The notes beneath the pieces are model-generated. The model was not told the DNA's origin. It was given only the letters and a program-made list of their open reading frames with translations, and searched no databases. This document shows positions 1 to 64,000 of a DNA stretch of 64,000 nt, in pieces. The DNA comes from Gekko japonicus (taxonomy: Eukaryota), in contig NW_015171566.1 of NCBI RefSeq assembly GCF_001447785.1, forward strand, positions 3,568 to 67,567, written 5' to 3'. Both the position numbers and the translations under genes were made by a program. Each line of letters begins with the position of its first letter. Position 1 is the stretch's first letter.

Positions 1-229
1 TGGGCGTATTACCCAAAATACACTAAGGGTTCCCACTTTGAACAGGTTTCCTTTGCAACTGGCTTATTTTAAATGATCTGAGCTAGGTAAGGGGTGTCTT
101 TTACTATTTGCATATATGTATGCAAATGAGAAACTGTCCCCCACCCAATAGTGGGTGGCAAAGATGTCCTGGGCAAGTCCCATAACCACCAGCAGGGCCT
201 GGTGTTGCTATTCCCTTTTGCTCTCCATT

Positions 230-510
230 GCACAGGAAAGCATTTTTAAAAACGCTGAAAACAGATGCTATTTTATTTTGCCCCTATGATTTTTCCCAGC
301 TGCTTAAGAAGCGGAGATTATTTTTTTTTTAATTACCATTATATATCAAGGCTGACGAGATGAACCAAAACGGGGATTTATTTATCTATCATGAAGAAAA
401 TGTATATTATAGTGTATTTTTGTTGTATATTTTGTTAATACAAGTTGAATAATATTCTGTTTAATTAAAAGATATATAGTTTTAAAAGTCCAATTTTTTT
501 CTTGGTTGTC
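230..510 (+). other. Probable 3' UTR end of an upstream gene (ATTAAA at 464-469)
   Basis: Strongly AU-rich tract with ATTTA elements, ATTAAA and a downstream U/GU-rich segment. No coding sequence of this gene is in the window. Confidence 0.35.
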
Positions 511-559
511 GAGAAGAGGGGCCGCTTGGGTTCTTTGGGAGATGAACAGTGACTTGATC

Positions 560-780
560 CATTTTGTGCCCCTCTTTCTTCCCCAGTGGGGCTCCAGAGT
601 AGCTTATGTCATTCTCCCCACCTCCGTTAACCTCACAACAACAGCCCAGCGAGGTAGGTCAGGCTGAGAGAGAGCAGCTGGGCCAGGGGTACCAAGTGAA
701 CTACTGTGGCAGAGTGAGGATTTGAACCTGGGTCTTCTGGATCCTCGTCTGTCCCTCTAACCACGGCACCCCAGTGGCTG
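560..780 (-). mobile_element. Old MIR/CORE-type SINE
   Basis: cctcacaacaac..gaggtagg..gctgagaga..ggatttgaacctgggtct (antisense B-box) pattern. Confidence 0.6.
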
Positions 781-927
781 CTATATCACAGAGAAGGGAA
801 TGTTGGGAAGCAAGCTGCTTTGCTGGGCCAGGAAGGGAACAGAGTCTAGTCAGGGTAACTCAGTAAAGGTTTGGGCACCTCTTATTGAAACCCACAGCCA
901 CTTGGTCACTATAGCAGTGGCAAACTG

Positions 928-1360
928 TTTTGTTGTTGTTGTTGTTCAGTCGCACAGTCGAGTCCGACTCTTCGCGACCCCATGGACCAGCTCCCGCCAG
1001 GCCCTCCTGTCTTCCGCCGTCCTCTGACGTTTGCTCAATTTCATGTGCGTTGCATCGATGACACTGTCTAACCATCTCATCCTTTGCCGCCCCCGTCTTC
1101 TTTGACCTTCAATTTTTCCCAGCATCAGGGTCTTCTCCAGTGAGTGCTCCCTTCTCATTGGGTGGCCAAAGTATTTGAGCTTCAGTTTCAGTATCTGGCC
1201 TTCCAGGGAACAGTCAGGGCTGATTTCTTTTAGGATTGACTGATTTGATCTTCTTGCAGTCCAAGGGACTCTCAAGAGTCTTCTCCAGCACCATAGTTCA
1301 AAAGAATCTATTCTTCGGCACTCGGCCTTCCTTATAGTCCAACTCTCGCAGCCATACATG
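928..1360 (-). mobile_element. RTE-BovB LINE 3' fragment with (CAA)n tail
   Basis: ORF MYGCESWTIRKAECRRIDSFELWCWRRLLRVPWTARRSNQSILKEISPDCSLEGQILKLKLKYFGH..EKTLMLGKIEG..RRRGRQRMRWLD is the BovB C-terminus; (TTG)n tail on the + strand at ~930-947. Confidence 0.92.
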
Positions 1361-2925
1361 CTTACCTGCTTGTAAACTATGCCCTCTCCTCTGGAAGCTG
1401 GAATCGCAGATATGAGGCTGTGATGAGTCATCAGTGGGGGAACTGGACTCTGCCCATTGGCTCAGGAGTACTCTCTTTTTATGGTATGCCCCAGAACTAT
1501 GGGATTTGAGGCCAATGGATGGGATTTAGCTAGAGTTATGGGCTCCGGGTTGGGAAAGACCGGGAGATTTGGGGGGTGGAGTCTGGGGTTTGGGGAGGAC
1601 AAGCACTTCAGTGGGGTACAAGGCCATAAAGTCAGCCTTCCAAAGCAGCCATTTTTCTCCAGGTGAACTGATCTCTCTCGCCTAGAGAGCAGTTGGAATC
1701 CCAGTAGATCTCCAGCCACCACCTGGAGGTTGGCAACCTGCGATCTAGCCCTATTGAGCCTTGATTAAATGTAAATCATGAATACCTCCATCTGGTTTCC
1801 ACAATGAAATGTAAGCCAACCTGATCAGAGTTGGGTTTCATTTGTTTTCAAACTTCAGCTTTCGACTTCAGTCTGAGGCCGGGGGCCGTGACAAGGCATC
1901 TGCTTAGGCCTTTTCTTCTGGCTGGGGCAAGAGGATCTCTTGGCTCTTCTGCCGGCCTCCTCCCCCCCCCCCTCCCCGCCACCCCGGCCCCCTCTGTGTG
2001 CCTTTTTCTACAACGAGAGAACAATGCGGGCATTTCTTGTCACGCTGAGGGGGTGGCTGCAGTTGGCATCCCAACCCTCCGGAGCGGAATGCGGAACGGA
2101 GGGATCGGGCAGATGTACAGAGTAAACAGAGGAGAGAGAGAGACCACTACTGCCAACTCCCCGGCCAGAGCCTGAGCTGTAAGGCTCACATTTCTGTGAT
2201 GGGCTGAGCGACCTGGGGAGAAGAGCCAGGACCAATACTTCCTCTAAGCTGTGGAGTCTTGTGAGCAAAAATTCTACCTTGTGAGCTACCGCCATTAAAG
2301 TTGTGAGTGAGTGATTTGGCTGCTGCATAAATCAGTTTGCTCTGGAGCCCTCCTTCCTGAGCTAAGACAAAAATCCGTGAGCTGGAGGCTAAAAAACTGT
2401 GAGCTCGCTCACACTAACTCAGCTTAGAGGGAACCCTGGCCAGTCTAGGAGGGGGATCTCATGAGGGAGAACCAGAGCCTTAAGAAGTCCTCCTGCAATC
2501 TCTTCTTTTCCCTCCCAGCCTCTGACTCTTATTCCAAAGGCCAGGGCGCACAGTCTCTCCCAGCCTCTGGGTACGCCTCTGCTAAAAATCCACCAGGAAG
2601 AGCTTCCCCCAGCACTCCATCTCCTGCAGGAGAAATCCACACCATTTGAATTACTGCCTGCTGTGCTGATGTTAAACGTATGGGAGCCCTGACCACCCAC
2701 AAATAAAACTTAATTCCTTCAGAGCCATCCCAAATTCCTTCTTAAGAGCTTCTAGTTATCCCAGGGGGCCCTTCTGTCTCTCCCTCTGTGCCCAATCCCC
2801 TTGATACGTTGGCTCTTCAATCCAGACTCTGATGCTCTGCGCAGTCCAGTTTTGTGCATATTTTCTCAGACGTCCTACTGAGTTCAATGGGGATTCCTCC
2901 ACAGTGGCATTCTTATGTAAGGTTA

Positions 2926-3642
2926 AAAGGTAAAGGTAAAGGCTTCCCTTGCTCGAAAGCTAGTCAAATCCAACTCTAGGGAGCGGTGCTCATCTCCATT
3001 TCCAAGCCGAAGAGCCAGTGCTGTCTGAAGATGTTTCTGTGGTAATGTGGCCGGCATGACTAGATGCCGAGATGCACAGAACGCTGTTATCTTCCCACTG
3101 AAGCGGTACCTATTTATCTACTTGCAATTTCTTGCTTTCGAACTGCTAGGCTGGCAGGAGCTGGGGCCAGAGATGGGAGCTCACTCCCATCACACGGCAC
3201 TCGGGTCTCGAACCGCTGAACTACAGACCTGTCAGTCTGCAGCTCAGCATCTTAACCTCTGAGCCACCGCAACCTCTATGTAAAGTTAAAGGTAAAGGTA
3301 AAGGTTCCCTTGCTCGAAAGCCAGTCGAATCCGACTCTAGGGTTGCGGTGCTCATCTCCGTTTCCAAGCCGAAGAGCCAGCGCTGTCTGAAGACGTTTCT
3401 GTGGTCATGTGGCCGGCATGACTAAACACCAAGGCGCACGGAACGCTGTTACCTTCCCACCGAAGTGGCGCCTATTTATCTACTTGCAATTTCTTGCTTT
3501 CGAACTGCTAGGTTGGCAGGAGCTGGGGCCAGAGACGGGAGCTCACTCCATCATGCGGCACCCAGTTCTCGAACTGCTGAACTACCGACCTTCCACAGCC
3601 TGCAGTTCAGCGTCTTAACCACTTGAGCCACCGCAGCTCCTT
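2926..3642 (-). mobile_element. Two tandem Sauria SINEs (2926-3276, 3289-3642)
   Basis: (AAAGGT)n is the antisense of the (ACCTTT)n Sauria tail; diagnostic body catgtggccggcatgact..cctatttatctacttgc..tgctttcgaactgctagg. Confidence 0.88.
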
Positions 3643-4223
3643 TATGTAAAGTTACTGAGGAGTAAATGTGATTGTGTATAACTGTGGACCCAGCATGGTG
3701 TAGGGGCTACAGCCCGGGCCCCCAAAGCAGCCTAGTGCCTGGTGCCCACCAAGCCTTTTTAGAAAGGGGGCGGGGCTTCTGACTGGCCATTGGAGAGTGG
3801 CTTGGCTGTGCAGTACTTTTTAAAGTTGCTTCCGCAGCAGCGGCCACCACAGTACAAAAATCTTACACGGCGTGGCCAAAGCAGCGCATACACAAGAAAA
3901 CCTTTTTAAACGACATGTTCATTTTAAAATGGTATCCTGTTAAACACTGTTAACAGTTCTTCTGCCTAAATGCTGAAGAGTTACTAATAGAGTTGTTCAT
4001 AACCCCACTCCTCAGCAGGAGGCAGGTCTCTCCCCACCAGTGGTCAAGTGGCAAGCCTATTTCTCAGCACAGCCTACCTTAAAAAAAAAAATGAACAGTT
4101 TTCACAGCAAAAGTTTTCACTCCTTATCTTATCACCCTCTCAGCATTTGAAGGTCTCCAGCATGAGATTGCCCTAGCTGGATCAGGTAAGTAGATTTAAC
4201 TCAAAAGTATATTAAGTTATGAT

Positions 4224-4615
4224 CAGGGGTCATTTCCTGCAGGAGCGCACAGGAGCGGAGCTCCAGCAGTAAAGAGCCCAGGGGGCAGGCACATGCCACA
4301 AGCCCCACCCCCTGCTCCCAGCAGCCCTCAGTCAGAGCAAGAAGCATTGCAGAGGCTCCCCCCGGCCCCCGGTCCAAAACAGTCCAGTGGCACCTTTAAG
4401 ACCAGGTTTTATTCAGGTACAAGCTCTACCTCCTCTGCAAGGACAGATCTGCATGTGCCCCCCCCCCCATAGCTAGCAATCCAAAACAGTCCAGTGGAGC
4501 CTGAGCGGTGGGTGTTGCCTTCTGACACAATTCCGGTGATGTCAGGGGGTGTGGCATATGCAAATGAGTTATGCTAACTAGCTCCTGCACCTCTATTTCT
4601 ACAAAATGACCCCTG
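4224..4615. mobile_element. hAT-like MITE (TIR CAGGGGTCATTT); related inverted copy at 37443-37921
   Basis: TSD gttatgat (4216-4223/4616-4623); internal ATGCAAAT/ATGCTAA motifs. Confidence 0.8.
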
Positions 4616-5126
4616 GTTATGATAATGTGGATTTTTAGGTAGCACAGCCTACCTCACAGGGTAGTTGTGTGTGCACAAAACAGGATGGAGAATGATGCTG
4701 TAAGCTGATCCATTGGGGATAAAAGCGGGGTATAAATGCCTAAACAAATAAACGCGGTGGAGAAGAGCAAGAGAGTCCAGTAGCACATTAAAGACTAGCA
4801 AAATATGTGGCAGGGGATGAGCTTTCGTGAGTCACTGCTGCTCACATATTTTGTTAGTCTTTTAAGATGCTACTGGACTCTTAGTCTGTCTGTAGCAGCA
4901 GAAAAGAGCAAGATGGCTACCCATCTTGATCTATCTTCAAATAAATGTACTCGGCGATGCTTGCGGCTGCTAATAAAGCAGTTCTTTGTAGGGTTACACA
5001 GGAAAAAATCTCGCTTGAGCCTGCGATCCTATGGCCACATTTTCCCTGGAAGATAGCCCTAACGAATTAAAACGGAAATGGTATTGAAACACATAAACAG
5101 TACCTTTAAACAAATTAACCCCCCCC

Positions 5127-5896
5127 NNNNNNNNNNNNNNNNNNNNNNNNNNNNNNNNNNNNNNNNNNNNNNNNNNNNNNNNNNNNNNNNNNNNNNNNNN
5201 NNNNNNNNNNNNNNNNNNNNNNNNNNNNNNNNNNNNNNNNNNNNNNNNNNNNNNNNNNNNNNNNNNNNNNNNNNNNNNNNNNNNNNNNNNNNNNNNNNNN
5301 NNNNNNNNNNNNNNNNNNNNNNNNNNNNNNNNNNNNNNNNNNNNNNNNNNNNNNNNNNNNNNNNNNNNNNNNNNNNNNNNNNNNNNNNNNNNNNNNNNNN
5401 NNNNNNNNNNNNNNNNNNNNNNNNNNNNNNNNNNNNNNNNNNNNNNNNNNNNNNNNNNNNNNNNNNNNNNNNNNNNNNNNNNNNNNNNNNNNNNNNNNNN
5501 NNNNNNNNNNNNNNNNNNNNNNNNNNNNNNNNNNNNNNNNNNNNNNNNNNNNNNNNNNNNNNNNNNNNNNNNNNNNNNNNNNNNNNNNNNNNNNNNNNNN
5601 NNNNNNNNNNNNNNNNNNNNNNNNNNNNNNNNNNNNNNNNNNNNNNNNNNNNNNNNNNNNNNNNNNNNNNNNNNNNNNNNNNNNNNNNNNNNNNNNNNNN
5701 NNNNNNNNNNNNNNNNNNNNNNNNNNNNNNNNNNNNNNNNNNNNNNNNNNNNNNNNNNNNNNNNNNNNNNNNNNNNNNNNNNNNNNNNNNNNNNNNNNNN
5801 NNNNNNNNNNNNNNNNNNNNNNNNNNNNNNNNNNNNNNNNNNNNNNNNNNNNNNNNNNNNNNNNNNNNNNNNNNNNNNNNNNNNNNNNNNNNNNNN
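5127..5896. other. Assembly gap (others: 12757-12856, 31837-32058, 40249-40656, 62645-62723)
   Basis: Runs of N. Confidence 1.
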
Positions 5897-6708
5897 TTTC
5901 ACCCCCCCCCCTTTTTTTGGCAAATCAAAAATTTTGATTCTGGGACTGGAGCCTTCTTCATGTAGCTGCCTTGAATGCTGGCCCTGAAGCACAAACCCTC
6001 TCTCCCTCCGGAGCAGGCGAAAGCCCTCCCCACCACTGTTTGAGTTCCCTCCTCCTGGATTTCGTATGTTTCCTCCCTGGGAGACCTTGGCCTCACGTTC
6101 TCATTCACTTTCACCGCACCAGTCAGCACCCTCGGTTTTGAATTTAGGGGAAACGACTCTTTCTGGAAGCAACGGCGCATCGTTTCCCACCCTCCACTCT
6201 CCCCCCCCCCATCCCTCCCATCCTACTGGAAGAAAGTCAAGATTCTGATCAACTCTAGATCTGTCTGTTACGTCTGAGGACGACTCATTTTCAGCAGCCT
6301 CATTTCAACTTTATTCTGCGGCTTCCTGGCATTGTGGAAAGGCACTTCTCTTGGCACGCAGAGGTGTGTGGCTTTTTCCAGTCGTTTGATTTTTCTTTTA
6401 AGGACACAAAAGCATCTGGAAGACACAGGGGCTGTGCACTGCGTAACCCTTTCCCCAGAACTGGAGGCGGGGGGGGGGGGGGGACTGGACCTGGCAGAAA
6501 TATTCAGCATTCCTGTTCTTTGAGGCATCCTTTTGAAGGGGCTGGGGGAGGTCTATTTTGTGCCTTACGGAGACCCCCTTTAGCTGCCATGGGGCTTTAA
6601 GGCAGAACAGATTTCCCACTGGCGAGTGTGGGAGTGGTGGCGAATCTCTGCAGGAAGGAAGGAAGGAGCGTGACAGAAACCGGGAGGAGGAGCTGACCCA
6701 GCACGTGA

Positions 6709-13934
<7,226 letters not shown>

Positions 13935-15071
13935 AATGGGGAGGGGGGACTTTTGTCTTTTCACCCCTCCCACTCCAAATTCGAAACGAGGACTGGACAC
14001 TGTGGGTGGGGGCAGTAAAAATGTTGTGTGTGGGGGTTGGGATCTGGGTGGGAGGGGTATGGGAAAGAATGGCAGCCCCCTCTCCACGGCTGCCGGGATG
14101 GAAGAGTCAGATAAGTCCTGAAATTCCTCCTTGCTGGTGGGAGGGACGGTGTCTGCCGAAACGGGGCCGGGGGCAGACTGAGGAGCATTAAAAGATTCTG
14201 CTGAAACAAGTGGAGCACTCTGCTACGAGGTCATGAGAAGAACGGGCCTTTCTAAACCTCTGCAGTGTTGCCCGTAAACTCCCCCCCTTTATTTTACCCC
14301 TCTGCCCTGCCCCCTTGTTCAATCACTAGGAATAGGGGCAGGAAAACAAGGTGGACATTAACCTTTGAGAACCGTTCTCTGATTTACAGGCTCACTTGCG
14401 GTTAATGAGGCACAAGTCAGCGTGAGGAGGACCTAAGGAAGGCGTCTCAACATTTCACCTAGCAATACTTTCCCCCCTTTTGGTTTGCTCCGTTAAGGGC
14501 TGGGGTGGGTGGGTGGGAGGACTGCATTCTGGCCCGAGGGATGGGTTGGGAGGTGGGTGAGGAGCTTGGCCATGTTCCCCTCTTCTTGTTCTGTGGGACA
14601 GGAGCGTCCCTCACTTCCTACAGACCCTGGGCATTTAGGAGAAAAATGATGTCTGTTCATGACCAAATAGGACTGGGGCTGAACAAGTCTATTTCTTTGC
14701 CGGCAGGCTTGGCCTGTGGGTGCCAACTGGTCAGTCCAGCTTCCCCCCCTCCCCCCGGAAACCAACAGGGGGTGTGGTGGGGGGGGGCTTATGTGTGGGG
14801 GGCTCATCTCAACTAGAAGTTAGGAGAGGATGGCTGGAGCATCAGTTCTCTGCCCTGCAGTCATCAAGCTGTGTGGGTGTGTCAGGGCTGCAGTCTCATC
14901 TCCCCCCCTCCCCCCCCAGTCATTCATCCGGGGCCCCCTCTGTGCAATACGTTTTGCTTCTTGAATTATTTTATATACACACAAATGAATATGTATAGGA
15001 TTAAAACTTTTTTTGTTTTGTTTTAACCCACTGCTAATGGCATTAAACTTGGTAAGGAGACACCACTGTTC

Positions 15072-15077
15072 AATAAA
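15072..15077 (+). terminator. Likely poly(A) signal (AATAAA) of the RAB35-like gene
   Basis: AATAAA about 1.1 kb after the stop codon, preceded by AU-rich sequence and followed by a T-rich tract. Confidence 0.6.
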
Positions 15078-15711
15078 GGCGCATTTAGATATGAAACAGA
15101 CTCAGATTTTTTTTATTTTCCCCAAGATGGGTTATCCCTCCTGAGGTCTTGGAGCCAGTGAGGGCATCACTCTGGGGATGGGATTGAAAGGCTGTTTTTA
15201 TTGGTAGTCCAGTTGCCGTATCTCAACCTAAATCTATAGGGGGGGATTACAAGGATAAAATGGGATGTGGGGTGGCACATTAAGACCTAAGCACCTTTGG
15301 GCACCCTCTTGTCAATTACCGGCCCTAGTAGCCCAACCTCATCAGAGTTTGGACATGAAGCAGGGTTGGTACTTGGATGGGAGACCAACAAGGAAGACAG
15401 CGAGAAACCACCTCCTCTGATCTCTTGCCCTGAGGACCCCATGAGGAGGAACTTCGTAGGGTCGCCATGAGTTGGTTGCTTCACCTTACCCTTAGATTCC
15501 TATCAGAGAAAAAGAACAAACGGTTGCCCACAATTTACATCTGGAAGAGGATCCAACTATTGCAGTCTACTCGAAAATGTTCAGTATTGCTAAACTGGAG
15601 TAAAATGTCTCTGGTAAAACTTATAAGGCTGGATAATAGTGCCATTTGCTGAAAGTCTTGACAGGCCAGCCAGTAAGAAATCAGTGTGTTGCTGCAATGA
15701 GGGATGGAAGC

Positions 15712-17671
15712 TCATATTTCCATCTCTTCTTGTGTCACCCCCACTTCCTGCTGAAGTTGTGCGGAAGCGCCCAAAGAAGACGGGGTTGCCATCAGTGTCC
15801 GGATGGTGGGCACCACGGAGTTTCCAGGAGGGCTCCACAGGACAACTTCGGTGCAAGGGTTCCTTTGAGAAGGAGAGAAGTTGGTAGTTATTGATACAAA
15901 TAATTCATTCTGGACTGTCGTCCTTCCCCATATCCAAAGTTATACTTACAGAGAGAGCAATACCTCTTCAGGTATAAGGCTGACCTCTCCAAGTGACCCC
16001 TGGAAGAGGGAAGGAAGCGTCAGCAGGGGGCAGTCCGGCATAATGAATTCCCCATCCACAACTACGTCGCCACAGTCATTTTCCTCTTCCGTCGAACTGG
16101 ATTCTTCATTTACACTATCTTGGGACAGCCTGGAAGATAGACAGCAAGCCCCACAAACTCAAAGCATTGTCATTCACGTTCCCTGGTGATGTTCTAAAGC
16201 ACGAAGCTGCAGGGATCTCTTCTACCTGCGCTGCAGTTCTTTGAGTCGTGCGTAGGCCTGCTGCCACTTGGGATCTTCCTCTTGGACTGGGAAGCCATTG
16301 GAACCGTACATGTGATCATTGTCCAGGCTGAGGGAGTTAAAGCGGGCAGCCATCTTGTCCTCTGAGAGGAAGTGCTTAGAACCTGGTTCCCTGTGGATAC
16401 AGGGATAGAGTGAAGGCAACTGGCAAGGAATTAATGGTATGTTTGTCACTCAGTGCTACACACAGCCCTTCACATTCCAGCAAGTTACTACGAAATGAAG
16501 GATTCCACAGAGTGGTATGGTATTTCGTGCTATGCTTGGACCCTCCTTGTACTGCACTGTGCCCGTATTAAGCTGGACAGAGAGATTTCAATATATTCAG
16601 CGGTATCTGAGGAAAGGAGACATGACCTCAATTCCCGTGAAGTGAAGTTCATAACACCCTAGTGAATATGAGAGAGCCTACTGAGTTAAATATACATGTA
16701 AATATGTCTTTAGTGGGTGGCAGCTTGTTCACAGTGTACTAACTTCTACAGAATTGTCAAGACTGAGCACGTACTGGGAAAATAGTAAGATCTAATTCCA
16801 GAGGGAGTCACATTATATTTTGCCAGCTAAGGTGCCACTGGAAAGTAAGATGCAGATCATGCAGAGTTCCAACTTGTATGCACAATGAGGAAATAGGATT
16901 ATGAAGACACAGGGGGCTCTCTCTTTGTGAAACTCCCATCATGCACTGCACTGACGTTATCTTCCCTTCACCTCCCCCCACACTTACTGGTCTCGGTTCT
17001 CCAGGTGCCGTTTGAAAGCAAGGGATGCAGGCCGGCAGCTAAAACAAGAGGTTTAGAGTTACATTCAAGGGCCAAAAATCCCACATCCTTGTTACCTTGG
17101 TCAACCAGTGTAAGTTTCAGTCAAAACTGTCACATGTCCCAAGCACAGCAGCCATTCAAGGCCTTTTCAGCCTGTTGCCACAATTTTTTCCTCTTTCCCA
17201 CACCGCATTTTTATTACACCTTACAGTCTACCCCAAGATCACATACAATGTTTAGTTGTGTATCCTTTAACTTCACACTCTTCTCTTGTTTTCAGGGCCA
17301 TTCAGCTAGCAAAGTGGGAAAGGCCAAGGGTTGCAGGTTTCCTCCTCCATTGTAATTTTGGAAGCACAAAATGGTAGCTATGCCTGTGAATAATGGCACC
17401 CCCCCTCTCTTCCCCCCCCTCATTTCCTTCCAACTTTTCCCAATAAAAATCACGGCTAAGTGAAAAGCATTTCTCACCGGGACCGCTGTGTACCAATGGC
17501 CTTCACCAGCATGTGGTTTTGCCGCATCCGTGGTATTCTGCGTGGCACTTCCTGCTGCCACTCAGAGGCCCTGCTCTGGCTCCAGCTCACAGCTCGACTT
17601 AGAAGGGAGCAGGGCAAGGGGTGGCTGGAGGGAAGCACCAGGGGTGGCTGCTGGCAGGTTGTGGGATCCAT
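15712..17671 (-). CDS. HCFC1R1: Host cell factor C1 regulator 1 (HPIP), coding exons 17671-17478, 17038-16988, 16390-16226, 16129-15950, 15862-15712; 246 aa
   Basis: Translation includes AFKRHLENRDQEPGSKHFLSEDKMAARFNSLSLDNDHMYGS (HCF-binding motif DHxY), NPCTEVVLWSPPG and a C-terminal EEMEI, matching recalled human HPIP blocks. All introns are phase 2 and GT-AG, 741 nt in total. Head-to-head with THOC6 as in mammals. The start ATG at 17671 is inferred. Confidence 0.88.
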
Positions 17672-18206
17672 CTGTGGGGGGAAACACAAAAGAGTGTCAA
17701 ACAGATGCTCCTCTCCAATGCAAGGCCCGAGTGTGATTCACTTGGCCCTGCGGAACATGAGGGAAACTTTTCTGGTTGAAGGTTTACTGATCACAGTTTG
17801 TTTGAAAGCTACCTTAAAGATGGCTCAGGGAGTCTCAGCTAGTGTTATGAGCCAATGGGGACAGCTTAAGTCATTGTCTTCCAGTGCCGGGGAGCCCTTT
17901 CTACTTCGACTGATTTGCAGAGGGGCCCCTAACACATTTGCCACAGAACTCCTGTGTGCCAGAGAGGATTCGGGGAAAGGAACCCATATGGAACCCAGTA
18001 GAAGATAACAGGATGCCCCTATAGTTTCTGGGGACAACCTATTACCTTCTACAGCTGCACAGTTGTTGTTTTTTGGGGGGAGCTGCCTTTCAAACATACT
18101 GTCATTACAGATCTTTTTATTCAGTCATTCCAAATAACTTCTGTCTGAAAACCACTGCATTTGAGCGGTGGCTCAGAACCTCCACTGGCTTCCTGTTCCT
18201 TTTGGG

Positions 18207-18545
18207 CACAATCGCAGGGGCTGCCTTTGCCCTAGAAAGTCTGGGCTTGGCTATCTGAGAGATGGTCTCCTTCCCTGCCTCCCATGATGGTCTCTACCCA
18301 TTGGCTGAGAAAAGCTACGGGACTGGCAAGTCTGAACAGAGAGGGCGGGTTGTTCCTCACATTCAGCCCTTCTTTCACACAATCGCAGGGGCTGCCTTTG
18401 CCCTAGGAAGTCTGGGCTTGGCTATCTGAGATGGTCTCCTTCCCTGTCTCCCATGACGGTCTCTACCCATCGACTGAGAAAAGCTACAGGACTGCCAAGT
18501 CTAAACAGAGAGGGCAGGTTGTTCCTCACATTCAGCCCTTCTTTC
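18207..18545. repeat. Tandem duplication, two ~170-bp units (starting at 18207 and 18378)
   Basis: cacaatcgcaggggctgcctttgcccta..cacattcagcccttctttc occurs twice with scattered mismatches and a 2-nt indel. Confidence 0.9.
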
Positions 18546-18879
18546 CCAACAAACGTTTATTTAAAATACTGAGTCCTTGCTTCTGCTACTGTCCAAAGCG
18601 GCTTGCTCACCTGTTACTATCATACGGAGCCCCACTATATGTAACTAGGGCAGTAATGCTATGAGGCAAGGTTAAACCGCTGCTTTTGTTCCCACAATGT
18701 AAAAAGGGCCGAGATAATTCCCATGATCCTTAGCACCTGCCAAGTCAATTCAGGCTGAAACAAATTGCTTTGACCTGAATTCTACCTACCTAAGCTGGGT
18801 ACACCCCTCCCCCTCCCCACACACACACACACACACACAATGTCAAGGATATAAGAGGGATCCCAGCAAGCTTTGCGCC

Positions 18880-19480
18880 TCCGAGTGGCTATTTAAGGCC
18901 GCTCCCATGATGCCTTGCAGCACCCACGCCCAAGCCAAGGGGCTCCCGACAAGCTTTGCGTCTAGTCATGGCCCTGAGGGCGGGGCTCCCGTACAGGAAA
19001 GGGCGGGGATAGCCCTTAAGGGGGCTGGGCTCCCCTCCAAACCTTTCCACGTGCGCGCGGTTGCGTAGGGAACGCGACGCCGGTGACGGTTAGTGAAAAC
19101 GTACGCGGACGGGGGAGGGGGTTAGAACGAGGGGAATCGAGGTAGAATCTGAGCATGCGCACAAAGAATCGGACGCGGGATTTCCCCTCCCTTTACCGTC
19201 GAGAGATGATTGCTTACGCCTCTTGCCTGATATGTTAGTTCCCGGATTCTTCCACTGTAGGCGAAGAAACCCCGGGTTGTGAACGGAACAGTCCCGTGTC
19301 ACGTGACGTTGGGCTGCGCGAGTTGTGCCGGGAAATATTGTGCCCTTTTGGGAACGTTTCTATGCCGGCAATTGGAATCCCGTCATGCCATGCGCTTCCT
19401 AGTCCCGTCTTCTCGTGACCGGAAGCCGCTGAGGCTCTTGGGTGTTGTAGTCATTTATTTACAGACCGCTGATTTGAAGG
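18880..19480. promoter_or_regulatory. CpG-rich bidirectional promoter of HCFC1R1/THOC6
   Basis: High CpG density between divergent genes. Motifs: Staf/ZNF143-like CTCCCATGATGCCTTGC (18902-18918), NRF1-like GCATGCGCA (~19153), palindromic E-box GTCACGTGAC (19298-19307), ETS CCGGAAG (19419-19425), ACTACA-SBS on the minus strand (19431-19452). Candidate HCFC1R1 first-exon donor GTAAGC at 19217 (-). Confidence 0.75.
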
Positions 19481-19877
19481 TACCATGAGGAGAATAGTCA
19501 TAGATGAGAAAATTAGGACGTGGTTTGGAATATAATAGAAATGGAGGAAGTCATGGATACCCCCGCAATGCAGTGCAGCCAGCCAAATAATTTTAGGCAA
19601 CTAGTTACATTCATTTCTAATGGGACTGCTGATCCTGGAAATGTCCCACTTCCTGTTTTTAAGCAAAACACTGGCTCTACTTTAAATATATTTTGGGTCT
19701 GTAGAAGTTCATTCTCTAAGAGTTTCAGGGTTCTAGTGCTGTGGCATGTAAATACACGCAGGCACAGCTTTTGTCTTCTCCCATTAACTGCTTGTCTTGA
19801 CATTAATGGTTGGTGAGTGCTTAAAAGCTGTGGTTACAGATTTACTGTTGTATGCTTTCTGAAGACAAACTAACATG

Positions 19878-20243
19878 GGCCCCGGTAACACGGGCCGGAT
19901 ATCGCGGGGGGGAGGCATGGCTAATTGCCCCGGTGCAGTTTGATCCGCGATTACGCAATCAGACGCGCCCGCGGCACACCATGGGTCCTTCCCTTGGCAC
20001 CAGCGTGTAAATGAGGGACCGGAGGGGAATGCCGCACGCCATCGCGATCACACCACGGGAGTCTGGAGGCAGCCCATGGCAAACGTTTACTAGTACCTTG
20101 GAGGTACTACTTTTTTAACACACATTTTCGGCGGAAAGCCACGGGTGTGCTCCACTTCCCAGATGTTGGGGTGTGATCGTGCCCAGATAATCCACCCACC
20201 ATCCGTGCCTCTCCCGTGGCAACTTTGCCGTGTGACCGGGGCC
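19878..20243. mobile_element. CpG-rich TIR element (PIF/Harbinger-like MITE) upstream of the first THOC6 coding exon
   Basis: TIR ggccccggt(a/c)acacgg ... ccgtgtgaccggggcc. Confidence 0.6.
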
Positions 20244-20916
20244 ATTGTCAGATTAACATAAAGCAGGCAGAAAGGAACCTTTAGAAATGCTTAAGTGGAA
20301 CAATTCAGGCAGCAATAGTTCATATAAGAATGCAGGAAAGTATGTGGCAACCGCCCCCCCCCAAAAAAAAACCCCAACTCCTGAGCCTTTGACATCTGAA
20401 CGAGAAGGGGGGGGGGGGAAATGAATGAGAAACAGAAATGCAGCCAGTACTGTTGTCCCCATTTGCATCAGCGGAGCTACCAGGCTGAATTATGTCCAGC
20501 AGTACAGAGGGATAATTCCAGGATGTGCTTCATACCTTCAAGCCAAGTCCATCCTGCAATGTGTTTCTTTCCACAGCCTGTAATTGTTGTATATACTGCA
20601 TAGTCTCTGCAGACTGGTGGTTAGTCATGCAGCAGTAAAACAAAATAGATGCCCTTGCCAAGGAACCAGAGGGGACAACTCCATCGGGACGTGAGGGTTT
20701 TCCACAGCCTATCTTTTCTGTGCCTGGTAGACGTTACCCAACATGCAGTGTAGCTAAGCAGTGCCAATCTGGAGGAAATCCAAATTCATCTCTTGATTAA
20801 TCACAACACATATTTTACTTGTGCCCACTTGAAAATTCTCCTTTGAGACTAAAAACCGGGCCAGATTCAGCAAGGCTAATCTTGGAATTACTCCCTCTCT
20901 TTGCTCCTCTCACCAG

Positions 20917-23900
20917 ATGGATATTCAGCGGTCCCTTGAGCTCCTGCATATGACTGTCTATTCTCAGAGCATCTCTCCGTGTGGCAAATATTTAGCGGCT
21001 GGGAACAACTTTGGGGAGATTGGCATATTCAGGTAACCTGCAAGCTTCTGTTTAGACTTGGCCTCTTCTGTTTCATCAGCGCCCCTTCCTGGATTTCTTA
21101 CACTTCACCTTTCTTCCCATCCAGCCTCTCAGCAGCACTGAGTTCAGAGGCCAAGGAAGAGAGCAAGAAGCCAGTGGTATCCTTTGCAGGTAGGTGACTT
21201 GTAAGGTGACGCACAAAGACCCACAAAGAGCTCCCAGGATGCATTGCACTTGCTCATCCCGACCTGATTACTTGTTAGGCTGCTCCTGGGAACTCCATGA
21301 AAACTTTCTAACCTGAATTGCCCTGACTAGCTGGATCTCATCAAAGCTTGGAAGCTAGGCAGAGTTGGCCATATGATTAGTACTTGGGTGGAGGGCCACC
21401 AAGGACAACTGTGGTTGCTGTGCAGAGAAAGGCAATGGCAAACCACCTCTGCTCATCTCTTGCCTTGAAAGCCCCATGGTCCTGGGGTCACAATGAGTCA
21501 GTTGCGTCTTGTGGTCACACAGTCAATTAGGAGTGATGGTCAAGTGTGGTCACACAGTCAATTAGGAGTGATGGAAAAATAGGTCAAACAGAGGTGTTCC
21601 TAAGATGAACTGTGCTCAGTGATGTCAAGCTGTGGCAATCCCACAATGCACTTCACCCCTCATGCTGAATGTGACCTTGAAACATGGTGGCTTCTTCCCA
21701 CAGGCCACGATGGTCCCATCTATGCCATGGTCTCCACAGACCGTCAGCTACTGACTGCTGGTAATGGTGAAGTCAAGGCCTGGAACTGGAGTGAGATTGT
21801 GAAGAAGGTAAGGAAGAGTTCCTTAACCCCTCCCCCCCCTCGCCTGCCTCATTTCTTCTGTGGTGGTGTTAATTCCTTCCTGTCTTGTCCTCTAGGGCTG
21901 CAAGGAAGCCTGGAGCAGGAGGCCACCTTACGGGTAGAGCTCCGTCTTCCTCTTTCATTTGCATCCCGACTTTCTTCTCTCGCACACACATAGATACAGA
22001 CGCAAAGTTCTGTTCTCTGCTTTTCTCCCCAGGAGCAGCCTGGAGGTGCCAGAAATCAACAGCCTTCAGCTCAACCTCAAGGTATGGTCACAGAGCAGTA
22101 TGGAGAGACAGCTTGGTCCCTGCACAGCTGTTTGGTGCTCACAATCACTGGTTTTTTTCCCTCCCTTCCTCCAGGATAATAGTCTTCTGATGGCTGGGGG
22201 AGACTGTGCTATCCACATGATGGATCTGGAGTCCGGAGCCTTTACTGTGAGTCTGGAGGGGGTGGAGAGATTGTGTATCCTGTATTGAAGGCTGTCCCTG
22301 CAGCTGTTCTGATCTCAAGGGGCTCGTGCTCAGTGCTTTCTCCTTGTATCGTTCTAAAACTGAATAAATGACCCTAACCCCAAATCTGTCTCCTCTCCCC
22401 ACCCTGAATTTTTTTGCCAGCTGTTTTCTGGGGTTTTAGTGCACATTTTCTTAGCGGGATTGAACAATCTCTGCAAAGCTGATCTTTCTGTCCATCGGGG
22501 TTGAGAAACCTTAATTCTAACAGAACAATTCCTGTATGCATTATTTCCATCTTCAGAGATGTCATCTCTGGCCACTGGATGCTGGGAACTAATAGTACTG
22601 GAGGAGTGGATCCTCCTGTTCTGTATGTGACCCCCTCTCCCATCCATGGCAGATGCCTCTTCACTCGGTTTGCTGTTGATACCAGAATACTGGCCGGGCT
22701 GTTTTTCTGATTCTGCCTGTTGAGTTTTGCACCATCTCCACTTTCATCTTGTCTTCAACATAGTGTGAGTATCGGGGCCACACAGATTACATCCACTGCC
22801 TGGCGCTTCGGGATCAGCTTCGAGAGTGCCTGTCGGGGAGTGAGGACGGTACTGTGCGCCTTTGGGGTGAGGACCTGTGGCCTCCATGTTCTCGCTGGTG
22901 TTTTTTCTCTTGCTCTTCCCTTCACATCTGGGCTGCCTGTTTTTGTCTGTGGTGTGCCTTAGTAGCAGCTTTGAGAGGTCCTGCCTCCATGTCCTGCCTC
23001 TGGAGGCAGGGCCTTTCGAACAGTGGCCCCTTGCACAGTCACACCCACCAGTATTTGGCTTTACAGTAGTTCAGGAAAATATGCAGGGCCTGCTGAGATT
23101 TGTCTGAACTTAGCCTGCTGTTCTCTTATCTGGCTAACTAGCACAGGTAATGTTAGGACCAGTGTTCCCTCTAAGCTGAGTTAGTGTGAGCTAGCTCACA
23201 GTTTTTTAGCCTCCGGCTCACACATTTTTGTCTTAGCTCAGGAAGGATGGCTCCAGAGCAAACTAATTTATGTAGTAGCCAAATCTCTTGCTCACAACTT
23301 TAATGCCAGCAGCTCACAAAGTAGAATTTCTGCTCACAAGACTCCACAGCTTAGAGGGAACATTGGTTAGGACTCCATTAGCTTTATGTTTTTAGATTTT
23401 GTTGGTGGCTCAAATATACTCTGTGCTTATATTGCAAGCTGCTTTAGAATGTTGGGAAAACATGAAAGATTATCTTTGGGTTGCTTTGAGTTCCCACCAG
23501 GGAGAAAAATAAAAAAAATAAATAACTGAATGCAAATGCAAACTCTGGATAACTTTCCCAGAATGCTCTGGGACCACCTGCCTCTACCTACGCTGTCTGT
23601 CTTTGATTATGAAATTGGAGGGGAGTTCCTGCCCGCCTTTGGCCTCTGTGGTGGGTGCGGATGATGGAGGTGGTTAACTGGGCACTAGCGTCACCTCTGG
23701 ATCTCCGTTTTGTTTACAGATTTGCGTGCTGGAGGTCAAGTGCAGTGCATCGAAGTGCATAAATACGAGGTATCGGAAGGTCCTGGTTTCTTTTCTCTGC
23801 CCTTGTCTTGAGCTGTCTCCCTCTGCCCCAAAGAACAGAAAAGGCTGCCACTCTAAGAACACTTTCCTGGGAGTAAGGCCCCCCCAAAATAAAAGGAGGC

Positions 23901-26900
23901 TTATTTCCGGTTAGACCTGCTGAGTTGTTCCCCAGTTGTCTTTGTGTCCCTTCTCGCTCACTTGTCTGCTTTCGTCCATCTAGCCATGGTAATTTCTTTT
24001 TGGATTTACAAATTTAACAAACTTCACTCACCACAAACTGAAGCCTAAAAGGCTCCCGAGGCAACCTCCAACCAGAAATTAAAAGCAATAGAAATAATAA
24101 TACCACAGCGCCCACAAGGCAGCCTGAAGGAAGCAGATTATAAGAGCTAAAAACATTCTAAAATAATTAAGAAACATTAGAAAGATTTTTAAAAAACAGC
24201 CATAAATCTTTTCTTGATTGTTTCCCCTGGCTTTGTTTTTTGATCGACTGGCTGGGAGAAGAAGAATGTTTTTACTTGGTACTTGAAACGAAAAAGGCCA
24301 GATGGAGGGTCATTCTCTGGATGGGAGAGAGTTCCAACTGAGGGAGGACCCACTATTGAGAAGACCCTCTAGCCCTGAGGTCTCGAATTCATTTGTTACC
24401 AGGGCCAGATCTGACATAAACGTATGTCACTTTGTCGGGCCAGACCATGTGAGCCATAAAACGTAATGCCAGATACTGGAGATATAAACTATAGACTACA
24501 GCAGCTGGTAAGCTCTGAGTTGTTGTATCTTCACTGCAAGGCCCCATGGGCTGGGAAGGGGGTGCAAAGGAAAACCCATATGAGTGGACTGGACAGCCAG
24601 CGGTGCAGCACTGGACAGACGCTCCCACGCTGCTTGACTGCTGCAGAAGAGATTGTTCTGCCGTGCTGAAGCCACAGTTGGGAGTGGCTCTGCCCACTCC
24701 CCCCCCCAGCAGTCTCCCGCTCCCTCCTTTGCGCTAGTTGCTCACGGGCCACATAAGAGCCCTGGATGGGCCGGTTCTGGCCCCCGGGCCTTACGTTTGA
24801 CACCCCTGCTCTAGCCACCCAGCTCACCTCTGTCAGCAGGAGGCATACAAAGCCTGAGGGGTTAAGTCCTCTTTGTTGGGAGCAGGTGATCCTTCAAATG
24901 AGGACGAGAACTCTGAAATGAAGCGTTTCGCAAAAGAATTAAAAAGCATTTTTTAAGCCTGCAACTTTAAATCAGAATTTCAAAATGTGTGGGAATGTTA
25001 AACTCCTACACGATCACAGTGGCGTCTAACTGAAGCAAGATAAGCCTCTGGGTAAGCTAAGCATTCTGCATTTCCAGTAAGGCTGTTTAGGTTTCCGCTT
25101 ACCAGATCGATCAGCAGCATTCCCACCGCCTTCTGTTTTCAACATTCACCTCCACTCCCCCTAGGAATGCAGCCGGCCACAGAACGGGAAGTGGATCCGT
25201 TGCCTGGCAACAGACTCGGACTGGATGGTGAGTGTCTCCGTTTCTGCTGCTGAATGAAAATTGCGAGCTTCCCCAAAGTACCCAAGGCTGGGATGTACCA
25301 AATTTGGGGGTTCCCAGCACTCGGTGGGCTTCAACTGTTCTTGGTTGACATCAGCTCCTCCTTTGGAGCGCCCTCTCTCCCCTCCCACCCCGTCTCTTTT
25401 GAAACTGAAGTAAGGTAGGACGTTTGAGGGAGAAGCTGTGGCTGAGTCTTCCTGCATCACTTGAGGGAACAACAGGGTTGTCGGGAGCGCTCCTGTTGTG
25501 AAGCACTTGTGGGTACCCCAGGCCCATAACGATTTTGGGGCCCTGCCCCCTTAATTAAAAGCCTAGGCCCCAAAATAGCCATATTTTTGAGCTTTGAAGG
25601 GCACTTTAGAGTGGCACCTTCAACACATCTCCAACAATCCCCCTTTCCACTAGCCCAGTCCTGCTGATAGACCACCTAGGTTACGGTGAGTCTTTCAGAA
25701 GCATTCCCATGAGCCTTTGGGAAACACGCAAAGGCTAATCGGGATGCTTTTGAAAGCTTCACCATGACCTAGGTGGTCTACGGCAGGACTGGGCTAGCGG
25801 AAAGGGGGATGATCAGCGAAGTGTTGAGGGTGCCACTCTTGAGTGCCCTTCTGAGCTCTCTTGCCCTGTGGAAGGAAACTCAAAAGGCATTTAAATGCCC
25901 TCTGAGCAATGCTCCCTCTAAGCTGTGGAGTCTTGTGAGCAAAAATTCTACTTTGCGAGCTCCTGGCATTAAAGTTGGGAGCGAGCGATTTGGCTACTGT
26001 GTAAATTAGTTTGCTCTGGAGCCATCCTTCCTGAGCTAAGGCAAAAATGCGTGAGCCGGAGGCTAAAAAACTGTAAGCTAGCTCACACTAACTCAGCTTA
26101 GAGGGAACACTGCCTCTGAGCTATTTTTTTCCCCTAGGAACTGACACGCTGGCTGCCCTGTCCCTTGAAAGGAAGGGCTAGAAACAAGCTCAGAGCCTCC
26201 CCCTTTAAAGACAGGCGTTCAGATGACTTAACTTAAATCTAACTGCCCCCTTAAAAATTTAAATGCCCCCCCCCCACAAATAATCCTGGCTACGGGCCCA
26301 GGGCATCTGAACCCTTCGTTCTTTCTCCTTCCCCAGGTGTGTGGTGGGGGCCCAGCACTGACCCTGTGGCACCTTCGGTCGGTCACACCCACCACCGTCT
26401 TCCCCTTGCCGCAGTGTCAGCAGCAGGTCATGTTCTACCAGGACCTGGTGAGTTGTCTGCCTCTGGGGCTGCCCTCCCACTCTCTTGCTATCGCATCCCC
26501 TTCCTTTCTTCCTCCTCTCGACCTCTGCATGGAAGGAATCGAAAAGCAGTGTTTGGTTGGTTTCCTTCGTTCGTTCTTCTCTTCTGTGCCGGGAGTCGTT
26601 CTGTTCTCCTCCTGAACGGCGTCTCCCGTCCTCCTTCAAAACTGCCTTCCACAGATCCTCTCTGCTGGCCACAGCCCAGCCATCAACCATTTGCAGATCA
26701 GCGGGGAAGTGAAGGCCCAGATCCCCTGCGTCCCCCGGTGCGTCCACTCACTTTCCATCAACGAACACTCCCCAGAGCACAAGGTACCCACTGGGTGGGG
26801 ACTGGCTGAGGAGAGGGAGTGGGGAGGCCTCCAAGGCTTGGGAGATCTGGGTTTCTACAAGGGGAAGGGGGTCTGGGTGCGATGGGGGGGGGAGGCCTAG

Positions 26901-28576
26901 ATTTGACAGGTGAGGCATCAGAACGTGAGTGGTGCTACCGAGGACAAGACCCAAGCGTGTCTGGGAAGTGGATTGCAAGTGTTCAGCCTCTGTGAGGCAG
27001 GCGCTTGCAATGCAGAGAGTGTAAATATTATTACTTTCAGTTTCTATACCGATCGAACCCCGAAGGGTCTCTGAGCGGTTTACATACACAAGTTAATTGC
27101 CTATCTAGGGCCACATTTTTACATCGGGAAGTGACTGCCTACCGGCACCCAGGCAGCAGTGCTCTGTTGGTATTCGGCTCCCCACCTTGGTGCCCCCTGG
27201 CACTCTTCCTGGCACCCGCCGAGCGTTTTCAGAAGGAAGGTGGGGCTTTTGCCTAGCTAGTCTTCTGATGGGCAGTGCAGATTTTAAAAAATGTTGCGAA
27301 GAAGAAGAAGAGTTGGGTTTATACCCTGCCCTTCACTTGGTGTCTCAGTGGGTTACAAACTCCTTTCCCTTCCCCTCCCCACAACAGACAGCCTGTGAGG
27401 TAGGTGGGGTTGATAGGAGGAGGAGGAGGAGAGGAGATTGAATTTATACCCCGCCCTTCACTTGGAGTCTCAGAGCGGCTTACAAACTCCTTTCCCTTCC
27501 CCTCCCCACAACAGACACCCTGTGAGGTGGGTGGGGCTGAGAGAATTCTGACAGAAACTGCTCTTTTCCAAGGACAGCTGTGCCAGAGCTTGTGACTGAC
27601 CCAAGGTCACATCAGCAGGTGCAAGTGGAGGAGTGGGGATTCAAACCCAGTTCTCCCAGATTAGAGTCCGCACACTTAACCACTACCACTTAACCAGTCT
27701 GAGAGAACTGCTCTTGAGAGAACAGCTCTGAAAGAACGTGTGACAGGCCCTGGCAATGTTCCCTCTAAGCCGTGGAGTCTTGTGAGCAAGAATTCTACTT
27801 GGTGAGCTACTGGCAGTAAAGTTGTGAGTGAGCCATTTGGCTACTGCATCAATGAGTTTGCTCTGCAGCCCTCCTTCCTGAGCGAAGACAAAAATGTGTG
27901 AGCCGGAGGCTAAAAACCTGTGAGCTAGCTTACACTGACTCAGCTTAGAGGGAACACTGGGCCCAAGGTCACCCGGCTGGCTGCCTGTGGAAGAGTGGGG
28001 AAATCAAACCTGGTTCTCCAGATTAGAGTCTGCCACTCTTAACTACTACACCAAACTTTGGCAGCAGTTGCCACCACAGTACAAAGGTCTTCACCGTGTG
28101 AGGGGAGGGTGAGCTGCAGCAGGCATTGTGTGGCTGGGTCCGCCTTCTGCGGCAGCCATTTTTATTGCAGCTGTGCCCGTCACACACAGTCAAAATGCCA
28201 AAGGTGCCCAGAGGCTCAAAAAAGTTGAGGACCCCTGGCGTAAAGACATAGTACTGAGTGGGGTTCTGGGACGGGAGCATTTTCGATTTAATAGGCAGGA
28301 CCCAGGATTGCGATAACAAGAAACTTTCTCCCGCAAAAGGGCGTGCAACACTGCTTTCCCACGGGGGGTGCCGTAACACATTTTGGAATGCTGGTTCCGT
28401 TCCATGAGAACTGGAGGCAGAACAGGCGTGTTAAAGAGGAGGGGATCCTGCGCACCCTTTACTCACCCCCATCCCCTGCTCTCTCCCATCAGGTGCTCAC
28501 TGCGGCTGGAAGCAGCCACCGGATCGACGTCTTCACCAACTTCAGTTACCGGGCCTTTTCCCTCACCTTCACCTAG
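20917..28576 (+). CDS. THOC6: THO complex subunit 6 (WD40), coding exons 20917-21032, 21125-21189, 21704-21807, 21896-21933, 22033-22081, 22175-22246, 22764-22866, 23720-23769, 25165-25227, 26337-26447, 26655-26783, 28493-28576; about 327 aa
   Basis: Translation [57 protein letters not shown]...[12 protein letters not shown]...[24 protein letters not shown]...[16 protein letters not shown] matches THOC6. All introns are GT-AG and phases are consistent (984 nt). A short upstream coding exon cannot be excluded. Confidence 0.95.
23160..23365. mobile_element. ~206-bp hAT-type MITE (TIR CA(G/A)TGTTCCCTCTAAGCTG); other copies ~2232-2438, 25907-26112, 27753-27959, 34512-34717, 46354-46559, 47451-47654, 61317-61521
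   Basis: Near-perfect TIRs; 8-bp TSD gttaggac (23152-23159/23366-23373) and cctctgag (25899-25906/26113-26120). Confidence 0.88.
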
Positions 28577-29758
28577 TGCTCTCCCCTGTGCCTTCTCTGT
28601 CTCTCTCTCTCCCTTTGGGTAAAGCTATTTCTAGTCTGGTATCAGAACAGGGAACACCTGGGCAGATCCACCTCCTCGGGATCGGCTGCTTTTGGCGAGC
28701 GTCACCTATCTGTGCCGCCCAGTTAGGAAGAGCTCTCCTTCTCCTCATGCTTCCCGGGGAGCAAAATTTCACAAGATTTGTGTGCCAGTGACATTCAGCC
28801 TTTGTTGCACCCAGAATTGCCACCCCTTCTGCAATCGACAGTGTCAAACTTTGGAGCTCTGGGGTAGAGCAGCCTTTTTTTTGCTCACCCAAGCCTAAAG
28901 CTTGGCCTCTGGTGCTGATTGGCGGCCTGTGGGGTCTAGGCCTGCAGGGAGCTGCACACATAGACCTATCTCTGAGTAGTACAGCACAGTGGGAGGGATC
29001 TTTACCTCTCCCTTCAGTGCTGGTTGGAGGAATACGTGGCTTTCAGCATGCATCTCCAACCCGGTTTTCACTGCCTGTTCCCAGACGTTATAAGCTATGG
29101 AACACCCCTTTGCAAATCAAAGGGACCTGAAGGTATGCAGTTAATCGGGATTAGAGGAAGTGTTTTTCTTCCAGTCCTCAGTAACACCCCCCTTTCCCAG
29201 GAGTCTTATCATTTCAAAAGGACCAGAGCTCTTAAAAATTTATGGCATCTTGAATTCCAAGAGGGGAGTAAATTTCAGCGCTCTCCCCCCACTATGGTCA
29301 GTTCACATGGTCTGAATAAGGCCTGTTCCCTTCCCTCCTCTGTTTTCTGTCTTCCTTTCCTTTTTTTTTTAACTTTCCAACTTGTGCTCTACTGCCTTCA
29401 ACATTCGATACCACCTGGAGTGTATGAGCATGCTCAGTTGTCACTATGTACCATAGACAGGAATGCATTAAATCGCTCTCAAACTGAAATGCCATTACAA
29501 GCAACTTTTGTTGTGTAATTGATGTGTTTTCAATGGACCTAGAGGCGGCGGCAAGGGTGCGGAGAATTCCACTGTCTGGAAGCCCTTTAATTGTTTCTGT
29601 TTCAGTGTTCTGTGCACCTGCATGGCTTTAAGGTTTTTCTTCTGTAATCCCGAGGACTGGAAAGAAAACAGTGTGGTCCTCAAAACTCTGGGAAAGCGAA
29701 TGACAGAAAGAGCCAGTTCTGAACTTCAGAACAAGCACAGTTACTTGGGAGTCTTCGC

Positions 29759-32700
29759 TCAGGACTCCAGCCCTTTTCCTCCACCCACTTCCACCTCCTC
29801 ATACATGTGTTCCTCCTCCATCCTCTTAAGCTCCTTCAGATCTTCCCGATGCTTTTCTTTAAACTGCTGGAGAGCCACCATCTTCTCAGGGCCTTCACCG
29901 ACACCGCGGACCCCTGGCTGGCCATCCGGAAGCAGGTATCCCACCACGTCGGCCAGCATGGCTTCAGCTTCATGGCGGAGGGCCTGCAAGGCTAAGGGCC
30001 CATAGATGGTGGGGCCAGATTTGTAGCCCTTGCTGAAGAGGTTGACGGGCCGCAGGAAGTAGTGAGGCAGGTTGCCTTTTGCGAGGGTGTGAATGAGGAT
30101 CTTCAAGAGATGCTGCACTGAGGACAGCAGAGTTTCCCAGGGTGCCTCCTGAGGGTAGATTTCACAGCACCACAGCAGAAGGGTCTGCAGAAAATGGAGG
30201 GGGAAGAGAGATGTTAACCCGATCCCACAGTCACCATTGGCAGGGGAGGCCCCACAACTTCCAAATGCGTGAATGGCGTTTAGGGGGCTAGGTGGGTGTG
30301 CTTCGATATCAGGGACTGTGGGGAGGGAACTGGGGTGTCCGTGCACAACAGACGACTAGTTAGCGAGGCTGAGAGGAAGAAGAGTTGGATTCATACCCTT
30401 CACTCAGAGTCTTAGAGCGGCTTACAATCGCCTTCCTTTCCCCTCCCCACAACAGACACCCTGTGAGGTAGATGGGGCTGAGAGAACAGCTCTGAGAGGA
30501 CTGTGACTGACCCAAGGCCACCCAGCGGGCTGCACGTGGAGGAGTGGGGAATCAAACCCGCCGGTTCTCCAGTTTAGAGTCTGCCACTCTTAACCACTAC
30601 GCCAAAGGTGATTATACAGTCGAGGTCAGCAGCTGGCATTCTTCAAGAGCGGTGTCTCAGGCAGCGTGGAGGGAAGGGTGAGAGGAAAAGAGTATGGGAT
30701 GAAAAGATGGGGGGACCCCAAGAGGAGCTGGTGGGGGATATTGCTGGTTGGTCATTTTGAAAAGTATGGATTGGGGGGGGGGGGGAAGCTGCCTTTTCAC
30801 ATCCATCAGTAAGCACTGCACTTGCATCAGGCGTTTATTCCCGCCGCCCCCCGCTTTGCCATGCTGTCTTAAGGGCTAGAAACACGCTTGTGCTTTAGCT
30901 GAAAGACATGATCAGGCTGCCCAGCACAAGTGGACAAAGAAAGGATTGCTTCATCTACCCCCCCACCCCCACCCCGGCACTGCATGATGGGTTTGCTTGG
31001 CAGATTCACCTTGAGGTGGTAGGAAGATAAGAGCTTGCCGTATTCTGGCCTCCATCTTGTACTGCTGACAAACTTCAGGAGTCTCAGAGCTGCCCGTCTC
31101 TGTCCCCCATCAGCATCAACGTCCTTTAGAAGCGCAGCCTCGGCGTTGCTAAATGAGAGCCTAGGCACAGAGAGCGAGAGAGAGAGAGGTCGGGAGCCTC
31201 CTGTATTCTTGGCAATGCTTCACTGTCCTGCTACTTTAGTTTCATGACATCTTAATGTTCCAGAGGTAGGAAAGACCCCCAGTCCTGCTCTAAGCGAAGG
31301 CAGTCCTCCCATGCCTTCAACAGCTTGTCTACGTGGCACCTCCAAACCAGAGAGAATAATGGATGCCTCTCTAGAAAGCAGACCAGTAGAAAACTCTATG
31401 GCATGCATCTATGATTTCATTGTCTGTGTCAGTGGAAATGTTTTCCTGTCTGTAAAGAGGGCGTGTAAATTGTGAATGAGAGTCCTCCCCCTTAGGCATA
31501 ACCTCTGCAGAGGTACCCACCTGTGTCCACCTGCGGTCATAGGAAAGCTGGGGTAGTGTGGGGTTATCTCTGCAACCCCCCCCCCCCCCACACACACACT
31601 TGATTCTGGCAGAGTCACGGGAAAAGCTGCCACCTCCTTTGAGGAAGATGCACTGTCACTGTGTTTGAAATTTAATTTGGAGTGGAGTTAGTTCCTCTGG
31701 CATATTCTTTGGCACTTGAATTCAGCTTGCGATAAATTAGAATTTAACTTTAGGCATAGATGTTCTCAGGCATAGATGTCGTTGCAGTTAAGGTCCAAAC
31801 CAGTTGTAATCCAGGCACCTATCTGTTATTCAGCAGNNNNNNNNNNNNNNNNNNNNNNNNNNNNNNNNNNNNNNNNNNNNNNNNNNNNNNNNNNNNNNNN
31901 NNNNNNNNNNNNNNNNNNNNNNNNNNNNNNNNNNNNNNNNNNNNNNNNNNNNNNNNNNNNNNNNNNNNNNNNNNNNNNNNNNNNNNNNNNNNNNNNNNNN
32001 NNNNNNNNNNNNNNNNNNNNNNNNNNNNNNNNNNNNNNNNNNNNNNNNNNNNNNNNNNGGTGCCGGATTTCTCATCGCACTAGAAACGAGTGCACGGATC
32101 CCCGGGCAGCGCTCAGATGAAGGAGCTTTACAACAAGCAGGGTTTCGGATCCTGAAATGAGTCCGGTAATTTAAAATCGCTTAACTTATCTGAATGAAAT
32201 TTTTCTTCAAAGAATCCTTTTAAGTCAGATTTCAAAAGCAAAAGCATGAAGAGCCAAAAAGTCCTAATTCTGAAATTGTACAAGGCTCTGTTTTCTCTGC
32301 CAGATTTTCTTTAGCGTCACCCTCCTGATCATCACCCCCTCCCCAGTCCATCTTCCCAAACAGATCTGTTTGTCCTTACCTCCAAAATCCACCCTTGGCT
32401 ACCAGGTCCGGCCCGACCTCCTGCAGAACAGCCACTTTCCGGAGGAAGCTCCTCTTCTCGTTGGCCAGGTCCCCAGCCCACCAGTCAGAGAGGTGAGTCA
32501 GGTCTTCCCTCAGCCACTGGTTGGAGAGCTTGAGGGCCCCCTGGATGGCTGGCACCAGCTTCACGGGCACAGCCTCGGGCCCTGCGAGGAAGGACAGCTG
32601 GACGGCTGGACGCAGGGCCTCTAGCTGGGTGTCCTCTGCAGGGAAATCGGACAAAACGTCACACCGGTGAGGGGCGGCAAAAGGACCTTATCTACTGAAT

Positions 32701-35700
32701 GTATTTCTAAGCAATCCTCTCCTGCTTTTCTGTGTATGTGGGGGGGTGGGGGAGATGGCCCTGGCAGCACAGCCAAAAGTAGTAAGGGAGGGGCCATGGC
32801 TCTCCAGTGGCAGAGCCTCCGCTTGGGATGCAGAAGGTCCCAGGTTCAATCCCCGGCGTCTCCAATTAAGGATCAGTTTGTTGGTAATGTAAAAGACCTG
32901 AGACCCTGGAGAGCTGCTCCCAGTCTGAGTACACGAGACTGACCTGGACGGACTAAGCCTGTGATTCACTATAAGGCAGCTTCGTGTACAGTAACCACAT
33001 ATCAGGCCCAGCGCAACTGTCAGAGAAGACATCGTTCAGGATCTAAAAACCAGGTTGAACAGCTCCATCTTCCTACCTACTGCTGTGTCAAGGGACACGT
33101 TTGGACAATCTTTTGTGGAGGCCACCCCCAGCAGTGCGGCACCCCTGCGCTGAGCTTTCTGGTACCCACCTGGGCAACTTACACTAGACCCATCCTATCT
33201 TTCTGCTTCCACAGATCTTCCAATGTGATTTAAAATACCTCTTTAAAACTGGCCAGTTAATTGTTAGATGAAGGCTGCTGCCAGGTTGTGAAGAGTCTCA
33301 ACTGCTCGGTGGAAGATGTTTTCTGTGTTAAGAAGGGACCGGCAGTAAAAACTCACGTCTCATCCAGGGGGTGATGGTGGGCACTTTGGGCGGACGGAAC
33401 CTTCGCTGGAAAACAGGATCTAGCAAATGAAAGAAAACCAGCATCGTATTAGATCTCAGACTGGTTTGATGTTGAATGTTGACTGTATAAAAATCCCCAA
33501 ATGAGAAGCAAGCACCTGGAGACCTCCTCCAGCTCTAAGGGGTTCCTTTCTGCCCCTCCTCCCAGCATAGTTTCTTATCCCAGTGGTGGTGGTAGGAAAA
33601 TCTCTTAAAAATCGCTTTCCACTTACCATTTTGCAGAGGGTGTGAGTACGCTGGAAGAGGCATGAAAGAGAGAAACATGAGAAAATGGTTCAAAGGAGAA
33701 TTGGTTGCTGGTGATTTTATCCCCAATCTATTTTTCCTGGCAGGACTCCTTGTGCCTTTAGACCACCGCATTGGGTGGAAATTCAACAGGTGCAGCTTTT
33801 CTAGGCAGAATAGTAGAGGGCTGTTGAATTTTTGCCTGCAGTTTAACTGCTAAAGGCCTGGGAACCTTGTTCAAACAAAGGCTGAAATTCGAATATCTCT
33901 TGGGGGGGAGCGGGGTGTACTTGGAGCAAAAACATCCGTAAGCATGGGCTTTCCCTGGAATTGTGCTACGGGGAGAGAGGGGTAACAGGAATTGCAGAGT
34001 TTACCCTTCGAATATCCATTCTAGAAGGATATGCTGTGGTGTGTGAGCCAAGGGATTTCTCTGCAGGGGAATGTACCTGGATCCAAAGCAATTTCGACGT
34101 AGCGGTGGAAGTCCTTCAGGGTTTGGACAGGGTCCAGGTTGTGGTGTTTGAGGCTCTCCTGGTAAAGAGAAGGGGGGGGAGTTAGAAGAGGAGGAGGAGG
34201 AGCCTGGATTTATACCCCGGGCTTCACACAGAGTCTCAGAGTGGCTTACAATTCCCTTCCCTTCCTCTCCCCACAACAGACACCCTGTGAGGTAGTTGCG
34301 GCTGAGAGAGCTCTTTTCGAGAACTGCCCTTGAGAGAACAGCTCTGAGAGAACTTGTGACTGATCCAAGGTCACCCAGCCGCTTCCTGTGGAGGATTAGG
34401 AAATCAAACCCGGTTCTCCCCAGATTAAAGTCTGAGCTCCTAACCACTACAGTTTGGAAGTGTTCCTAAAACAGGAGGCTGCAACATACAGACCTTGGTG
34501 GGGGTGGGGAGCAGTGTACCCTCTAAGCTGAATCCGTGTGAGCTAGCTCACACTTTCTTACCCTCCGGCTCACATATTTTTGTCTTAGCTCAGGAAGGAT
34601 GGCTCCAGAGCAAACTAATGCACACAGTAGCCAAACTGTTTGCTCACAACTTCAATGCCAGTAGATCACAAAGTAGAATTATTGCTTACGAGACTCCACA
34701 GCTCAGAGGGAGCATCTGTGGTGACTGCAGTCCCTGGCCAGGAGAGGGCGCCTCTCAGGGGAGCCAAGGTCATTCTGTAGCATCCCAGTCAACTATGGGA
34801 GGAAGTTTAGATGTCTTGCAGCGTGACTGTGTGGAGGGAGGCCTCCTGCAGCCCACTGATGCCCAAGAAGAAGAGATTGGATTTATACCCCGCCCTTCAC
34901 TTGGAGTCTCAGAGCGGCTTACAAAGCCCTTTCCCTTCCCCTCTCCACAACAGACACCCTGTGAGGTGGGTGGGGCTGAGAGAGCTCTGACGGAAACTGC
35001 TCTTTTTCAAGGACAGCTGTGCCAGAGCTTGTGACTGACCCAAGGTCACATCAGCAGGTGCAAGTGGAGGAGTGGGGAATCAAACCCGGTTCTCCCAGAT
35101 TAGAGTCCGCACACAACCACTACACCAAACTGGCTCTGGCATATTTATTTATGTTTATCTACAGCCTTTTTTCCCTCAGTGACTCAAGGCGGATTACACA
35201 ATCAAACCCATCACAGCTGATAGGATGAGGGGACGTCTAATAAACAGTGTAATAGGAGTCCTAGGGTTGCAGAAATCTGAAAAAATTGTTTAAATGTTAA
35301 ACAGTGCAAGACTGGCATTACGGAAGCAGGAATTGTAACACAGTGAGAGCAAGATAAAAACATACAGCAATAGATACTGCATGTCAGGACTATAGTCCAC
35401 AGTCCCATTTTCTCTCCATTGAAACATCTTCCTGGATCATTCTAAGGTATCCCTGGTGCTTTATAAAAATGCCCTCCCAAACAGTTCTGTTTTACATTGG
35501 CTGCCAAAAGTGTTGGAGTCTTCCTGAGCTCCTTAGTCAGGCCATTCCGGGGGGAGGGGGGGGACTACAGAGAATGATCATGTATGGGCAGTTGTTGATC
35601 TTGCCCATTTGCAGGGTGGTGACTGCAGAAGACCCTGCTCAGGTGAGCGCATTTGTTGTGGTGGGGCCTCGGAGGAGAGACCATATCCATCTGTTTGAGT

Positions 35701-38572
35701 CCTATACCACTGTCCAGAAAGAGGAACAGAAGGGGGGCTCACTCAATGGCAAGAGTAGCCTGGAATTTGCATCTGTGTCTTCTAAAGGCCCTTTCACACA
35801 TTACGCACTGATACCCTCCATAGAGAGTCGTAGCCCTGGCTACTCGCTAAGGGTGCGTTTGCAAACATTAGTTCATATACAGTGTATCAGATATGTATAA
35901 AAACACATAAAACTTTATTTACAAAAACAAAGGACAAACAACACATAGATGGGGGAAAGAATGTGTACGGTTCAGCAAGTAATGCAAAGCAAAACAAAAA
36001 AAAACCCTTGCTGGCTATTTTTCTCATTACTTTTCCTATCAGGTGCATAGCCCTAGCATCTCAACTGGCATTCCTTCTCTGGGAGCATAGCAGCAGGGTG
36101 GAAGCTGAAGAGAACTTCAAGGCAATCTCTTCTCTTTCTGAGTCTTCTCAAGCCATCTATTCTACATAGGTGTTCTTAACTATTTAGCCAATAGAAAGTT
36201 GTTACCAGGATAGACCTCTAAATTGCAAGCTATCAACCACTCTAGATGACAGTTCTCAGCTGCCGCAGGTTAATAACTTCTGCCAGCCTAAGCAACAATT
36301 CTGATAACAAGCTGGCAGGTGGGAGTAAGCAAGAAAGCTAACATTTAGGCAGAAAAACTCTCTTAAAGGAGACCAGTTTCTTGACACAGAGTTAGAAGGG
36401 ATCCTAGAGGTCACCTACTCCAACTCCCTTGCCTCAGTGAGGGAACTGGTCAACTACAGCACCCCTCTCTGCTTAAAGGAGTACACACTCCTTTAATGTT
36501 TTTAAATGATTGAAAAAAGCATTTGCAGGAGAATTTCTTGTGGGGCTGTGCCTTTAAGAAAGGAGGTGGAGCCTCCAAAAGCCCCACCATACAGGCCTGG
36601 TTTATCCTCACTTTTTCACTATTTTTCAAGTTTGCACTTCAACCACATTAGGCATATATGTAAAAACTGAATCAGCTGTAGGCAGAGTGGCAGCAGCTGG
36701 CGAATGAAGGAGTTTGTAAAGTGATTAGTTCCTGATGGCTTTTTTCAGGGCAATCTCTTGCACAAAAGAAGACACAGGCTTGCCCCTATGTATCATAAAA
36801 AAGGTAAAGGTTCCCTTGCTCGAAAGCCAGTCGAATCCGACTCTAGGGTTGCGGTGCTCATCTCCGTTTCAAAGCCGAAGAGCCAGCGCTGTCCGAAGAC
36901 GTTTCCGTGGTCATGTGGCCGGCATGACTAAACACCAAGGCGCACGGAACGCTGTTACTTTCCCACCGAAGTGGTCCCTATTTATCTACTTGCAATTTCT
37001 TGCTTTCGAACTGCCTGGAACTAGAGATGGGAGCTCACTCCATCATGTGGCACCCGGGTCTCGAACCGCTGAACTACTGACCTTCTACAGCCTGCAGCCC
37101 AGCATCTTAACCACTTGAGCCACCGCAGCTCATACTATGTGACAAAAGCATGCTTATCTCACTGCACCTATTGTAATATCTCCCTTTGGCTGTCGGTTCC
37201 CAGGTTAGAGCACTCACCCAGGCACCCGCTCTCAGGTTCATTCAGCAGAGACAAGCGGGCTCAGAACACCAGGCTTTTCTTTGCAAGGAGACAACACCAA
37301 CAACTTCCGCTAACATACAAAACTAGAAACTGAAACAAGAGCGCCACCCAATAGGACCAAACTAAATCACACATATTGGGGGGGGGGGGGGGCACTGCGT
37401 TGCTTGACAAAAAAAAACATACATAAATATGTACAATAAACCCAGGGGTCATTTCGTAGAAAAAGAGGTGCAGGAGCTCATTAGCATAACTCATTAGCAT
37501 AACATATTTGCATATGCCACACCCCCTGACATCACTGGAAGTGTGTCAGAAGGCAACACCCACCGCTCAGGCTCCACTGGACTGTTTTGGATTGCTAGCT
37601 TTGGGGGGGGGGGGTGAACGTGGAGATCTGTCCTCACGAGGAGGGAGAGCTTGTACCTAAATAAAATTTGGTCTTAAAGGTGCCACTGGACTGTTTTGGA
37701 TTGCTAGCTATGCACAGATCTGCCCTCACAGAGGAGGGAGAGCTTGTACCTGAAGGCCGCTGGGGAGGGAGCTCTGCAACTTACCTGGCTGTTTATTGCT
37801 CCTAGTGGCCCAACTGAGGGCTGCTGGGAGCAGGGGGCGGGGCTTGTTGCATGTGCCCGCCCCCTGGGCTCCTTACTGCCGGAGCTCCGCTCCTGTGCGC
37901 TCCTGCAGGAAATGACCCCTGAATCCACACCTATGATGGTTGGGCATCTGGCACTCATGTTCTTGCCCCAGAATGGGCCCCATCTGTCCCAGTGCACACA
38001 CACCTCCATATCTGTAACCTGGGAAGCCGCTAGCACATTATACAGGCAAAAAGTTCCCAAATAGCATCTGGGAAACCGACCTTGTACTCGTCCAGTTCCT
38101 CCAAGTCGAGGTCGTCATCCTCCAGCCAGGCTTTTTTATGATGGCAGTGGACTTCCACGTGGGCCTCTTCGGCAGCCTCCAGATCCACGAGGATCTTCGT
38201 GCCCCGGCGGCACACGGGCACCCCCCTGTCGTGGAACATGTAGGTAGGGAGCCTCCGCTCGTAGCGGCTCGGCGGCTTGGCGAGGCCCCCACTGACGAGG
38301 GCCAGCTTCGGGTTAAATCGTACCGGGACGAGGAAGTCGAAGCCGGCGGGGGAGCCTTCCGGCTGGAGGTGAAGCCCTTCCCTGTAGCTGCCCACGGAGA
38401 CGGGGCTCTGGGGGTACAACCCGCTGCTGGACTGGTAAGCCCATTTCACGATCGAGTCCACGAGGCTCTCCACTGCGGAGAAGGTCTCCGCCACTCTCCG
38501 CTCCCGGCCCCCAGCGAGGAAGACGCGGCTGGCATAGAAGTGCTGCAGACGTTTCTCCGGCTCCTCGCCCAT
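29759..38572 (-). CDS. Mab-21 domain / cGAS-like fold protein (MAB21L3-like), exons 38572-38081, 34158-34077, 33419-33357, 32635-32380, 31160-31010, 30184-29759; 489 aa
   Basis: NTase-like VGSYREGL..GFDFLVPV, LDPVQTLKDFHRYVEIAL, PAVQL..VPVKLVPAI, and the Mab-21 C-lobe WRLSFSNAEAALLKDVDADGGQRRAALRLLK..LSSYHLKTLLLWCCEIYP..W..LPHYFLRPVNLF. Phases 0/1/1/2/0 join into an open 1470-nt frame with a good Kozak context (gcgATGg). The 63-nt exon 3 is the least certain. Confidence 0.87.
36800..37130 (-). mobile_element. Sauria SINE (intron 1 of the Mab-21 gene)
   Basis: Near-identical to the 3289-3642 copy. Confidence 0.85.
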
Positions 38573-38881
38573 CGCCGTGGCCTCCTGGAAAGCCTCCCTG
38601 CCCTGTTGTGTCTTTATCTGGCTCTGCTGCCCCCTCGCTCCACTTTCGCTTTCCCTCTCGGCCCCGGCCCCTCCTCCCCGGCTGTTTATCCACGGAGGAG
38701 TCTCTGCTCGCTGCTTGGGGAAGGGCTGGCTGGTGACAGGCAGAGGAGAGAGGCGCAGATGCCAGCTCTTGGGACTGTTTCGTCTGGAGACGAGGAGGGG
38801 TGGGGGGGGGGATGTGATCGCTCTCATGAAGTATTTGGCCATCGATCCAGGGGAGTTAGCCTGTTAGTCTGTTGCTGCAAC

Positions 38882-39049
38882 ACAGTAAAAAGCCCAGCAG
38901 CACCTTCGAGACGCTCATTGTAGCATAAGCTTTCGAGAAACACGGCTCTCTTCGTCAGATGAATCTGACGAAGAGAGCTGTGTGTCTCGAAAGCTTATGC
39001 TGCAATAAGTTTTGTTAGTCTTAAAGGTGCTGCTGGGCTTTTTTACTGT
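38882..39049. repeat. Penelope-derived palindrome with hammerhead-ribozyme cores on both strands
   Basis: Long inverted repeat centred at 38961-38962; CTGACGA-stem II-GAAAGCTTA at 38965-38997 (+) and 38958-38926 (-). Confidence 0.75.
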
Positions 39050-39067
39050 TTCAAGTATCTGAAGATA

Positions 39068-39397
39068 CAAGTGGTTAAGAGGCTGAACTGCAGGCTGTGG
39101 AAGGTCAGTAGTTCAGCAGTTCGAGACCCGGGTGCCACATGACGGAGTGAGCTCCCGTCTCTAGTTCCAGCTCCTGCCAACCTAGCAGTTCGAAAGCAAG
39201 AAATTGCAAGTAGATAAATAGGTACCACTTCGGTGGGAAGGTAACAGCGTTCCGTGCGCCTTGGTGTTTAGTCATGCCGGCCACATGACCACGGAAACAT
39301 CTTTGGACAGCCCTGGCTCTTCGGCTTTGAAACGCACCGCAACCCTAAAGTCGAATTCGACTGGCTTTCGAGCAAGGGGACCTTTACCTTTTACCCT
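39068..39397 (+). mobile_element. Sauria SINE
   Basis: Reverse complement of the above, ending in acctttaccttttacc. Confidence 0.85.
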
Positions 39398-39621
39398 TAG
39401 AGGAGGGCAGGGGGCTGTTCCTGTCGGCAGCAGAGGAGAGGACTCACAAGAATGGGCTTAAATTCAGGGCCGGAAGGTACCAGCTGGATCTGAGGGGAAA
39501 CTGGTTTGCAGTAACTGTTGTGCAACAGTGAGATCAGCTGCCGAGGGCGGTGGTGAGCTCCCCCGCCCTGGCAGTCTTGAAGCAGCGGCTGGACAAACGC
39601 TGGTCAGGGATGCTCTGGGCC

Positions 39622-39954
39622 CAGGGCCGGCTCGTCATAGACAATTTTTAGGCAGCGGCCTAGAGCGGCCCCTTAAGAGGGGGCGCCTCCTGGCCTGCCA
39701 CCCCTCCCCTCCCTTCCCTCGCCTAAACAGGGTAGTAAATTGCGGGCCACCCCCCACCTTTTTATGTTTATTGGTTATATTACTGTGCTAAGTGACCAGA
39801 TCAGGAGCAAAGAGACTGGGATTGTGGGCTTTCGAACCCCTAAAAGTCAGAGCACAAAGACACATTGGTGGGCGCAGATTGGTGGGCGCACCGAGTGGGG
39901 GGGCACCAGAAGGCAGCCTCGCCTAGTGTGCAGAAAAACCTAGAGCCGGCCCTG
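39622..39954. mobile_element. hAT-like MITE (TIR CAGGGCCGGCTC); related copy at 63492-63831
   Basis: TIRs with near-perfect 8-bp TSDs (tctgggcc/tctgtgcc; cagaggaa/cagaggga). Confidence 0.72.
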
Positions 39955-40691
39955 TCTGTGCCGGTTCTGCATTGAGCAGGGGGTTGGGCTAGATGGCCTC
40001 TGTGCCCCTTCCAACTCTGTGATTGTGATCTTCCCTTCCCCTCCCCTGAGAAACACCAGAAAGGTTAAAAGGAGAATCCAAACCAGGCGCGTAGCAGCAA
40101 TGGGAGCTATTCCTTCATTCCTCCGCATCTGGTATGTGGAGGGAAAGCAATCCAGCAGTTCTGGCCAGGTCAGCCTCCCCTGCCTTTGGGGTAGTTGTGT
40201 GTCTGGTGGTGACGATGGGGGGGGGGGGAGAACAACCCCGTCGCGCACNNNNNNNNNNNNNNNNNNNNNNNNNNNNNNNNNNNNNNNNNNNNNNNNNNNN
40301 NNNNNNNNNNNNNNNNNNNNNNNNNNNNNNNNNNNNNNNNNNNNNNNNNNNNNNNNNNNNNNNNNNNNNNNNNNNNNNNNNNNNNNNNNNNNNNNNNNNN
40401 NNNNNNNNNNNNNNNNNNNNNNNNNNNNNNNNNNNNNNNNNNNNNNNNNNNNNNNNNNNNNNNNNNNNNNNNNNNNNNNNNNNNNNNNNNNNNNNNNNNN
40501 NNNNNNNNNNNNNNNNNNNNNNNNNNNNNNNNNNNNNNNNNNNNNNNNNNNNNNNNNNNNNNNNNNNNNNNNNNNNNNNNNNNNNNNNNNNNNNNNNNNN
40601 NNNNNNNNNNNNNNNNNNNNNNNNNNNNNNNNNNNNNNNNNNNNNNNNNNNNNNNNGGGGGGGGGAGAACAACCCACTGTCAGACTATAAG

Positions 40692-40910
40692 TAGGGTTGC
40701 CAACCTCCAGGTGGGGCCTGGAGACCTCCTGGAATTGCAACTGATCTCCAGGCTACAAAGCTCTGTCCCCTTTGAGAAAAATACCTGCGCTGGAGGGTGG
40801 GCTCCAGGGCATTATACCTTGCTGACGTCCCTCTCCCCCTCCAAACCTGCCCTCCACAGGCTTCACCCCCAAACCCCCAGGACTTCCCCAACTCGGAGTT
40901 GGCAGACCTA
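40692..40910. mobile_element. ~210-bp dispersed repeat with AGGGTTGCCA termini; copies ~1530-1740, 9077-9265, 45281-45490, 45575-45770, 48294-48520, 54937-55115, 57100-57300, 63931-64000
   Basis: Recurrent agggttgccaacctccaggtgg..gagaaaatggctgc..ggcaaccct sequence; superfamily not determined. Confidence 0.7.
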
Positions 40911-41855
40911 GCAAAACAGCCAGAGGTGGCAGTTTTCCACATGGGCAGCTGTCGCTTGGCTCTGATCCCCGTGTGGCGCAGAATGAGGGGACAGAATGGG
41001 CGGCGCCGTTTTGCTGTCGGTGGATGAATCACCTTTTAAAAGTGTGTTCATTGTATCAAGAAACTCCTCAAGAGTAGACATCTAGCACTGCAAGGAGTAG
41101 GCTGTGCCAGAACTATGTCCCCTCGTGTGCTAGCTATTGGGCTTTGGGAACAACAACAAAAACCGCATTAAGAGATCATTGATTACGTGAAGGAGCATTA
41201 AAAGGGGCACTGGTTCTCACCTGCATACGAAGCAGTTCAGCCAGCAGTCTCCCCAAAGCATCCTGGCCACTCCGTTCTGCTGCAGCTATAACTTGTAGCC
41301 AGCCTTATACAACGAGGAGGGAGAAATTAAAACCAGGTGCAAGGGGAAAAGATGTATTGAAGTTTTCTAGATCCCTATGCGTTTCGCTCTAGATGCCGGT
41401 TTTTTAGTGCTCCACTGTGTAATATTTTGTTACGATTCTGTAAGTAAAGAAAAAAGGATATGAGGGCGTTCCAGCCCACTCCTTGCTCTGCTAATTTTCA
41501 GTGTTCAGGAAGTCTCTCGAAACAGGAGAGCGTTAAAAAATGTGGACCCACCACCTGCTGTCTGAAACGCTGACCATTCCGCCACTTTATTGTGCTGCAC
41601 GTTAGAAGAGATGCCAAAATGGGCCTCTTTCCTTATCTTCATTTTTCTCTTTTCCTTTCCTTTAAGCCCCTTGCCAGGAATGCAAGGGGAAAAGCTGTTT
41701 CCTTCTGTTCAGACATTTAAAAAAATATATATACCTTAGGCCAAGGCTCCTCAATCTGATGCCCTGAAGGCTTTTCAGAAAGTGGGTGGGACCGTTGTAA
41801 GCCAGGCTGTTTTATTGGCTGCGTTCACTCAAAGGGTTTTTTGGTGGGCCCTTTA

Positions 41856-42208
41856 GGAGCTGCGGTGGCTCAAGTGGTTAAGACGCTGAACTGCAGGCTG
41901 TGGAAGGTCAGTAGTTCAGCGGTTCAAGACCCGGGTGCCGCAAGACAGGGTGAGCTCCTGTCTCTAGTTCCAGCTCCTGCCAACCTAGCAGTTCGAAAGC
42001 AAGAAATTGCAAGTAGATAAATAGGGACCACTTCGGTGGGAAGGGAACAGCGTTCCGTGCGCCTTGGTGTTTAGTCAAGCCGGCCACATGACCACGGAAA
42101 CGTCTTCGGACAGCGCTGGCTCTTCGGCTTTGAAACGGTGATAAGCACCACAACCCTAGAGTCTGATTCGACTGGCTTTCGAGCAAGGGAACCTTTACCT
42201 TTTACCTT
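41856..42208 (+). mobile_element. Sauria SINE (full length)
   Basis: tRNA-like head ggagctgcggtggctcaagtggttaag; tail acctttaccttttacctt. Confidence 0.88.
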
Positions 42209-42869
42209 AGCAGCTGCAGGAGGATCAGAAGGACTGCTAAGGGCTTTACTTAACACTTGGTTTGCCATGTTTCTGCCCCTCACCCATGCCTATGGGGCTT
42301 CCCTAACGCTCATAAAGAGAGTCCCTTAGGAAAGATATAGTGCAGTTTCCTGGGACTGTGCATTAAAGAGGACAATCCGTTCTGGGTAAGTGATTTTCCA
42401 GGAAAGCTCATCCGCCATTCCTAATCTCACCGGGCAGCCCAGCCCCTGATAGACTTCTGAGGAAACCAGCATTCGCCGGAACACACTTTGGAAACCCCTG
42501 CTGAACCACTGCAATAGGTGTTTTGTTTCCTTAGTGCTTAGACTGACATTTTTGGGCAAATCGCCTTCCTTATTTCATATTTCAGGCCCTGAAATATAAG
42601 CCACCCTGTCACTTCCCTGAGCTGTTGTCCAAGGGTGAAAGCTTGGCATGAAAACAACAATCCCAGGCTCAGCCTCAGCTCATTGGAAAGCCTGCACGTG
42701 GGAGGTGTTGGGGAAGATCTCTCTCTGCCTGAAATCCTGGAGAGCCAGCCACCTGTTAGAGCAGAGCAGACCAATGATCCCCAGTATGATACCTGTCAAT
42801 GCCTTTCCTTGGAGATAGATCAAGATGGGCAGCCACAGTTTGTCTGTAGCAGTAGAAAAGAGCAAAGAG

Positions 42870-43017
42870 TCCAGTAGCAAAGACCAACAAAATATGTGGC
42901 AGCGTAGGAGCTTTCGTGAGTCACTGCTCACTTCTTCAGATTCTGAAGAAGTGAGCAGTGACTCAGGAAAGCTCCTGCCCTGCCACATATTTTGTTGGTC
43001 TTTAAGATGCTACCGGA
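42870..43017. repeat. Penelope-derived palindrome with hammerhead-ribozyme cores
   Basis: Inverted repeat centred at 42941; minus-strand CTGAAGA-A-GTGAG/CTCAC-GAAAGCTC (42939-42908). Related partial copies at 4764-4910 and 54605-54725. Confidence 0.75.
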
Positions 43018-43623
43018 GTCAGTGTCTTTCCTGGTGCCCATTTGATTCTTCCCCAAAGCAGAAGAGCCAATCCTGGTTTTCCCCCCGTCTCCTTGGAGCA
43101 GGAGGTGATTCAGGAAAGCCCACGAGGCAGCGCCCTCCACCCTAGGCTGATGTTTGGCTTGGAACCTTCCACCATTTTGGGGGACCTCCTTGCAGTTAAT
43201 CATTGACTGAGGCATGCAGGTAGCCATTTTGTGATTGGTCCCACTCCCCATGGCAGCCATTTTGTTGTGGTGTAGGTTTCCCAGCCCACAACCTTTGGGG
43301 GCTCTGATCCACCACTGGCAGCTGGTCGGTGCGGGATGTGATGACATCAGATCCCGGGAAGGATCTGGAAGCACCCCACTGATTGCCAGGTGGGACCTGG
43401 CACCCCTTTTGTGGTGCCCACCACCTTTCCTCAAAGTTCCAGAAATGCTGTCTGGATCCATACTGAGCTGATGAACTGATGTCTATACTAAATAAGGACA
43501 GCTTTGTATGTTCAGTTCCTATTCTCTTCACCACTAGATTCGTCTTCTATCCTATATCCCTACAACGAAGACAGTTACGGCCACCCATTGTTAAATCTGG
43601 ATTATTTTATTGATTTTATTGTT

Positions 43624-43629
43624 TTTATT
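43624..43629 (-). terminator. Likely poly(A) signal of the ZG16-like gene
   Basis: AATAAA on the minus strand about 90 nt after the stop, part of a cluster of three such hexamers (~43606-43629). Confidence 0.6.
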
Positions 43630-43720
43630 TGATTGAAGGTACGTTGATTATAGTTTCTGAAATGGGTTTTGGTGACTACCAGGGGCGGGGCACAAAGAGG
43701 GAGGAATGTGCCCTTGCAAT

Positions 43721-46700
43721 TCATTGTTCTGTGTCCCAATGGAACCCAATGGCATCGATCGAAGACCCCGAACGGCCGCTGACAGAGCGCAGAACCGTGT
43801 TTGGGAACGAAGGCTCTGCAGTGAAGAACGTCCCTGGGCCGAAGTTGGGTCCAAAGGCAAAGACGCGGCCTTGGTTGGTGCGGAGGGCGAGATACTCCAC
43901 GTGGCTTCCAAAGCGGCCCAAGACCTGGACGATCCCCTCTCCGAGAAAGAGCCGGACGTTGGCGGGGCTGCCCACCATCCCCCCTTCCGTGCTGGACCAG
44001 GAGTCTCCGTAGCGAACCTGGATGCTAAGTTGGTGAAGGAAAAGACAGTATGATTTAGGGGAGGCATCTTTTCCCGGAGAGAGGCCGAATGTGATTCAAC
44101 CGCAAAAATCAACAGGTTATGCTTCTCCCAATGTAGAGCAGTTATAGGGTTGTTGTTTTTTAAATTATTGTATTCATTCACTTTATTTATACCCCCCTTT
44201 CTCCCCAGGGGGAACCCAAGATAGCTCATATTGTTCTCTTCTCCTCCCTTTAAACCTCATAACACACTGTCTGCAGTGCTTGAAAATCTTTGCATAGGGC
44301 ATTTTGGAAAACACGGCGTATTTCCATAAACTCCTTAGTCCAAACATTGAATGGATTCTATAGGGAGGATCCCTGCCCCCTTTAATCAATCTGAACTCCT
44401 CCTAGTTGTTAGAGCAGGATGTCCAAACACCTGATCAATGAAATGCTTTTTTAAAAGTGAAATTCGGAAACAAGCCTCCATTGGTTTATTTTTAGAGTCT
44501 GAAAGGGTAATGCACCCTCCAAGGAGCTCTCTCTTTGCATTGTCATGGAGGCAGGCTTGATTGGAAAGAGTGACTCATGCAGAGATGTGACAGGCAGCCT
44601 CCATTGAGGGCACATATTTATGCTGTGCCTCTTCATCAGAGGAGATCAAACCATCCAATCGCAAGCAAGGCAGAGCGAGGGCAGAATTACCTTTTCTTCG
44701 GGAAGGCTTAGAAGCAGGCAAGCCTAGAACAACAAATCATGCAGAGATTCTGCAGGTAGCCTCCTCCATGACAGACTATTTGGGGCTTACAGAAAGCTTT
44801 ATAAAATTAATACGTTCCAGAACAGCCCGGGACATGGCCAAACCCCGCTTGTGGCATTACTGCTTCGGAATTGCTCCATTGTGCCACATGTAGAGTGTGA
44901 CGCCCTGAGGGAAGGGTTGGGGGCCCCTATTAATTTAGAGTTACAACAAGCAAGCACATCCCGCCCAGAGACAGAGGGCACATCTTGCCCTTTAAACTAG
45001 GCCCATCCAGTACACTAGTTCAGGGGGCAGGGAGCTGTCCTTAAGGGAGCTCTGATTGGTCAATGGATCCATAAGACTCCACTGACCAGGCCTGTCACTC
45101 TTTGTTCTTTCAAGGGGATCAGGGCGGGTCAGATAAAAACTGACCAATCAGGGACGCTCTCAGAAAAATTGAAGGGCCAGCAAGCCCCAATGAGGTCGTT
45201 GTCCTGCCTCCTTCAAGCCTCTGTGCCCCCCCCCCCCATGTGCCTATTTGGTCTTCCTTAGTCCAATTCAGGAGGAAGTACTGTTGCCAACCTCCAGGTG
45301 GGACCTGGAGATCTCCAAGAATTACCAGTGTTCTCCAGAGAACAGAGACCAGTTCCTGCGGAGAAAATGGCTGCTTTGGAGGAGGGGGGACTGTATGGCG
45401 TTATACTCTGTGGAGGCCCCTCCCTCCCCAGGCCCCTCCCTCCCCAGGTTCCACCCCCAAATCTCCACGAATCCCCCAGCCTGGACCTGACATTCCTAGG
45501 AGGCAGCCATTTTCTGTTAAGAGAGGAATGCAAGATGTGTGTCTTATAATTAATTCCTGCAGCTGGATTATGGAGTTGCCCACTTTGGGCTGGGAAAGTC
45601 CTTGAGGTTGGAGGGTGGTTCCTGGGCAGGGCAGGGCAGGGGTTGGGGAGGGAACTCAGTGGGAGTAGACGGTCACAGAGTCCATCCCCCAAAGCCGCCT
45701 TTCTCTCCAGGGGAACTGATCTCTGTTGCCTGGAGGTCAGTTATAACTCCAGGGTGCCTTCAGACAACCCTGGCTCCAGGGCTCTTTTTGTAGAAAAAGC
45801 CCAGTAGGAACTCATTAGCATAATAGGCCACACCCAACAGCAGGAACTCATTAGCCTATTAGGCCAGACCCCTGATAGCACAGCTCATTAGCATATTAGG
45901 CCGCACCCCCATGTTACCAGAAGTGTGGTCATCCAGCCAAACCCACCTTTTGCTTCTTATTCTGTTGACCTTGTTTGTTGTCAAACCAGGGCTCTTTTTG
46001 TAGCAGGAACTCCTTTGCATGTTAGGCCACACACCCCTAATGTAGCCAATCCTCATGAGTTTCTGCTGTCGGGTGTGGCCTATTATGCTAATGAGTTCCT
46101 GCTGGGCGTGGCCAACTCGGGAGCCAGCCGGAACTCCGTTCCTGTGCGTTCCTGCCCAAAAATAGCCCTGCCTGGCTCTAGCATCATTACAATGGAGGGG
46201 GATAGGGGACAAAACCAGAATTGGTGGGCTCTGCCCACCACTGACTGACCTGCTGTCTGCCCCATCAACCCCACTGGGTACCAGCTAGCTACCACAACTT
46301 CCACCCAACCCCCCGCTGGGGCTCCTGACGTACGGGCCACCCAGGGTCTAAAGCAGTGTTCCCTCTAAGCTGAGTTAGTGTGAGCTAGCTCACAGTTTTT
46401 TAGCCTCCAGCTCACCTATTTTTGTCTTAGCTCAGGAAGGATGGCTCCAGAGCCAACTAATTGATGCAGTAGCCAAATCACTCGCTCACAACTTTAATGG
46501 CAGTTGCTCACAAAGTAGAATTTTTGCTCACAGGACTCCACAGCTTAGAGGGAACATTGGGTCTAAAGGCACACTTACCTTACAATATATCTGTCATTTG
46601 CCCTTATCCTCAGGCCCGTAATGGGACCCTCCAGCTCCTGATCCGATTGGTCAAAATGGCTCCCAGCATCACTTCCAAATTCTCCAGAGTAAGAGGAGGA

Positions 46701-49700
46701 GGCCCTTGTCTGGGCTGGGTTTATAAAGGGAAGATGGCAGGTTATTCAGTCATTTGTAGCTCTGCTCTCCCTCCTGAGTTGCTCTGACACATCCTCTCAC
46801 CTGTTTGGGCCAGTTTGGTATAGTGGTTAAGTGTGTGGACTCTAATCCAGGAGAACCGGGTTTGATTCCCCACTCCCCCACTTGCACCTGGCTGGATGAC
46901 CTTGGGCAAGCCGTAGCTCTGATAAGAGCTGTTCTTGAAAAAGAGCAGTTTCTGTCAGAGCTCTCTCAGCCCCACCTACCGCACAGGGTGTCTGTTGTGG
47001 GGAGGGGAAGGGGAAGGAGTTTGTACGCCGCTCTGAGACACCTTTGGGTAGTGAAGGGCGGGGCATAAATCCAAACTCTTCTTCTTCTTCTTCTCACTCT
47101 CTGTGACTGGTCGTATGCGTAGTAATCTAAAAAATGTATATTTAATCTTGATCTCTCTGTCCTGTCCACGGTGCTGTCTATGACCTTCTTCCAGTGCCCT
47201 ACTGTTTGGGATACCATCTAGGCCAGGGGTGTCGAACTCATTTGTTATGAGGGCCGGATCTGACATAAATGAGACCTTGTTGGGCCGGGCCATGTTTGTC
47301 ATAAAATGTAATGCCAGGTAGCGGAGATATAAACTTTATAAAGGACACAAACACGAAGGGGTTTTTTTAAACTTAAAAACATGCTTAAAACATTAGCACT
47401 CTTGCTCTGAATTATTGCATCAAAATGTCTGTGCTGTTGCAATCTTGACTCAATGTTCCCTCTAAGCTGTGGAGTCTTATGAGCAAAAATTCTACTTTGT
47501 GAGCTCCTGGCATTAAAGTTGTGAGCAAGTGATTTGGCTACTGCATAAATTAGTTTGCTCTGGAGCCATCCGTCCTGGGCTAAGATAAAAATGTGTGAGC
47601 CAGAGGCTAAAAAACTGTGAGCTAGCTCACACTAACTCACTTAGAGGGAACACTGATCTTGAATATGCTGTTCAGGTGTGTATCTGTAAGCTGCAAACCT
47701 ACAATGATGCAGCAGCAGCAGAACTGGAAGAAGAAGCAGAAGACAGCCAGTTCCACTGTGGGCTTGATAGAAGCCCTTAGGGGGCTGCATGTTTGACACC
47801 CCTGATCTAGGCACTGCAGTCTTCTGGAATGATTATAGGCATGGGATCTGATTTTTACCTGCTATTGTTATTTCTTGTTTTACTGTTTTAATTGCCGTTG
47901 TTTTTATGTTGTGAGCCGCCCCCCCTGAGCCCATTTGGGGGGGGGGTATGGCGGGGTATAAATTTAATTCATAAATAAATAAAAGTTGCTTCATAATGAC
48001 AGAATTGCTTCTTGTCAAGCGCTGCGGCTCCTCTGCAAAGCGGCCTTCCAGAGGCCTCTTTCTCTTGGGCCCACATCCAGAGATTTTGTGGAGCACTGCC
48101 TGAAGGCACGTGGAGTGCAGAGGGAATACTTCCTACCGACGCCAATGCTAAACAGCAAAAGGCTAAACACGCCTTGATGAAAAGCACTTGGTAATCGCTT
48201 AAGTCAGGTGCCTGGGAGCGACTGATGTGGTACACCCAGCCCTGCCCGCAAGCCACATGTTAATGTGTTGCCATCAAAGGAGCCCTCCTCCCATAGGGTT
48301 GCCAACTCCAGTTTGGGAAATTCCTGGAGATCTGGAGGAGTGACACCTGGGGAGGGCAGGGGTTTGGGGGTCAGACAGGGACCTCAGCAGGGTGCAGTGC
48401 CAGAGAGTTCCCCCCCTGCGAAGCAGCCCTTTTCTCCAGGGGAAGGGACCTTTGTTGTCTGCCAATGGATTTAAATCCCAGGAGGTCTCCAGGTCCCACT
48501 GGAGGCTGGTGGCCACCCTATTAAAGCTGTGCTGTTAGCGGTGGCCTTGGTGCGGAGACCTTGGCAGGTGACAATATCAGTCATACAAGCCACGAGAAAC
48601 CTCCCCTGCTAATTTCTGCAGATCTGAGTTGCCGCAAAAGGCACAAGAGGGTGTAGGGTTGGGGTTCCTGGTCCTTCGGCAGCCCTAGAGGCAGCGGAGC
48701 ACTTTCGGTTTCAAAACGGGTGTGACTAGGCTGCTGCGGGTGGTGGGGCCAATACACTCCCAGAGGAAGATGAAGAGAAGAGAAAGAAGAGAAGAGACTG
48801 GATTTATACCCCGCCCTTCACTCAGAGTGGCTTACAATCTCCTTTCCCTTCCTGTCCCCACAACAGGCACCCTGTGAGGTAGGCGGGGCTGAGAGAACTC
48901 GGAGAGAACAGCTCATGAGAGAACTGCTCCTGAGAGAATAACTCTGAAGGAACTTGTGACTGACCCAAGGTCACCCAGCAGCTGCATGTGGGGAAGTGGG
49001 GAATCAAACCAGTTCTCCAGAGTAGAGTCCGCCGCTCTTAACCACTACACCAGACCGGCTCTTAAGATCCAGCGCAGGTGGGGAGTAATGTTAAAAAGGC
49101 ACTGGGAAAGGGGAGTGAGAGACAGAGAATAAATAAAACGTTGTGATGGCAGCTGCCGCCAAATCAATGTTATTTTCGTCTGCACAAGCAGCCGGTTCTC
49201 CAGTGGCCAATCAGAAGGTGTACTAGGCAAGAGCTACAGCTGTCCCCGCCCCCCTTTCCGCAAACACTTGGCGAGAGCCAGGTCAGGTGCCGGTGGGACC
49301 AGTATTCTATAGCCTCCATCTAGACTTGAGCCCCAGAGCGACTGGTGAGCACTGCCCTGTGCTGGTGCCACCGCCTCCAATGAGGTCGATTTAATATTGG
49401 TATTTTGGTCTCTGGGTATTTCTTACTTGTCTTAGGGAGCATGAAGCAGGTTGCAGGCCTTGCCTCGGACGCACACACCGGTGCTCCAGGTTGCAAACGG
49501 CCACTACTTTGCTAGGAGGGCTCTTGATCCCTCAATGCACACTGCGCTTGACGGAGGGGAGGGGATGGAGCCCGGGGGCAGGGCAAGTGTGGTTAAGAGG
49601 ACACAGGGTAGTGCCCTGGCCTGGATCGTTCAGGCAAGCCCAGTGGTCTCGCCAGATCTCAGACGTTAAGCAGGGTCGGCTCTAGCAGATATTTGGATGG

Positions 49701-50325
49701 GTGACCTCCATGGAATACCAGCAGTCAGTAGGACAGAGGCAGACTTTTTTTAGCCACCTTGCTGAATAGCCTCCAGGCCCCCAGTAGGGGTCAGTCACCA
49801 GAGGTTGCCATGACTTCAAGGTGCGCGCGCACACACACACACACAGACACACATATGAAAAATACCAAAAATACAAAAAAAAAAGAAGAAGAGGATATGG
49901 GGTAGCAGGTGACAGTTGTATGGCGAATAAAGGTAAAGGTTCCCTTGCTCGAAAGCCAGTCGAGTCCGACTCTAGGGTTGCGGTGCTCATCTCCGTTTCA
50001 AAGCCGAAGAGCCAGCGCTGTCCGAAGACATTTCCATGGTCATGTGGCCAGCATGACTAAACACCAAGGTGCACGGAACGCTGTTACCTTCCCACCGAAG
50101 TGGTACCTATTTATCTCTTTGCAATTTCTTGCTTTCGAACTGTTATATTGGCAGGAGCTGGGACTAGAGATGGGAGCTCACGCCATCATGCGGCACCCGG
50201 GTCTCGAACTGCTGAACTACTGACTTTCCACAGCCTGCAGTTCAGCGTCTTAACCACTTGAGCCAGCACAGCTTCTTGCTGTATGATGAATACTAAATTA
50301 CTATTTGAGTTACTTTGGAACAGTG

Positions 50326-50385
<60 letters not shown>

Positions 50386-51037
50386 GATGCTCTAGGAACA
50401 GAGGTGTCAAACTCATTTGTTATGATGGCTGGATCTGACATAAATGTCACTCTGTCGGGACGGGCCATATGTGCCATAAAATGTAACGCCACGTACCGGC
50501 AGGTACAGGTAAGACACGGGCAAACCCAATGTACAATATTATTTTTTACTCAAAATACAAACAAAAGTCATTGATTCCTAGCAGTGAGAACAATTCATTT
50601 ATTGGGGAACCCACAGAAGCCCCAATAAATGTATTTAATCATATGCAAGACTAGTTTTTCCCCCAAGGGGGTACCATAAAAGGGGAGTTTCTGTCATTTC
50701 TGTACATTTCTGTACATACCAGTTGCTTGCGGGTCGGGTAAGAGCCCTGGACGGGCCAATCTCGGCCCCCGGGCCTTATGTTTGACACCCCTGCTCTCAT
50801 CCCCTATTGAGCCAGGTGGGGAGTCCTGCACTCCTATTTCCCCCCACAATAGGAAAGCTCTGCCCAAGACTTTGGAAGGGCACTGCCAGTTGGCCGCACT
50901 GGGCGACGTAGACCAACAGTTTGACTTGATCAGGGCAACTTCACCAGTTTGTTTGGGGGACACCTGCCCCTTCTCTCCTTACCTGTCCCATCCGATGCTC
51001 CCACCCAGAGGAAGGACAGGAGAAGCAACGTCAGCAT
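43721..51037 (-). CDS. ZG16: Zymogen granule protein 16-like secreted jacalin-type lectin, coding exons 51037-50983 (signal peptide), 46714-46579, 44024-43721; 164 aa
   Basis: MLTLLLLSFLWVGASDGTAQTRASSSYSGEFGSDAG...EGPITGLRIR...SIQVRYGDSWS...GEGIVQVLG...FPNTVLRSVSGRSGSSIDAIGFHWD. GT-AG introns, 495 nt. Candidate non-coding first-exon donor AAG|GTGAGT at 51918/51917. ZG16 vs ZG16B orthology is unresolved. Confidence 0.85.
45777..46170. mobile_element. hAT-like MITE (TIR CAGGGCT) with repeated CTCATTAGCAT units
   Basis: TSD cctggctc (45769-45776/46171-46178). Confidence 0.8.
46808..47093 (+). mobile_element. Squam3-like (gecko) tRNA/CORE SINE; other copies ~9935-10190(-), 27300-28057(-, clustered), 30375-30605(-), 34185-34452(-), 34865-35135(-), 48770-49055(-), 58847-59120(+)
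   Basis: Head gccagtttggt(g/a)tagtggttaag, B-box ggtttgattcccc, cccacctacc(t)cacagggtgtctgttgtgggg, tail gtataaatccaa(TTC)n; many similar copies in the window. The family name is from recall. Confidence 0.8.
49610..49820 (+). mobile_element. 5S rRNA-derived SINE with RTE-like tail; similar decayed copies ~15315-15490, 21320-21512, 55650-55860(-)
   Basis: Decayed 5S-like head (cagatctcagacgttaagcagggtcgg..ttggatgggtgacc) followed by an aaaccacctc..gggtcgcc-type tail. Confidence 0.55.
49929..50273 (-). mobile_element. Sauria SINE (ZG16-like intron)
   Basis: Same family sequence and tail as the other copies. Confidence 0.85.
50329..50382. repeat. (CT)n microsatellite; a (CA)n tract lies at ~18818-18838
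   Basis: Seen directly in the sequence. Confidence 0.95.
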
Positions 51038-52648
51038 CTTGGAGGGTGAAGTCTGGTGGCTCTGGAGACGACAAAACAGTCAAGAGGGGTCTTTCCCCAT
51101 CATCCAGAAAGCAAAGCCACCCGGATCGCATGTCTTCACTTGGCTCGGTGACGGCCACCAGTCACTAAACCAGAAGCACTCAAAGAGAAGGGAAGAGAGC
51201 AAGCAGGATGCCTCCTTTGCTATAATGAAAGGCGCGACATTCATCCAGGCTCTTCCCAAATCCAGGCTGGGGAGAGGCAGCGGAAAGAAGGGACAATTTC
51301 CCTTCTCAAAGGCGATGCTTCAAATAACAGATGCCATGCATCGAGGTGATTTCTAAAGGTTCAAATAAAGATGTAATTTCTAAAAGCAAAATTCTTAGCT
51401 ATTTGGATAAGATACGTGATTTTAAATATCCATTTTAATTGGGGGGGGGCCTTTAAGGTGCCGGCATAAAAGCAGCAGGCATAAGAGTTCTAACAACAAA
51501 GCTAAAGAATCACAAAAAGCCCCACAGCCACTTCCAGCAATGTTTGAAAGCGAAAACTAGATTCCTTTAAGAACAGTCTTGATTCCCTCTCCCCCCAGAG
51601 GCAGGGAAGTTTTCTTTCCCCCCCATTTTGCCTCTGAGACATCTTGAGAGCTGTATTATCTGCACTTTTAATCTTCTGATGTTCAGCTTTGATGAGCCCA
51701 AGTCTCAGTATTTACTTAAATATAAGACTGGGCTGTTTCCCCAGGTATGCCATAAAAAGGCAGTTGTCTTACGTCTGCATACACGTTACAGTTACGTCCA
51801 ATACCAAAACCCTTTTTGTGTATACCATTTGGGGGAGGGCTCATCTTACATTCGAGGCTGTCTTCCTCTCCGAGTCAATATGGCCAATTTCTGCAGCACC
51901 ACCACCATAGAACTCACCTTCCTTAGGGAATGCATCCGGCAATCAACACACAAAGCCGAGGCCTCTCCCTGGTGCGTCTGTTGTTTCGGATGTGCAGGAA
52001 GGCGTTTCAGCCGATCACAAGGGCCGCTTTCAGTCCTGGCCGCTCCCCGATGAAGCGGGGACCTTGTCTTGGAGAAAGTGGCTCCGATTGGCCTGGCAAC
52101 GGACTCTGTAACTTTTTGGAGAAGGCTTATCGTCTTACCTGTCACTGGCAAGGGGGCCGACTCACAGTCCTTCTATTGTGGTCTAATGTTTCATGCTCCT
52201 GGTCAGCATTCAACAAAGAGGGGCATTCAGGTCCAGAAGTCATAGCCACATGGGCAAAGGGTTCCACTCTTGTGTTTTCAACCTGGGCGGGGAGGGGGTG
52301 AAAATGCTCGGCCTCTCCTGCGAGTCCCCGCGAGTCTAAAAGAGGGCTATCCATGTGGGACATCAGTCTGGGACCGGCCAGCCCCGAGCTTCTAGAGGCC
52401 GTCTTTGTGGGCCGCGTTTCTTGATGTCAGTCAGCTGCCCAAGGTACAGGATGAAGACTGGGGGAAAGGCAGCTCTCTACACGGGGCAGGCCGTAGTCCC
52501 CACCAGCTCTTCCCACTGGCCTTTCTTCTTTTGTGCCTTTAACTGAAACTTGACAACCAGAAATGGCAGGGAGTCATTCCCCCCACACACACACACCAAG
52601 ATAAAGTGATGGGGGAAAGTGTAGCCACCTAAGTTTTATATATCTTTG

Positions 52649-53185
52649 CTTTTTTAAAAAAAATTTTAAAAACCATTTTATTAGGATATAATAAACATAG
52701 TCAAATATAGATCACAACTTTTATACTAATACATCATACCCTCCACCCTTTCCCCCCTTCCTGCGCGGCTTCCCACAGTGCTCCAACCTCCTGCTCAATT
52801 CTTAGGTCTTCTTCATCCCCTCTTTTTCTTTTTGATTACACATATCTATAGGTAACTTGTCGCTCTCTATTTAAGTAATGCATCTTAGTCTATTTTTAAT
52901 ATTTGTTAACTTCAGTAATTGTCAAAAGCTAAATAAACCGTCCTTTACATCCCAATTCTTTTCCAAATAGTCTTTAAGATCTTTCCAGTCTGCAAAAAAG
53001 TCCTCTGCTTCCAAATTATTTCGTTTCCTTGTCATTTTGTCCATTTCAACCATAAAAAGTAGTTTCTTAAATCCAATCCCCAACTTCAGGGACTTTGTCT
53101 TGCTTCCAACATTGGGCGTACGTCATTCTGGCCGTTGTGATCATGTACCACATCAATGTCCTTTTTGCCACATTTACTTCTTCCA
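52649..53185 (-). mobile_element. L1-clade LINE 3' fragment
   Basis: Antisense homolog of 53708-54315; 15-bp TSD ttttatatatctttg (52634-52648/53186-53200). Confidence 0.82.
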
Positions 53186-53707
53186 TTTTATATATCTTTG
53201 ATAAAGGTACATACGTACAGCTGCCTTATACTGAATCAGACCGTTGGTCCATCAAAGTCAGTATTTGGATCTCAAGCGCACATCTGCCACATCACCTGCT
53301 ACCTGGTCCTTTCAACAGGAGATGCTGGGGATTGAACCTGGGACCTTCTGCCCGCCAAGCAGATGTTTTACCACTCTGAGCCACGGACACTCCCTAAGGT
53401 ACAGCAGCAATGGACAATGGAGAAAGCTGACAAAACAAAGTCGATTCCTTTGAGATGTGGTGTTGGAGGAGAGTTTTATGGATACCAAGGACTGCCAGAA
53501 AGACAAATAAGTGGGTTCTAGATCAAATTAGGCCTGAACTCTCTCTAGGAGCTACAATTACTAAACTGAGACTATTGTACCTGGTTCGTGTGATGAGAAG
53601 ACAAGATTGACTGGAAAAGATAATAATGCTAGGAAAATTTGAAGGCAGTAGGAAAAGAAGAAGGCCCAACATGAGATGGATAGACTCTGTAAAGGATGCC
53701 ATGGCCT

Positions 53708-54315
53708 ATACATGCAGAAATGGAAAAAATTGTGAAATGTAAGTTCAAGAAAGAACCGGAAATACTACTTTTGGGACTGAAAATGGAAGAAGTCAACATG
53801 GCAAAAAGGACACTGATGTGGTATATGATCATGACTGCCAGAATGACATATGCTCAATGTTGGAAACAAGATAAGGTCCCTGAAATAGGGGAATGGATTA
53901 AAAAATTACTTTTTATGGCTGAAATGGACAAAATGACAAGGAAACTTCATAATTTGGAAGCAGAAGAATTTTTTGCAGGCTGGATAGACTTTAAAGACTA
54001 TTTGGAGAAATACTGGGATGTAAAGGACAATTTACTTTGCTTTGAGAATTATTGAAACTTAAAGGACAGTAGAAAATAGATAAATGTATAAGACTAACAG
54101 TTGAAGGTTAAGTTACCTGTGGATGTGAATAAGGAGATAAGGGAGGTATGGAGAAAATTTAAGAATTGGGCAGGAGGTTGGAGGACTGTGGGAAGCCGAG
54201 AAGGGGGGGGGAAGGGAGGAGGGAAGGATATATAATTGTATAAGTTTTGATATATGTTTGAACATTTCTTTTTAATTATATCCTAATAAATTGGGGGTTT
54301 TTTTGGGGGGGGGGG
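53708..54315 (+). mobile_element. L1-clade LINE 3' fragment inserted in an RTE remnant
   Basis: ORF2-like C-terminus KEPEILLLGL..YMIMTARMTYAQCWKQDKVPEIGEWIKKL..AEMDKMT; AATAAA; 16-bp TSD aaggatgccatggcct (53692-53707/54316-54331). Confidence 0.85.
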
Positions 54316-55142
54316 AAGGATGCCATGGCCTTCAGTTTGCAAGACTTGAGCCGGGCTCCCAATGACGGGACGTTTTAGAGGTAATTTATTCATCAGGTTG
54401 TGGTTAGTTGGAAGCCACTTGAAAGCCCTTTCTCATGTGGGTGGGTGTCCAATAACTGCCTTCCCAAGAAGGATTTTTAAAGGCCAATGATGACATATGA
54501 GGCAGGTTAAGAGCCCTCCGTGACAGAAATACCACTGCAGACAATTTTGCAGAGGCACAGAACTGCCACAGGGTGGCAGCAAACACCATAAAACTGGGCT
54601 GGGTCGTCTTTGTCTGTAGCCGTAGAAAAGAGCCAGAGTCCAGCAGCACCTTAAAGACTGACAACATTTGTGTCAGTGGCAGGGGAGGAGCTTTCATGAG
54701 TCATTGTTCACTTCTTCAGATACAGCTAGGGTGCGACAAAAACGGCATTGTCCCTATTGCTTTAACTATTTAGACCTAGCTGTGTTGTTGGTTTAATCTG
54801 GCAAATCTCAGCCGGCTTTTACAATTGCTCCTGCGGAGTCATATCGCGTTTCCTGTCGTTTCCTTCCAGACTGCCTGCCTGTAATAACAGAGTGAATCTC
54901 GACAGGTAAAACGTAATGGCTGAATATCTCTGTGTTAGGGTTGCTAACTTCCAGGTAGAGGCTGGAGATCGCCGGATGACAGAGATCAGTCCCTGTTGTT
55001 TTGGAAGGTGGGCTCTGTGGCATGATGCTCCACTGAAGCCCCTCTTCTCTCTAAACCCCACCCTCCCGAGGCTTCATTCCCAAATCAGGAATTCCCCAAC
55101 CTGGATATGGCAACTGCACTGTGTGTTGTTCATCTCTTAGAG

Positions 55143-55569
55143 CAGGGGTGTCGAACTCATTTGTTATGAGGGCCAGATCTGACATAAATGAGACCTTGTT
55201 GGGCCGGGCCACGTGTGTCATAAGATGTAATGCCGGGTAGCGGAGATATAAACTTTATAAAGGACACAAACACAAAGATCTTTTTTTACTTAAAATAAAA
55301 ACACGCTTAAAACGTTCGCTCTGTAAAGCTGCAAACCTACTTTTGATTTATTGACATTCGCCACGGAAATCTCATGCTCAGAGTTCTGAGTCTAGGACCC
55401 AGGTTAAAACGTGAAATGGCTGAGTGATTGAGAGAGTCTGGCAAAGCAAGCTATGATGCAGCAGCAGCAGCGGAACTGGAAGCAGGAGGCGGCCAGTTCC
55501 ACTGCGGGCCTGATGGAAGCCCTCTGGGGGCCTGATCCAGCCCCCCGGGCCGCATGTTTGACACCCCTG
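55143..55569. mobile_element. hAT MITE (TIR CAGGGGTGTC(G/A)AAC); related copies 24375-24808, 47224-47804, 50399-50793
   Basis: TSDs tcttagag (55135-42/55570-77), ctctagcc (24367-74/24809-16) and atctaggc (47216-23/47805-12). Confidence 0.88.
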
Positions 55570-58500
55570 TCTTAGAGGCACAGGAGCCCTGCTGCGAAAA
55601 AATGCGGCAGCCATGTTTCCCCCTCTTTAGCCACGAGGAGGCGCCCGTTCTGCATCATGAAGAAGACCCTGCTGCAACTGCTGACTCACAGCCACCCATT
55701 CCACTGGGCATTCCAGGCAAGAGACTTTCAGAGGTGGCTTGCCCTTGCCTGCCTCTGCATAGCAACCCCAGTCTTCCTTGGTGGCCTCCCATCCAAGTGC
55801 TGGCTGTGCATAGCTTTCAAGCTTCAACAAGCTTCAGCTAAGCTGGGCCATGCAGGCTGCTTCAGGATCATGAGGGTGTCCCAAAGACGCTTTAGAGAGA
55901 CAATTTCCCAGGGAGGATGGGAAGAAGCCACGCCCTTTGCCATGGCCAGAGGCCCTCTGGGACCGCACCGGGGTGTGTGTGCAGGAACTAGGTTTTCCAA
56001 TTGATTTGCTTTAGCAGTGCATTGGCATACAGGGTGTGGCGAAACGGGGACCCGCCCTCAGCCCTGGGAGACTGAGCCGCTGTTCTGTGGCTCGCAAGCC
56101 CCCGTTTTTGTCTTCCCACCCTACCTGGTTGGGGGTATTTCCCTTCGTTACACGCTGCCACCCCTCACTGAATGGACACCGCCTTCCTAGAGGGACAGTG
56201 AGACTCCTCTGGCCGGTTCCCCCCAATTTGGGAAGTTGGTACGGCAATCACTGGGCGCCCCCTGGAGAGTTGGCAACCCTCCGATTTGGGCCCGTTTGAG
56301 TTCCCTGGCCTCTCTTTGCCTCTGGTGACATGCTGAGTGGGGAGGACTAGGTGGTCAAGGCACACCGGGCTTTATAATTCAAAAAGAAAAGGTTTATTTG
56401 AACTATGTACAAGTTAAGCGCAGAATATAAACACACGAGCACATTAACACAACCTGGGCAGAAAATAAATACGATTTAAAACGCCATTCCTCTGTCCCCT
56501 ACACCCCCCTTCTCTATCTCTGGAGGTTGTGGGCCTCAGGATGGGTTTTGCTTCCCCCCTCCAGTCCTTCACCGGACTGGTCACGGGTACTGTTACCCTC
56601 CTGGCTGTCCACCACCGTTTATAGTGGCCTGGGTGCCCTGGAGTCGAGCCGAAGGCCAGACCAGGCTGAGACTAAAAACTCTCTCCTCAGGGGCCAAAGT
56701 CTTTATCCCCTGGCTCCACCCCTGGGGTGTGTTCATTTCCCCCCACACCCTTTTCCCCTAGCGCTTCTGGGAAATGTAGGCAGGCAAATGAGGAAGTCCC
56801 AGTCAACCCTGTGAGCATTACCTCTGTCTAGAACTACAGGCCACTTACCCTTAGGGCTGCCAAGTGGGGGCGGGTAAACTCCCGCTTTGGAGGCCCGATT
56901 TCCGCCACCGCGGAATCGGGCCCCGGGGGGAACTCCGCCCCCCGAAGCGCAGCGTGGCTGCGTCACCAGAGGTGACGCAACCACGTCAATCACGTTGGGG
57001 GCGTGGCCCGGATCATCGGAGGGAAAACTCTACGTAGCGCTTCCCCCGAAAGGCGCACAACGCTTCATACGCATTGCAGTGCTGCGACACCCCCTCCTCG
57101 GGTTGCCAGCCTCCAGGTGGGGACTGGAGACCTCCCGCTTTTACAACTGCTCTCCAGCTGACAGAGATCAGCTCCCGTGGAGAAAATGGCTGCTTTGAGG
57201 GGTGGACTCTGTGGCCTTGTACCATGCTGAGGCCCCTCCCCTCCCCCGGATCCACCCCCAAAGTCTCTAGGTATTTTCCAGCCCTGACCTGGCACCCCTA
57301 CAGTGCAGTCATGACAAAACAGGTATTCCCGCCTCCTTACGCAGTGTGTGTGTGAGAGAGAGGGGGGAAGCTTCACCGGTTGAATTCCTGCCTGCCATGG
57401 GAGAGCAGTAAGGGCACAAGAGAAAATTTGGCAGCCTCCCCCCCCCCCTTCCACTCCAGAACTGGTTTCTCCTCCACCCCCTTTTCTTCCTGTCTGACTC
57501 ACTGGCCGTTCAAACAATCTCGGTTCCTTTCAGATATTTTTTTCCCCTTTGCCTCAAAGCCCCTGGAATGTCTGAAATTAATTCTTTTGACTAGCAAGTG
57601 GCGGCGGGGTGGGGGTGGGGGGAGGAATCGACAGGCCAGGACTTCTACACTCTCCCCCTGGAGAAGAGGATTCTTCTTGGCAGTTCGGATTCTGGGGAGG
57701 GGGGTCACCTCACGGTCTCCAGAAGTGCTCAGGTGGGCTCCAGAGGGGCAGAGAGGCTCAAAGGCCGGGGTTCCCTCTCTGCCTCCGATTCTTTCTTGGA
57801 CTCTCCTCCCCTCCGTCTGTGATTCATTCTCTTGTTCCGGCTGGGTTGCTTCCACCGTCCATTGCTCTGCCGGCCCCACACATTCCTTCCTCATGAGCTG
57901 ATCCGTCTGGGCTTTCTCATCTTCTGGTTTCCGTCTCTTTAATCTTCTCCTTCTCTTTTGCCGGCTCGCCCTGGTTTTTCTTCTTCTCCAAAATTGGATT
58001 TTAAAGATTTCCACATTTATTCCTCCTGCAGCCAAATTTGCTCTCTCTGTGTGGCCCTCTGTGTGAGAACAGGAAACCTGAACCGATTGTCGTTGTCTCT
58101 GCACAAAGGCTTCAAAGTAACCTGCTCACCTATAGCGAGCCCAAATTGTTTCCAGGTAACCAGACAGAAATGTTTTTGCAAACAAGAGGATTATTACCCC
58201 CTATCTTCAAGCCTTTCTATGTGTAGGTCAGCTAGTAATTTTTAGTAAGGCTGCCAATGGTTTTTAAGTAACTTTTGCTACCAGTGTCAAACGTGGTTCA
58301 ACTGTTGCCAAAAGCCAGATTCTACCAAATAACGCACTTTCAATCCTTTTTCAGTGCACTCTGCGACTGGATTTTACTGTGTGAAATGGCAAAATCCACT
58401 TGCAAACGGTGGCTGCACATGCTAAATAATGCAGGTTCAGTCCACTTCAGCGACCGTGTCTCCCAGTATGTCCCCCAAAAGGTTTTACGGTCATCAGAAC

Positions 58501-60554
58501 AATATTTTCTGGTGAGTTCTGGCTCTGGCCTGGTGGAACGCTCTCCCAAATGAGATCAGGGCCCCGCAGGACATATTACAGTTCCGCAGGGCGTGTAAAA
58601 CAGAGTTGTTCCACCAGGCCTTTGTTTGAGGTGGTGGATGTGCATCAGCCTCCCCAGCTCCAATCCACCCCTGTGTGGTGCACTATCTCAACCTGTGCCA
58701 TAGGCAGTGGTTTTTTGCCCACTTGCTCGATACACTGGTGCTTTTGGGGCACCCATACAGCAAGAACCTGGAAGTTCTGTCAAATTATTGCTTTGCCATC
58801 ATGTGTCTTCTCAACGGGGGCTGCGGTCACACTGGAGGCTTGCCGTGCCAGTTTGGTGTAGTGGTTAAGTGCGCGGACTCTAATCTGGGAAAACCGGATT
58901 TGATTCCCCACTCCTCCACACGCAGCTGCTGGATGACCTTGGGCACGCCATAGTTCTCTCAGAGCTGTTCTCTCATGGACAGTTCTCTCAGAGCTCTCTC
59001 AGCCCCGCCTACCTCACAGGCGGTCTGTTGTGGGGAGGGGAAGGAAAAGGAGTTTGTAAGCCGCTCTGAGACTCTCTTGGGTAGTGAAGGGCGGGGTATA
59101 AATCCAATCTCCTCCTCCACCACCACCGGGTTAAAGTGCTGCAGGACTGACCTACCAGACAGCACAACCTGGGGCGGTTTCCCCACCTGCTCATCTGGGG
59201 GCCAGACGTTCACATCAGCCCCTCAACCACAGAGTATGCTGTCCAGTCATTTTTTAATGCAGGTGGGTGCATGCACATATAGGCAGCAACTTTAAAAAAA
59301 ACAGTGGTGGAAACGGATCCGCAGGTGCAGACTTTTCTTCTGGGTTCCTTTTATGGCAGGAGAGTTCAGACCTCCGGGAAAGTGGGGTGGAAGCGCTGGC
59401 ATACCCATTAAGACCAAGCTTCTCCCGGTGCCTAGATTACTCCACTTCCAAAGTGGGGCAACGGGGTGGGGGTGCCGATGACTGGGGCACGGAAGGCACA
59501 TGCTGTCATCTGATCATGCTCTTTAAATCTGCAAAGGTTACACTACTATATCACGGCAAACAGCCTGGGTTTTATTTGTAATTGTATGGAAATTGCTTTT
59601 AATTGTTTTATATGCCTGTTGTAACGTACCCTGAGCCTGCCTGAGGGGTACATTAAATTCCACACAGTAGAATCCAGTCGCAAAGTGCATTGAAAGTGCG
59701 TTATTTGGTGCGTTATTTGGTGCACCAGATCAAAGCGATACAGTGGAGTTGGACCTCCCTTTGCAGTTGGCTCAGGGTGTATTTTTGTGGCAGTAGTCCA
59801 GTGGTATAACATTGGGGGGGGGGGGAGAACACTGGAGAAATCTATCCCCACTTCCACCTCTTTGCCTTGACCCACAGAAGGAATTTCCCAAGACATTCCC
59901 AGGCCAGGGGGGACTGTGCTATGCTCCTGGGACACGTCTGCAAACCTCAAGCTTTCGTGTCTGTCACGGCTTTGGCCAAGGAATCTTGGAGGAAGCGGAA
60001 TGTTCTCTCTTACGCAACAGAACTACAGTTCCCAGGATACCTTGAGGAAAGCTCCAGTAGTCCAACTGGTTTGGGTTGTAGAGTCTGAACTCTGCGGCTG
60101 ATTTCACAACTCTGTCACATTTTGCGCGGATGTTTGTGTTACCCTTAGTGTGATGAAAGAGGAGGTAATCTTGTGCCAACCACATGGCTAGAATGGAGAA
60201 CTTGGCTACACTTTTCACCCTGCCTGATGAAAGAGCCCTTGTGTGTGTAAGGCAGAAACTGGCACAACCAATCCTCTCAGCTAAGAAGTCCTGGGGCTCA
60301 GGACGGCCTAGCAGCCCTCCTCAAGATCGCCCCCTTTTTCTGTGGGGCCCTGCTTCTTTGACAGCTGTCTCACACACAAAATGCACCAGATCAAAATTTG
60401 CCAGCATCGGCGTACAGCCCGTATTGACTTTTTAAAGGCCTCTCTGTACATGCTCCAAGGGACTTTTTATTGCTACTTCAAATGTTGCAGTGCTGTGCAT
60501 AAAGGAGGCATAATTAATCCCTTTGAGGATTAAAAAAAAATCACCTCACCTATG

Positions 60555-61725
60555 TGGGTGTGTTAAGTGCCGCTAAGTCATTTCTGACTTATGGCAACCC
60601 TATAAATTGATAAACTTCAAAACGTCCCGTCATTAACAGCCTTGCTCACGTCTTGCAAACTGAGGGCCCTTGTGGCTTCCTTGACTGACTCCACCCATCT
60701 CATGCCGGATGAGACTTTTCCTTGCATTATTGTCTTTTCCAGTAACTTTTCAACTTTTCCTTGCATTATTGTCTTTTCCAGTAACTTTTGTCTTCTCATG
60801 ATGTGATCAAAGTAGAACAGCCTCAGTTGAGTCATTTGACCTTCTAGGTCAGTGGTGGCGAACCTATGGCACGGGTGCCAGAGGTGGCACTCAGAGCCCT
60901 CTCTGTGGGCACGCGCGCCATCACCTCAGCCAGGCCCAGACCATCATTAAAGTGTCGAATTCTCTGCCAAATAATTTTAAGTAAATGAAAGCATTTGGGA
61001 TTGCTTTCCTTACTTTGTTTGGATCATCTTAAGTTAATGTATGAGTTGTTTTTTCTAAAGTAAAACCTCAGTATTCAGGTTAAATTGCCGTGTTGGCACT
61101 TTGCGATAAATAAGTGGGCTTTGGGTCGCAGTTTGGGCACTCGGTCTCTAAAAGGTGTGCCATCACTGTTCTAGGTAGAATTCAGGCCTGATTTGATCTA
61201 GAATTCACTTGTCCTTTTGGTGGTCCACGGTATCCATAAAACTCTCTTCCCACACCACATTTCAAAGGAATCAACTTTCTTCCTGTCAGTTTTCTTCATT
61301 GTCCAACTTTCACACCTTGTTCCCGCTAAGCTGTGGGGTCTTGTGAGCAAAAATTCTACTTTGTGAGCTACTGGCATTAAAGTTGTGAGCAAGCAATATG
61401 GCTAGTGCATAAATTAGCTTGCTCTGAAGCCATCCTTCCTGAGCTAAGACAAAAAATGTGTGAGCCGGAGTCTGAAAAACTGTGAGCTAGCTCACACTAA
61501 CTCAGCTTAGAGGGAACACTGCCTTACATAGTAATGCAGGATACTAGAGTATGAATTATCTTGGTCTGGGTCACCAGCAACACGTCCTTACACTTAAAGA
61601 TCTTTTCTAGTTCCTTCATGGCTGCTCTTACGGCTCTCAATCTCCTGATTTCTTGGTCGATGCCAGAGCCAAAGAACAGGAAATCTTTAACAATTTCATT
61701 TCCTTCATCGCCAGCCTTAAAGCTG
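60555..61725 (-). mobile_element. Degraded RTE (BovB-like) LINE fragment interrupted by two MITEs; a + strand remnant lies at ~53410-54420
   Basis: Translated pieces CESWTMKKTDRKKVDSFEMWC..RVLWIPWT, LRLFYFDHIMRR..LEKTIMQGKVE and EIVKDFLFFGS. Confidence 0.8.
60850..61168. mobile_element. hAT-Charlie MITE, second copy, nested in an RTE fragment
   Basis: Perfect 8-bp TSD ttctaggt (60842-60849/61169-61176). Confidence 0.9.
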
Positions 61726-64000
61726 TGCAATTCCCTCACCTATACATGCTTTTTGAAAACCCCCAGATTTTTAATAGCCTGCCCTCCCTCTCAAGGTCTT
61801 GAAATAAGGTGGGGGACGAAAAAGACTTTCCTCGGCAGTTTCTTCCACTTAAGAAAATCGGGGACCTACAAGCACCCTGATCTCTAGAGCCGGTGGTGGC
61901 TTCAAGGGCCACACATTTCCCCGACAGTGTCCTGCCAGAAGGTACCTCCGATCTCGCTCTCCTGCCGCCGCCACCTTCCGATGACTCACCGGGGTGGTGT
62001 CAGACACAGGCTGGTTATGAACTAAGGGGACAGGAATGTGCAGCCAGCCGGGGCCAGAAGGGCAGACGCAAGAAAGGGAGAGTGAGTCACAGAGCGGGGG
62101 AGAAGGAAACTGTGGGGGAGGAAGGGATCCCAACAAAAGGAGCAGAAAGGCTTCAGGAAAGGGGAGAAGATTTTTCAAGATTAAAAAGAAACTCGGGGGA
62201 AGGGGGAGTCACAGAGACAGAAGTGAACAGAAGGCAGACTTGGGGAGGGGGGGGGGGGGGGGGGAGTGATGGATTTTTGATCACTGGCACCGAAAACGAG
62301 CCCGTTCAGAGTGCCATGACCTCATTACGGCTCATTTTTCCTTTCTGCTTTTCAAGGTGGAGAAAAGCGTTAACGATCAGGCTTTGGGGGAAATAACGCA
62401 GGCCCGGGGTCCTTTAAATCACACCACCGACACCTTCTGAAGAAACACAACTGTTCTGCGGTTACAATGACCACCTGGGGAATTCTGAGCGTTCGTTTTT
62501 TTTAATTTTGTTTCTTCTTCTTTTTTTAAACCTAAAGGCACAGCACCGCGGGACCCAGCATGAGAACATAAGAACATAAGAGACGCCAATGTTGGATCAG
62601 GCCAAAAGCCCATCCAGTCCAACACTCTGTGTCACACAGTGGCCNNNNNNNNNNNNNNNNNNNNNNNNNNNNNNNNNNNNNNNNNNNNNNNNNNNNNNNN
62701 NNNNNNNNNNNNNNNNNNNNNNNATCCCTTGCCCCAGACCGAGAGTTCCTATCTATACCTTGTGGCTAACAGCCACTGATGGACCTCTGCTCCATAAGTT
62801 TACCCAATCCCCTCTTGAAGCCGTCCATGCGAAAGACAAGGCATTTTTTAAGATGCCCCCTTCTCGTCGCTGGCCGCAAAACGCTTGCTGGAATGTCAAG
62901 GCCTGGCCTTGCTTCCAGATGATAAAGAAATTTGAGTTTGCATGGAATTCTGGGAGAACCGAAAGTACAGGGAGTGGCCTCCCAGCATCCTTCTGTGTGG
63001 GCTCTCAAAGTTTGGAAGGGGGGGGTACATGAGGTAGGTTGCTGCCGGCCTCCAGGTGGAAGATTATTTTCAGTATTCAAATAAGGCCTTCCTTTCTTAG
63101 GCAAGACGGACTCCCCCCTCGTTCCTTGGCTACAGAATCGAGAAGAACGACTGAAAGGGGGAAAAGAAAGCAGGGTAAAAATATAAACAGAGGGCGATTC
63201 GTTTTAAGGAACTAAAAGACACTGTTGTGATTTCCCTTCAGCCGAAGTGCAAATGCCACAAAATATAGCGGATCGGCACAGCTGTTTCACGCGTGGCTCC
63301 AGTCTCCTTGAAGGGAAGGAGAAACACCCGTGATCTGTAACCCTAAGGAAACAGAAGCCCACACGAACGTCCACTTCCCATGTGGGAAATTAGCCCCAGC
63401 GCCATAGATGGGTCATAAGGAGAGCAGCCAAACAGGGGGCAGAATCAATGAATTTGTTACTCGATTAACAGTGCAGTCCTAAACAGAGGAACAGGGCCGG
63501 CTCTCTCACTAGGTGAACTAGGCGTTTGCCTAGAGCGGGCTGGCCCTTAGGGGCACCAAACTGCACCCGCCCCCCCCACCAAAAGCCCCCCTACCCAGCA
63601 CAGCCCATTCCTGTGACCTGCCAGCCCGTGGGAGGCTCCACCGGCAGGGGCTGTGAAAGGCGCTGGGCAGCTGGGTGAGGCAGCAGCCGGGCAAAGTTGG
63701 TGCGGAAATCCTCTGGCCACCAGCGGCAGCACCCAAATGAGGGGGGCAATGCACAGGGGGAGGGGGCGGCGCACGGGGGCCCCCAGAAGGGATCCTCGCC
63801 TAAGGTGCAAGATAAGCTGGGGCTGGCCCTGCAGAGGGACCCCCTTCTAAACCCACTGGAGTCAATGGTCTTAGAACGATACAACCTTGTTTAGGATTGC
63901 CATTCCAACCCCGGAGTGGGGGGAAGCAGTTAGGGTTGCCAGCTCAGGGTTGGGAAATACCTGGAGATTTTGGGGGTGGAGCCTGAGGAGGGAGAGGTTT

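Follow-up and report, generated by a model that had tools for sequence, protein, structure and literature searches.

A squamate and turtle Mab-21-fold gene next to THOC6 in Gekko japonicus: a probable pseudo-nucleotidyltransferase paralogous to MAB21L3

To our knowledge, vertebrates have few genes of the cGAS fold, all of them widely shared. MAB21L1 and MAB21L2 are single-exon, extremely conserved developmental genes found in all vertebrates, and MiD49 and MiD51 (MIEF2 and MIEF1), TMEM102 and the ITPRIP family are Mab-21-fold pseudo-enzymes that serve as adaptors. For the cGAS-like receptors (cGLRs), the available portion of Li et al. 2023 gives the active-site motif h[QT]GS X8-20 [DE]h[DE]h X50-90 h[DE]h, and its Table S1 lists the true MAB21L3 proteins of Dermochelys (XP_038228246.1) and Varanus (XP_044308377.1).

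We analysed a gene on the minus strand of a 64,000-nt stretch of Gekko japonicus DNA (the window). We consider it reasonably probable that this is the gecko copy of a single-copy gene family restricted to squamates and turtles, which encodes a soluble, 497-aa pseudo-nucleotidyltransferase of the cGAS/Mab-21 fold and is a paralog rather than an ortholog of MAB21L3. Such a family would add a squamate- and turtle-confined clade to the vertebrate cGAS-fold genes, one that is absent from the available tables of the largest published cGLR census.

Gene structure and transcripts

The gene runs from a start ATG at 38572 to a TGA stop ending at 29759. A reading of the DNA from sequence alone had proposed six exons and 489 aa. 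Its start, stop and six exons held, all with GT-AG borders and together summing to 1470 nt (489 codons plus stop), but its exon number and length did not: transcripts include an extra 24-nt micro-exon (33650-33627) encoding AYSHPLQN, and the product is therefore encoded by seven coding exons and has 497 aa. The micro-exon is joined on both sides (33419|33627 and 33650|34077) in runs X1 and X2, is supported by one or two raw RNA reads in X20, and corresponds to EYTHPRQN in the Lacerta ortholog.

The gene is transcribed and correctly spliced. Contigs of RNA from three studies, and raw reads as well, show the exons spliced together at their GT-AG sites, with joints at all exon borders tested in X1, X2 and X4 (X1-X4 being runs only guessed to be RNA) and in the raw RNA reads of X20. 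Exon 1 was present in 19 runs from seven studies, and the contig depth in X1 was 98.

Coding exon 1 (38081-38572, minus strand, as are all the exons; 164 aa) is an open frame ending at the donor AAG|gt (38081/38080). Besides the start ATG and the N-terminal helices, it encodes the G61-S62 motif and G77-F-D79; its translation is 100% identical to residues 91-254 of the RefSeq protein P0028, and orthologous exon-1 open reading frames share its end point. Exon 2 (34077-34158; 82 nt, ESLKHHNLDPVQTLKDFHRYVEIALDP) was placed by tblastn with the protein P0004 and by the RNA joint 33650|34077. Exon 3 (33627-33650) is the micro-exon, which P0028 also contains, and exon 4 (33357-33419; 63 nt, DPVFQRRFRPPKVPTITPWMR) is joined to exon 5 at 32635|33357 in X1 and X2. 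Exon 5 (32380-32635; 256 nt) has joints at both ends and encodes PAVQLSF...VPV-K246-LVPAIQ, with the K246 codon at 32561-32559, and an LSDWW motif. Exon 6 (31010-31160; 151 nt, LSFSNAEAALLKDVDADGGQRRAALRLLKF...SSYHLK) is bounded by the joints 31160|32380 and 30184|31010. Exon 7 (29759-30184; 141 aa plus stop) encodes the Mab-21_C helices (Pfam 9.4e-12 for the exon alone), LPHYF and an acidic C-terminal helix ending in MYEEVE that is conserved in the aligned tails.

The intron separating exons 5 and 6 contains a run of N (31837-32058). The joint 31160|32380, present in X1, X2 and X4 and in three raw RNA reads of X20, spans this gap and connects ...GGFW-R|LSFS... in frame; the gap is therefore confined to the intron and covers no coding sequence. 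An exon concealed in the assembly gap was rejected on the evidence of this joint in the four runs.

RefSeq LOC107117610 (Gekko japonicus, "uncharacterized protein", P0028) matches every exon exactly; thus, the gene model is not new. P0028 begins at an ATG at 38842, which gives 587 aa by way of an upstream in-frame open stretch (38573-38842, minus strand) in which no Pfam family was found. The starts of the orthologs coincide with the position of 38572 and not with the RefSeq ATG. The upstream stretch is probably 5'UTR, and the gecko RefSeq model probably starts 90 codons too early. The sequence-only reading had called the lineage probably uncharacterised, which is right in that a literature search for the reptile Mab-21 clade or its LOC identifiers found no paper on these loci, and wrong if taken to mean unannotated, given LOC107117610 and the models in about 25 reptile species. 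Databases annotate the gene, yet no study of it was found.

Fold and active site

The protein has both the helical domain and the NTase domain of the two-lobed Mab-21 superfamily (PF03281 and PF20266), as had been read from the sequence. Pfam gave both on P0028, which served for full-length work because it equals the exon translations: Mab-21_C scored 61 bits (1.3e-16; cut-off 24.1) and the Mab-21 NTase domain 24.4 bits (3.4e-5; cut-off also 24.1), the latter over the second half of the profile only. Searched singly, the exons gave only Mab-21_C in Pfam; in PDB phmmer searches exon 7 alone matched weakly (cGLR1 at 0.018) and exon 1 alone gave only chance matches. In its atlas features, exon 1 agrees with Mab-21 NTase clusters. 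PDB profile matches were to cGLR1 (8.5e-16), cGAS (~3e-13), MAB21L1 (5eog, 6.3e-11) and, weakly, MiD51 (3.5e-4), and Foldseek matched a low-confidence model of an ortholog to cGAS over about 460 columns (E 2.5e-8). The AlphaFold model, made from 23 sequences, had a mean pLDDT of 55 and was therefore used for fold assignment only, not for active-site geometry.

The protein is of the soluble type and acidic (pI 5.1-6.6). Neither an N-terminal signal peptide nor a transmembrane anchor was found: the highest 19-residue Kyte-Doolittle mean was 1.07 and belonged to the beta-sheet core, not to the N-terminus, and a membrane protein was rejected on this basis. The zinc thumb H(X5)CC(X6)C, which in cGAS sits between the WRLSFS motif and the helix that follows, is absent, as the sequence-only reading had it. 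The exon 6 segment LSFSNAEAALLKDVDADGGQRRAALRLLKF has no His/Cys cluster, and the alignment to cGAS needs a gap of 9-12 residues there; a cGAS ortholog was accordingly rejected. The best PDB sequence and fold matches are cGAS and the animal cGLRs (cGLR1, MB21D2), with which the protein shares the GS loop, the second Asp, WRLSFS, SYHLKT and PHYF. Unlike them, it is without two of the catalytic acids, the zinc thumb and the basic N-terminal tail.

Catalytic positions were assigned from alignment columns, from an HMM alignment to the NEFD of mouse cGAS, and by hhalign. In the gecko, the first acid is replaced by G77 and the third by K246, which hhalign placed opposite the catalytic D of P0043, while the second acid, D79, is kept. 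The GS loop and D79 are invariant in the family. The first site varies among D, G and N, and the third acid is absent from every sampled squamate (K, N or R). In turtles the third site is D, and the turtle members retain all three acids (D-F-D ... V-D-L).

Set against the cGLR motif in the available portion of Li et al. 2023, the gecko protein has G77-F-D79 for the first acidic pair [DE]h[DE], V-K246-L for the third acid h[DE]h, and about 165-170 residues between the acid motifs versus X50-90, a spacing outside the cGLR definition. The assignment of the gene to the cGLR family, which had been made from the sequence, does not hold for the gecko protein, which fails the published motif at G77 and K246. 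We infer that the protein is unable to catalyse nucleotidyl transfer. The invariant GS and D79 could represent residual chemistry with one metal.

The gecko protein would then be a pseudo-enzyme that works as a ligand binder or adaptor, like MAB21L1-3, MiD49/51, TMEM102 and ITPRIP, and would probably contact other proteins through its conserved acidic C-terminal helix (FKEKHxEDLKELKRMEDEHMYEEVE). Activity may have been present in the ancestral protein and, perhaps, in the turtle proteins of today, with their D-F-D and V-D-L; squamates would have acquired the K in their stem lineage, with the first acid drifting afterwards (D, G or N). Turtles keep the full triad, squamates share Lys at the third site and the first site drifts; thus, the family offers a tractable case of the passage from enzyme to pseudo-enzyme, with the turtle proteins as candidate orphan cGLRs.

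We think it quite unlikely that the gecko protein is an active cGAS-like receptor, in which sensing of a pathogen ligand leads to a nucleotide second messenger and on to STING. The cGAS fold, the invariant GS and second Asp, the complete set of acids in turtles and an ISRE-like element upstream of the gene are what such a receptor would lead one to expect, but two of its three acid positions are substituted in the gecko, no sampled squamate has the third acid, the motif spacing is too long, the protein is acidic and not basic, and the available part of the Li et al. census counts only two cGLRs per turtle. A broader proposal takes the family as a third cGLR lineage of vertebrates, alongside cGAS and MB21D2, that arose in the sauropsid ancestor or earlier, remained catalytically competent in turtles, where it underwent tandem duplication, and turned into an interferon-regulated pseudo-enzyme in squamates following an Asp-to-Lys change in their stem. 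This would be a natural before-and-after pair for the change from a nucleotide-signalling sensor to a non-catalytic adaptor, and we regard it as unlikely.

Distribution, constraint and paralogs

The range given in our preferred reading, squamates and turtles, comes from sequence searches. HMMER with exon 1 against 1.84 billion representative proteins gave 12 matches only, and all the named ones were from squamates or turtles. Searches by word and by profile returned 26 and 33 matches, respectively, of the same range, and the 33 from the profile word search included no named paralogs. A word search with exon 1, limited by a length filter, found only open reading frames of exon size. There were orthologs in about 25 squamates and several turtles. 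The searches used word filters and the lobe that evolves fastest, and within that scope they found no protein from birds, crocodilians, mammals, amphibians or fish. In the tree, each squamate is represented by a single copy and the grouping is that of the species; the branches of the distant outgroups P0043 and P0048 were too long for rooting it. The sequence-only reading had proposed loss in mammals, but a gene duplicated in the stem of the sauropsids and then lost in archosaurs would fit the data equally well.

The frame is unbroken in every squamate and turtle sampled, and 50 alignment columns are invariant. Squamate orthologs are 57-87% identical to the gecko protein and turtle orthologs about 43%. 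There were six synonymous and seven non-synonymous polymorphisms against 200 and 628 sites, respectively, a pN/pS of about 0.37 that comes from 13 sites (one-sided P = 0.07) in runs that may mix individuals. An in-frame 9-nt indel allele was also present. A decaying or non-functional gene, with its transcripts as noise, could account for this allele and the seven non-synonymous polymorphisms, for the lost catalytic residues and for an NTase score barely above the Pfam cut-off. We find this highly improbable for a 497-codon frame that is intact and correctly spliced over seven exons, reaches a contig depth of 98 in X1, has a pN/pS below 1, and has intact orthologs with 50 invariant columns in all sampled squamate groups and in turtles. 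A pseudogene was rejected on the intact spliced frame and the conserved orthologs.

The nearest paralog differed by approach: language-model features pointed to TMEM102 and ITPRIP (the nearest named clusters, at 0.95-0.96), PDB profiles to cGLR1 and cGAS, and database names and comparison by eye to MAB21L3. MAB21L3 (C1orf161) is alike in its Mab-21 fold without a zinc thumb, its similar helical lobe, the short D-x-D-G-G-x-R turn after the (W)xLSFS motif, its lack of a complete active site and its multi-exon gene. The MAB21L3-like segment reported from the sequence alone is real as regards the helical lobe: over WRLSFS...DADGGQRR...SYHLK...W.CE.YP, 26 of 68 ungapped positions match Varanus MAB21L3 (hand count, on the sequence in Table S1 of Li et al. 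2023).

This match, and the names "protein mab-21-like 3" or "C2orf54-like" that NCBI/UniProt give to several members, could indicate a reptile ortholog of MAB21L3 (or of MAB21L4/C2orf54) relocated beside THOC6. We consider this very unlikely. For both Varanus komodoensis and Dermochelys coriacea, the available entries of Li et al. 2023 list as MAB21L3 a further protein with a quite different N-terminus, from which the family members of the same species (P0035 and P0007, respectively) are distinct, so neither species has a sole MAB21L3-type gene. The exon 1 HMMER search recovered no MAB21L3 from any species (E<=1e-3); the similarity of the N-terminal lobe is below HMMER detection. With a separate MAB21L3 in both species, the reptile family is therefore a paralogous lineage, in agreement with the separate lineage first proposed from the sequence, and the name "mab-21-like 3" should not be used for it. 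The family also differs from MAB21L3 in being about 130 aa longer, in its acidic insert and conserved C-terminal helix, and in adjoining THOC6.

The resemblance to TMEM102 and ITPRIP in language-model features, and to MiD51 in the weak PDB profile match, does not by itself establish sequence-level orthology, and in contrast to the ITPRIP and MiD49/51 types the gecko protein has no N-terminal membrane anchor or signal peptide. With MAB21L1 and MAB21L2 it shares the fold, an uncertain catalytic status and the 5eog profile match, whereas the reptile gene has seven exons, evolves fast and is confined to reptiles.

Flanking sequence and neighbours

An IRF-E/ISRE-like element (GAAAGCGAAAGT; 38642-38653, minus strand) lies 70-81 nt upstream of the start codon. 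The motif has three matches in the window against 0.22 expected, and 0 of 100 shuffles reached three. The element suggests interferon control of the gene, and we offer it as a lead only.

The 3'UTR probably occupies 28226-29758 (minus strand), its extent being uncertain; the X1 contig continues for 1274 nt below 29500. Poly(A) hexamers occur on the minus strand at 29591, 28292 and 28166 and on the plus strand at 29467, and the 3'UTR may overlap the 3' end of THOC6. THOC6 itself is on the plus strand (PDB match 7apk_F at 5.6e-14), which confirms the tail-to-tail arrangement of the two genes described in the sequence-only reading. The ZG16-like lectin neighbour that it named was also found, as a Jacalin exon at 43724-43978 (minus strand; Pfam 4e-6) in the open reading frame 43721-43978.

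Gene model and transcript

The Mab-21-type gene lies on the minus strand and spans 29759–38572 of the window. Coding exon 1 opens with the ATG at 38572 and comprises 164 codons, ending at 38081 with donor AAG|gt. Exons 2 (34158–34077), 4 (33419–33357), 5 (32635–32380), 6 (31160–31010) and 7 (30184–29759) were delimited by sequence reading and by tblastn with P0004, the Lacerta ortholog. These six exons, which have GT-AG borders throughout and sum to 489 codons plus stop, are those of the sequence-only reading. Its frame was retained, but it had omitted exon 3, a micro-exon of 24 nt at 33650–33627, preceded by AG and followed by GTAAGT, which encodes AYSHPLQN (EYTHPRQN in Lacerta). Both joints of the micro-exon, 33419|33627 and 33650|34077, were present in runs X1 and X2; the coding part of the messenger therefore comprises seven exons and 1494 nt, for a product of 497 aa.

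Splicing across 29500–34400 was analysed in Logan contigs of X1, X2 and X4 (small runs from three studies, guessed to be RNA) and in the raw reads of X20, which is RNA-seq on record. The RNA support for exon junctions that the sequence-only reading had called for was found in all three contig sets and in the X20 reads. Joint 30184|31010 was seen in 4/4 runs, and joint 32635|33357 in X1 and X2. An N run at 31837–32058 separates the exon ending at 32380 from the exon beginning at 31160. Joint 31160|32380, found in X1, X2, X4 and three raw reads of X20, skips 1219 nt with plus-strand borders CT..AC, hence GT..AG on the minus strand, and yields ...GGFW-R|LSFSNAE..., with the family's WRLSFS motif. 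In the mature RNA the sequences flanking the gap are therefore joined directly and in frame, and an exon concealed within the gap was ruled out by this joint. The exon 1–exon 2 joint is supported by an X1 contig that extends 192 nt beyond exon 2 and has a single mismatch at the border, and by ortholog exon-1 open reading frames, which stop at the same codon.

When the Lacerta protein was used for a word search, the matches included P0028 ("uncharacterized protein LOC107117610 [Gekko japonicus]", 587 aa), which we used to represent the full-length protein. It contains every window exon translation letter for letter and in order, micro-exon included, so the gene model is already in RefSeq. Its first 90 residues correspond to an in-frame open stretch at 38573–38842 (−) beginning with an ATG at 38842; no Pfam family matched these residues, and they are absent from the orthologs. 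We took the ATG at 38572 as the start codon because the ortholog starts correspond to it and because its Kozak context (G at −3, G at +4) is better than that of the upstream ATG. The RefSeq start of LOC107117610 is probably too far upstream.

An intact frame was found in turtles and all squamate groups sampled, and 50 columns are invariant. The runs showed 13 coding differences from the window, 6 synonymous and 7 non-synonymous (200 and 628 sites, respectively), giving a pN/pS of about 0.37 (one-sided binomial P = 0.07, 13 sites), which weakly suggests purifying selection on the gene.

The X2 allele carries an in-frame 9-nt insertion behind 32602 in exon 5 (CGGCTGGAC on the plus strand), with several substitutions nearby, at the site where lacertid orthologs have three extra residues. 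Intronic repeats at 30320–30647, 32780–32943 and 34256–34400 reached a summed depth of up to about 1e5 in RNA contigs and reads, and caused many back-joints between 34374 and 30529; they are therefore copies of an abundant, transcribed, SINE-like interspersed repeat.

Family range and relation to MAB21L3

A HMMER search with exon 1 (164 aa) against 1.84 billion representative proteins returned only 12 matches at E ≤ 1e-3, those named being from squamates (Lacerta/Zootoca, Protobothrops) and turtles (Pelusios, Dermochelys, Caretta, Gopherus, Malaclemys/Terrapene, Pelodiscus, Eretmochelys). A word search with full-length P0004 gave 26 matches and a profile of 23 members gave 33. Members were present in lacertids, Rhineura, Hemicordylus, Elgaria, Varanus, agamids, Anolis, geckos, many snakes and turtles; the exon-1 HMMER, word and profile searches returned no bird, crocodilian, mammal, amphibian or fish protein. 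Identity to the gecko protein was 87% in Gekko kuhli, 80% in Paroedura, 57–66% in other squamates and about 43% in turtles.

In a maximum-likelihood tree, geckos, snakes, lacertids, agamids and turtles each grouped together, with one copy per squamate and two paralogs in turtles arising from a duplication inside the turtle clade; the branches of the two distant outgroups were too long to root it. Turtles are nearer to archosaurs than to squamates. Since both turtles and squamates carry the gene, the sauropsids' common ancestor had it, and birds and crocodilians must either have lost it or carry it unannotated. The gene may be older still, with a loss in mammals as the sequence-only reading proposed. 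The second, divergent turtle paralog is represented by P0006 and P0017 (Pelusios castaneus), P0010 and P0011. One Pelusios model fuses both turtle units into 1038–1177 aa, which suggests that the turtle paralogs may be tandem genes.

Several family members are named "protein mab-21-like 3" in databases, and the sequence-only reading had likened the gene to MAB21L3. The helical lobe does read that way: between WRLSFS and the W that follows CE.YP, 26/68 ungapped identities to the Varanus MAB21L3 of Table S1 in Li et al. 2023 (PMC9980059) were counted by eye with no tool, a D-x-D-G-G-x-R turn common to both proteins among them. However, that table gives as MAB21L3 XP_044308377.1 of Varanus komodoensis and XP_038228246.1 of Dermochelys coriacea, whose N-termini are entirely unlike those of the family members from the same animals, P0035 (Varanus) and P0007 (Dermochelys). 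One squamate and one turtle own both genes, and the family is therefore a paralog of MAB21L3; in neither species is it a sole, one-to-one MAB21L3 ortholog. The second, listed MAB21L3 in these two species argues against MAB21L3 identity for the family and supports the proposal of a separate reptile lineage. The description of that lineage as uncharacterised held in part: the literature searched contained no study of a reptile Mab-21 clade or of the LOC identifiers, but the RefSeq annotation already exists.

Fold and active site

As the sequence-only reading had expected, Pfam placed P0028 among Mab-21 proteins, with Mab-21_C at 1.3e-16 and the second half only of the Mab-21 nucleotidyltransferase domain just over its cut-off (24.4 vs 24.1 bits). 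Against PDB sequences, the family profile matched cGLR1 (8.5e-16), mouse and pig cGAS (about 3e-13 to 7e-12), MAB21L1 (6e-11), human cGAS (about 1e-8 to 1e-7), MB21D2 (4e-7) and MiD51 (3.5e-4), all through the helical lobe. The AlphaFold model of the Lacerta ortholog, itself of low confidence (mean pLDDT 55), matched cGAS structures with a Foldseek E of 2.5e-8 over about 460 columns. By language-model features, exon 1 fell among Mab-21 nucleotidyltransferase clusters, while the whole protein was nearest a mollusc cluster and the vertebrate TMEM102 and ITPRIP clusters, which we regard as no more than a lead. The protein lacks a hydrophobic anchor, and its squamate versions are acidic (pI 5.1–6.6).

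cGAS-like receptors (cGLRs), to which the sequence-only reading had assigned the gene, are defined by the motif h[QT]GS X8-20 [DE]h[DE]h X50-90 h[DE]h in Li et al. 2023 (PMC9980059). HMM alignment set the family's N-D-F-D-F opposite N-E-F-D-V of mouse cGAS, and hhalign set V-K-L-V-P opposite A-D-L-V-P of an intact invertebrate cGLR-like protein, so that the gecko residues at the three catalytic positions are G77, D79 and K246. With G77, K246 and an inter-motif distance of about 165 residues, outside the published X50-90, the gene falls outside the cGLR definition. The same spacing may explain why only two cGLRs per turtle were counted in the census (PMC9980059). In the searched portion of its supplementary tables, Anolis, Gekko, Python, Pogona, Podarcis, Thamnophis and Notechis were absent, and the sole squamate found was one Varanus MAB21L3 entry, a pattern that could be an artefact.

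GS and the second Asp do not vary across the family alignment. At the first position, snakes, Rhineura, Pogona, Gekko kuhli and turtles have D, and the others G or N. The third is occupied by K in almost every squamate, by N in Hemicordylus and Elgaria, by R in Anolis, and by D in 4/4 turtle-type sequences aligned (Natator, Dermochelys, Gopherus and the Logan sequence P0040). The simplest history is that the squamate stem lost the third acid and that the first was then lost several times over in separate lineages, a pattern that marks a site no longer in catalytic use; the turtle proteins might still be enzymes.

The gene encodes a soluble, expressed, conserved Mab-21-fold protein that lacks a complete catalytic triad in squamates. 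We infer that it acts as a pseudo-nucleotidyltransferase, either ligand-binding or adaptor; given the invariant GS loop and D79, the ligand could be a nucleotide, as in MiD51. Among family-specific features, conservation is highest in LSDWW, LPTY, ESLxHHNLDPVQILKDFH and the C-terminal helix FKEKHxEDLKELKRMEDEHMYEEVE. That helix holds a conserved Tyr in an acidic context, which, speculatively, could be a phosphorylation or SH2-type site.

Genomic surroundings

THOC6 lies on the plus strand: one of its exons, at about 21.7 kb, gave a match to PDB 7apk_F (5.6e-14), and others can be seen near 22.8 and 25.2 kb. With the Mab-21 gene on the minus strand, the two are therefore tail-to-tail, as the sequence-only reading had it. 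An X1 contig extends at least 1274 nt below 29500, and so at least 1.5 kb beyond the stop codon toward THOC6 (28226–29758). Poly(A) hexamers for both strands occur at 28.2–29.6 kb, including a plus-strand ATTAAA at 29467, and the convergent 3′UTRs of the two genes may overlap. The ZG16-like neighbour was also recovered, upstream of the Mab-21 gene and on the same strand, as a Jacalin-domain last exon at 43724–43978 (−). The human order at 16p13.3 is HCFC1R1-THOC6-BICDL2, with ZG16B nearby; on that order, the neighbourhood looks conserved except for the Mab-21 gene, which may be an insertion, as the sequence-only reading put it.

An IRF-E/ISRE-like dodecamer lies at 38642–38653, 70–81 nt upstream of the start codon, and the window holds three such matches against 0.22 expected. 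Interferon control of the gene through this element would be a lead only. The other exact dodecamers are at 27033–27044 (−) and 48701–48712 (−) (GAAACTGAAAGT and GAAACCGAAAGT); the one at 48.7 kb lies within a GC-rich stretch and may be part of the promoter of another gene.
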